Shown piece after piece: positions 1 to 64,000 of a DNA stretch of 64,000 nucleotides. The stretch comes from Podarcis erhardii. Taxonomy: Eukaryota. The position numbers and the translations under genes are program-made. The number at the start of each line of letters is the position of its first letter. Position 1 is the first letter of the stretch. The stretch is taken from the NCBI GenBank assembly GCA_964252035.1, contig OZ176201.1; one strand, 5' to 3'. The notes below the pieces were generated by a model. It searched no databases. It saw nothing but the letters and a program-made list of their open reading frames with translations, and had not been told where the DNA came from.

Positions 1-10
1 CCCACCTCCC

Positions 11-33
11 GCCTGCCTGCCTGCCTGCCTGCC
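11..33 (+). repeat. (GCCT)5 tetranucleotide microsatellite
   Basis: gcctgcctgcctgcctgcctgcc read directly. Confidence 0.95.
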
Positions 34-432
34 GCAGCGGCGCCAGTCCTCCTGCCTCCCGGAGGGAGAGAGAGAGGAAGACGCCTGCCTCTCCACCCTC
101 ACCGCCTCCGGCTGTGGCTTCACGGAACACCCGCCCCCCTCCGCACTGAAATAATTAAAGAGAAAAAGAAGAAGAAGAAGGAAAAAAACCCCAGCGAGGA
201 AGAAGAGCCTTGACGCCGGAGCTGTGCGATCTTTGCGGGAGCGGACACCATTTTGTGGCTAGCGGCTGCCTGACTTGCTGCATGCGGAGGAGAGGTGGGC
301 AGCCAAAAGAGGAACCTGTTGGGCGCCGCGATCGGGAAGTCGCCCAGCTGCGGCACTTCTTCGCCCTGGAATTGGGGGTTGCAGCAGCGTCCCTGGGAAT
401 CGGATCGTGCGCGGCAGCGGCAGCCTTGGGAA

Positions 433-456
433 GAGGAGGAGGAGGAGGAGGAGGAG
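433..456 (+). repeat. (GAG)8 trinucleotide repeat
   Basis: Eight GAG units read directly. Confidence 0.95.
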
Positions 457-473
457 GGAATTCGGAGGTTTTG

Positions 474-497
474 CAGCAGCAGCAGCAGCAGCAGCAA
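474..497 (+). repeat. (CAG)7CAA repeat, followed by an interrupted CAG-rich tail to ~526
   Basis: CAG x7 at 474-494, then CAA CTG CAG CGT CGG CAA CAG CAG CAG. Confidence 0.97.
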
Positions 498-664
498 CTG
501 CAGCGTCGGCAACAGCAGCAGGCAGCGAAGGGAAATTGGACCTTGCGCATCCCCATTCCTGGGTGGAGGCGAAGGAGATTTGCACCTTTGCGTCAACGGC
601 ACGAAGAGAAAGGCATTTGGACCTTTGCAACAGCAGCGTCCCTGGCAGGAGGAGGAGGTGAAAG

Positions 665-683
665 CTTGCTTGCATATATATAG

Positions 684-724
<41 letters not shown>

Positions 725-757
725 TTGCATACATATAGATTACACACACACACACAC
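665..757 (+). repeat. Duplicated unit: 22-nt head plus (AC)17, then 22-nt head plus (AC)8
   Basis: cttgcttgcata(t/c)atatagatt at 665-686 and 720-741, each followed by an AC tract. Confidence 0.95.
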
Positions 758-790
758 GTACATATTTTCCCCCCCTTGCAGGGCAGGAGC

Positions 791-832
791 ATGTTGGTCT
801 CGACGCAGCTCCCCTTCCCTCCTGTCCACTGA
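791..832 (+). other. uORF1 (MLVSTQLPFPPVH*)
   Basis: ATG at 791 and TGA at 830-832, inside the putative 5'UTR. Translation is not demonstrated. Confidence 0.6.
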
Positions 833-851
833 TCCCAGGCTTGGTGGGGCG

Positions 852-923
852 ATGATGGATACTTGCCTGCTTGTTCTCACTTCCCACAAAAGTAAGCCCG
901 CTGTCAATGGAGGAGGACATTGA
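852..923 (+). other. Overlapping uORF2 ([23 protein letters not shown]), out of frame and spanning the main ATG
   Basis: ATGATG at 852-857 and TGA at 921-923. The main ATG at 907 is in a different frame. Confidence 0.6.
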
Positions 924-976
924 TACCCGCAAGATAAACAACAGTTTCCTGCGCGATCACAGCTATGCAACAGAAG
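907..976 (+). CDS. PPP2R2B: PP2A 55 kDa regulatory subunit B beta (B-beta1), first coding exon (partial CDS, phase-1 end)
   Basis: Translates to [23 protein letters not shown]+G, matching the N-terminus of vertebrate PPP2R2B B-beta1 as I recall it. It ends at a canonical GT donor. Confidence 0.96.
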
Positions 977-2289
977 GTAATGGATGGCCCAGCCGGTTAG
1001 GGGTGGGGGGGGGAAGGAAATAAAAAGTAAATAAATAATGGGGTGGGTGAAGAAGAGAGAGAGGCAGTCCACTGCGGGGAGGCTCCTTGCCAAAGCGCAG
1101 CTCCGAGTCGGCAGCACAACGGCGCTGCGCTTGGCCACAAGATCGGAGCTAGCGGGGCAATCGCGGGGAACTGGTGGCATGGTTGGTTGGGTTGGCAGCT
1201 GCGCGGGCAAGACGCGCCATAGGGCGCCGGTGCCTGGCAAGCTGGGGCCCCGAGCAGCAGGTGGATCAGGTCGGAAGGTCCCTCGAGCACTGGTCGAGGG
1301 CGCCCGGTTCATTGGGGCCCTGATCGCACCTCGACGTGTCAGCAGCCTGGCGGGCTGCTCTCCCCAGGTGTCTGCAGCCTCCCCTTGCACCCGGCGTTTG
1401 CGCGCTCTCTCGGCCGCTACCTCTTAATGCTCAGGGCAGTGTAAATTAATGACTGGTTGCTTGCAAGGCAGGAAGGAATTGGGCCGGTTCACTTTGCTGG
1501 GGTGCTGCGTTACCCAAGCTCGGCAATGCAACGATTCAGCGCCAGGGAGGGTGGGGGTAAACCCTGGATGTATCACGATGACGACAGACCCAAGCTGTTT
1601 CCCGAGGAAAGGGCCAGGGAGCTGTAAGGCAGGTGTCGACATGCTTACGGGAAACGAATGCAATGGTAGGTAGCCGTGCTGCAGAGTCGATTCTGCTGAA
1701 TCAACTGGGAGTGGAAAGGAAAAGGGGGTTAAAACAGAGAGGTGTTGTGGATGAAGGAAAAGAAATGGCTTCTCTGGGCCTGGTTTTCTCACTGATAATG
1801 GGTCCTTGTCTTGTGGTCTCCCCCCCATCCCCCCTTTCAATTCATCAGAGGCTTCAGTGAGCCACTACCGAAGATATTGAGCTTTGGCTCTGAAGAGAAA
1901 ATGGAGAAACAGGATGGTGGGGAGGGAGGGCAAAACAAGGATTTACCTGAAAGAGGTGGCATGGGGGGGGGAGGGTGGAATCTAAACTTGGCTCGCCTGT
2001 GATTTACTTAATCTGCAAATAAATCCCAGGAAGGATGGTGGTAGCTGCATGTGGCTCTGACTTGCTCCTGTAGTTCTGTTCCCAAGTATGTGAGCCCCCC
2101 CACTGGGCCGTGCAGTGGGGATGGTGGAAATAGGAAATGGGGTCTTGTGTTTGAAATAGGCGTTGGTATTCTTGGGGTTTGGCCCCAATCTTTAGGTTGG
2201 CAGTGATTTTTTCACTTTCAAGGCAAGAAGGTGGATGGAGGGCGGAAATTGGGTACCACAATACCTCCCAAATGTGTTTAAGGTTTAGG

Positions 2290-2456
2290 ATTGATTGTTA
2301 AATCCTCTGGGAATTGTAGCTTTGTGAGGGGAATAGAGGTCTCCCAAGAGCTCTCAGTGCCCTTAACAGAATATAGTTCCCAGCATTCTTTGGGGGAGGT
2401 CATGAGTGTTTAAAGTGGTGTGATACTGCTTTAAATGTATAGTGCAAATGGGGCCT
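2290..2456 (-). mobile_element. Squamate interspersed repeat fragment, unclassified (possibly MITE)
   Basis: Shares sequence with 19141-19176 in the opposite orientation (ccccaaagaat.ctgggaa....gttaagg) and ends in atgtatagtgcaaatggggcc. Confidence 0.6.
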
Positions 2457-2554
2457 TGGTTGGAAACAACTCTGTTTCCATTTAGACAGTGGAAGTAGCC
2501 AGAGCAGGCCAAGATATGCAGAAGGCTACAATAATGTGTGTGAATAATAGGTTG

Positions 2555-2630
2555 GGGCTGCAGTTGGTACCTGGGAGTAAGTCCCATTGAACTCACCGAG
2601 ACTTACTTCTGAGTAGATGAGTTTAGGATT
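2555..2630. mobile_element. Short palindromic squamate repeat (gagtaagtcccattgaa...gacttacttctgagtag family)
   Basis: Imperfect inverted repeat. The same family appears at 36955-37389. Confidence 0.55.
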
Positions 2631-4750
2631 TGACTTTTCCTGTACTTTACAAATGATTGCTTTAAAAAACAAGTTTTATTGCTAAAACTGGGTCGTGATT
2701 GAAGCCTTCTATTGGATGAAATAGGGAAAGGTTCTGCTGTTCTCTTGGAGGCAGTTTATGTAAGTTAATCAAAAAGATCCATTTAATCCTTTGTGGTAAA
2801 TTAGGCAGTACTCAAATGTGTGGCTGTCTTAACTGTCATAACTTCAATGCCTTCTAAGCCACCTCCTCAGGCTATTACTTGACTGATTCTCCCAAGGGTT
2901 GCCCCGCTAGAACTTCCCTAGGAATCTGATCACTGATTTTAGCAATAATTTAAAATCTGAATAATTCTGAATACATCTACTTATATAAAAATGGCTGTTA
3001 AAGAGATAACCTATTGCCAGGAAATTTTTAGGTGTTTGTATATTAGTTAACTTAAGTATGAGTGTCTGCCTCTTACTCATGTAGAACAAAGCAACACTTT
3101 GATATTTTTGAGCAAAATGGAGAATGGAAAAAGATCCAAGGAATTTGGTATTTTTCTTCCCCACACAGAAAAACTATGAGTAAGACATTCCATTGCAGCC
3201 TTTATGCTGGCTGTTCTAAGTAGGAAGAATTGGATTTTCAAGTGAAGATGGTATTGTATTAACAGAAGGGGGGGATATGGTATTCCCCCCCCCAGTAACC
3301 TGTTGCTAGTTGGAAACGACATAGGGTTGTCTTTTAAGGCATGCCTTGAATCCCATACTTCTGTGTAGAGCAAATAATGTATAGGCCATCATCATCAATA
3401 GGCAATAGTTCAAATAATTCCTTAAGCAGCTCCACCCATTTTCAGTGCAAGCCCTGTAAACACTATTAGCCAATTCACAAATAACACTTAAGCCAAACCA
3501 TGGCTTAGCTTGAATGAGCAAAACATGTGGATTCCTGGAGAGAAGGTTGAGACCTCCAGGCCTGCTACAGTGAGGCAAGTCAGAGTTTGGCTTAGTGTTA
3601 TGTCCAAACCTGGGCTCATGGTTTATCTCACTCCTGATAAGCCTCAATCTATAGCCAGTGCTTGTTTTTTTTTATGGCCCTCCACATGCATTTTGTATGA
3701 GGCAGTTAAACCACAAACCTTGGTTTGGATGAAATGCTATGCCCAACCATGACTTAGTTTACAGCTGTGTGTCAGCAGCAGGAAGACTGGCGGAGGAGCA
3801 AGGTGGCCATGATCTTTTATCTCAGAGCTGCTCATTTGTGCTAAGCCATGGTTTGGCTTAACATGATTGCAAACTGGGCCTGTGTGATACAGTTACATTG
3901 CTGCCACAGTATAGGTCTCGTGTGTGTGTGTATATATGGCAATCCGCTTTTTAGAGGAAAGGAATCATTCTCGAATCCTGCTTGTGTGTTTCCCTTAGAC
4001 ATCTGGTTGACCTATCACAGTGAGAACAGGATGTTGGACTAGATGGGCCATTGGCACGATCCACCAAGCTCTGCTTATGTTATTATGTTCTTTATAGGTC
4101 TCTCCGAAGCTAGTCTATCTCAATTGTATGTAACAGATATTGCTTCAATCCCTTGTGGATCATATCTCACTTCCCTTTTCGGTTTGCTTCAGGCAATGTT
4201 TGGCATTAATGAACACAGAGGGCTGTTGAATATAATACATCTACCATGTGGAATGTTAAATCTCTCTCATAATCTCTATATCCAGGATCTCTCATACTAT
4301 GGGGCAAAAAAATAATAAAAATGCTTCATTGATGGAAAGTGTAGGAAGAGAGGTAGTTTCCAGCCTCATCTACTGTATCCAATTATTTGTTTCATCCCCC
4401 CTCAAGTGTCTTCCATTTAAAACAAACTAAGAAAAAACCCAATGTAGATTGATTCAGTACCATTATGGATACATTTGCTGCTTGGACACTCTCTGGGCCT
4501 GCTGCCCAGTTGTTTGTTTGAAACAACTGGATGAGATCTTTGAGTGTTTTATAACAGATATCATTGCTTGTCCTTCTGCCTGCTACTTAATTCTTGTGCA
4601 ATATAGGGAAAGTCCTGTTACACACTTTGCCATGAGGAATCTTCTCTCCTGATTTCAAGCATATGAGAGCACCTCATAGATCCATAGATGGGGTAGAGGG
4701 TTCCAGTGGAACTTTGAAGTGCATTTTGTCCTATCTTGCTAGCGTGCGCG

Positions 4751-4758
4751 CTCTCTCA

Positions 4759-4807
<49 letters not shown>

Positions 4808-4810
4808 ACA
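4751..4810 (+). repeat. Compound (CT)n(CA)n microsatellite
   Basis: Read directly. Confidence 0.95.
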
Positions 4811-5842
4811 GCTTTTCAGGCAAAATGGAACCAAGGTGCTTGGTTTTGAACCAAGGTGCTTACGAGGGAGCATGAAATGGAGGAACCACGTAGACTTCCC
4901 CTTGTCTAGAGTTTCATTCTCTTAGCTTGCACTGCCTCGTGTATTCTGCACTTAGCTGATCAAACATTAAAATACGTAGCTTAATCATCTAGCTTAATCG
5001 TGTTTTTTCTAGAATATAATTGGTAAAGCATTAACAAAGCATACGCTACATAAATGTGGTGTTGACCATGTCCCAATGCTGCCTAGACAGATCTGGTCAG
5101 TCTTTAATACTTGTTTTTGTAAAGGAGCATCCTCCTTTCCCTCCTATTCCTAGGAGGACTGCTCTTTAATTTGGGGTCCCTTTGTGACAAATCCAAGGGA
5201 CTGTGGCCCTCCCATGTGCCGAGCTGTTTGGCTTTCAGTAATCTGCTTGTGCCTAACGGGGAAGTCTGAGTCAGCTGGGATTCCGCCCCCCTCCCCCCAA
5301 TGAGAGCCTGACTCAAAAGTGCTTTCTGGAGCAGGGAACCTCTGCTGATGCCCTGGGAAAGGTGGAACTGCAGGCAGTGCTGTGCTGTTCGATGTAAGAA
5401 TTCCCAACTGCAATAAAATTGGATTTCTCCCTGTCCCTAAAAAAATAAAACAAAAATGAGCACGAATTGTTGGAGCTGGCATCCAGGTTTGGAAACAAAT
5501 ACAAACCAAGTACTCCTTCCCTGAAGGTTTTTGCATGTTTTGGGGCCTCTCAGAAATCATGTTCCTGCCTGTGTGTGAATGCCAAGAAATCATATGAAAC
5601 AATAAACCTTTTTTCTTCCATTCAACTCCCAAGCAGCTGTCCAGAATAAGCATCTCAAATTAACCTGCCCAATCATTCTGGCAGAGACTTGCAGAATAAG
5701 TAGCACACTGAGTCACTTGGCGAATTAGCAGTAAATTGAGGAGTGAGGGTATCATGGAAGCAATTCTGCGTGTAGCTGGCATCTTTGGGAGAAAGACCTA
5801 TTAAGAGTCTAGTCTGGAGTAAATTGAATTTTATTGAAGCAA

Positions 5843-5854
5843 CCACTAGGTGGC
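5843..5854 (+). promoter_or_regulatory. Candidate CTCF site
   Basis: CCACTAGGTGGC matches the CTCF core. Motif match only. Confidence 0.45.
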
Positions 5855-6307
5855 CCTCCTAGAGGAAGCTAATCTCTGCCAATATAATACTTCTATTTTA
5901 TTTGGGAGAGGGGGCAGATTCAGACCATATAATCCAAATAAAGCACCTTAGCTGTTGTTGCAGTGATTCTTCTAGCGTATTTATCAATAGATACTGTTCC
6001 ACATCTGCTGCTGTTGCTGTTGTTGTTTTTTAAAACACCACAACACAAATTGTCTCCAAAGATAGGATTGATGATGAGAAATCTTGTTTAGAAATAAATA
6101 AATAAATAAATGGGATGGGTTGAGATATTGTTTCTACAACAGGAGTAGTGGTTTGGGATAATTCATAGGTAGCACATGTGAAAACTGTTATGTTGGATTG
6201 AGCAGGCCATGTGGCCTTTTCAGTAAGCACCTATGAACAGACCTTTCCAAACAGAAAAATGCTGTATTGAAATCAGCCTGTAGTGTTGCTTCTTTAATTG
6301 ATTATCA

Positions 6308-6592
6308 CATTTATATCCTACCTTTCCTCCAAGGAGTTCCAGGTGGTATATATACAGATGGATGGCCATCTATCATGGATGCTTTAGTTGAGATTCCTGC
6401 ATTGCAGGGGTCCCTTCCACCTCTACAATCCTATGATTCTATTATTCCATTCCTGCGCTTTTAACCACACAACAACCCTGTGATCTAGATTAGGCTGAAA
6501 AATGATGACCGGACAGGGTGAGGGAGCATCATGGCTGAATGTAGATTTGCACCCAGGCCCTAGTTGAGCATTCCAACCGCTACACCAAACTG
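6308..6592 (-). mobile_element. MIR/CORE-like squamate SINE, interrupted by a CR1 tail at 6355-6441
   Basis: ttatatcctacctttcctccaaggag before the insert and cacaacaaccctgtga...taggctga...atggctga...ccaaccgctacacc after it. Related copies lie at 39600-39700 and 52745-52865. Confidence 0.6.
6355..6441 (+). mobile_element. CR1 LINE 3' end fragment
   Basis: gagattcctgcattgcagggg...ctctacaatcctatgattcta is the same tail as the CR1 at 10010-10571. Confidence 0.75.
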
Positions 6593-7119
6593 TCTATACA
6601 GTGGGATTCTCCACTTAACTCTATCCTGGTGTGCATTCCAGCCTCTTTTATTTGTGCCCTTATAAATGTGGTGTAATTCAGTTAGATGTCCCTTTGGGTT
6701 GTGGTATTTTGAGTGAGTGTTGGGGCTCAGCAAACTTAAGTCTATTCCTTAGTCATGCCCCTCAAATAATATGTTATGGAATGGCTTAATATTGCACTAA
6801 GGTTATCATGCTAATGGGAGACACACACAAAGATTTGCATGGTTTATTTATATCCTTATTTGGAGATGCTAATGAATTATTAAAGATGCAGGGTAATCTA
6901 CCTCGGTGAAAGGAATTTTGACCCCCCCCCCCATATTCCATGATGGGACTGTTTTCCCTAAATTTCATTTTGAGCAAATCTCCTGCCAACAAACCCACTT
7001 TTAACAGATTTATCTCTGCCTTGTTTTGCAATCTGTTTCAAAGCCTAATCTTTGCTTTTCTTGTACTTAATCCTACCATTCCCTTCTCAGGCCTTCATTT
7101 TCTCATCTTAATGTCTCCT

Positions 7120-7335
7120 GTTCCTTTCTTTATAATTTTCTTTATAGTTTTCATTTGTATACATTTCAATAATTTTACAAAAATTATAACATTTCAAACA
7201 GTTTGACTTCCTTCCTCCTCTTTCTGGGATTCCTTAAATTTGATTTATCATTTCCTGCACATTCTAAATCAACTTAATTTGTGCTTTTAGTTATTTATGT
7301 TAATTCTATATTCTTTTTAAAACTGCAGGTTATAT
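7120..7335 (-). mobile_element. Possible L1-type 3'UTR fragment
   Basis: A-rich on the minus strand and resembles lizard L1 3' ends from memory. No coding match. Confidence 0.35.
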
Positions 7336-8243
7336 CTGTACTATTCCTGAGCTATCTGAGCTCAGTGTTCTAGCTTTGCCCAGAAAGCTTTCATAAAAAA
7401 AATATATTTCCCTCCTTTCTGCACCTGCTTCTACCATCAGATGCCTGGGGCAACCTTTGAAACATGAACTTGGAACTTGTCTCACATGGATGGTCACTCA
7501 AGGAATCCTTAACCTTTCAGAAGCACCGTCTTTCCCTCATGTATTGTAAAGGGCAGCTTCCTGTGCTTGAGAACAAAAGTAGCCTACAAGTCATCAGTGC
7601 AGTGAGAGCCAACCTGTCTTGTCTGTGGCAGGTTCTGGGTGTTACATTTGTGTTATGCATACTCCCCTGACTGTACTGGCCATTGATTCAATTTCCTTAC
7701 CTTGCATCTATTGCTGCTGGCAGGCATTTGAGGATCTTCTGTAGAAAGCAAACGAATGCATTTTTCCTTACACTGACAGAATTTTAAAAAGATTAACTTT
7801 GCTTTAAGGGGTTGGATTTTGCTGTGCTGGAAACTTTAAAAGCTTTCTTACTGACTTGAGCTGACTTGAGAAATAGCTCTCTGAATTCCTTCCTTTTAAA
7901 GAGAGCTGGTGCCCTCTGCAAAATCTTACATTAACTTTCTCATTTTCACACGTTTTGAAATTGAAGAACAGAAATGGTGCGCCTGAAGTTTCCAAAATAA
8001 TTACATAAATCAAAAGAGCCATTTCCATTTTAATCTCCCCCACTTCTGCCTGAAGATTATGTCTGTGAATCTTGCAGCTTGTGCATTCTCAGATAGCAGA
8101 GATGCACTCTTATTTCATGTATTTGCCAGTCCCAGATAAGCCCAGGGCTGTGTGTATTCTGTAGTCCTGTGACATATTAGTTATTGGTTTGAGAATTCAA
8201 CATCCTAGAAATTTTAGGGTTTGTTTTTTTAGTTAAAAAGAAA

Positions 8244-8386
8244 TGTGAGATAGCTCAGTTGGCAGAGCATGAGACTCTTAATCTCAGAGTCATGGCTTTG
8301 AGTCCCATGTTAAGCAAAAGATTCCTGCATTGCAGGGGGTGGACTAGATGACCCTCGAGGTCCCTTCCAACGCTACGATTCTATGA
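8244..8386 (+). mobile_element. SINE with tRNA-Lys(CTT)-derived head and CR1 3' tail
   Basis: tagctcagttggcagagcatgagactCTTaatctcagagtcatgg resembles tRNA-Lys-CTT. It is followed by attcctgcattgcagggggt...cccttccaac.ctacgattctatga. Confidence 0.85.
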
Positions 8387-9045
8387 AATCATTTCTTGAC
8401 CTTATGGCTGCAAAGGTAGTTCTGACTAATTTGCAGTCAATGGGGCAACAGTTGATAGCTATGCAGGGCTTCCAGTGATTAGGGACTAGCAGTTCACTGC
8501 CCTTTGGAAGTGAACCACACCAATTTCAGTGGCTTTGACTTCCAAGTTAGATCTTTGTGGAGCTGCTCTTGAAGAATATTGCCATCTGGGAGCCAGTGCA
8601 GAATATGAGATTACCTGTCTCATACTGGTGTGAGCTGTGGATGGGATACTGCACTTGTTCTAGCATTAGCAGCAAGTTAAGAGCACAAGAATGACTCAAG
8701 GTTCTGGTTTTGACTTTTAAAGTTGTATAACAATCCCTGTGTATTTTGGGGACCACCTCCTCCCATGTGTTTGTTGAGATCAGCAGGTGATAATTTGCTT
8801 TGTGTATTTCATTCATTGGAAGTTAGATTAATGGATGCATGTGGTGGGACAGGACTGTTGGGTGATAGCAGAAATGTGTTTTTATAAGGATTGTAAATCT
8901 CTTTCTGTGGTGGAGGAGGCTGGGAGGCTTTTGAAGTTTTAAAAAAGATTAATTGTGAGGATTATGTCAAGTACACCCCCATTTTTTATTTGGTCTCTTT
9001 TAGTAGACTTCAGTTTTTAAAAGGAAATTGGTTCATCTCTAAAAT

Positions 9046-9210
9046 GGCACTAGCATCGTGGGTAAAAGCACAAGCTATGAACTGGAATTCCCTAGTTCTG
9101 ATTTCTATTCAGAATTAACTTAAGGGGTAGCTTAGGCAAAACATGGCCTCTGCTCCCTATTTGTAACGAAATAATATCAATAGTGTTTTAAGGATTATTG
9201 AGTCAACATA
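9046..9210 (+). mobile_element. Degenerate MIR-like SINE
   Basis: Decayed tRNA-like head plus ctatttgtaa...aataata...aggattattgag core-like tail. Confidence 0.4.
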
Positions 9211-10009
9211 TTGGAAGTGCTTAATAAAGTACCATTTAAGTTCTGAGTATGATTATAGTCCATACATGACTACTGAATTGCAAGTAATAATGTTGCCAGT
9301 GTTTATAGTTACTTGATTTGGAATATGATTTTGTTTCTTGGATGTATTACAAATTGAATTTTCTCTGGCTGAAATAACATTTTTGTATATGTGTGGCTTG
9401 CATTTTCAGAATGGAAGACAGCTATGTTGTAGGAGTATGCACAAAAGTTGAATCCCCTTGTAACTCAATAGAAGTTCTCATTGATAGATGTGAACTGTGT
9501 GACCAGAACGCCCAATGACACAGCCTTTTGTTTATTTAATATTGTCTCCATTTGGATCAAGTACTGTATTTAACTTGTTTCTTGCAAATGTATAATACGA
9601 TTGCTGTCACCGCAACCTTCTGTTGTTCCTGACTATTGTTGTTTTGTGATGGAAAGAGGAAGATTGAATTTCTAAGTGGCTTTCTGCCATGCCTGATGCT
9701 TGAAACTATATTTCCCAAGAGCCAGTACAGTAAGACAGGTGCATGCAAGCATTCATTAAGAACCTGAAGAAAATATTTAAAAAGCAGAAGAAAAGTCAAG
9801 AAGATAGATATTAAATATACCAAGCCAGGTGCAGATTGAGCTGAGGAGAATTTGCTAATCGGTCATTACTGGGTTGGGAGTGTGGATAGTGCTGGTACAA
9901 GTATGATTATGCACAGCAGCAACACTTTTTTAAAAATAAAAATGCATTGATTCATATGGTTACCTTGCAGAAGGCCTGAAGTTAGGAGGCAAAAATGACA
10001 ATACTGTAC

Positions 10010-10571
10010 TAGAATCATAGGATTGTAGAGTTGGGAGGGACACTGAGGGTCATCTAACCGAACCCCTTGCAATGCAGGAATCTCAACTAGATCATCCATG
10101 ACAGATGACCATCCAATCTCTACTTTAAAATTTCCATTGAAGAATTTGGAGTCTGCTCTACTGTCGATCAGCTCTTACTGTCAGAAAGTTATTCCTGATA
10201 TTTAGTTGGAATCTCCTTTCTTGTAACTTGAATCCATTGGTTCGAGTCCTAGCCTCCGGAGCAGGAGAAAACAAGCTTGCCCCATCCTCCATGCGAAAGC
10301 TTTTTAAAGAGTTTCCTCTTTTCCAGGCTAGACATACCCAATTCCCTCAACTGTTCCTCATAAAGCTTGGTTTCCAGACCCCTGATTATCTTGATCATCC
10401 CTTCTCTACACACGTTCCAGCTTGTCAATATCCTTCTTAAATTGTGGTGTCCAGAATTGGACACAGTACTCCAGGTGTGGTCTGAGCAAGGCAGAACAGA
10501 GTGAGACTATTACTTCCCTTGATTGGGACACTATATGTCTGTTGATGCAACCTAGAATAGCATTAGCTTTT
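10010..10571 (-). mobile_element. CR1 LINE 3' fragment (RT C-terminus and 3'UTR)
   Basis: The minus strand encodes CR1-type motifs ([43 protein letters not shown]) with frameshifts and ends in the ATGATTCTA tail. Confidence 0.92.
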
Positions 10572-11359
10572 GATTTATTTATTTTTTAAAAAACCTCTCT
10601 TGCAAGCCTGAGTTTATTCTGAACTTTGGCCCACCAGACCTTCTTACTGCAGCTGTTGGCTACTCTTGCATATCCTTCTTGCAAGTTAAAATAGTTAAGA
10701 CAGGAGTGGTGCTGCCTGCAGCTCGCATACAACCATCGGGAATGCTGGAGAAAAAGCAGCAGAAAGCCTTGGTCAGTCTGTTGGATAGGCTCAGGCAGAC
10801 AAAGGTTCAGCTGTTCATTAGTCTCTTTAGACACTGGCTATTTGGCATCAAACCAAACAGATGTTTACAATGAACAGCCTGGCTATGGGACTGGAATGGT
10901 GGGTGAAAGGCTGGATAGCATTACACTGCTTGCAGTGCCTGAAGGCCACCCTGTGTCCATGGATGAATTGAGGCAGAACATTGTAAGCCAGCATTTCGGT
11001 ATGGTGTCAAAGCTAATAGAAAACTTGCATTTTGGGATATCCCTTTAATACACTTGTAGATAAGCTATGAAAATACTGTGCACTATTATATAGTCCTTGT
11101 GTAAAAGCTAGGACATTGCAGAAATGGAAGAGTTGATTAGGATGGACTTTTTGAGGGAAGGAAGAACAAGTGCAGAAGCATATTTGAATAAGGGGACTTT
11201 TCTTGGATGATATTTGCATTGACAGCACAAGTCCAGCTCATGAACTGGCTGTTTAAAAATTAATAATTTTAGTATAAAAGAAAAATGACCATAATAATAT
11301 AAAGATCAGTCCAGATTGTTTAATCTTTGAATGGAAAAAGGGCAGCAATCTTCAGTCAT

Positions 11360-11432
11360 TCTCACAATGCACCTATGAGACATGTCATCATTATTCCCAT
11401 TTCACAGATGAGGAACTGAAGAGGACAGAGAA
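11360..11432 (-). mobile_element. MIR core fragment
   Basis: attattcccatttcacagatgaggaactga matches the MIR/CORE signature. Confidence 0.55.
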
Positions 11433-11844
11433 CAACTTTCTCACACTAGATAGTGAAATGATTGTTAAACCGCAACTAAAACCCACAAAACTGTTAATAC
11501 CTTACGTATATGTGGTTCTTTTTAAGTCAATACTACACATATACAGTAAGTAAAACTTAGCCAAATGAACTTGCTTTAGAAAATGTTATGTATTGGTAGG
11601 TTTTCTCAATTAAAGTTTTCAGCAGGTATCTAAAGCAATATAGCGACATTAGGGACTGGTGCTTATATCAATAGGCAGTGAGTTTCAAAGCATAGGTGCT
11701 GCCACATTAAAAGATTGGCTCATTGCAAATGTGGAATGAGCATCACATGGCATTTTAAAAAGTGCAATTTCCACAGATGGAAATGGCCAAATGAACACAT
11801 AGGGCAAAGTGATTCCTCCAGCAAACTGGCCCCAAGGCTTAAAT

Positions 11845-12040
11845 ACATTTAAATTGTGATAACAAAACCTTGATTTTGGTCCAGTAACAAATCCACAGCC
11901 ACTGCAGATCTTTGAGCGCAGGAGTTATGTAGTGTCGTTGCAGCGCAGCATTCTGCTGAAATTTCCAGATCAGCCATAAGGGAAGCCCCACATTGAGTGC
12001 GTGCCTGAGATGCACTCTGGTGAAATGCCAACTCTGCTTT
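11845..12040 (-). mobile_element. Old L2 LINE ORF2 fragment
   Basis: ORF track peptide ALNVGLPL...QNAA...YITPALKDLQWL.IC...IKVLL resembles the L2 ORF2 C-terminus. Confidence 0.75.
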
Positions 12041-13024
12041 TCTTTCCATTGCACCACTCTGCTCTCAGATATAAAGGGTATGGCAAATTGCTGGAATAAT
12101 CTATTCCACACACTGCTAATTCCACCAATACCTGGCTGTAACTAAAATTAACATTGCTGAGTCAGTTTTGCGTTCCTGAGTGCTGAGCAGTGAACTACAG
12201 CAGTGCAGTTTGCAGCACAAAACAGAAGTAAAGCTTCAGTAAGCATGGCAGGTTGCTGATTACTCTGTCCTAAAAATAGATTCATCAACATTTCTTCCTT
12301 ATACAATTTTGATATAGCCGTTGATGGGGAAGAGCAAATAACTGGCTGGTAATGGTATGTTGAGCAACACTCCCATCTGTGCTTTAGAGATAGGTTAACA
12401 TGGTGATAGCTATAAACCTCCTGGTGCAGAGCAGTCAAGAACCTCTGGGATTGCCCCGAGTGTGTGCACATGAAACAGGGTTTTGAATAGGGTGGTGCCA
12501 AATGCGATGTTTTGTGGGGATGGATTTTGACAAGTATGATGCATAACCTTCAAATGCAAGTAAACCTCCAAAGATACCTGCATTGAGCTTGTTGGTTTGT
12601 TATTTCCATTTTGCAGTGCTTGCAACAAAAATGGTGCAGAGCATTGTTCAGCCAACACACACAGATTAAAAACGGAGTGCAGTACCTTGGTGTCCTCTCT
12701 TGAAAGATGCTTTTGTATCTTTAGGAACTACACAGACAGAAGTAGCTGACACCAGAAAAGTGGCATGTGCTGAATTTCTCTTGAGATTAAAAGTTTGCAG
12801 CCTTCCTTTCATCCCGTCACTCTGCAAGTCTTCATGAAATTGATGCTTCTAATAATGAACCATCCTGGGAGCAAAATAGCACAATCCCAAAGAACGATAA
12901 CATTTCCTTAGAAAATAACCCTGGACTTCCTAAGCATTCAGAAGTATGCACGTGAAGAAAAGTAAAATAATAAGTAGAAAATGGTGTGGCGCAGCAAACC
13001 TTTTAGTACTCTAGCAAACAATCA

Positions 13025-13198
13025 TGTTGTCATTTTTGTTGTTTAGTCGTGTCCGACTCTTCGTGACCCCATGGACCAGAGCACGCCAGGCACTCCTGTC
13101 TTCCACTGCCTCCCGGAGTTTCGTCAAATTCATGTTGGCCGCTTCTATAACACTGTCAAACCATCTCGTCCTCTGTCATCCCCTTCTCCTTGTGCCCT
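13025..13198 (-). mobile_element. Bov-B (RTE clade) LINE 3' end
   Basis: The minus strand reads RRRG*QRTRWFDSVIEAANMNLTKLREAVEDRSAWRALVHGVTKSRTRL, the Bov-B ORF C-terminus, followed by a (CAA)-like tail. Confidence 0.9.
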
Positions 13199-13202
13199 TA
13201 AT

Positions 13203-13270
13203 CTTGTACCAAGTCAGTATATATGCCCATCTAGCCTAGCATTGTCCACTGACAGCAGTTCTCCAGGGTC
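13203..13270 (-). mobile_element. Squam3/MIR-derived SINE 3' fragment abutting the Bov-B piece
   Basis: The minus strand agtcagtggacaatgctaggctagatgg...ctgacttggtacaag resembles the tail of the copy at 34954-35108. Confidence 0.5.
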
Positions 13271-14504
13271 TTGTGTTGGCAGATCAAGGCGGGTGAAGGA
13301 GAAAATATGTCCTCTCCCCCTTCTACTGAAACTGCCCTCTTAGGGGCTCAATATGCAGTGGAGCATTTGTTGCAGGCTTGCATTACCTGAATTCTGTGAG
13401 GAGGGAGGTTTTGTTCCTTAGTATCAAAACATGGCTGGATCCTGTTCCAGTCTAATAGACTCACTGCAGATTTGTATCAGGGATCTCCGAATTGCTGAGC
13501 CGCATCATGAAACTGATGATAATGGCAAGCAGAGCTAGCTGATGAGCACCTGGAACGAATGTGCTATGAAACAGACTTTTGGGACCTGTCTGTTATCTTT
13601 TGCAAAAACTCAGTAAGTTTTGTCCTTTGCTGCCTTTGAACAGAACTGTCCAAATTCCATTCCCTGTCCCACTCCATAAAAGCACACATGAATTTAAATC
13701 AATGTTTTCTTCCCTAATACACATAATAGAGCCATTAGGGTTAGTATCCCCCTCTGAGCAATTATTCTACTGGGTTTTTGTTCCTTGTGTTGTAAGCTTG
13801 ATTTCTTGAGGGGAAACACTTTGAAGCAGTAGTAATTCCCATGATTTAAGAGTTTTTGTTCTCCTCAGACCAATTGCAGATTTGCCACTCTTAAAGGATA
13901 GGGGAAGGTCAGCACTGATGTGTAATGAATAACATCCTGTTGCCTTGGTTTTACACTGTACTAGGAATGTTGACATAACTGCTTAGCGCTTTTACCACCA
14001 GTCAGATAAACAGAGGGTGAAGTGGATGACATGATATTATTATTTGATTCTAAGAGGAAATGGGGAGGTGGAGAGAAGACCAGCCTCAGACAGCTGAACC
14101 ACTATTGCCCTCTGTCATCGTCTTCCAAACCCAACTGTTACAAATATATATTTTTCCAATCAAAGAGTGGGTGTAAAAATGTTTAATATGCTGGGCATGT
14201 ATGTGACATGTTAGTTATTATCGTACTCCTTACCACCATCACTTCAAACCCCTAGAAGAGAATTGGCTATCTTGGGAAGCTTTTTAGAAGGATGTACTCA
14301 AGGTTCTCTTTGAATTTGTATCCCTTTAAGTAGTTTTGTAGCTTATGTATGAAGAAAAGCTCTTATTTTGGACAGTAAATGCCGTTTTAATAAACACATT
14401 GGTTTGGTTGGCTTCGATTGGCTGGCTGCCGCTGCCGGGTTTTGTGTTTGCCAGTAATTTGTCTCAAAGATCCTTCAATGGACAGCAACCTGTAGTACTA
14501 GCAT

Positions 14505-14518
14505 GTTGCCATGGCAAC
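14505..14518. promoter_or_regulatory. Perfect RFX X-box
   Basis: GTTGCCATGGCAAC, extending to a 16-bp palindrome at 14504-14519. Confidence 0.7.
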
Positions 14519-14910
14519 ACCCGAAGACTTTCTGAGCCCGGAATCCTAGAACACTGGTCAACTGCTGCATAAAGCCAAGCAAAAGTAGTAGGTGGGGGGA
14601 GAAAACACTACAGAGGAGGCTTCATAACAGCAATATAAATGAAGCAACAGCTCATGAACATGTTCAAATGTCAGGCACAAGACAGGTCATTTGCATCACA
14701 TGATATGTATATCCCATTCCCTCTTCCTATTGAAGGACAAGTAGTATATAGGTTGTACAGCTGTAACCTTAAAAAGTGAAAAAGAGCCACAAACCACTGT
14801 GATGCACCAAACAAATGGCAAAAACCGAAATCTGGACATTTCCCATTCTTTCTTATGCTTGTCTAATGTACATTTGAAAAATAAATGTGAAATATGTTTA
14901 ATATATGTGT

Positions 14911-15081
14911 GCGTTTCCGTGTGCTGCTCTGGTGCCGGTTCGCCAGAGCAGCTTCGTCACGCTGGCCACGTGACCTGGAAGTGTCTGCGGACAGCGCTGG
15001 TTCCCGGCCTCTAGAGTGAGATGAGCGCACAACCCTAGAGTCTGTCAAGACTGGCCCGTACGGGCAGGGGTACCTTTACCT
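14911..15081 (+). mobile_element. 5'-truncated Sauria SINE
   Basis: Aligns to the 3' half of the full copies and ends in ggggtacctttacc. Possible 9-bp TSD atgtgaaat at 14885-14893 and 15082-15090. Confidence 0.85.
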
Positions 15082-15701
15082 ATGTGAAATTTCGGATTCT
15101 GATAATTTATTCTGCTGAAAGAAATGCCAGCTGGTTTCAAGGCTGTGAATTTATAGCAATGGTGAGGAATCGCTGGTTTGTAGGCTCACCAGGCCTCCCC
15201 ATTTGGTTTGTGAGGTTGACATGCCCACCCTCCCTACAGCTGATGTCAGGCATGACGTTGGGTGTGGTGCAGATAAAGATGTCACTCATTGTCCAAAGTG
15301 GGGTTTACAGGCATCTGCTGATAGAGCTATGTGCACAGGGAAAGAAGGAAAACTGTTCACCTGATGTCATTGTGGGTGCCATTATGGACATCAGGTTGGG
15401 CCGAGAGGGTGGGTGAGAGACATAATGATCCAGCCCATCAACCAGAACCAATTCCCCACCTTTGTTTCATAAAGAAGGCCTTGGAAAGCTATATATGATG
15501 AAGACCAAAAAAAGTCTGGAGACTTGAGTGGCCACGGTGGCTTTCTGTCCCCAGTATCTCTTCCATTCCTACTCGTCATTCCATTTCTTCTATGCCACCT
15601 ATGAGGAAGTCAGCTTCCACCAATTTCAAGGTAATGTCCCTTTGGCTTGTGCCCATTGTCAGCAAGAGTGCATCTGAGCACCATACCAGAGATTCAGCAT
15701 T

Positions 15702-15704
<3 letters not shown>

Positions 15705-15747
<43 letters not shown>

Positions 15748-16071
15748 TTATTATTTGTACCCCGCCCATCTGGCTGGGTTTCCCCAGCCACTCTGGGCGG
15801 CTTCCATAAAAACCAAAAATACACTAAAATATCACAGATTAAAAACTTCCCTGAACAGGGCTGCCTTAAGATGTCTTCTGAATGTCAGGTAGTTATTTAT
15901 CACTTTGACATCTGATGGGAGGGCGTTCTACAGGGCAGGCGCCACTACTGAGAAGGCCCTCTGCCTGGTTCCCTGTAGCTTTGCTTCTCACAATGAGGGA
16001 ACTGCCAGAAGGCCCTCGGCGCTGGACCTCAGCGTCCGGGCAGAACAATGGGGGTGGAGACGCTCCTTCAG
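15705..16071 (-). mobile_element. L2 LINE 3' end with (TAA)14 tail
   Basis: The minus strand encodes LKERLHPH..RTLRSS.EGLLAVP...RAFSVVAPAL.NALP...FRRHLKAALF, then 3'UTR and a TAA microsatellite at 15705-15746. Confidence 0.9.
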
Positions 16072-17539
16072 TTCTTAAGAGTCCTGAGCTATATTGCCTT
16101 AGGTACAGGAATTCCTTGGCACTGAAAGGCAGGAGGGCACAGCAAATTGCCTGCTGCTTTTAAGGCAAAAGGAGTTGAAAAGAAGTTCACCTTTCCTCTG
16201 CAATGACCAGATTATGCATCTGTTTCAAGTCAGTAGCAAGTCCAGCTGTGTTCTCATTGCCAGCTTAAAACACAGCTAGGTTAGACTTTTTCTCACTTCA
16301 GATAGAAGCTGGTTGAGGGGAAAGCTAATCAAAATGCATTGTTTCATAAGAAACAACACTGATTGTGGCTAGCCTTGTTTCCCCAACCAGTAATGGGAGC
16401 ACACTGGATGCAGAGTAAATGGGAGTGTTTGCGCAACCTTTGTCTCTGAGGCTGAAGCTGCATTCATTTTAGTTAAGCCAAAGAATATTGAATTTCTTAT
16501 TATTGTGAAGGCTCAGGGGGTACCATGGATTCTTATGCTTATGGGCATTTCTCTGCCCACATTTAGACAATTAATTCTTGCCCATAGCTCTGGAGTTCAC
16601 TTTTTCAAATTTTATTGTAATATTTTCTCTACTGAGAAAGACATTAGTTGCACATGTGGTGTGTAAAGCTGAAGGACATTATGGAGTCAGCTATACAAAT
16701 AATGCCTAATAGCTTTTGGGTACCTGCATATCATTTCTACAAGCCCTCAAGCTGTTCTCTTCACAAGCTAGCCAATATTGTGCCACTTTTGGAATCTGTC
16801 CTTAACGTTTTCATCCATTCCAGAGCGCTCATTGGCATAATTGTCACTTTAATCATTTTGTTCTCCTTACTGGCATAACAAAGTGGCTGTTTAGATAACA
16901 AGCCGTGGGCACTACTTCGAAGCAAAGGCAAATGTCTCTTAAGAAAAAGCTAACCAAAGAATGGTTTCACCCTTAATGACAGCAAACTTCTCAATTTGAT
17001 CTTTGTTTTACAGCATTTGGGTTGTCCTCCGTGCAGTCATAAAACGCAGCCATTAACTGTGCCTTCTGAATATCTGAACAAATTACTGCAACTTTCCTAC
17101 GCTTCGTTCGGTCTCTGTCTGTAGTCTCTGAATAACAATAAAATGTTAATGGAGATAAATACAGTTATCTCCCTGATGTCTAGTTTGTCACTGGAATAAC
17201 AGTTTCGAAAATTGGAAGTGCATGAGTTTATATGAGCTTGGACAGCTCAGCAAAAATATAAATCTGCTGAACTGAATATAGTAACATCTTGTATCACACA
17301 CACATGGTTATGTACAAAGTATAAGGGCAAGGTTCGTATTGTTCACACAAGGTCTAGATTGAGCATTGAACTGAAGAAGTAGAAGGAAAACTTCCTACAT
17401 AATTGCGTAGAGAGGAAAGACAAACCAGCCAGAATAGTTTTACTTTATTTCCATGCTGACAAGATTTAAGTATCTCTTGGACTATTGGCAGTAAATGTTG
17501 GCATCATGACATGCACAGAAAATCATAGAGTGAGGGTCA

Positions 17540-17680
17540 GAAACAGCATGCTCCTTATTATTAGCCCCTGTCAACAGTCTGGCTGCTGCATTCTGGACCA
17601 GCTTCTGAACAGTCTCAAAGGCAGCCCCATGTAACCTGTTCCACAGTAATCCAAGTGGAATGTAACTAAGACTGTACATG
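17540..17680 (-). mobile_element. Older L2 ORF2 fragment
   Basis: HLDYC..YMGLPL and VQKLVQNAAARLLTG appear in adjacent frames. Confidence 0.8.
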
Positions 17681-17908
17681 CCATACACATCTGATGTCGG
17701 GGACTGGCAAGGCTTTGAAGAGTGTGTGATGGAGGCAGGGGATCAGGGGAGTGACCCAGGAGAGGGGACCAGTGACTTATGGGGTGCCATGCCACCCACA
17801 AGAAACGAGCCAGGAGAAGAGCAGAAGTCAGGGCAGTCTGAGGTGGAAGAAGGTGACTGCTCCATATAGCCCAGATCTGTGGACAGCTGCCTACAGTCTA
17901 GAAACGTG

Positions 17909-18888
17909 TAATAATAATAATTAATAATAATAACATATCTAAAAACATAATAAAAACTTCCTTAAACAGGGCTGCCTTCAGATGTCTTCTAAAAGTCAGA
18001 TAGTTGTGTATTTCCTTGACATCTGGTAGGCGGGTGTTCCACAGGGCGGGTGTCACTACCAAGAAGGCCCTCTGCCTGGTTCCCTGTAACTTCGTTTCTC
18101 ATAGTGAGGGAACCAGCAGAAAATCCTCTGAGGAAGACCTCAGTGTCCGGGCTGAGCGATGGGGGTGGACAGCACCAACACTTTGAATTGTGCTTGGAAA
18201 CGTACTGGCATCATTCAGGTGGAGATTAAATGAAGGACTATTAGATAATCAAATGGTCTTGCAGAAAGCTCAAAAAACCCGAGAGACTATTTTGAATTGA
18301 ATCTGAACAATGGTACAGATTTAAATGTGGTATGGGATACAAGTAAGGCAGTGATGAGAGGTTTCTTTATACAGCAAAATACACTGCAGAAAAAGGCAAG
18401 GGAGGAAAACAAAAAAAGGAAACGTACTGGGAGCCAGTGCAGATCCTTTAGGGCTGGTGTTATATAGTCTTGTTGGCCACTCCCAGTCGCCAGTCTAGCT
18501 GCCGCATTCTTGATTCATTGTAGTTTCCAAGTTACCTTCAAAGGTAACCCCACTTAGAGCGCCTCACAGCAGTCCAAGCGGGAGATAACCAGGGCATGCA
18601 CCACTCTGACAAGACAGTCTGCGGACAGGTAGGGTCTCAGCCTGCGTACCAGATGGAGCTGGTAGACAGCTGCCTTGGATACAGAATTGACCTGTGTTTC
18701 CATGGACAGCTGTGAGTCCAAAATGAGTCCCAGGCTACATACCTGGTCTTTCGGGGCACGGTTACCCCGTTCAGGACCAAGGAATCACACCCACCCTCCC
18801 CCTGACCTCCAAAAACAGTACTGTTAGCTGCCATCCATCCCCCAAACGCCTCCAGACACTCACATAGGACTTTCACTGCCCTCACTGG
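17909..18888 (-). mobile_element. L2 LINE 3' fragment, same family as 15705-16071, interrupted by an L1 insert
   Basis: Strong similarity to 15840-16060. Peptide AVKVLCECLEA.GGWMAAN...LVLNGVTVP and a TAA tail at ~17909-17933. Confidence 0.9.
18209..18417 (+). mobile_element. Internal L1/Tx1-type ORF2 fragment flanked by a 13-bp TSD
   Basis: GGAAACGTACTGG at 18196-18208 and 18418-18430. The insert reads SFRWRLNEGLLDN...(frameshift)RDYFELN..GTDLNVVWDTSKAVMRGFFIQ, like the region after the L1 endonuclease domain. Confidence 0.8.
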
Positions 18889-19140
18889 AGTGTATCTGGA
18901 GCTCTGTGGAAGTTGCTGAAAGAGTTTTTCTTGCCAATAAAGAGTTAACTTTCAGGCTTGTGTCTTCCTTACCTGGGACAGGCCATGACAAATTGCAGCA
19001 GCAGTGGGACCTCTCTCCTCCTCCTCATACCCATGCATGATGAGTCGCTGATGGCATCGCTGCTCTTCCTTTTTCAAGCCCATCCTGAGAAGGGAGGGTG
19101 GGGAATCCACTGGCCCTTCCATCCCTGAACCATCCCTGCC

Positions 19141-19176
19141 CCCCAAAGAATCCTGGGAAATTTAGTTTGTTAAGGA
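19141..19176 (+). repeat. Short fragment of the repeat family at 2290-2456
   Basis: ccccaaagaatcctgggaaatttagtttgttaagg is similar to the reverse complement of 2361-2396. Confidence 0.55.
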
Positions 19177-20384
19177 TACTGGATATTGTAGCTGTGTGAT
19201 GGATAAACTACAACTCATACAGTTCTTCTTTGGAGAAGGGATCTTGTTCATATGCACAACCATGATCAGAACTGAAACCACTAGAAACAGGCATAGTTGC
19301 CTAGTTATATGGGTACACAAACCTTTTTGGATAGTGTCAAAACAGTTCTTTCCTCTTGAGTGGAAGCAAATTTTGTACTGCATACTTGCACCTCTGGGGG
19401 AGTGTAGAATGACAAGGATGCTCTGTATGTCTCTAAACTTACTGGAGTATGCAGTAGACTGGCAGAACCTTAATTACAGAGCAGTGCTTCTTTATTACCT
19501 GTTCCCCACTGGACATTTCTGGCTAGCCAAGAATGGGATACCAGATGTCTGTCGGTGATTATCTTTGGTCCTGAAGAGCAGTTTGGAAGGGGCCCTCTCA
19601 GCACGAGAATGTAAATAATGCACATACCAAGGGTCTTATTGGTTTGACAACAGCCAACGTACCATAGATTGGTCCTGTCTAAATGATTATCACTGTCTCC
19701 TTAGAACCATAAGGAAATTTTCATAATTATTTATGCAGGGACAGATTATGCAGAGCAAAGAATAAAAAGCATTTGTATAAATAGCTAAGTGCTTTAACAT
19801 GCTGTACTGGTCCATATCTGCAGCAAGGATTGTGCTTCAATTTATTGCAGCAAAGGAACTGAGGGTTCTAGTCAATGTAAGTCCTACTCAGAGTAGACCC
19901 ATTTCAAATTAATAAACTTAAATTAGCCATTTATTCCAATGGGTCTACCCAAAGTAGGTCTAACATAGATTAAGGAAACAACCCAATGTGTGACTAGTTG
20001 AGTAAAAACCAGACTTATGGGTGAATTCACATAATGAACTCCATCTGCGGAAGCCCTGCCTAGGAGATGTGCCGCAGGACTGTGCCCCACGTCCCCTGCA
20101 CCCCATGAAATTGGCTTGGGGGGGCAGGGGGTTGGGAGAACTCTCAGAACAGCATGCAGGGGGAGGAGATACGTGATTGTTCCATCTGGCAAGCTGAAAT
20201 GCTTGCGCAGACAGAATGTTCATCATACTGCAATGTTGAATTCCACCCCAGGGCTACTGTCATTTGCACCTAGGAATAAGTCCCGCTTTACTCGGCTGAC
20301 CTAATTTAGAGTGAACTTTCATAGGACTGAGCTGTATAACTATTTGACTGCTGGTCAAAACATCCCTATGTTTGAAAACCTGTA

Positions 20385-20610
20385 CAGTGGTAACTCAAGT
20401 TAAGTACTTAATTCGTTCCAGAGGTCAGTTCTTAACCTGAAATTGTTCTTAACCTGAAGCACCACTTTAGCTAATGGGGCCTCCTGCTGCTGCCGCGCCG
20501 CCAGAGCATGATTTCTGTTCTCATCCTGAAGCAAAGTTCTTAACCCGAGGTACTATTTCTGGGTTAGTGGAGTCTGTAATCTGAAGTGTCTGTAACCTGA
20601 GGTACCACTG
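20385..20610. mobile_element. Tc1/mariner (pogo/Tigger-like) MITE
   Basis: TA|CAGTGGTAACTCAAGTTA ... TAACCTGAGGTACCACTG|TA, with a TA TSD and internal gttcttaacc repeats. Confidence 0.9.
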
Positions 20611-23273
20611 TACCATGAAAATAGGAACAGCCCAGCTGCATCCTAGGACATGCTGGGTCTTCTGTTCTTTGAACTCCACTGTTCTGTGACAATGCAAGTT
20701 TCCGTGCTTTATCCCAACATTGGATTCACCTGCTTCTTGCCCAGTACTTGGCCTGTAGGGTGGTGTGTGAGCCTTGATTTTCCCTGCACATTTAGCCAGC
20801 GACTATATTACTGAATATCCTAGGTGAAATATCCAATTGGTATCCTTTGGACTGTGGGCAGTATTTGTACATTTGTGCATTTTTGTGTGCCAGAGAGAGA
20901 ATGTAGAGGTTGTATTCTTTTTTTTTATAAACTTGCTTGTGACCTGGTACAATATAAAACTGACCTCTAACAGGCCCCGTTTCTCTCTGTTGGCTCCCAC
21001 TGGGAATTCCTCCCACAGAATGACAGCAGAATTGGGCCATTAGTTTCAAAAAGCAAATGCATGGAATGCTATAAAAAAATTGCTGTAAGTTGCCTTCCAT
21101 ACTGATTTCCCAAATGGCAAAAAAGCTAGCCATCAAAATGCATCATGCATTTTTAATGACTCAGGCATTCATTGTCTCAACTTTGTCTTGTCATTTTGTT
21201 TGGACAGACAAGACCAGCTGCTACTATCCGTTAACATTGGGTTTCCACATGTGTGGGACTCCCGTGATTTGCTCCAGCAGAGTTCTGGTTTTTCAGAAAG
21301 CAAGAGTGAAGTATGACCCACTGAAGGCAGATCTTAGATGCTCAGTAGCAACAGTATAGGATTTGGAAAGCTTTCCTCCCACCTTTTCCCAAGTTAGTTC
21401 CTCCAATACATGAAGTCAGGTAGACCTCAACTGGCTGAAGTTTTCTTTTGCTTGAAAACATGATTTGTGTATAAAAGGTGTGTGTGCTTTATTCCAAAGC
21501 TCCTTTATCTCAAAAAGTCAGAAGCTGTAACTTGGGCTATATCCTATGGAAATGGTGTGTGGGAGATTATTAGGCTTTTGTGTACTGTCTTTGCTTTTCT
21601 TTCTAGTTTTGCACTACAATCCTAGGAGATTTTTTAAATCTCTATTTTTTTTAAAAAAATTAATTAAATGTTTATTGGTTTAAAAATATACAAACTACAT
21701 TTAAAAGGCTTCTCAAACCCCCTCAACACCTTGAGAATTTTAAAAACCCTCTTTAAAAACTGGAAAATGGAAGTATTCAATATTGCTCTTGTATTTTTTT
21801 AAAAAAAGCTTTGCAATTTCAAATGTTAAAATAAATTCAAAGGAGTAGTCAAAACAAACTCATCTGCATACATGTACAGCTCACCATATATCTTACTTTA
21901 TAGGTGCAGATGCTGTAACGTTGTAGCCTTTCACTTTAGCCTGTTTTTAAATACAGCCAATGGGCCTTGATGCGGCAAATGGGCCTTATTTTGAGGGATG
22001 AACAAGTCTGTGAGATTCCCTTTTCTTTCATTTTGTTGATTGGCATTGCAGCTGGCTTCCTTGCCTCCATAATGATATAACATTCTTTAAGTGGCTTTCA
22101 TATCTCTAGAAGCCTTTAGTATGGATGTTTGGTCTCCATCTGGTCTGCTATTGCCTTCTTGTACAGGTAGACAGACCAATTACTCTTGGTAGAGTCTCAA
22201 AGTGGTGGTTAGATCAGATGTTAACCTACGCAGAGTTTTGAGTTACCAAATTGAGAAGTTGCTCAGCCATTGGATGACTTTATTGTCACAGAGGCCTGTT
22301 GACTCTGTGCTTTTGTACTCATGTAAGTGTTTCATATTGTCTACCAAGGACTTATTTTTGCATTATATTTTTGTTACAAATTAAGAAAAGTTTAATAATC
22401 TGGGATTTAACCTGGAGAAGCAGTCACTCTTTGAAGGGGGCAGGACCAGAACCAGGAATTGGGGGTTTGGGGCACATGCAGTGGCCTACAGTCCAGCAGG
22501 AGACCCTTTGCCAAACTTAAGAATGTCCTGGCCCTTTCTTCTCCCTGTTGTTACTTCCTGTTCATGTTCCCTTGGCAAGTGAGCAGAAACCTCCGCATAA
22601 CTTTATCTGTTCCTGGGAAGTGGCACAGATTGGGCCCAGAGGCAAGCAAATGGGGAGCTGTAGCAGTGGTGAGGAAAAGGAGATGGGCACACAATTAGAA
22701 AGTGACTCTTCCTGAAACGATCTTGCCCAAGGGCCTCCCAAAGCCTAGAGCCAACACTAAAGGAGGAACCCATGTCTGAATTCTGTAGATCAACTAACAA
22801 CTCTGTATGTATGCAGGGGCACCGAGACTCAGGTTTTGATGTATGCGCTCTTGCCTTTGAGACATTGGTTGAAAACTGAGCATGCTTACTTAGCATCTAG
22901 TAAAGTTGGGTCTTCATTTGACATGAAGGAAACATGATCCGTCCCCACCCACAAGCCCATCTTTATTCAAAGTTTTGAGAACAAACTATTCCAGCAGTGT
23001 TGGCTAGCTAATTATGTTTCTTGAATCTGACAATATTCAGAACACTGCAAGAGGAAGTGATCCTATTTGTCTCAAAAGGAGTTCCAGAATTCCAGAGCAG
23101 ATGGAGCACTCCAATATGTAATGGTGGTTGGTAACAATTTGTTCATTTCTAGTTTTCAGTCTAGATTATAAGATCCTACGTATGGTAATGAAAAGCCCTG
23201 GGCTCTGGAAATATGAGTACTCACTATCACAAAAATGATGTCACATGTGCACTGGGGGCAAAAAATCCTTTTA

Positions 23274-23412
23274 TGCACTGTGACTTTCCTCCTTCCCATC
23301 CCCCTGTATGTGTCCCATGCCTTCCTCAAATCTGTTCCAGAGGTTTGAGGGAACAGATAGAACATACTTAGGTAGTGCTCAGGGGTGGGAGGGGGTGGAA
23401 AGTCCCATTGCA
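23274..23412. repeat. Imperfect foldback (palindromic) element
   Basis: tgcactgtgactttcctccttcccatcccc pairs with ggggtgggagggggtggaaagtcccattgca, and inner arms cctcaaatct/aggtttgagg also pair. Confidence 0.6.
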
Positions 23413-25903
23413 CAAGTGGAAATTCTTGTACTGATAGACTATGATTTAATGCTACTTTGGATACAGGTGTGTGTGTGTTTCTAGTTCACTATTGTCCATA
23501 TGGGGAGTAGAAAACGATGACAGACTTACTGGTGTGCTGAACACCTAGCTCACTTGCCTGGAATGTATATGCATGTTCATGAGGCCCACACTTGTTCCCC
23601 ATTATTTGTGGGATGTCATTGCTGGGCCAAAAGTCTGAATTCCCCCCAAAATCAGTGTGTGTGTGTGGGGGGGGACCTTGTCTTGTACAACCAATTTTCT
23701 TGTTACCAAGGTTTCTTTAATATAGACCTCTTTCATTGGGTTGCTTGGCAACTTGATGTAATGATTTCGTTAAAAGTACAATGAGAGACACAGAGCCTTA
23801 ACAAACTGATGAAGGGTGTTTTGTCTAAAGCTACCTATACCGTGTTCTTTAAAAGTGAGAATTAATACCTAGACATCCCCTCTAATTCATTATTTAGTGG
23901 AAATAAATGGTCTAAGAGAAGTGTTTAGATCGCCATACCATTGTTTGCTTAAGGCTTTATATTAAGAGTAGCTTGAAAGCTTTCACATTCTCAGTGATTG
24001 CCTATTTTGCCCTTTCATTCAGCAACATTTTCTGAAATAGTCCTCTAATGGGAACATTTATTTCAAGCAGTGGATGCACATTTACGGTAAGTTTCCATCA
24101 TGGTAGGGAGTTGGCGAGTCAAGACTGTGACATGCATTTCCATCAAGTAGAAGCAACTGACCTCTGAGATTCCATCCAGATGGCAAATGGTACTTGGTTG
24201 GGAACTGAAGGTGCCAATATATCTTCAGACGCTTCTATAAAAGCAGCTGCTGGGGACTTGGAAGGAATGGCTGGTTCCGGAGTGGTGCTGCTTCAGATTA
24301 ATATACGGTATTTTTAGTTTCCTGTTTTATGATGGGATAGGGATGCATCATCTTATTGGCAGCAAGTCACTCAGTGCATTATTTCCATCCATCTGCTTGT
24401 CTATTCCATGCCCCTCATTTGAAAAATAAGAAATATGTACCAGCAGCTATTATTAGCTAAATCTTGCAGCAATCTGCTATCACAGATGGTATTCTAAGCT
24501 TTTGAGGCTCAAAACCATAGAAACTCATTACAAATAAAGAAGTAAAATGGGTATGATCCCTCCCTATGCAGGTGCAACACCTGCCCAGGCAGTGTAGCTC
24601 AAAGGGCTTGATAAAGGCTCTGCCTTCCTCCCTGCATCCCTGCTCTCATAAATGAAGGCAGTGTTAGCTGGCATTTACAGGGAATGGCAGGTCTGTGTCA
24701 CTCTCCAGTCCTCCCCCTTCAATAATCATTTATAGAATTCTGTTCTTTAAAAAAAAGTGATGGGAGAAGTAGCTGCTCTATAAATGCATTCTAAATCACC
24801 ATAAATAATTTGCTTTTTGTATCATGGTAGAGGTATTCCACAGAGATAATAGAAAATGGGGAAGAAATACCTGTCAGCAGAAATTAGATGGCCAGATACT
24901 ACTTGAAATTGGTTCATAAGAGTGACAGTTGACCTCATATATGTCAGAACCAGCTAGTTGCCATTTCTTCTGCAGGGCTTGCATTGCCTAATTACAAGCC
25001 CAAAGAGTGGCCTTGCTGGATAAATTGCTCCCACTTGGCATAAAGCTGCACATGGGAAATAAGTGTTTCAATTAAGTCAGCTGTACTTTATAGCAGTCTT
25101 TTATGAAGGGAGGACACTCACTGGGTTTTTGCCCTTTGGAAATTTGTTTTAGAATTGGTTTATCAAGAAAGCCCTTTTGTTCTACCTCAGAAGTAGCCTG
25201 TGGTGAAATCTAGGGCTTCTTCTATATGCAGATCAGCCACTTATTATCTCCATATGATCTCCCCCATGTATGCAATCTCATGAAGAAACTTCACTGTGAG
25301 CCAAAATAAATGGTTGGCTTGCATGTGTGAAGAAGGTGTAGCAGTTCACATGCACACACAATATTGGCTTCTTGCAAATGCAAACAGTGCCACTTAGAGG
25401 CTTTCTATTTTGGAAGTAAACACTTGGTACAGCATATTGAACTAAAACCACTTCATAGCTTAACTATCCCTTTATATGACAATCCTGTGTTAGTTCTCAG
25501 GCAATTGGTAATGTAGAAATTCAGTGCATGTAATGGGGCACATACCCATTAAAACATGTACATCCATGAGCCTGACTTCCTTGACCCTTTTGTCCTATAA
25601 AAGGTTTAGAAGGTTTTTGGTATGCCACACATAACTATTTACCGTACTTCCTTATATTGATATCCAACCTTTCTTCCCTCGTGGAATCCAAAGGGGTGTA
25701 CATGTGATCCCCAGGCACTAAGCAAATCCAGAGTTGCTTAGCTTCAGCAAGATTGTGGCCTAATGTGTTTTCAAACCATACCCCAGTTTGCTGCTATGGT
25801 CCATCCATATAATTTGTTACATGCATGTTCCTGAACCCAATCACTTATGCAGTATTTCTGATGAAATAAATTAGCCCTTTAATGGGTTGCCTTGAAGCTA
25901 AAT

Positions 25904-26039
25904 CAGGCAACCCCAAACTCGGCCCTCCAGATGTTTTGGGACTGCAGCTCCCATCATCCCTGACCAATGGTCCTGTTTGCTAGGGATGATGGGAGTTGTA
26001 GTCCTAAAACATCTGGAGGGCTGAGTTTGCCTATGCCGG
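25904..26039. mobile_element. hAT-type hairpin MITE
   Basis: Arms of ~58 bp are nearly complementary (ccctccagatgttttgggac..ctcccatcatccct / agggatgatgggag..gtcc.aaaacatctggaggg). Degenerate 8-bp TSD agctaaat/agctagac. Confidence 0.88.
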
Positions 26040-26235
26040 AGCTAGACGTTTACAAATACATATTCCACTAATATTTATTAAATATTTTAGGATTTTATTA
26101 CATGTGTGTGCACATGTGCATGTTATACTCTGTTCCTTTAAAAACAGCCTTTGCTCTCAACCTGCTTTGTGATTTTAAAAAATGCAAAACCTAGATTGAT
26201 GTCATCCATTTAAGCTAAATATTGGAAGCTTGTGT

Positions 26236-26256
26236 TCCAGCACTATGGACAGCTCA
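26236..26256 (+). promoter_or_regulatory. Candidate RE1/NRSE (REST site)
   Basis: TCCAGCACTATGGACAGCTCA matches 17 of 21 positions of TTCAGCACCATGGACAGCGCC with canonical spacing. Confidence 0.5.
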
Positions 26257-26625
26257 GTAACTGAGATCATTGTAATTCTTGGCCTGTCTAGAGCACAGGG
26301 CAGGAATCTATTTGATAAAAGCCTTGAAGGCTTCAGGCAGAATGAGGCTTCCCTTGGAATCTAATGAATGGAGAAATTTGGGAAAGGGAAATAGAACTGC
26401 CCCCAATCATTATTATTATTGTAATAATTTGGTGGCACCCCGCCACCAAATAGGTAAAATCTTGCATAGTCCCCAAATAAATGTTCCTCGGCTTATTTTG
26501 ACTCTCTTGTGGCTGGAAGATATTTTTCATCAAACACTTCTGCCCAATTTGCTGAGTTTGCACAGATTTCAGTGAGGTTTTTGTTATGAATGGATGGCTC
26601 ACACCAATTCTAGTTTGTTCCAGGG

Positions 26626-26626
<1 letters not shown>

Positions 26627-26662
<36 letters not shown>
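26627..26662 (+). repeat. (TG)18 microsatellite
   Basis: Read directly. Confidence 0.95.
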
Positions 26663-26665
<3 letters not shown>

Positions 26666-26833
26666 TTTCCATCCTATGTATCCAATAATATTCAGATTAA
26701 AACAAACAAGCAAGCAAATACTGGTTTCTTGACACCTGGAAATGATGGTAGCAAACATTATTTTAGGGAAACTCATACACTAATGGTTATATTTGGTTCT
26801 GTTCCTGTTATTATCCAGTTTTCCTCAATTGAA

Positions 26834-26986
26834 ATCATAGTGTCATAGACTTGTAGAGTTGGAAGGGACCCTGAGGATCATCTTGTCCAACCCCCTGCAA
26901 TGCAGGAATATGCATCTGTCCCATATAGAGATCAAAGTTGCAATCTTGGTGTTGTCAGCACCATTCTCTAACCACTTGAGCTATCC
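26834..26986 (-). mobile_element. SINE with tRNA-Ile-derived head and CR1 3' tail
   Basis: The minus strand ggatagctcaagtggttagagaatggtgctgacaacaccaag...gatctctatatgggaca resembles tRNA-Ile. The tail matches that of 8317-8386. Confidence 0.8.
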
Positions 26987-29900
26987 ACTTGAATAACAAA
27001 TTATTCAAGCTTCCAGGCAAAGGAATTTAAAAGATTTTCACGCAAATCCTTGAACGGAGGGTGGCTTACAGAATTCATTATGGGATAGCATGTTCCCTAA
27101 GAATGTGACAGCTTACAAAACAAGGCCATTGAGGCGACATGAAGTTCTCTAATAAATGCTTGTTTTATTTTGGTATGATTGTATTATATGGGACTAAGTG
27201 TTCGAAATTCCCATTGTTCTAGGCACATTTTGCGACAGGAAATTTCATTAGCGCAAGCAGTTTCTGAGCTCTGGGCACAGTACTGCGCCTAAGATTTCAG
27301 ATTAAAACTGCAGGGTGGAAGGAAAGGAGGACCCTTTTCTGCCTCCCCATTTCCAGCCACTCTCTTAAGACTGAAGAAGAGACTGCCTTAAGAATATTAG
27401 GGGGGTGGGAAGGGGAAGGGCTAGACCATGTGAAAAATGAACATATCGTTTTAGCTGCAGTTCATTCATTTTCAGCTTTGCATTCTTGTAAAAAAGTGTG
27501 CCTAGACATTCCTTTGTTGCACCCATAACCTATGTTTAAGGTGTCATTTAGCTCCTAGATTTCATATCTCAGTTTCTAACACTGATGGGACTACATGTGA
27601 GACAAATACTGATTATAGTTACAAGATTCTTTAAAATAACCTGATGAGTTCTTCTTGGTTTTGTACATTTTTGAAAATGAATGATCCACTTTTTAAATCT
27701 TAAAAAATAATTAAAAATCCTGCTTTTTTAGTTATAAAATACCTAAGCAGTTCACAACAGTCAGCATTGCAATAATACAATAAAGCATGCCCAATATAAT
27801 ATTCAGTAAACATTAACATCAATTACAAACTGAAGGTACTGGCATTAGTGGATCAACAACTTTAAAATGTGAAGATATAATGCCCCAATTTTACAAAAAA
27901 ACAAAGCAAAACCCTTTTTTAGACATAAATATCTCATAGTTGAGGAAGTAAGGTGGACTGCCTTTGATAAAGTATCCAATATTGGTATGGTGTAATAAGC
28001 ACCAGTCCTTTAAAAACTCAGTTGTCTAGTATTGAGGACTGACTATTCTGCTGGGTGAGCCAGTTTGCAAAAAATACCGGTAAGTAACCCTAGCGTCTAG
28101 CATGTTGAATGCAGAAAGTTACAGCTGTCCCTCTTTTAAGTTCCCAAGCCCAAGTCTCTCCCCCCCCCAAAAAAAAAATGCTGGCGATAACTGTAGTTAT
28201 AAAAATCTCACCATATTGGAACTATTACTGTGAGAACATTGTGAAATGAGATAAACAGACTTATCTATATAAATAGAAGACTTGAGGTACTGATTGTACT
28301 ATTCATATTCACATTTTAATTCAATACAGCCTACCCTTATTGAGTTTGAAGGGGCTGCTGCACAATATCCAACCTTCTGCAGTGGCACACATTATTGCTA
28401 AAAGGCCTGGTTTGTGCAATTCAGAGTCTAAATGAGACAAATGTGAATCAGTCTATGTGGCTGCCTTTAGAGGAATCCTTAGTTTCACTGTAGGTTTTAC
28501 CAGTTTCTTACAAGGATGCAGTCATGCCTCTATTCCATATTACAAAGAAAGAAATGGCTTTCAGATGCTGCTGTATTTTGCAGCTGTGAGTCATAGCTGC
28601 AAAAGAGACAAACATTTTTTGTTGTTGTTGTTGTTGTTTTGTGTGTGTCTTTCCTCCATTTTCAAAGAATCATGGCTATACCTTCCAAGCTATCTTAATC
28701 TTAGGTTAGAGAGAAATACTACTAGGGATTTCAGAATTTGAATTGTCTTTTATGCTGGTGGTTCACAAGGCCTCTGGATTTGGATTTCAAGACCATTTTG
28801 GGCACGCTATGCCAACCTATCACTCACCTGATGACATATGTCAACTTGGCGCAACATACGTTTACTCCATTCTACAATATTGCTGCTCAGGCTTGCCTAG
28901 ATTACAGAAGGCTAATCTGTCAGAGATTAAGGGCCAAACATAGATGCTCATAATGTAATGGGGAAAATGTTTTTGCCATTGAAATGGAAGGTGTGTGGGA
29001 AAGAGTAATCCAAAGCCCTAGTTAACTCAAAGATTGGCTAATTTGCAGATCTCAGTGGTGCTGAGAAAAGTAGAAGGGTGTTGATGAACTGTGCAGAGAA
29101 TTATGTTTGCTGAGAGAGACAGATAACTGCAGACCAACAGACGGCAGCTAAAATCATGTGGCCGGACAAGAGAAAGTGTGATCACACCCGGTTTATAGAG
29201 AGAACTACATCATAAAATTGCCAGAAAATTGACATGCATTTGAGAATCTGAGAATACACTGAGCACAAGGCAAACAAATTAAAATGCCAGATAAAAGTTG
29301 GCAATTCCAAGAGATGGTGGAGAAAAATCTTCTGATTTTAATATTAAACAAGAGAAAGCAGACTCCGTTGTTTTTATTTTTAAGGAAGAGTGGGAGTAAG
29401 ACTGATGGCCTATGTCAAAGGGAAGACAACTTTCAGCTGTAAAAAGCAGGAGACTGGATTCATTTGCACACACTCAACTGAAACTGCCAAAAGGACTGTG
29501 GGCTTTTCCAGATGACCCATTTAGTCAACATTATTCTGATTTGCTTGCACTAAGCTTATCTGATGGTTACACTATGTCTGGTCTTTACTGAGCATTCATT
29601 TGGATTGTGAGGTAGTTACATGGCAATGAACATTCATCCTGCATTTATCCTGATCTGCTTGCAGGGTGTTCATATCTCTTCCCATTAGTAATTTGTTCAC
29701 TTTTCCATGTCAACTTCCTAACCATAAAATGCCTCTTTTTGAAAGAAGTGATTTGTTGCATGAAGCCAACAAACCCATTTCATATGAGCAAACTTTATTT
29801 CTTGTTTGCTCCAGCATTCCTCTCGCAAACTACTGACAATCCAAAGATGCCTGTCATTTCTGAAATTATCCTTGGTAAGAGCAGTTGTTTTCCTCAACTA

Positions 29901-30504
29901 ACCTTGAAATTAAAAGGAAAAGGAAACATTTTTGCTGTTGCATCTTCCTAACAATTTTATAATTTCACTGCATCAGCTCTTTTCCTTGAGACTGTCTGAT
30001 TCTCCTTTCTTCTCTTCCATTTCTTCTTTCCTCCCTTTCTTCAAGTTTTCTGATTCTTGTTCCTTTAGCCAATCCTCAGTTCCCAGAGTTTGTTCATATT
30101 GTCCACAGTTTCTGTACATGTTTCTGCAGTAATCTCACGCATGCTTTTTCTTGTACAGAAATTCTGCCTGTGTTATGAAATGAATAGCATGTGGAGTGGC
30201 CCTTGATAAACAAAAGCAGCCCCTATTCGTGCTGCTCCTTTTAAGTATGCAAAATATAGTGCACAAGAACTTGCGTTAAAGCATGAATACCACCATTAAC
30301 AGTGTGCACAGCTGGTTTTTCCCATATATATGGGACCCATGCAGAAACAAATGTTGGCTCATTTCATTTGAAACATAAAAGGTCTTTTATTACTTTTTCT
30401 TGAGTTGAAGGAAACCAATTTCAGCTGCAAGACAGCTTAATTTCAGGAATCTCCTCTCTTTCTCTCTTCACATTTTAATACTAAGCACTAAGTTTTCTCA
30501 TCTC

Positions 30505-30700
30505 AGAAACTGCCAGAGATGAAGCAGAATACCCTGTTGTGTTGCTGTGTTGAACTGATGGCAGACAGCAGTTCATGTGGAAGGCAGTATCTATGTACAC
30601 CGAGCACAGCCCACACCCATGCTGCATTAAGGCATTTATTGATCTCTAGAATGCTTTGCTCCTCCACTGTAGAGTTCAAATAAGCAGAAAATCTTATGCT
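30505..30700 (-). mobile_element. Very old L2-like fragment
   Basis: Weak peptide resemblance (SILEINKCLNAAWVW) to the L2 region after the RT YADD motif. Confidence 0.3.
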
Positions 30701-32308
30701 TGCATTCAAGAAGTAGTCTCCCAGTGCAGCTGTTTGATCCCCGTGTTGAGTGTGAATCCACAGGCTTAATCTGGGGTTTCCACTCCTATTTATTTAATGC
30801 ACCTTCTAGATGCATTGTGTGTGTAAATACAGCTATAACTGTTTATCAGCTGATAACTTACCACAGCAGACACATAGCTATGTGAGTAGCTGCTCATTTA
30901 TAGGTCCCATCTACATAATGAGGATAATAATTTTACTACATCTCCAAACTTAATCAGATATCTGGGGCAACAGGCGAGTGGCAAAAATTGTCATAGCAAC
31001 ATTTGCTTATGTATTTTGTGGCTGCGTGCCCAGTGGGATCACTTAGTAAATACCGGTAATTGTCTGTATTTACCTTGTGTATGTGGGAAAAGGAGGTCTT
31101 TTGATATGTAAGCTTTATTTCTCTCCCCCCCCCCCCCCGTTGACAAAAGTCTCTGGTATTATAGTATAAAAGGTAGGATCAGGTGCATGAGCTTGATCCT
31201 GTCTAGACATTCGCCTTCTGCACCTTCTATTTTAAACTTCTTCACATGGTGCAACAGCATACTTAAATCCTTCCACAGTATCCATAAGGCAGAGAGATTA
31301 TTACTCAACTTGATCAGAGATCTAAATCTGGCATTACTATTTTGTTTTCAGCATCTAGCCCAGCCTTGGGAGTTTAAATTCCCATGGAGTGGTATCCGCG
31401 TCACCACTGTTTCTGTTTGAAATACCTATCCTCATTCCTAGAATTGCCATGGGATTTTGTTAAAGAGAATTCATAATTAACTCCTCGCATAGCTTCACGT
31501 TGTGTATTTCAACCACTTGATAGCCGGAAGTAATGGCAAGGATTCTCGTCTTATCATACAGGTATCGAGCCTGGTTGTTCAAAAAACTTCTGCAGTTTTT
31601 GGTTCACTTGCTCTGTCTCTCCTGGTTTTAGTGCAAGGGCATTTGTTCACATTTGTGGTTGACACCTTTTGATTAGCTTTGTACCCAGGCTTTTGCAAAT
31701 GCCAGGATCCAGTTCTCTCCATTAATGACTGTGCCTTTGGAGTCAGACCTATTATTTCCTGTTTATTGATTTAACTTGTAGCAATTCTCCAGTTTTCCCT
31801 TAATCCTCTCTGGGTTAATTAATAGGCACAGCTCAGCTTATCATAAGACCTTGCATAGATAGGTCATTTCTCTCCTCATCAACGTTATTTCATGTCCATT
31901 GCATTATATTGTTTGTTTCCAAACCCTACTTAAAAGAATAAAAGGCATTCTAGATGCTACCTTGTGACAGATGTGTGTGACAATGTCCTGGAGTTTTTAG
32001 TCATGAACTGAAGGATCCATGGAGTAGACTTGGAGAAGGAGAGAGAGGGAGACTATCCTCCACCCCCTTAAGGGTACAAAAATGGCTTGGAGGGTTAGGG
32101 TTAGGGTTGAAAAATAAATATAGACATTAGCCCTGTAAAGTTGTGTTTGTCCCTGAAGCATAAAGAAAATGGGAAGCAATTTGATAACACTTTTTTCATT
32201 ACCAAGATCCTCCAGTAACCCTGTTTTGTGAACTGTTTGCAGTGTGATTACTGGGAAAGTCAGTCTCAGCCAGCCAGCAGAACAGCTGCTGAGAGCAATG
32301 GTCTAAAT

Positions 32309-32434
32309 TTGGGATGGAGAACTTGTGGCTCTCCAGTTGCTCTCCTAACTTCCATCAGTCCTACCCACCATGGTAAGGGATGATGGGAGCGGTAGTCTGG
32401 CAACAACTGGAGGACCATGGATTTCCTACCCCTG
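32309..32434. mobile_element. Degenerate hAT hairpin MITE
   Basis: Perfect 8-bp TSD GTCTAAAT at 32301-32308 and 32435-32442. Contains gggatgatgggag as in 25904-26039 and ends in cctacccctg. Confidence 0.8.
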
Positions 32435-32689
32435 GTCTAAATAGTTCAATGTGCTATCTTGGTACCCTCTTTGTATACTCTCCAGTTACATGTAATGAAT
32501 AGTAATGCTAAGGATGTCTGAGTCCAAACTGAGTTTATGCACATGCTGGAAATAATTCTTATGCCGAAAACTCTGATCTGAAAGGAGGAAGACCCTGTTA
32601 CATTAGCCTATTACATTCTCGTATTGCCACTCTCTGCACCTCACGCAGAAGAGGCACATGGAGAAGGGCCTCGGATGACAAATATAGTG

Positions 32690-32810
32690 TCCAGGTAGGG
32701 TTATATGGAGAAGTAGTATTGGGTTCCTAACTACATCAGGCTTTATAGTTCTAAACCAGCACTTTGAGCTGAACCTGGAAACAGATGGTGACCCTGCATC
32801 ACTTCCCCAC
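32690..32810 (-). mobile_element. Old L2 fragment
   Basis: The minus strand reads ICFQVQLKVLV*NYKA, similar to L2 ICFRAQFKVLVLTYKA. Confidence 0.6.
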
Positions 32811-33830
32811 TTGTGAAGGCGTGCTCTTTGCAGGGAGACTTGCCTGTCGACTTTGTTGGACATCTTTAGGTGCTAGGCAAGAACATTCCTCTTCTGGCAG
32901 GCCTTTGGCTAATTAAACAATCTATGGCCTTTTAAACTGTGGGGTAGGTTATTGTCTGCTACTATGTGTGTATTTTTGTGTTTTTGTATTGTAATCCACC
33001 CTGTGATCTTCAGAAGAAATGTGGTATAGAAATTTAATAAATAATGAATTCCCTTCCAGTCTTTATCCCATGTTTCTTCCATCATGCAATCTATGGTAGT
33101 GTACATGCAGTTCCCAGGTGGTCACTCATCCAGGCATTGACCAAACCTACTCACGGTAGCTTCAACAGCTGGCCTCATGTGCCTTCAGATCACACCCAGA
33201 CTGTAGTAGCTGCTGCCCCCTTGAATATAATGCAGCTAACTTCCAGGTAAACCAGCTTAGGGTTTCCAGGGGATTCACATCACATTTCTCTTTTACCACA
33301 TTTACTGGGACAGGATAGTGGAGGAGGAGATACAAACTTCATGTTAAATTGGTGGCAGCTACATATCTCCTGTAGCCTCTAGTCTTCTTTTCACACATGT
33401 TGCAATTTATCTCAGTGTTGTTTGTGATTGCGCTCCTACATACTCTGCTTGTGGGCTTTCTGTAGACATCTGGATGGCCACTTTGGGGAAAAGAATGCTG
33501 CACAGGTTTGGCCTCTGGTCTGACCCACAAGGCTCTCTTTTATGTTCTAATTACTTAGTTCTTTTCTCTCTCTGTTTGTGTTTTTTTTTTAAACAGAGAA
33601 GATACAGCAGCTACTTTTCCTGCACTGTGGTTTTTCACATTTGTATGGTAATAAAACTAGACCTAGGAGGCCTGCAAATGTTCGTCTAAACGGTTATTAG
33701 TATCCTTCATGAACTTCAAATGTGGTTCAACTTGGTTCAAAGTGCTTCAAAAAGCTAAACACTGAATTACAGTCACCTAGTGGCACTTTATCCCCTGTAT
33801 TCCAGAAGTATAAGGTTTCTCTCCCCAGAA

Positions 33831-33987
33831 NNNNNNNNNNNNNNNNNNNNNNNNNNNNNNNNNNNNNNNNNNNNNNNNNNNNNNNNNNNNNNNNNNNNNN
33901 NNNNNNNNNNNNNNNNNNNNNNNNNNNNNNNNNNNNNNNNNNNNNNNNNNNNNNNNNNNNNNNNNNNNNNNNNNNNNNNNNNNNNNN
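33831..33987. other. Assembly gap (157 N)
   Basis: Run of n characters. Confidence 0.99.
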
Positions 33988-34068
33988 TTTGGCCAGTGTT
34001 CTGAGGAAAACACTGCACTAATTTAAACTGGATCTTTCAAAATTAACATTTGTTTATAGCTATTAATT

Positions 34069-34135
34069 CAGTGGTTCTCAAACTTTTTCCTCTGGGCCAC
34101 ACTTTCAGAATAAAAATTTGCTTGTGCCACACCAC
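34069..34135 (+). mobile_element. Solo hAT/Charlie-like left end
   Basis: CAGTGGTTCTCAAACTTTTT terminus. No partner TIR found nearby. Confidence 0.45.
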
Positions 34136-34953
34136 ATTTTTTATTGTTCAGAAATACTTTGGAAATCAGAAAGAAACCACTCCTACTAGTGCTTGATTTA
34201 TAACATAGAACACAAATACTTTATAATATGATCATGGGACATGACGTATAAAACAATGCAGTTACAGGTAGGGATCAAGAAGACTCCTGTGTAAAACTCT
34301 TGCACCTCTGTTAGCCTGTACAGACAATATAGAAAGGTAATCCCAGACTGTTGTTATTTTATTCAGTCACATACCAGCAAATTCAGGTTGCACAATTAAA
34401 GTTGATTTAGTGTCATTGGGCTACAAACCCATCCCCCACCTACAATCAGACTTTTTGTGATGAGGAAAGTGATGGAAAGCTGAATGGGAAAGTATGGGTT
34501 AATAATGTTCTTCCGATGCTTCCTAAAGCCTCCTAATTACAAATGACATTTAAATATGCTCAGTCTACAACTTAAGAGGAGTTTAATTTGGTCTCTGTGT
34601 TGGCTGCCATTTCCGGATGAAATGACACCTGCAAATAATGAAAGACTTATCTCACATTACTCATAAGCACAATCTTCCAACATTTGCATTTTCATACCTC
34701 ACATTTCCACTTGGATAGCAAGGTGGCTTATCTCTCTCAGAGTTTCATCCTTGAACTGCTTACACTTGAATAATCTCATTGGGTTCTGTAAGATTGTTCA
34801 GGAGCAAGTTGCCAGTCTAAAAAAGAATGAAGAAGTGAAGTCCACTCCTACACTTGCTTCCTCACAAGTAGATCCCATTAAACTCAATGGAGCTTTATTT
34901 CTAGTGGACATGCTTAGATTTTCAGTCTTAAATAAGCAATATTAAAATTACGG

Positions 34954-35108
34954 GAATGTAGAAAGTTGCCTTATAACAAGGCAGACTCTTTGCTCTATCT
35001 GGTTTTATGTTATACACTGACTGCAGCTGATTGGAGATACTGGCAATTGAACCTGGGACTTTTTGCATGCAAAGCAGATGCTCTACCACTGAGCTATGGC
35101 CCTCCCCC
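34954..35108 (-). mobile_element. Squam3-like SINE (tRNA-Ala-like head) with an internal deletion
   Basis: The minus strand reads ggccatagctcagtggtagagcatctgctttgcatgcaaaaagtcccaggttcaatt, then agtcagtgta...tataaggcaactttc tail. Confidence 0.75.
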
Positions 35109-36954
35109 CAAATTATGGCTGCATATGTTTGAAAATAGGTTCAGTTAAAGCTCCATGCATACTTTGACAGGCTTTTTATTTTGAATGGTGATGAACGATT
35201 TTAAATGGAAGATGTGATTACATGAATGAATGATGATGAGTTAGTTGCATTGAATTACAAACGAGACATCCACATTACCTGAGACTGCTGTGTACGAAGG
35301 CAGATGCTACAAGCAGGACTCAATTCATTAACTTGGTTGCTGACTGGAGCAAATACATTTCTGCTCTGACTAGTGTCCCAAGGAAAGAAGTGGACCTCTT
35401 GTCACTAATGGAGTAGCTGGATAAAGCTCTTGAAAGTGCAGGCATTTGACCAGCAAGGTTTTTGCCTTGTAAGAAATTAACATTCAAAGTGCCTGGACAT
35501 CATGAGACTGCATGGTAAAGGGCAGGTTATAAATATGCCTACAAATAAATAAATCGTATCATGGCTAGTCTTAATAAATATTCTATTGTTTGTTAAAACA
35601 TTTATTTTCCATCTTTCCATGCAGTGCTTTTTTCCTAAAAAAAATGTTTAGGGGTACTCTCATTTTCCTACACATATTGAAATACTCCACCTCAGTGAGG
35701 CCAAACAATGAAGATTCACAAAATGTTAGGGGTATGCGTACCCCTGCGTCCTTCCAGAAAAAAAGCACTGGAAATATGTACAAGTTGGCTCCCAATCACA
35801 GGGTTCTGTTTTGTTTTAATGAATGTTTTTAACAGAAACAGAACTACTCACCAGAATTAGCAACCATAAGGAATTAAAATGGAAACAAGCTGTAGCTTGG
35901 GCAACTGGAGTTAAATGAGGCCAGTTGCTCTCTCAAAGATTCGTGTTTTAGCTGCTTGCCAAAAGGCACGTGGTAAGGTGGACAAAACAGGTGATGATAT
36001 GGTATGGGGTAGACACTACTGTTGAGGAAATCCAAGCATGCCCTTCCTCTGCCAAACTTCACACAGTGGGAGAACCATAAACAGAGCTTCAGGAGTTGCA
36101 TTGGTAGCTTGGCTCATATGGGCAAAACCAGTCTTGGGAGATCTTGGCAATAACAATTAAGCCTAGCACTTTGCATTATGCTCAGAAGCAAATTGGTGAC
36201 TTTAAATAGATGAAATGGCATTAGAGTGTTTGTATTTGTGTTAAAAATGTCTGTTTTTCTTACAACAATTTCTGAAACTATTTTAGAAAGCACTGCAAAC
36301 GTTTTTATTTTCTCTCCTACTCTAAAGGGAAACAACCTTTCAGGCTCTAAGAAACACTCTGCCCCACCCCCTTTGCTATGGAACAATGCTTGAATGAGTG
36401 GGTGGTCATTGGTATGTGGAGAATAATTGCCCTGCCTAGACTTGTGTTGTGCTTGTATCAAATGTCTTCCAATACCAAAACCATTTTTCCTTTAGGCATT
36501 GGCCTTTTTGTGTTAAAACAAATTGCCACAACTGCAAACTGAACACAGTTTGTTCTATGCTTGCATTGATCAGGAGCACTTGGCTAATCACTTCCTGTAA
36601 TTAAATTCTTCACTAGCAATAAAGTTAATCTCCTTAGTGCACGTAAAAGCTGACCTACAGTTTGAACTGGAAGAATTGCCATTGTTTATAGGCATGCTTT
36701 TTCAGGCCCAGCAGTTTCATTCTACGCCATAAGCAATTAATATAATCAAGTTTCCTTTCATCTGTCACAGATACAGTAATAGGTAGCATTCGTGCTGATG
36801 AAGCAGTTCTAGTACTACTCAGCTGAGCCACCAAATGCTCTTGAGGCAGGTAAATGTCATTCAGTTGGTTTTATGGGCTGGTGAATAGTGAAGGCCTATA
36901 AGATGCTGGAAAAGCTATGCCTGAAAGCCCATAAGTTCACACCCCAAAAGACTT

Positions 36955-37389
36955 GCAGCACAGTATGTGTACTCAGAAGTAAGCCTTCTTGACTGCAGTG
37001 GAATTTAATCCCTGGTAAGTGGGTGGCGCTGTGGTCTAAACCACTGAGCCTAGGGCTTGCCGATCAGAAGGTCGGTGGTTTGAATCCCCACGATGGGGTG
37101 AGCTCCGGTTGTTTGGTCCCACCTAGCAGTGTGAAAGCATGTCAAAGTGCAAGTAGATAAATAGGTACCGCTCCAGCAGGAAGCTAAACGGCATTTCCGT
37201 GCTCTGCTCTGGTTCGCCAGAAGCTGCTTAGTCATGCTAGCCACATGACCCGGAAGCTGTCTGCGGACAAACGCTGGCTCCCTCAGCCTATAGTGTGAGA
37301 TGAGCGCGCAACCCAGGGTCGTCTACGACTCGACCTAACGGTCAGGGGTACCTTTACCATTACCTTTAAGTGTGTATTGGATTGCTGCC
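36955..37389. mobile_element. Short palindromic squamate repeat split by a Sauria SINE insertion
   Basis: tactcagaagtaag...ctggtaagt before the SINE and taagtgtgtattggattgctgcc after it. Confidence 0.6.
37021..37366 (+). mobile_element. Sauria SINE, near full length
   Basis: tRNA-like head with A/B boxes, agataaataggtaccgct core and (ACCTTT)-type tail. TSD TAAGTG at 37016-37021 and 37367-37372. Confidence 0.93.
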
Positions 37390-37794
37390 TTGATGACATA
37401 GTTACCTTGCAGGCTTTACCAAGAGGGTTAAGTTTACATATGGGATACCTATGGATTTTTTCCATGAATACAAGTTTGTGGTCTTTTTATGAGATTCTCC
37501 TGAGTCCTGAACATAGGGGATAGAAAGCAGGTAGGGGCGCTTCCTGTGAATCTGTGACTGAAGCCTACTTCATGCACAGCTTGCAATGGCACGGGCACCA
37601 CTGTTCCATTACTCTTCCCATGCTACTCCTGCAGCATAAGCACCTTCTTTGTTTGATTGGAGTTCCTGATCTGTCCTGCACTACAGTTATGAAAAATATA
37701 TGTGTTAAGCACTGCATGTAACAGCCTTCTACAGACTGGTAGATGCTAAGCCTGCATGTCCCACCACACCCAGCTGCCATGCCCAGTATTCAGG

Positions 37795-37850
37795 ATTGAT
37801 GGAAGTTGCAGTCCAAAACATCTGGACAGCTGTAGGTTGGAGGAAGGCTG
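37795..37850. mobile_element. Half of a hAT hairpin MITE
   Basis: gatggaagttgcagtccaaaacatctgga resembles the right arm of 25904-26039. Confidence 0.55.
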
Positions 37851-39599
37851 ATATATAATCACGTTATCTGTCCAACTCCGTGGCTAGAAGTTGCACAGGT
37901 GATTGGGAGAAATTTCAGGGTTATGTCAATTGCCTTTGATCTCTTGGTCCAGAAGGGCCTGTTTTTTTTCTGATGTGCCAGTGATTACTAGAAAAATTTG
38001 CAGTCTTTCTCTACATTGTATCATGGCTCCCAGTTTTTGTACAGAATATTTACAGTGATTAGTCTTAATTGCAAATTATGATTTAGACAATCAAGATCCT
38101 GGATACCGCCTACCCTCAGATGTCTAACGGGGTAATTAGCCAATTCTATTTTAGGCATCTTCACTTCCTTCAAATTATCAGCTCTATCTTGTATAACTCT
38201 GATCAGTATGTGCATTTTGTGATTGATGGTGGGACTCGACTCCCTTTTTCCAGCCCTGATGAAAAAGGTGAGCAGAAAAAATTACTTATGTTCAAAGATA
38301 CAACCTGATCAGCCTTTGTATCAAGTATACAACGGTCATGTAGTTTTAGTATCCTATTCAGTATTATTAATGGCTTGGAGCTGCCTTAGAATACCTTACA
38401 ATGCAACTAAGTCAAGCAACAGAGGATCAGAACCTTTTGATGCCAAAATATTCTGTAGATAGTGTACAGCTTATGGTATTGCAGCTGTGCTGTTCCTACA
38501 GGTGAAGCCCTACTGTGATTCTGGGATAATGAAGCAATGGGAATAAATAGGGACTCTGCAATAAAGCAGCAGTGGTCGCTTCCCATTTCGGAGATGTTAA
38601 ATTCTGAAGAGGTCTGGAGAACCTGAAATCTTGCCACGCTTCTGTCACATTTTGACTTGTCCCAGTGATGCTGTTGCTCAGCTTCTGAAGCTTTTTTCTT
38701 AGGGAACAAGGTAGGGCGAACCTTTTGCTTTTTTTGTGTGTTCCACCAGAAAACATTGCTGCATGTAATAAAGCAATCTTGCCATCTATAGTCTCTCCCT
38801 GTTAATTCTTCTTTGTTTGGGGGGTTGCCCTCTTTCAGAGGGGTCTGAGTAGCAGTTGGCGTTTTGCTGGGTGACATCGCATCCAGTAGAGCTCTCTGCA
38901 CTCAGCTACTGAAACACAGCCAAGCATGTAGCGAAACATAGCCAAGGGGATGTGTCAACGCTCAAGGACGGTCTGTCCCTTTGGCTGGCACTTGGACCCA
39001 AACTTGCAGTAAAATGGACTTTACTGAGACAGAAGCTTGAAGCAGAAAGGGGCATGGGTGGAAAGAAAGGAGTAGGGCTGTCAGTACTCCACTGGATCCA
39101 AAGGGACATCTTAGCAATCCTATGTTCACTGAGTGGACTCAGCATGGTGCCCAGAGTTTTCTGTAGTAAGGGCTATTTTTAGGGCTTGCACCCCACTTCC
39201 TTAAGCACAGAACTGCTTATCACAGCAGCTGAAATGGTCTAGATAGGAGTCATGAGCTGCAGGTCGGGCAGGGACTGTGTTTAAGAAGTGAGTTTAGTGC
39301 TGATCTGTGTGAAGGCATATGCAGTAAAGGCTTCTGAATAATTCATAAGTGCTAATATATTCTATAAATTTTCATAGATGATTCCCCCTGCATTCTTCCA
39401 GGAATGTATTCATTATTTACCAAATTACTTTTATAGACTCTTCTTGGTTCCTATCTCATTTAGTAGCAAATTTATAAAAGGAGTATAATGTTAGAATTCG
39501 AACTACTTCCTGTTTATTTCATTGCTAACCTGGCCTTCCTCTGAGGAGTTTGTGGTTAACAGACATGGTGTTAACAGACATGGCTGCACATTGTATTTC

Positions 39600-39700
39600 T
39601 TTACAACAAACTTGTTAGGCTGGGAGACAAATGATTAAATGCAGATCACTCAATGAGCGGGGAGATTAGAACACTGGTCTCTCTGGTCCTAGGCTCTGAG
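39600..39700 (-). mobile_element. MIR-like squamate SINE fragment
   Basis: ttaggctgggaga...gatcactcaatgag...ggagatt.gaac...tctct.gtcct is similar to 6480-6590 and 52745-52865. Confidence 0.45.
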
Positions 39701-40297
39701 AACCCTTGTCTCTGTGTCTGTGGAACACATGGGTACCATAGGACCTTAGCTTATTATTTGGCTTATACTGGCTCAGAGACATCCTAGTTCAATACACAGA
39801 AATGTTGAGAAGAATTCATACCTTTTTACATTTCCATGGCAGATGCGTTCAAGAGTGGAGGGGAAGTGCATCTATAAATGTGTGACATGTTGTGGCTTTC
39901 TGACTCCAAAAACTAGAATTTCACTTTCACATTTCACAGTGTCCACTGGGAGATCCCAATGGACATACAGCAGATATATTTGCTATGGGAATTAGGCCAC
40001 AGCTCTGGACAGAAATAGTTCATTGTCCTCTGGGATGCTTTGGCATTCCAGATCAATTAATTCTGCCCCCTGGCAAAACAAAAAAATCCAAGAAGTTTCC
40101 TCATCTCCTGAGTAAAGTTTGTTTTAAAAAACAAACCACCAAAACCAAGCTCTTGCATAGAGATTGCAGTAGTCTCCCCGCATCAGTTTAATTAGGACAA
40201 AAAGTAAGGAAATTCAGGACTGTGAATTTGTAAAAGTAATTAACATGGTTTAGATGCTAGTGTTGGGGCAGATTTAGGACATGCTAGTCCTTTGTTA

Positions 40298-40666
40298 GGG
40301 ATGCGGGTGGTGCTGTGGTCTAAGCCACTGAGCCTTTTGGGCTTGCTGATCAGAAGGTCATCGGTTTGAATCCCTGCGATGGGGTGAGCTCCCGTTGCTC
40401 GGTCCCAGCTCCTGTCAACCTAGCAGTTTGAAAGCATGTCAAAGTGCATGTAGATAAATAGGTACCGCTCCGGTGGGAAGGTAAACAGCGTTGCCATGCG
40501 CTGCTCTGTTCCGTTGCACCAGAAGCGGCTTAGTCATGCTGGCCACATGACCTGGAAAAACTGTCTGCGGACAAACATTGGCTCCCTCGGCCAGTAAAGC
40601 AAGATGAGCGCCGCAACCCCAAAGTCGTCTGCAACTGGACTTAACTGTCAGGAGTCCTTTACCTTT
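40298..40666 (+). mobile_element. Sauria SINE, full length
   Basis: Colinear with the other Sauria copies and ends in gagtcctttaccttt. Confidence 0.93.
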
Positions 40667-43600
40667 GCCGTTAGTGTGTGTGATTATCTTTCAAGAATAA
40701 ATATCCTAGAAGTGAGGCTTTGACTTTGTTACCAATTCAGTTTTAACTGCTGAGTCTACTTGGTGTATATTTGTTTATCAGCCTCAATGTTTGGTTTAAT
40801 AGTAAGGTATTTCTTAATACTTTTTGCTTTTGGTGGGCAGACTTTCATATTATATATTTATTTCTAAACTCTGTGTTGTTGGGTTTATTTGGGGGCGGCA
40901 GGGGAGGTTAGGAGCCATTGTCCCCAACCATTTCAGTTCAGTGGCCAGGATTTCATTTTTTGTTTGACTAAACTTTGACTGTACAGATACAAAACACTAC
41001 AACAGCCAGTGTCACAGCATATTTACCAAGCCACCAATAACAAATGTATGCATTTGATTTCCACAATGAACGCAAGGCAGCATTTGTTGAAAATTCAAAA
41101 CAACATTTGTGGAACTTTTAGCAATATTTCTTACACTGCACATATAGAGGCTTGGTATCATTGTTACGTTCCAGTATAAATCTGAATTATCTTTATACTG
41201 TGAGTATGATGGTTCGGAATTTACTCCCAGAACAGCAGAGCTCACTTTCTTTTTCATTAACACATATCAAAAAGTTCTTCTGAAAGCTGAAATTGCTATA
41301 TTAAATTTAGGGAGGATGCTCTTGATTTGGAAAATGATGAAAAATGTCTCTGGGGTGTGTGTAGGGAGCGTTGCTTCAGCACCAAACGTGCCTGGGCCTT
41401 TTTTCCCTTCTTTTTCTGCAGTGCGTAGATAAAATCTTTTGTCACTCTCCTTCATGTTTATGTAAACCTACTCCAAAACTCGTTGATCAAATCTTTGCTG
41501 GCTTTGGAATTAAGCTTCCTCTTGGTAACTAATCTCAGCCATATGTTTTGGTCCCATAGCTTCAGGAAAGGTTCAGAAGTGCCTATTTGCATCACCTGAG
41601 GCTATTGAAATTCTGATCAGAAATGGTATGTGCATAACTTATTGTGTGCGCTGCTGTTTTGCTTTAGCTGCAGATTTCATTCAATATACCTGTTCCTTAT
41701 TTTAATTATTTCTGTGAAACCAAAAAGGACACTTTGTTGTTATTTTTTGGTATGCAAACTGCAGGTTTTCAGGTCAAGGCAACACACAACAAGGCGTATG
41801 GAGCTTCAAAAGGGAAACCAAGTGAGTGGGGTTTTTTTGCAATTTTTTGTTACTAGTCCTCTTTGAAGTTTTAGAAGAACTTACAGTGAGACTAGCTTAA
41901 AACAACCCTTGAAATTTTACATCTTGTACAAAGCAAGTACAATATTGTGTTACACAAATATAACACTTGATATTTCAGGGTGCATTATGAGCTATTTAGA
42001 CAGACTTCATTAGCAATAATAGCAAAAGTGATAAACAGTTCCTTATAGTAGTGGTAGTTGCATCAAAGTGGTATAATTCCTATACATGGTATCACTTATT
42101 TAAATAACAAAATCAAGGAGGCACTTATGTAGCGTATCATTCACAACCAGTTTAATTCTATTACTAGCAGTAGTCTATGCCCAAATCTGCTTGATTCCAA
42201 ATTCCATGTTTAGTTTCCTTAACTGATCTAAAAATGATATGCAGTCTTAACTGATGCACCTTTAATATATGTAAAAGTAAAATTCACTTTCATAATTAAA
42301 TTTACAGTTAGAAATATTCTTGTATAAACTGGTTACAACACCAGTAAAGGACATAAACTGGAAATGGGAGTATGCTACCTATTTACTGTTGAAATTGGGT
42401 TTAATAGTTGCTTCAGTATTTAATATTTCCCTTTTCTCTCAGGAGTTTAGTTTTCCTGCCAGTTAGTTCTTTCCTACATAATGAACTATCATGTAGAGCA
42501 ATGGGGAACTGCTCTCATAATCTGCATCCCTCCAATCACTTTTGGATGCTAATGAACAGTACCAGGGAGACATCAACCATTACGGTACATGGGGCCTGAA
42601 TAAATCAGTGTGTATGGATCATTGACCATCTTTGTTGTAAAACAAATGGCCTGTAGTCAGTTAATCATATAAAGAAACATCTTGGGGAGGGGGGAAGCAC
42701 TATTCATAAAACCTAGATCATCTTGTAGTTTCATAAACACAACATCTGTTAAAATATAAAGAAACTACAGAGTTACACATTGTTACAAATAAAATCCTTG
42801 CAGATTGATGAGGCTGTATTACCAACACTGTGTTTTGGAGTGGCCTTCCCACCCACCTCCAATTCTTATTTTGTTTGTCTCTGAAAACACCTTTTTCATT
42901 CTTTAATCTGTCATTCACATCTTATCATCGCCAGGATTTAAATGGAGAAAATATGCACTGAAAATTGTGAATATGTGAACAGGATCAGCAGGACAGTGAG
43001 AAGTAGCCAGTCATCATCTTTTTGTCTCGCTTGCTGGCCAGAGGCCTGTAAACTAGTATTTAGCTTGTTCAGCCTTAGTAGCCGGAGGCAAGATTACTTT
43101 ATTGACCTTGGATGCTTATGCACCGTGAGCGTTGCAACTTAGCCAAGTTGAAATTTTATGTTTTGTTGATGTTCATGTAGCCTTTAGGTACAATTATCCT
43201 TCCTGGTTAAGACACCTTATGGGAGTTCATGCCATTGGTGTGTAAACCTTTTGCTGATTGGATTTCCCCCTTCTGGTGTGTGTTGCTTTTTTAATTTAAA
43301 GGAGTGATCTTGGCTATCAAAGAACTCCCTTTTGCTCGCTGTCTTTTGTTTCCTCTGTATTCATATTAAGGGCCTGCGGGCATTTTAATATAGGCACTTA
43401 AAGGTCACTTGCTCTGACCATAAAACACATATAACGCATCCATTATAGCAGCTTAAAAGTTGGCTTTGTAACACAAATATTCCCAAATAAAAGAAGGAGT
43501 TTTATTTTTATGCGATATGTGTATTACCAAAGAACTCTTGCTGCACTAGGTTAGATCAGGGTGCTTTATACTTAAAAAGTAGAAGGGGCCAATCCAATGC

Positions 43601-43710
43601 CAGGGTAATTGGTTACTGTACAGCCCTGTTCCCCTTTTAAGAATCAGTGATTGATCCTGATAACTGGGCAGGGCCTAGTCTATATATGCAGCAAGTGGAG
43701 TGAGCAAATG

Positions 43711-43867
43711 AAGAACATAAGAGCCTTCTGGATCAGGCCAGCAGGTCATCTAGTCCAGCATCCCATTCTCCAGCCACATGCTTGTGGGAAACCTGCAAGC
43801 AGATACTGAGTGCCATACCTCTCCCCCCACTTGTGATTCCCAACAGCTGGCATTCAGAGGTATACTG
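43711..43867 (-). mobile_element. Second, older CR1-family 3' end
   Basis: aagaacataagag...ctggatcaggcca...catctagtccagcatc is a typical reverse-strand CR1 3' terminus (from memory). Confidence 0.7.
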
Positions 43868-45558
43868 AATTAGATAGCAGAATGGATTATATCTCTTTAG
43901 TTCAAAGTGTGCATGTAAGGAAAAATTCCCTGTGAGCCGAAAAGTAGCCCGGCATGGAGGGACTATGCTGGTGTGAACCCTTTCTTCCAGGTGTATTGAT
44001 TTATTGCTTCACAATAATCTTTTCAATGGAAGTGCATTTAAAGTCCTTTCTCAGCCCAGCAAATGATTCTGCTCATTCGCTGTTGAGAAAACAATATGGT
44101 AGATTTCCAGGTGCAGGACTAGATGCCACTGTCCTTGCGGCTTGAGCAGCATGCTTAACAATATGGGACATTCCCACTGCCATCCATGAACAGATGCTTA
44201 TTCTCACTAATTTAGTCCTGCATGTTCCACCCATGCTGTGGAAATCCATGGGCAGAAAGACTGGAGGTTCTGTGCAACCTCCCCCCCCCCCCAAACTGGG
44301 AACTTGAAAGCTTTGGAGATGAGAGGCTTGCTTTCTCCCCCACACCTTCCCACCCCTGTTGGGCAAAATTGCTTCTCTCCCATCTGTGCAAGGGGCAATA
44401 AAATTCCCAGAGTCACTGGAGAGGATGGTGACCCACCTACTGAAAAGAAAGAGAGGCAGCAAAGCCAAACTAATCAGTGGTGCCCTGAGGCTTTTTTCCC
44501 AGTTCCTGTGACAAATTAAAAGAGGTGAGGGGTGAGCTGAGGAGGGGGACCAGAGGGGATTGTAGGAGATGAGGCAGCAGAGTGTAAAAAGTTTGGGCAA
44601 ATTAGGCTGCCTGAAAGATCCAATTTGCATGTTGAAGAGGCATGAAGGGATCAGAGGGTGAAAGCCAATTAACAGATCAAAGGCAGAGGAAGCAAGGCCC
44701 CTTTAGAATGGTGGCTGGTGAAAGCAGGAGTTACAGGCAGGGCTGAAGGTGTGGTGATATTAGATACTGGGTTGGACTCCTCATGTGATAAAACAGATTA
44801 AATGCCGGGATAATTCCTGCTGTAAGTCCCACCCACTTCAAGCTCACAGGCTGAACTTGTTTGAGTGGACATCAATATTCATGCCAGCGCATGAGTCACA
44901 GTACAATGGGCAAACAGCTTAACTGTTAATTGCACAGTTAAGGCACTGGGCAAAACTAGCATAATAGGTCTACTCAAGCTTTAGTGGCTTAGCCCAGATT
45001 TCTGGCTGCCAGTCCAATTTTCAAGGATTGTGGGAGGAAACAAATGTGTGTGCAGGGGGAAGACATGAGAGGGGTAGGGGACTGGAACTGACTGGGAGGC
45101 CAGATCCTTAATTCACCCATCCCCTCTGGGACAACTTCGATGGGCATGTCTTGTCTTTAGTGCAGCCAATCCCAGAGGGTTCACTGACGATGCCAATCAG
45201 CTGATTTTAAAACAAAGGACTTCTCCCTTTTCTGCTGTGTGTATTCTAATGCAGGTGTAGTTTCATTTTAATAAACTTGATACATGCAGCAGCAGCATCA
45301 AAACCCTGTTGTCTGGAAATGGAGTGGGGAAGGCAGAACAGAGCAACAACTGGTTGTTGTACTAAATCAGAGCACAGCCATTATGCATTTTCTCCTTCTC
45401 CAGGAGGCCTGGGTACAACCTGAAGCCTGCAAAGCACCTGAAAGGGCTTCATTTGTATGTAGGCTACTCTGTCCCACATCACATCTTAAGACTCTGTCAG
45501 ATGCAGACTATAATGGTTTGAACAACAGTTTTCCATCCCCCTTTTTTACTATCTAGCC

Positions 45559-45807
45559 CAGGGGGCAGCAACCTTTTTCAGACGTGGGCCTTTCCACCGT
45601 CCCTCAGACCATGTGGTGGGCCAGATTATATTTTGGGGAAAATATGAACGAATTCCTATGCCCCACAAATAACCCAGAGAAGCATCTTAAATATAAGCAC
45701 ACATTCTACTCATCTAAAAACATGCTGATTCCCAGACCGTCCACAGACCAGATTGAGAAGGCGATTGGGCCGCATCTGGCCCCCGGGCCTTAGGTTGCCT
45801 ACCCCTG
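45559..45807. mobile_element. hAT (Charlie-like) MITE
   Basis: TIRs CAGGGGGCAGCAACC / GGTTGCCTACCCCTG and a perfect 8-bp TSD ATCTAGCC at 45551-45558 and 45808-45815. Confidence 0.93.
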
Positions 45808-45814
45808 ATCTAGC

Positions 45815-45880
45815 CTGATGAAGAGTTTGGGGGAACTTGAAAACTTTCACATTATTTTGTGGCATTTTTAGTTAACTTAA
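45815..45880 (+). mobile_element. Penelope-like element relic with a hammerhead-ribozyme-like core
   Basis: CTGATGA-A-GAGTTT(GGGG)GAACTT-GAAA. Stems I and III are not evident. Confidence 0.5.
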
Positions 45881-47695
45881 AGCTTTTTTTCCTGGGCCAA
45901 CACCTTTGCTAATATAATTCACAGGAACTTTTAAAATCTAGTATTTTGATTGAGCAGTATTGGTAAATCTAAGTGCTTCACATGAGGCTGGTGTATATCA
46001 TCACCCTCCCTTTCCAGATTTGTGGTTTTATAACCAGTGGTAAACTAATTTAATTTCTGTGGATTTTTTATTTGTACATCAGAACTTATGTATGTTACAT
46101 TACAGATTCATCACTGATATTTGAAATAGGTGAGTCAGTGCTAGGGATACTGGGGTTACTTGCTATATGTTTTTTATTTGATGTACATACATTTGGTCTT
46201 GGTTTTACAACTCTTTCCTCGACTTCCTGTTTGTTCTGCAGCATTAGTTTCCTTGGGTCAAGGTCATCTCGTATTATAGTCTAGCACGAGCACTGGGTGT
46301 CATACTAACCACAACTATGTTGTGTCAGTGTAAGCAGGGAGATCTTTGCTGCAATGCTATGCTGGCATCAGCCACACCAGATGGTGGCATGGTCATATTT
46401 GCAAAGCCAAAATAGAATGGGGAGATGGTTGAGAAATGGGTGCCTTGAATTTCAGAGAAAGAGCAAGAAGCCAAAGCAGTCCACAGTAACTGAAACCATA
46501 TGCAATTTCTCTCTACCCCCCCCCCCCTCTTAATGTATTAGGGTCTTGCTGAAAATCTGTCAGCAATTTCAGATATTTGGTTCCTGTTTTCTGGCTTTGT
46601 CCTTATTCAGGGACCAACCGCCAAATGGTAGAGTTTATCACCCACCTCTAATGTGACACTAAAATGTGACCTCCATTTCACTGTTGCATTGACAGGCAAG
46701 GTTGGCATTAGAGAAATTATGCTGATAGATACTTGCCTCACACTCCCTGATATTACTGGTGTACAGTGAAGACAGTACCTTTATGCAGATTATGAGATAC
46801 TTGATTTGATTTGATTCCTGGGGTTAACTACGTCCATAATTTTCTGGGGTAAAGAATTGCAGATGGCCTCTTGCACAATCAATCTTTGAACCATCTCAAG
46901 TATTGTTGGCATTTCATTAGATAACTAATTCCCATCTTATCATTTTAGAAGTAAAATTCTCTTGACGTTTCCTAAAATTCATTCAGAGTATTTCTCTGAC
47001 TTTTTGTCCATTATTAAAGTACCGTGAAAGAGTGTGCCCTAAAACATACATATCCTGCCAATTCATTTTGATCAGTTAAATATCTTATAGTAATAACTGG
47101 GAATTTCGGCTTTTTACATCAGGTCCATATTGGAAAAAATTGACTAGAATAAGGCCTACTTCTTTCTCCTTATGTCTTTAATATAATTGATCTCGTTACT
47201 TTTTCCAACATGATTAAAATCTCTTAAGTGTGGCCACCTCAATTTACAGTTCACGTTTCAAGAAGGGGTCTCTTATGTCTTGCCAATCCTCTGCATGTTC
47301 ACTCGTTAAATTATACATATGCTAATGATGTGTGAAAATCAGCCAAATAACAACTCTCTGTAATCGCTTAATGTCCCCAGAGCACTGTGGCTTTTTTATT
47401 ATTATCTTATGATTTGTGACCTATTCTGAGTCACGTTCCTTTCAGGGCATCATTCCAACAGCTGAGGTTAATTAGCATTTTCACTTTTACCCCTTTTGAG
47501 AGAAGCTCAGGCGAGTCCTCACAGTACTTACCCACAGGACAGCTCACAATTTCCACTTTGGAATTGTGTATTTCCCCTTATTACAGCCTGGAGTGGGTTT
47601 CCACAGCCAGTGAGTGGAAGCTCCGGGGGGGGGGGGGGTTGAAGCGGGTGGTTGGCAAGTTAAAATATTTGACATTTGAATATCATTATCTTTAT

Positions 47696-48024
47696 AGACA
47701 CGGGTGGCGCTGTGGTCTGAACCACAGAGCTTAGGGCTTGCCGATCAGAAGGTCAGCGGTTCGAATCCCCACAACGGGGTGAGCTCTAGTTGCTCGGTCC
47801 CTGCTCCTGCTAACCTAGCAGTTTGAATGCACGTCAAAGTGCAAGTAGATAAATAGGTACTGCTCCGGTGGGAAGGTAAACGGCGTTTCTGTGTGCTGCT
47901 CTGGTTCTCCAGAAGCGGCTTTGTCATGCTGGCCACATGACCCGGAAGCTGTATGCCGGCTCCCTCGGCCAGTAAAGCGAGATGAGCGCTGCAACCCCAG
48001 AGTCGTTTGCAACTGGACCTAATG
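47696..48024 (+). mobile_element. Sauria SINE lacking the terminal tail
   Basis: Colinear with 55536-55892 up to ggacctaatg. Confidence 0.92.
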
Positions 48025-48448
48025 TTTTAGCTACCAAGCTTGATGACGATAGTGTGTAGACCTATAGCTCTCTAAATAGCTTCCATCATGGAAGGCTATC
48101 CATGCAACATGCAGTTTGGGTTAAATTCTACTAGTCTGGGATGTGATGAAGGTTATTTACAGCTCCGTGCACCATGTCACTGATCTCATTCTCCTGTTAG
48201 ATTTTGCAAGTATCCCTTCCTGCTAATGCTTTGCTCTCTCTCCTCCAAACATCCTCTTTTCAGCTGCCCCTTTTCAGCAACCTATTCTCTTACATCAAGC
48301 TTTAAGCCTCTGGAAAAAAATGCCCATTCAGGTAGTCTCAATAAGGGATTCTTGCCAGTAGTTCTAAGTAGTGCTTGACAGAGAGATGTCCCTGAAAATA
48401 GCTGCTCTTGTGGCGAGTATTCTCCATCTTATCCCATAACGTTTAGAA

Positions 48449-48452
<4 letters not shown>

Positions 48453-48506
<54 letters not shown>
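48453..48506 (+). repeat. Compound (TC)n(TG)n microsatellite
   Basis: Read directly. Confidence 0.95.
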
Positions 48507-48942
48507 GAGAGAGAGCGCGCATTCAGATATAATGTCACAAAGTATAAATGGTTTAATCATCTTTAAAGTATAAATGGTTTAACCAGCATACAGCTCAAGC
48601 TCTGCTGCCTTGCGCCTCGCTTTGTCAAAGCAGGAAGCAAACTGCAGAGCTGTCAGCTTGGTGTTTCATTTGAAACCCATGCATATAGTTTTTCTCTCTC
48701 CAAAGAAATCACAATCTGAAGCCATTGTTTTTTCTGAGCTTCCCGACTTTTGTTCAGGGAAAAGAAACTACAAATGCTCACTTGGACATAACACTAAGTT
48801 GGTTTGTGCACAAGGAGAGAAGGTGGAGCTCCCTGAGCTGCATATAGCTCATGTGTAGTGCGGTGAAACAAAAGATGCTTTGTGTTGCATCTGAAATGCA
48901 GCCAATCTCTGCACACCTGATCCAGGTTTCTGGCTACTCGTG

Positions 48943-49068
48943 CATAGGTGTAGCCAGGTGTTTTTTTTGGGGGGGGGCCTATTGTGGGGGGGGACAAAAC
49001 CTCAGTTAACTATGTATTTTTATTGATTTTTATTGATTGGGGGCAGCTGCCCCCTGACTACGCCCATG
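48943..49068. mobile_element. Small hAT-like MITE
   Basis: Termini CATAGGTGTAGCCAGG / CCTGACTACGCCCATG match at 13 of 16 positions. TSD is degenerate. Confidence 0.55.
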
Positions 49069-51262
49069 TTCTAATGCAGGATAATGGTTACAAGCTATAT
49101 AGCAAGCCATTCTAAAAGTTACAGTACATACCTGGACTGGATAATTCTTTCAGGGAAGGCTGCTTTTGGCAGCATTTCTGTGAATTCTGAGTAGCTTGTA
49201 CTCTGGTTGAGAGTGCAGTTTTGGGGAAGGGATCCTTCGAGATTCCATTGTTGAATTAAACAACTTTAAATGTTTTACAGGTTTTCAGAAAGAGCTATTA
49301 CATTGCAGGACTGCAGCTTCAGAATCCCATCTTTTGATGGTGGCAATGAATAAGCAGTATGGGACGCAGTTAGAATTAAGTGAGCCTTGGATGCACTACC
49401 CAGGAAAACTGTTTGCTTGGCAGCCTCCTTGGATGTGCAAAGCTTCCTGCAAAAGACTTATTTGCATTTCTGCATTTGTCTTGCTCTGGGAGAGGGGAGT
49501 TAAAGATGCTCCTTGGGATTTGTTAAATAGGGTGAGCAGCAGCAGCCTAAGGTTCTCCTGTTGGATCTTTGCCATGTGTATTGAGAACAGTACTCATTGC
49601 TGATTATTCCCATTCACGCTATCTCAGTTTTTATTTTTTTGTGATGCTTAGGAGTTTTATTCCATGGAGATCCACTTAAGTTCACCACAGCTCTTCCACC
49701 AGTTTGGTAAGAGGAAACAAAATAACACCTACCTCCTTTTGTGAATGACCTTTACAAAAAGTATGCTAGAAATCACTGTATATGCATGCATATTGTTGAT
49801 GGGACCGTGAAACATCACAAGCTGATAGAACTGTGATGATTCTATTAAGGACAGAACCAACACCCTCCACCTCAGACTTCCTTCCATGAATGCCTTTTAG
49901 TCCTTAAAATGCAGCACATTTTGAAGAATTTATTTTGGCTTCCCCCATCTCAGATTGGATCTGTATCTGAAAAAGTTTTGAGCAAGGTATAAATATGTGC
50001 CATATAATGTGCTTGCGGCCATTACCTCACTTTGGAGTCCATGGAAAAGACCAGCAGGGTTGAAAAAGGAGAGCTTCAGGGAACACCAATATGTTTATTT
50101 ATCTGCTCTGCCTTGTGGGAGAACTATAGCTTATTGGACAGAGCAGCTCCTAGGCATTTGAGCTCTTCCCTTGCTTGCCAATCCACAGCCTGAGACAGCA
50201 GTCCCTTATGCCATTACCACACAGGCATTTGAGATTCTCTGTGTTCGTGAGCTATTTTGTTTTTTTTTTCTCTGGTGGAGAGCAATGCTAATATTTACAT
50301 CCCCAATAGCTAATATTTACATCCCCAATAGCAGTAATGCATTCTGAGAATGACAGCCACATTCCTTAGAAGAACAACCAGTTCCCAAAATCCAAGTGCT
50401 GTTAATTTGACCACCTGACAGCTCCTGAGGCCACTTGAGCAGTCCACAGAACTGCCTGAGGCAGAAGGGGCACAGGAGGGGTTGTCTAGCCAGCTGGATA
50501 TATATATGTATAACTGCTTTCTGCCCTTCTCCTCATTTCCCATCCAAATCAGGGGGGGAGAAGAGAACAAAAATTTGATTCTCTGCCATCTTAGTACATC
50601 TGGTGTCTGATGGATTATTGACTGGTGGAAGGATTTATAAGGCAGAAGGAATGGTACACGCTGAAGAGTCATGTGGCGGGCTTTGTATAATTGGTTGGTG
50701 CTTTTCTTCTGCTTAAATGGTCAAAGAAGAGCTATGCCTTATATCCAATTGCAGCCCCCCCCCCCCACTGCACACTCATATGGTAAAAGAGATACGTTCT
50801 TTCTTTACTCATGTGGGGTCATAATTATTTATTTCCAAATACCATAACCTTGTGCAGTGCTCACATTCATATATAAGCATCCATCTTATGTCATGGATGC
50901 TAGGTTGGATGCAATACTATTGAAGGAAGTACATAACAAAACACACAGACTAATAAGGGTATTTCCCATGCCCTCTCATCCCCTTTTACTTGCAATGTGC
51001 TGCTAATATTTTTAGATAGCATGTTTCAGTGATTATATTTGCCCAGAGTCATTGTTATTCCTAAGTTTTCTTTCAGTTTCTTAATTTTTCATCCGTTTTA
51101 TTACTTTACATTTAAAATCTGTTACTACTTTATTATTATTAGGATAATTGGTTTTGGGTGGGTGAGTGTGACTCCTTTTGGAAACACCTTGGTAAGCTGA
51201 TAAAGTGCTTCATAAATGCTATATCTTTCTCCCCTGGCTTCATTACATGAGGATCCATGACA

Positions 51263-51339
51263 GTGTATTTTTAATCTTTGTTGGAAGCCGCCCAGAGTGG
51301 CTGGGGAAACCCAGCCAGATGGCGGGGTACAAATAATAA

Positions 51340-51377
<38 letters not shown>
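51263..51377 (+). mobile_element. Short L2 3' end with (TTA)n tail
   Basis: ggaagccgcccagagtggctggggaaacccagccagatgg is the reverse complement of 15764-15804. Confidence 0.88.
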
Positions 51378-52744
51378 GGCTCTTTTTATTGTGAATATAT
51401 TGCTAAAGTCAGTCATATTGCTAAGCACATTATTTTGAAATAAATCCCATGTATTTCATTGTGCATTAGCTATTTTTGTATTTCCACCCCCGAGCTTTAA
51501 CACCATCTAAAGCACCTTTTTAATTGTGTTTCCATTGTTGCTCTGTGTTTTCAGAATTTATCTTCCCTAGTTCAAAACCAGGAATTACTAGAGGAGAAAT
51601 ATGATGATGGTCTACATGCTGCAGATCCCTATCATTAGTTGCCACTGACCAACTTTTATTGGAACAAATTATAATCTTTGAAAATACAGGGAATATACTT
51701 GTCCTACCTTTCTTCTGTGACATGGCCTTAACCCTTGGGAAATTACATTTTATATTCCGTGCGCATGGAATAGCTAAAAGAGAATCTCTTTATGCAAAGC
51801 ATATGAGGCTTTCCGTGGGAGCCCTGGAAAAGCTTCCATTTAAGACTAGCTAATTATGACTTGCAACCTGTGCCATAAATTAAAGCTCACGATGAGCTCA
51901 TGACCAGTCAAGGTCTGTAATGTTTACAAGCCATAAGGTCATGGTGGAAAACAGCAAGGAACAGCCATTTAATAGGCTGTTGGCCTAGCTGTCAAAATTA
52001 TTAATTAAATTTTATCTCCTCTCCTCCATGCTTGAGTGCCACCAGTATGAATCTTCAGACCTGAGGAAGCCATGCACAGTAATAATTGGGTGCTTATCAC
52101 AGGCCAAGCAGTCTTTTAATATGATCCTTTGTTTGACAGCTATTGCAGTGCACTGATGGAAGATGTCAAGATTTCTGAAAATGCCAATAGAATGCCTTGC
52201 TACATATCAGTCCCCTGGGTTCCAGATCTTGGGATAAATAAGGTAGCTAAGGATCAATAGAATGTGGTCTAATACATTTATCCATAATGAGCTTCAAGGG
52301 GGAGGTGAGAGGAGAGAAGCTTTCAGTGAGAGAGTCAGAGGCATAACTGACAGTATATATTATGCAGGGTGGACTGAAACCACTTTTGTATAGCTTCAGT
52401 AGACCAGAAGGAATTGCTGTGATGCTGTTCCTTTTGCACGAATTTTTGGCAGGGTAGAAGTCTTCATTTCCTCCCTCCCTCCTAGCCCACCCTCTTTTTT
52501 TAACTGAAAGGCAGTTTTGTAGAAGCACATCTAAGAGTGCCCTGGAAACCAGCTCTTCTCACTCTCAAGCAAATCTGTCATTGATTCTATCACAGGCATA
52601 CTCTCAGCAAGAACATTAGAGTCTGAGGCATAACAAGGTTCCATATCCTTGTGAGGCATCATGTTTGACTTCCTGCTCCAGCCACCACTTCTTTTTGCCT
52701 ACTGGGCATCACTTTGCATGTTGATATTAATCACAAATCACTTG

Positions 52745-52865
52745 GCAGATTAGACTGAGAGTGTGGGAGTGACTGGCCCATGATCACTTAGTGACCTTCT
52801 TGGTTGAATGAGAGTTTGAACCTGGATCTCTGTGGCAGTAGTATAAAACTCTCACCACTACGCTA
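52745..52865 (-). mobile_element. MIR-like squamate SINE fragment
   Basis: tagactgagag...tgactggccca.gatcac...tttgaacctggatctc...ctcaccactac. Confidence 0.65.
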
Positions 52866-55535
52866 ATAAATAGGCCATGCAGGCATCTTGCATGAAGTTA
52901 ATGAGCTCCTTGGATCAAGTGCAGCTCACTCAAGGTAAACATCTGGAGCTGCTTTCATTGGTTGCCTCAGCAAGTTTCATTTTAAAGACCCCCTTCCCCA
53001 TTTGTTAAATGAGAATAGGAAACGAACACCCTCAAAAAGAGGTATTTTGAATTGTGCATGGTCTTGTAAAGCATTTGCACATCAAAATGCTATGTAAATA
53101 ACCTTTTGTAATATAAAACAAAAGGCTTGGCCATTTGTTTCAAATCAGACACTGTAAGTAATGAGATAAGAACTGCAAAGCCTTGAAATGGTGAGGCTTT
53201 CTATAGCTCCTTCATAATTTATGTCTGAGTGTCTCTTCCAAGCATTGGTTATCTGGCTAGGAAGTGCCAGAAACATCTCATTTTCTAGGTCATGTAAGGA
53301 ACTGGCACAGATGCAGTGGATACATTCTGACATTTGCAGACTCTGAAAATCCTGGATGAGTAATTGTGGTAGAAGAGTGAAGTATCTGGAGGGACAAATG
53401 TGAGCCCTGCTTCTAGTCAAGCAGTATTCCAAACGCCCATCTTCATCTGTCTTCTGACCCACTGAACCAGTTCCTCTAATGAAGTTGTGAAAGGCTAGAG
53501 AACCCCAACTCGAGGATGGAGAGTGAGCTGCCGATAATAACCCTGAAAGTTATGTCTCTGCATATCAAAAGTATGCTGCCAAAAATATAAATAATGATCA
53601 AGAGCCTGCAGGATTCTGTAGTACATAATGGTAAGAGTGCATTGTGGTGGGCTTGTTAAGTGACTGCCGTGACACTGAAGTTGGTTCAGCAGGAATTTGC
53701 TAAACTTCCTTATTTGTTGCATCATTTTGTACAGATGTGGAGAGGTTTGCTGCCAATGGGGTCTTATAGGACGCAGTCATTTACCATGTGCCCTTTTAAG
53801 TATTCTAACTAATGCTGATGTTGAAATTTTGAATTCCTTTTATATTTATATCCTTTTGTCTACCACTTTGGCCAGAGGAGGGTCTGTTAGGCATACACGA
53901 GGCCATTGTGTCACAGACTGCCTCCATTCCATTCTGCAGAAAAAAGCAGTGGTGTGTGAACCAATTGAATGAAATACTTTCTTTGTCAGTAGTCTCGTTA
54001 CTTCCCACCTCAGCGACTATTGGATCAGTGAATCCAGGCACTAATTTTATAACACATCTGTCACTCTCCTCCCAAAATGGGTTGGCAGCTGATGCAGCAG
54101 CAAGACTGAGAAGGTCTTTTAGATTCCAAGGTGCCCTGCTATGGAGCTTTGGAAGTCTGATTTCACTAGCCTCTTGAGACTCCGAATCTGTAGTTTATTG
54201 CTGATGGAGCTGTCATGGTGACTGTGTAGCAAACCTTTAGAGTGCCTTTGCTGATTAGCAGCTGCATAGCCAGGTCCGTCCCACAGTTCCAAGAAAAAAT
54301 GTAGGCTGAGCCAACCCTTTCCTTAGCTGGTGCTCACATATCACACATATTCCTGGTCCGATTCGGTTTTACAGCACTAGGGTTTTATTTTTTATTTTTA
54401 ATAATGCATCATTCAAAACAAAACATGTAAGCTTGCTCAGCAATGCACATGCATTTAAACATATCATAGGAATAAGGAGTCAAATAGAATACAACAAACT
54501 GCATACTGAGCCATCCATGCCTGGCCCTGCTTAGCTTTTCTTAACACAATCCATTCATAATATTCTCATTGAAATCATAAGCAAAACACACACGGGCACC
54601 TGAGAGTTAAGCACTGTTCCTAGAATACAAATAGCAGAGCAAATAATGATCATTACCCACAATCCATTGTTTTTTTTTCAAGTCACTATCATCAGCTCAG
54701 TAATACTGTTTAATCCCTTCCCCTGATTTAAAATTCCATCATAGGGAAGTAATGTGTTTCTGTTCTGGGGTTTACTCTGGTAAAAACATTAGTAGATTAA
54801 CTTTATCTTACCTATTACAGGGGTCTTCTAGGAGTTAGTGCAGCTTATTTATCAAAAAGTGAATAAAATAAAAATTCAAACCAAATTGGTAATATCTGCA
54901 AGTGCCTTTCAGTGGGAAGTGCACTTCACTGGTATCAGTTTCAAATATTTGCATAGATCCTGTTGAGTGCTCCAGAGAATGGCTACTATTTTTTTTTTTT
55001 TAAAAAAAAACCCTTTCAATTTAATTGGTTACAAGAAAACTCATACTTGAACCTGGATTATTTTAGTTTATATGCCAATGTCATGACTTGTTAAATTTGC
55101 TCTATAGTTTGTTCCAAATTTTACATGAGTTCTTTCCCATCTTATTTATAGAAGCTCATTTTTGAACCCTTAATAAAATCATGGTCATTGTGTGTTCCTT
55201 ACTTACACTGTCGATGTAACTCTAGGACACAGAAAACATTTTATGATGGGAGCTGGAGTCCAGCAAAACCTGTGGGCCTCATATGTTCCTTACCCCTGCT
55301 GTTGACTCCACTATCTGGGGTGGGGAAGGGGCAGGTTTTGCTCCCTCCTAAACTGTGCCCCCAGTTATAGTGTGTTTTGCTTTCCACCACGTGAGTCAAT
55401 GGCTGCAGTTGGGTTCAAGTGAAGGCAAACCCTGCACTTCAGCCTTGACACTGGGAGTAATGGTAGGTTGCGCCTCCCCAACCCAGTGGAGTCCCCCCAG
55501 CATACCCTTTTATTTTCTCTCATGTACATGAATTA

Positions 55536-55892
55536 GGGGACGCGGGTGGTGCTGTGGGTTAAACCACAGAGCCTAGGGCTTGCCGATAAGAAGGTCGGCG
55601 GTTCAAATCCCTGCGACGGGGTGAGCTCCCATTGCTTGATCCCTGCTCCTGCCAACCTAGCAGTTCGAAAGCACATTGAAGTGCAAGTAGATAAATAGGT
55701 ACTGCTCTGGCGGGAAGGTAAATGGCATTTTCGTGCGCTGCTCTGGTTCGCCAGAAGCGGCTTAGTCATGCTGGCTACATGACCCGGAAGCTGTACGCTG
55801 GCTCCCTTGGTCACTAAAGCGAGATGAGCGCCACAACCCCAGAGTCGGCCACAACTGGACCTAATGGTCAAGGGTCCCTTTACCTTTACCTT
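55536..55892 (+). mobile_element. Sauria SINE, full length and young-looking
   Basis: Intact head and tail ccctttacctttaccttt. 14-bp TSD TACATGAATTAGGG at 55525-55538 and 55893-55906. Confidence 0.96.
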
Positions 55893-57179
55893 TACATGAA
55901 TTAGGGTGCGTTCTGTACTTTGGGATGCTGTGGTGGTGGAAAATGTGTCAGTGCCACTGGGCACTATGTTGGGGCCTCAGTTCAAAAATGTGTCATTGCC
56001 TATGTTGTGATATTTTGCCAGTTAGTCAATAGTGAGCATTTCTTCTTTAGCTGCTTTTTCCAGACTTCTGTGCAGATAAAAATGTTCAGTTTACATGTGA
56101 AATGGGTGTGTACATTGAGTTTACACTGTTGGAGGAAGTCTCTTTTGGGTGAAGAAATGCATAGAAAGCTTTTTGTAGGCTTCATGCAAACAGTGGGCAG
56201 GACCAGGTCTCAAAGTGGTCAAGCCAAATGCATATTAGGTACACATCACGCACCTGTATGCATTCAAATTTGCAGGTGCAGAACACATAAACAGACATAG
56301 TGAACACAGAGTCTCTCACACACACTCTGCCCCTACTCATCACCTTAACATAGGGATGCTCACTGTGGCATATAGCCTGAGGCAGGTAAAATAGCTTGCT
56401 GCATGGGAAGCAGTCAGACTTTGGGCAGAGTTGCACTTGAGTGGTTTGCTTTTCTTTGTGGGCCAAGTGTTCTGATCATACCACAGGGGATAAAACACCC
56501 TCTAATCTGCTCCGTTCAATTCTCATGCACTGGCAATGATCACTGAATGTTCAGGAAACACTGGGAGCACTTGCATTGCCTGCGTTATGGGGGGAAAGAG
56601 TGGCAGGAAAGAACAGCACAGGGCATCTGTGGGAGGGAGGGCTGTCATCAGACATTGTAGGATGCTACTATAGAAAGACTCTTCAGTAGCATGTACTGTG
56701 TTTGTAGCTAAGGACAAGCATAGTAAAATGTTTCCCCTTTAGGTGGGAGAGAGGTTTCCGAGGAAAGCCCAGCAAGCTGCTATGACCCTATTGGTGCTTG
56801 CCCACAAGAAACAAGGTGGCAGCTTGCAAATGATTGTGGAGCACTCAGGGATGCACAAGCAATCTGTGCAGGATGGCTTAAGAGGAAGAAACTGTGCTCT
56901 TGGTAAGGGCAAGAGGACTTCCCCCATTCAATTCTTGTATTGTTCTGTGGTGCATTGTGCTCTGCATTCCATTCCTTCCTTAATTAGGAGAGTTACTAAC
57001 ATTAATTCTGGATTTGGAGCATGAATAGAGTTGCAGCTTTTACATCCTTCACATATGTTCCCTTCTGTGTGATTGCACACATGTGCATTGATGTTGTGTT
57101 AAAGGTATGCAATCAATATGCATAATGTAAGCTTATTTTTGTACAGTGTTCTATGTGTGCAAACCTTCCGTGAGTTAGG

Positions 57180-57680
57180 GACTTCCCCTGCATACGAAGA
57201 CAAGTTCCAGCGGATGAGCGGACTAGATCACTAGTGGGTCCAACAGTCAAGAAGGTGGTTACTGCATGTACTGTAGAGGAAAATGAGGGGCAGATGGGGT
57301 TCATCAACCTAGGAAGGTAGCCCATCTAGGAGAAGGAAAACTCTAATCCTAAACCTCTGCTGCCTTGCGGCTATAATCATTGGTGAGAAAGGCTTCGGGA
57401 ATAAATCCTGAGGAAAAATCTGTATCCACTGTCTTGTGAGGCATCTTTGGAAGAAGAAAAGGCTAAGGAGTAAACCCTATGCAAATCTGAAGTCCCCAAG
57501 GTGGCGCCCTGTACTACTGCTCCTGGCAACTTCTGCAGCCAAGCTGGTGCCAAATGTATTGCTCTGCTTTCCTTTGGTGAGGCTGAGACAAGGGCATTGT
57601 CGTCTGGGCAGCCCAGGACCTCCATACACACTGCTCAGACTTGTGCCCCAGAGAGTTCACTTTGGTACTGCTAACACAGC
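57180..57680 (+). mobile_element. Possible RTE-clade 5'UTR-like or non-autonomous element
   Basis: caacctaggaaggtagcccatctaggagaaggaaaactct...aaacctc.gctgccttgcggc resembles RTE 5' leaders from memory. No ORF. Imperfect internal direct repeat. Confidence 0.35.
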
Positions 57681-60600
57681 AAAAAAAATCCACAGGTGAG
57701 TCTCTGCAGCAGCCATAGAAGACAGTGTTTCTCCAGCAGTTTGACTTCACCCACAGAGGTGCATTTCACTGTCTCTCAAGACAGACATACAGATGCCAAC
57801 TACTAGTGGGTTCCTCTGCTACATAATCTTGAGACAATCATGTGCACCATCACTACAAGCTGTGTCCCCCCCCCCCTTTCCACAATATTTTATCCATGCA
57901 CACAACAAAATTGATAATAAACACTGCAAAAGCACAGCAAAGTAAAGTGATGTGCAGATGTACAATTGAAATGCAGGGGCAGGGAGGAAACGACTCTACA
58001 AAATTCAGAACTAAAAACACGGAACAATAGAGACCTCCTAATGTGTCGCTTCCACTTTGGAATGAAGACCAGATAATCCAGATATAAAGAATCAGGGAAG
58101 AAATTCACTTGACAATTTCAGAAGAATTCCTAGATCTCGGTACTTTGGTGTAGGTTTACACATTGTTGAGATGTCTGAATTCTGTTTGGAGGCTGAGTGA
58201 AGGTAAGCCCTGACTGGAATTTGACAGGAATGCTGTGTGGGCCTTTGTTCTTTCCTAGAATGGGTTTTGGTATCTGTTCCAGCTTCTTCAGTCCATTCTG
58301 TAGTTTTGGCAGCTCTGCCCCCAAATGTTTTATCGTTCAGCGTAGATGACCAGGGATTTGTGGAAAATCCAAGGCATAGAGCTGCCTTTCTATTGGTGTG
58401 GGAAAAGGCTTTGCAAAGAATACTGGCAGTGATACAACTTGGTTCTAATAGAAATCCGTGGACATAGCATCTCCTTTTCCATAGTATAAGGTGGAATTTG
58501 GAGGCACAACCATGAAGTGTAGTAACTCTCAATTGAAAGGCCACATAGTTAAAATGAGGAACCAGTTGGAAGTCAAAACCCTACCAAGGCCCCTCATGAA
58601 TATCTTTGCAAATAACCTCTGTTTATATGTTATTGTGCAGTATAAAAATGTCACTCCCCAAAGGTAACCAATATCACGTACCTTTTGAGTGCTTAACCTA
58701 CTTTGCTATTAGCGTACTTCACTTGGGAGTGGGGAGAGGGCATTGCCAATGTAAGAGCTGTCTTTGAATGCATTGACACTGGCATGTAGAGAAAGCCTTT
58801 CCTGTATTTTGCATTGTCTCTCTTTCCTTGGAAGGGATTATCGTGTAGGTTGTATGTGCTGCGACAGTGAGATCGAAGTAAACAGAAGAGGGACTGTTGA
58901 AAGTGAGATAGCTGTGATAGTATGTGGGGGCTGGGACTTTTTTACAGCAGGCTTTATTGTAACCAGCTTTTTGCCTTATGCCAGAATCCTCTCACTTTCT
59001 CCTTTGAGATGTAGATTGTGACATGGATTCTGACATCTCTTCCAGAGGAATGAGCTTTAGGTAAAACAGATAATGTACCAGTTCCTGCAAGATGTATTGC
59101 ACAGTAGCTCTAGATAAGTTCTTATTTTCCCCTCTTTGAAAATACTTTACTTTTGGCAGGCTTATTAATAAGAAAATCGGCCTTTCTGCATTCAAGGTGG
59201 AATTCATTTTCATGGACAAAGGCCCTTTGTTTGGAGCTGGCTCTGTTCCTGAAGTGGGATAGAGATTATTCTGAAGATAGCATTGATTTTTGTCCTTCAG
59301 GAGACTCCAGTAAGAGCAAGCCTTTTTGTTATTTTTGGAATCCTTTAAAGGCCTGCTAGAAGTTGAAAGGAAATTGTTGTACAAAGTTGAGGTTTATAAC
59401 CTGGTTGACTATATATAGGAAGAAATCACCATCTGGTATCCAACTTGCACGAACAAGCGCCAAGAAAATGTGTTGAGTGCATTGTGTTTTTTGTTTAAAT
59501 CTGATCAACAATATTTTGGTCACAAAACTCAGTTGGTTAAGGTGACAAAATGCACCTGATATTAAATGAAGTCAAGAATAAGCTGCCTTTTCTAAGTAAC
59601 TTACTGCCACCTTTCAAGAAGGTACGTTGTGCTTCGGCTAGCAGAGGAAAATACCTTATCATCGGCTTCCAGGTTGTCAAGGTGCTTAATCATAACCTTT
59701 GAGATGTGGCCGCTTGCACTCTGCTGGTGCAAAGAGCCATGAATGAAAATCAAATAAGCATTTAACGTGGTGTTTTTCAATCTTTTTATTCATTGATGAA
59801 GCCTGGTCTATTGGATTAGGTCTTTCCGTGGCAATATTAGCAATGGGGGTTTTGAGATGTAAGGGAATAACATTTTAGCCATTGCCACTTGCTTTACTAG
59901 CTGATGTTACCTGCCAGCTAATCTGCCGTCCTTGTATTTTCTTCAGACTGTCTTCTTTGTAACAGGAAGCTCAGGGAAAAGGTTGGCAAGGTTTTGAAAG
60001 TGTAATCATGTATAAAAAACAAATCCATTGCTAACACTGGATACTCCATTGTACCAAGCAAGATGAGAGTAAAAGGAGATTAGCTGAAGAAGGAAATGTG
60101 CTGCACTCACTTTTTTCATGGGTAGCCTGTGAAAGGAAAAACCTTTCATAAAATACTGAGAGGAAAAGGGTTAAAAGGAAAGTTGTGCAAGAGTGGCCAA
60201 CATATCTGAGATTACTGGTATTCTCTACACAATATTTGATGACATTCTGGTGAAATATTTGATGACATTCAGGTGAAATTTGTTCCAGGTGAGATTGGGG
60301 CATCTGCATTTTTGGGCAGCAGGTAAGAATACTTCTAAGTATCCAGAGAAAATACAGGTCATCTGAGAATCTTTCCACAACAGGCGGCAACTAAATTAAT
60401 CCTCATGACAGACTAGAAGCAAACAGAAGCAGCTTTTCTTCAAGACGGCAGGTCCAAATCCCATGGGGAAATTTCCATTGGGTCCAGTGATATTTCACCA
60501 GATCTTTGGAAGTCTTGTGTACGGCCTTCCAGTGGATGTGTGTAAGGTGAACGGGATACTTCCCTTTTCCTACTTCCTAAACACACCAGCAAGCCTTCCA

Positions 60601-63600
60601 AATTCTGCTGAACATAATTGCACATACTTGACTTAAAACAATCTTTAGTATCAATTTGCAAATGAACATTTCATTAAAGATATGGAATACATCTTTATTT
60701 GACTGCACCTAGGTACCTGCTGCTATTTTTAAAGCAGCTATTTAAAACCTGCCCACAGGCTTGCCTGCATTAGACTCACATGGCAACTCCTCGACAGTCA
60801 CTCAGTTTAACAGCATCACCCTCCATTTTTGCCCCTTGGAGTTAGAGAATTTTAGAATACATAATGCCTCTTCCCACTCCATTCTAATTAACATGGGGTT
60901 TTGCACACTAAGCTTTCATTAGAGGCAACCAGGTCAAGCTGACAGTGAATTTCTGATGTGTGGTCAGCAAACAAAGATCTGCTTAGGTTTGTCTTTACAG
61001 TTTTGCTCCAGCATTTCTATACTAATAGCGATGGAGGAAGTTCTATTTTTAGCTTCAAAGCTGCATCCCTCACAACACCAGCAGTGAAGCTTCCAGCAAA
61101 GCTCTTTAATTCCTTGTCAGAATGAACTTAATTAAATCCCCTCTGGCTTTTTTTTTTTTAAGTAATCTAGTAAGTATGTGAATCTAAATTTGGAAGTTTA
61201 TTATATCCTGAATTTTATTATAAAGCTTTTACTCAATAAGGCAAATAATTACTCAAGTCTCCCGCTTCCCTTTCTATCTTAGAATTTGTATATGGTTTTT
61301 CTTTTCTTTTTTTATGGCAAGGAAATGCCCAGAAACAAGTCATCCTTTGTTGCATGGGTGGGGTGGGATATGCATGTGTAATCCATAGCACTGAGATCAG
61401 CTAAAAATGGAATGCAAATGAACACTTTGGATTTGTAGGATTGACAGTTTAAGCTCAGGGTTCCTGAGGTACAGCCTGTGTTAAAATGGGGCAACCCCCT
61501 TTCTCCAGCGATACGGAAAGTAGGTCACTATACAGCTGGTCCAGAGAGAGAGAGATTAAAGAATTTTATCTCCAGGAGGTGACTCAAGAGGCAAGAAGCT
61601 AGCATGTACTCACAGGCTCTTTGCACATCATAAACTTAAACTTTCAAGATATTTAAAGGTGCATGTAGCAGGTAATAACTGTTTCTGAAGATACAGTTTA
61701 TCTTTGCAAGAAAATCAAGGTATATCTGAAATTCTTCTGAAATTCAGAAGCCAAGTTAGAAACAGCTTCAGTGAGATAGGTTAGCAAACAGCTATGATGG
61801 TGGTGGGTGCTTCCTAATGCCCTGCTTATTTGATCAGCAATAGATGACCTCCTGTCAACCAAATTGTTTGTAGATGTATGCTATCACATTCACACCATAC
61901 AATTAAAGCACATTTAAAGCCCTTTAACAGAGCCGCCACAAAGGTAGAATTTTGAACACTCTTAACAAACTACACCATAAAAATACGGTGTGGATATGTG
62001 AGCAAGGGTTCTTTTCCTTGATACTTTTTGCTTCAGAGGGAGTGGGGGGTATGCCTAGCTTCAGCAGTGTTACCAGGCAAAAGACCACTGGGGATGTGGG
62101 ATATTTTCCTGTCCCAGCTTCCCCTGAGAGCTGCTTCTGATGTACCCAGCAGAGGTGGCTTGGGTGACCTTTGTGCTTCCTCTTCCTCTGGAATGTGGGG
62201 AGAGGAAGCGCAAGCAAGTAATGCTTCCATCTCTGACTCTTTCTGCCAAAAAACCTCCAAAGTAGGTTTCAGACTGTGCTGATCCTGTCTGAGAAAGAGA
62301 AGAGGGCATTCCACAATACTTTAATTTAGCAGTAGAACATTAAAAGCTTCTGTGGCTTTGAATCCCCTGAAATAATAATGTTCAAGTGAGAAACCTGAAT
62401 CTTTCAGACTACTGCAACATCCCAAGTAGCTGTTTTAGGGGAACTCTTGATTGTAAAAATCAGGTAGAAATACAAATAATAAATAAGTAGAGATGAAATG
62501 ACTTACCTTGCAATTCCACAAACGTTATTGATCACACTATGTATCAGCATGCTTTACCCACATGTACTGTATTTCCAAATACATGTATTACATGTACTGT
62601 ATTTTCCCCTTACCAGCAGAAAAATTAAAAATCTCTACCTGGTTGCCTGAAGCTGAATCTTGATTTCCATTGGCAACCAGAAGTGTGCCTGTTTACAAGT
62701 CTGCATCGTATGATGGAATAAAGCAGAAGAACCATGTGTTAAGCAGCCTCTATCATAAACTTTTGCACTTGGTATTATCCTCTTCCCTGCCCCCAAATGT
62801 TGAAGGGTATATCTGGTCTACCAATTCTAGACATTGTTAGCCGTGCAAACATTAGAGTTCTCTGACTGTTTAAGATGGATTCCTGTTATCGTAGTCTGCA
62901 GATCCTAACATCAGTACGACCCATGACCTTTCCATTTGAGATAGGGATGTATGAAGATTTACATTACTTCTTTCTAGATAAACACAGAGACATATAGCAA
63001 TACTCTGATAGGTTTTTATCTAAATCTGAAATAACAGCAGTGCAATAGGTATATCCCTGTGCTTTTTGGATTAGCTTGGTTCACACTTTTTAGAATAAGT
63101 GACACTACCGTATATCTTTTGCTGTTTGAGAATGGGATAAGAGTGCTTGCACAGGCTGCTGAGTTTTGAGTTTTAAGTTAGAATTCTATTGCCTTGCAGT
63201 CCTGTGGATTTTTTGTATGGTATTGTAGATAGTTTATGTGTATTTGCACATCTTTTCCTGACTATATTAACAGAAGAAATCCCCTCACACACTAAGAGTT
63301 TCTTCAAAAACTATGCCAGGCATGGCCGGATGACAAACAACACTTGGCTGTGGAATATGGCCTGTAAAGGGTTAAAAGGAGATGGATTGCAACCATTGCA
63401 CCTTCTCTGACTCAGTGGGTGAGATTTAGCTTGTATATGAGTGTTTTCAGTCCTCTAGCAGCTTGTATACGTTGCTGAAATTTGGGCCAAAAATAAACAA
63501 CTTCGGTTTTGCACATTCTCCCAGTTGGTACAGTTCCAGAAGTTGGCTAAATGGCATTTAGCTGATTAAATTCAAATCTAGACTGGACAATCTGATGTCT

Positions 63601-64000
63601 GCCATTAGAGCTGTAGACTTGCCACCAAAATGTAGATTAGTGGCCTAACACATTATTGTGGTTGCTCATGAGTATGTGTATGAAAAGCATTGGCATTTTT
63701 AAAAAAATAAATGCTATATATTTTTTCCAAATTTCCTTGTTTTCAGTTACTTTTTAATTTTGTTGCCTCTGGCTTTGAACTCTTATCTCCAGTTTAAGGA
63801 TTTTAGAACTTAGCACCAAAGGTTCCCTAAACTTGGTTTAGAGGATATATGTCTTGTAGTGTACATGCTTTGTCAATTCTCCTCCAGATTAATGCAGCAG
63901 CAAAAAGGAAACTCACACAACTCTTAAGCAGTATTTCAGTTGGGTGGTGATTTTTTCCAAGGACCAAGTCTGATTCTCTCTCAGGCTGCTTGTTTTCCTT

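Follow-up and report, generated by a model that had tools for sequence, protein, structure and literature searches.

A compound CAG/CAA microsatellite in the PPP2R2B leader of Podarcis erhardii as a candidate glutamine-coding segment of a conserved open reading frame

The CAG tract in the 5' leader of PPP2R2B in the lizard Podarcis erhardii is best explained, in our view, as the glutamine-rich part of an open reading frame (ORF) that is conserved, starts with ATG, spans approximately 125 codons (positions 282–657) and would form part of the first exon of the B-beta1 transcription unit. We consider this reading fairly probable, on the strength of substitution patterns among five lizard sequences. 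All positions given here refer to a 64,000-nucleotide stretch of contig OZ176201.1 (assembly GCA_964252035.1), which we call the window; features of the leader are collected in Table 1.

Direct reading of the window gives (CAG)7 at 474–494 and CAA at 495–497, followed by CTG CAG CGT CGG CAA (CAG)3 to position 521, and Tandem Repeats Finder (TRF) reports a single period-3 array at 473–526. The tract is a real compound CAG/CAA microsatellite. An earlier note on this DNA, made from the letters alone, had described (CAG)7CAA at this place, about 160 nt upstream of a putative donor at 658 and about 410 nt upstream of the start codon; both the position and the distances hold, since the CAA ends at 497, 160 nt 5' of the GT at 658–659 and 410 nt 5' of the ATG at 907. 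The C-S7-N-C reading that it reported in one frame is also present, in the frame from 472 (TGC (AGC)7 AAC TGC). This is the only run of the CAG/CTG family with five or more units within the 64-kb window, and (CAG)7 matches, with two mismatches tolerated, numbered zero in 100 dinucleotide-preserving shuffles. The tract lies inside a GC-rich stretch (1–1650, GC fraction 0.52–0.67) that holds many microsatellites; elsewhere, positions 33831–33987 are a run of 157 N. The predicted RNA fold of the tract was unremarkable (z-score +1.0) and no Rfam family was matched in 1–889, and an RNA-structure reading of the tract was rejected on these two results.

Table 1. Features of the PPP2R2B leader in the window, and make-up of the CAG zone in each lizard sequence
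Feature	Position	Strand	Remark
Conserved non-coding leader start, includes ACGGACACCATTTTGTGGCT	215..281	+	Inter-species conservation begins about here
Candidate exon 1a ORF, Gln frame, from ATG 282-284 to last base before GT donor	282..657	+	Phase 1 end, as in the canonical ATG exon
(GAG)8, Gly codons (GGA) in the conserved frame	433..456	+	21-nt expansion of the window lineage
(CAG)7CAA, 5' sub-tract of CAG zone	474..497	+	Would encode Q8; lineage-specific expansion of a (CAG)2 seed (TGCAGCAGCC in comparators)
Interrupted 3' sub-tract CTG CAG CGT CGG CAA (CAG)3 GCAGC	498..526	+	(CAG)3 adjoins GCGAAGGG; core common to all five sequences
Most conserved ORF block (AKGNWTLRIPIPGWRRRRFAPLRQR.EEKGIWTFATAASLAGGG)	527..657	+	93% identity
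Putative small leader intron, GT 658-659, AG 780-781	658..781	+	Interior, including (AC)17, unconserved; basis comparative
Exon 1b 5'UTR, non-coding	782..906	+	90-94% identity, window vs each other sequence; 124-127 nt; 1-2 nt indels
B-beta1 coding part of first exon (MEEDIDTRK..., 23 residues plus G)	907..976	+	Donor GT at 977
CAG zone, window			(CAG)7 CAA CTG CAG CGT CGG CAA (CAG)3
CAG zone, L001			(CAG)2 CC ACC GCG AAA ACC G (CAG)3 CAA (CAG)5
CAG zone, L002 / L004			CGG CAG CC ACC G CAG CGG CGG CGG (CAG)5
CAG zone, L003			(CAG)2 GAG (CAG)2 CAC CGG CGA AAA CCG CAG CAC (CAG)4
CAG zone, L005			(CAG)2 CAA CCG CAG CGG AGG (CAG)4 CAA

The window was compared with five Logan contigs (L001–L005), each of which carries the leader together with the ATG exon. 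P0001 and P0002 were found with the long antisense ORF of the leader (123–887), P0003 was added by a HMMER scan of 1.84 billion representatives using the P0001/P0002 alignment, and P0004 and P0005 were found with a profile of the sense ORF in the Gln frame. Over 981 nt L004 and L002 are 100% identical, and L001 and L003 are closely related (89% identity in intron 1); the flanks are otherwise just 60–70% identical, with indels of every length. The comparison comprises five distinct sequences (the window, L001, L002/L004, L003 and L005), two of them closely related (L001 and L003), and represents at least four deeply diverged lineages, at least three of them in addition to that of the window. 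All searches (with the antisense ORF, by HMMER over all representatives, with the Gln-frame profile, with the region alone after exclusion of low-complexity words, and by a metagenome scan) returned only lizard-type contigs; birds, turtles, crocodilians and mammals were without a match in the protein, HMMER and metagenome searches, and no spliced mRNA contig was among the contigs from the Logan and metagenome protein searches. The query letters came from outside 890–935 (the final 17 nt of the 5'UTR and the initial 29 nt of coding sequence), P0001 being trimmed to 21–287 and P0005 to 1–160; roughly the first 18–20 residues of P0001 and P0003 are the ATG exon of these relatives read in antisense.

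A CAG-rich zone occupies the equivalent place in all four other sequences, where the pure runs comprise just 4–5 units. Across the five, pure CAG runs span 4–7 units and the longest Q runs 4–9 residues, the Q-rich segment of the window reading Q8 L Q R R Q4. Two elements recur in every sequence: a (CAG)3-5 core immediately 5' of GCGAAGGG, and a TGC(A/G)GCAG seed at the 5' edge of the zone. The middle of the zone varies from one sequence to the next, with size differences that are always multiples of three, and the zone as a whole is flanked by GGAGCTTGTG... on one side and by ...GCGAAGGGGAATTGGACCTTGCGCATCCCC on the other. As judged from this alignment, the Q-rich zone holds its place and its internal make-up shifts by triplet slippage. 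Because the other sequences show just (CAG)2 at the corresponding sub-position, the (CAG)7 of the window is a recent, lineage-specific growth of a (CAG)2 seed in the 5' sub-tract. Of the suggestion in the earlier note that the repeat may be an ancient amniote feature, the comparison supports a CAG-rich zone at a matching place in at least three further lizard-type lineages; great age of (CAG)7 itself, which has (CAG)2 as its counterpart in the comparators, is not supported.

Several further repeats were observed in the same region. The (GAG)8 at 433–456 is an in-frame expansion private to the window lineage, producing a Gly run where the other sequences have three. The ORF between 360 and 660 is made of degenerate internal repeats of approximately 37–80 nt (GGAATTGG..TTGCAGCAGCGTCCCTGG); the 15-mer CAGCAGCGTCCCTGG is found in identical form at 382 and again at 631, and at the protein level ALELG.AAASLGIG is similar to WTFATAASLAGGG. 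The CAG tract appears to have arisen from the TTGCAGCAG seed of one such internal repeat unit. On the minus strand of L001, a second small tract, (CAG)2CAA(CAG)3CGG, lies approximately 570 nt upstream of the main zone (reverse-complement positions 710–727); its equivalent would precede the first base of the window, and in L002, L003 and L005 it is either degenerate or missing.

The frame that reads CAG as glutamine is opened by a conserved ATG at 282 and contains no stop codon before the donor in any of the five sequences. The distances from ATG to donor (376, 352, 346, 358 and 340 nt) all equal 1 modulo 3. Outside the repeat zones, variable sites are distributed over codon positions 1, 2 and 3 as 11/11/28 (chi-square p=0.003), and codon columns with synonymous changes only stand against non-synonymous columns at 23:16 in the Gln frame, compared with 7:35 in the Ser frame and 7:36 in the Ala frame. 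The synonymous excess is present in each non-repeat block taken separately; within block 527–657 the Gln frame has 9 synonymous-only columns against 6 with residue changes, the ratios for the two remaining sense frames being 1:14 and 3:12. Pairwise dN/dS values (Nei-Gojobori) are 0.03–0.54 in the Gln frame, with dS of 0.12–0.35, as opposed to 0.65–7.5 in the other sense frames. When all six frames are compared by pooled pN/pS, the Gln frame gives 0.21 and is without stops, and the five others give 0.46–2.4: the antisense frame that shares the wobble positions of the Gln frame is at 0.46 with 4 stops, and the remaining frames are at 1.2–2.4. The Ser frame, with a pN/pS of 1.21, is interrupted by stops in three of the five sequences.

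Indels within the ORF are all multiples of three, yet all of them sit in triplet repeats that slip by threes in any case. The restriction to triplet indels is nevertheless not general to the region, because exon 1b, which is equally conserved, carries indels of 1–2 nt. We conclude from these patterns of substitution that 282–657 evolves as protein-coding sequence in the Gln frame, in which the CAG tract would encode a Q-rich segment. The context of ATG 282 is weak (T at −3 and C at +4). Searches with the 125-residue product gave only sub-threshold chance matches in Pfam, and in the ESM Atlas a best score of 0.64 with no recognisable look-alike; AlphaFold2 returned a mean pLDDT of 52.5, with helices at 16–37 and 61–81, one of which corresponds to the Q run. 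These analyses yielded no homologue, Pfam family or confident fold for the 125 residues.

Conservation across the leader is arranged in discrete blocks. Identity to the window is 53–59% with many gaps over positions 1–230, rises to 87–88% over 231–472, is complete over 907–976 (70/70; window, L001 and L002), and drops again after 977, in intron 1. Over the 300 nt 5' of ATG 282, identity to the window is 65–71% and indels of every size occur, and the upstream region, the interior of the leader intron and intron 1 together range over 53–70% identity with many indels. Exon 1a would extend from approximately 215 to 657 and exon 1b from 782 to 976. The sequence between them is 124 nt long in the window versus 47–64 nt in the comparators and is unalignable in its interior. 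The comparators retain its donor context (GGAGGAG/GTGAAAGCTTGCTTGC) and its acceptor (CCTTGCAG/GG), which in L003 reads AAG. Because donor and acceptor are kept around an unconserved interior of variable size, we infer that a small intron interrupts the leader; 658–781 has the comparative signature of a real one, and the donor that the earlier note had proposed at 658 is conserved together with an acceptor at 780–781.

Additional features were seen within and beyond these blocks. Positions 687–757 contain (AC)17 and (AC)8 together with a duplicated CTTGCTTGCATA.ATATAGATTAC unit, which brings the intron of the window to 124 nt; its relatives have T-rich interiors. Two short upstream ORFs (uORFs) lie in exon 1b: one at 791–832 (MLVSTQLPFPPVH), whose start and 13-codon length are kept in all five sequences, and one at 852–923, which overlaps the main ATG out of frame in nearly invariant DNA. 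In L001, L002, L003 and L005, a strongly conserved block (CGCGGTTGGCCAAAGCCGA.CTGTATGGGAGGAGCCT) is found approximately 450–500 nt 5' of the conserved ATG, outside the window; it is surrounded by poorly conserved sequence and may represent a promoter element or an upstream exon, and L004 begins inside it.

These elements can be set beside those of the human gene, in which the SCA12 repeat resides in exon 7, 133 nt 5' of the first reported start site (PMC9608770), and is contained in each of the splice variants 7B7D and 7C7D (10.1101/2023.04.02.535298). In P. erhardii the tract (474–521) and the ATG exon (907–976) lie on one strand, in the same 5' exon complex of PPP2R2B as the B-beta1 start, and comparative evidence from the five lizard sequences places the repeat upstream of an internal leader intron, as in the human splicing of 7B or 7C to 7D (10.1101/2023.04.02.535298). 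Because the layout of repeat, donor, small leader intron and ATG exon matches, the lizard exon probably corresponds to the exon that bears the repeat in human. The reading frames do not correspond: the annotated human frame is Ser (PMC11070597), for which a 7B7D polySer construct has been published, and the lizards conserve Gln (pN/pS 0.21 vs 1.21). The parallel that the earlier note had drawn between C-S7-N-C and the human polySer reading is accordingly not supported, in that the Ser frame is broken by stops in three of the five lizards and evolves at a pN/pS of about 1.2, with the Gln frame conserved instead.

Whether the tracts themselves share an origin is a separate matter, on which we are evenly divided. 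The lizard and human CAG tracts may have arisen independently within one homologous, GC-rich and slippage-prone exon, an account to which we assign an even chance. The pure run occupies different sub-positions even among lizards, and the (CAG)7 of the window grew from (CAG)2; several TTGCAGCAGC seeds are available in the degenerate internal repeats of the leader; L001 has another tract, (CAG)2CAA(CAG)3, approximately 570 nt further upstream; and the annotated (human) and conserved (lizard) frames differ. The two genotyping primers published for the human locus (PMC4733707), which supplied the human letters compared here, also match at chance level: for the forward primer the best local score was equalled by 207–252 of 500 shuffles (window, L001 and L002), 18 nt being too short to decide, and the reverse primer (in reverse complement), again of 18 nt only, was at chance level in four of the five lizard sequences. 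A search of papers for the published primer joined to the repeat gave no match. Against independent origin, the gene and the exon complex are identical, as is the order of the elements (repeat, donor, small intron, ATG); the mouse counterpart exon is also reported to have a short interrupted repeat; and a (CAG)3-5 core has been held in place across lineages whose introns are near saturation. Descent of the lizard and human repeats from one ancestral tract is plausible, falling a little short of an even chance in our estimate, given how labile the zone is within the lizards themselves and that the leader contains several TTGCAGCAGC seeds.

The RNA-type contig L004 bears on how the candidate ORF is expressed. 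It begins 5' of the equivalent of the window's first position, crosses the CAG zone, the unspliced leader intron and the ATG exon without interruption, and ends precisely at the last base of that exon, an end point that would be expected of an RNA assembly graph branching at a splice site. Because L004 runs continuously to the exon end, the CAG zone would be transcribed with the ATG exon in that sample, which supports the earlier placement of the tract in the transcribed 5' part of the B-beta1 unit. L004 passes the 657 donor without a break, the unspliced form being dominant there, with no branch and no path from 657 to exon 2. Sampled words from 100–1100 were found at a fraction of 0.36–0.48 in RNA-type runs of several related organisms and at 0.52–0.53 in DNA-like runs of the same organism.

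Exon 1a ends in GGA GGA G/GT (657/658) and the canonical exon in GAA G/GT (976/977), both in phase 1. Since this phase is found at the end of exon 1a in all five sequences, a direct join to the common exon 2, which lies outside the 64-kb window, would be in frame and would give ...SLAGGG-ADIIS.... Splicing from 657 to the common exon 2 would yield a B55-beta isoform whose N-terminal tail of 125 residues is largely disordered and includes polyGln. Known B55-beta N-terminal tails are roughly 23–26 residues long. If the leader is instead spliced through the 781 acceptor, the ORF of the window enters the main frame and stops at TGA 853–855, 17 codons before ATG 907; beyond that acceptor, indels of 1–2 nt put three lineages in three different frames. 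Because the frames of the lineages differ past the acceptor, the ORF is without a conserved end unless it is joined to exon 2. A Gln ORF extending through the 781 acceptor into the main frame was rejected on the same observation.

The principal alternative is that 282–657 is a long upstream ORF, such that transcripts carrying exon 1a give a peptide of approximately 150 residues, conserved as far as the donor, and that its translation, together with the two short uORFs of exon 1b, throttles the main ATG at 907. This is conceivable, though we think it rather unlikely. That one RNA-type contig connects exon 1a to the ATG exon through a retained leader intron would fit such an arrangement, as would the two additional uORFs conserved in all five sequences, the termination of the spliced window reading 17 codons short of ATG 907, and the weak context of ATG 282, which is compatible with leaky scanning. 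Purifying selection on 125 residues, combined with an end whose frame and length vary among lineages, would however be unusual for a regulatory uORF, and coding constraint ceases exactly at the donor, in a phase compatible with exon 2 in all five sequences. An isoform with an alternative N terminus is the reading that we favour over a long uORF, with a confidence that we would place at the midpoint between belief and doubt.

That the tract is instead a plain non-coding microsatellite, lying in a CpG-island promoter or 5'UTR under constraint, with conservation reflecting transcription-factor or RNA constraints and the codon pattern a by-product of triplet periodicity, is very unlikely: the leader is rich in triplet repeats and degenerate internal repeats, every indel of the ORF falls within triplet repeats, and work on the human repeat assigns it to the promoter or 5'UTR (PMC6939197, PMC3378862), but a low pN/pS without stops is confined to one of six frames (sense frames of the same composition give 1.2 and 1.5), the coding signal is found separately in both non-repeat blocks, and exon 1b is as conserved and yet admits indels of 1–2 nt.

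Taken as a Gln-coding part of a conserved ORF, the tract would be of more interest than a leader microsatellite. The mechanism of SCA12 is unsettled, and the literature discusses effects on the promoter, RNA foci, RAN products and a polySer reading frame (PMC6939197, PMC11070597, 10.1101/2023.04.02.535298); a sauropsid CAG zone lying in a Gln-frame ORF under clear protein-level constraint provides a concrete hypothesis for mammals. In its boldest form, which we judge quite unlikely, the SCA12 repeat would be the mammalian remnant of a polyGln segment in an ancient, alternative coding exon for the B55-beta N terminus, an exon still under purifying selection in squamates. On that same reading, and with as little confidence, the human 'non-coding' CAG repeat would have begun as Gln-coding sequence and perhaps cryptically still be so. 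The lizard zone is, in addition, a natural case in which to compare how tracts of this kind stay short. If the ORF joins exon 2, a phosphatase subunit whose location in the cell depends on its N-terminal tails would gain a new targeting tail; if the tracts are convergent, the finding is reduced to a coding microsatellite of lizards, labile and well documented.

Among known systems, the closest is the human SCA12 repeat itself, with which the lizard tract shares the gene, the B-beta1 start exon complex and a location upstream of an internal leader intron (10.1101/2023.04.02.535298), as well as short, non-pathogenic lengths (human normal alleles have 4–31 triplets). It differs in frame, which is Ser in human (PMC11070597) and Gln in lizards, and in purity: the normal alleles published for human are free of interruptions, but CAA, CTG, CGG and CCG break up the compound zone of the lizards. 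Mouse Ppp2r2b, compared here by description, is similar in that exon 2, taken by the authors to be the counterpart of human exon 7, is reported to contain 'a short, interrupted repeat' of the CAG type (10.1101/2023.04.02.535298).

The alternative first exons of B55-beta form a second point of comparison. The alternative 5' exons of B-beta1 and B-beta2 encode different N-terminal tails (PMC11070597, citing Dagda et al. 2003), and these tails are joined to a common exon 2, for which lizard exon 1a has the required phase 1. Unlike them, the putative lizard tail is approximately 125 residues long and contains runs of Gly and of Gln; its joining to exon 2 is inferred, and it showed no sequence similarity to the known tails. 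Finally, the lizard segment resembles the CAG/CAA-encoded polyGln tracts of conserved proteins (PMC3378862) in having a mixed CAG/CAA Gln run, a pattern of purifying selection, and a length that is labile between species; unlike those tracts, it belongs to an unannotated, putative ORF, in a gene for which the human repeat is viewed as non-coding.
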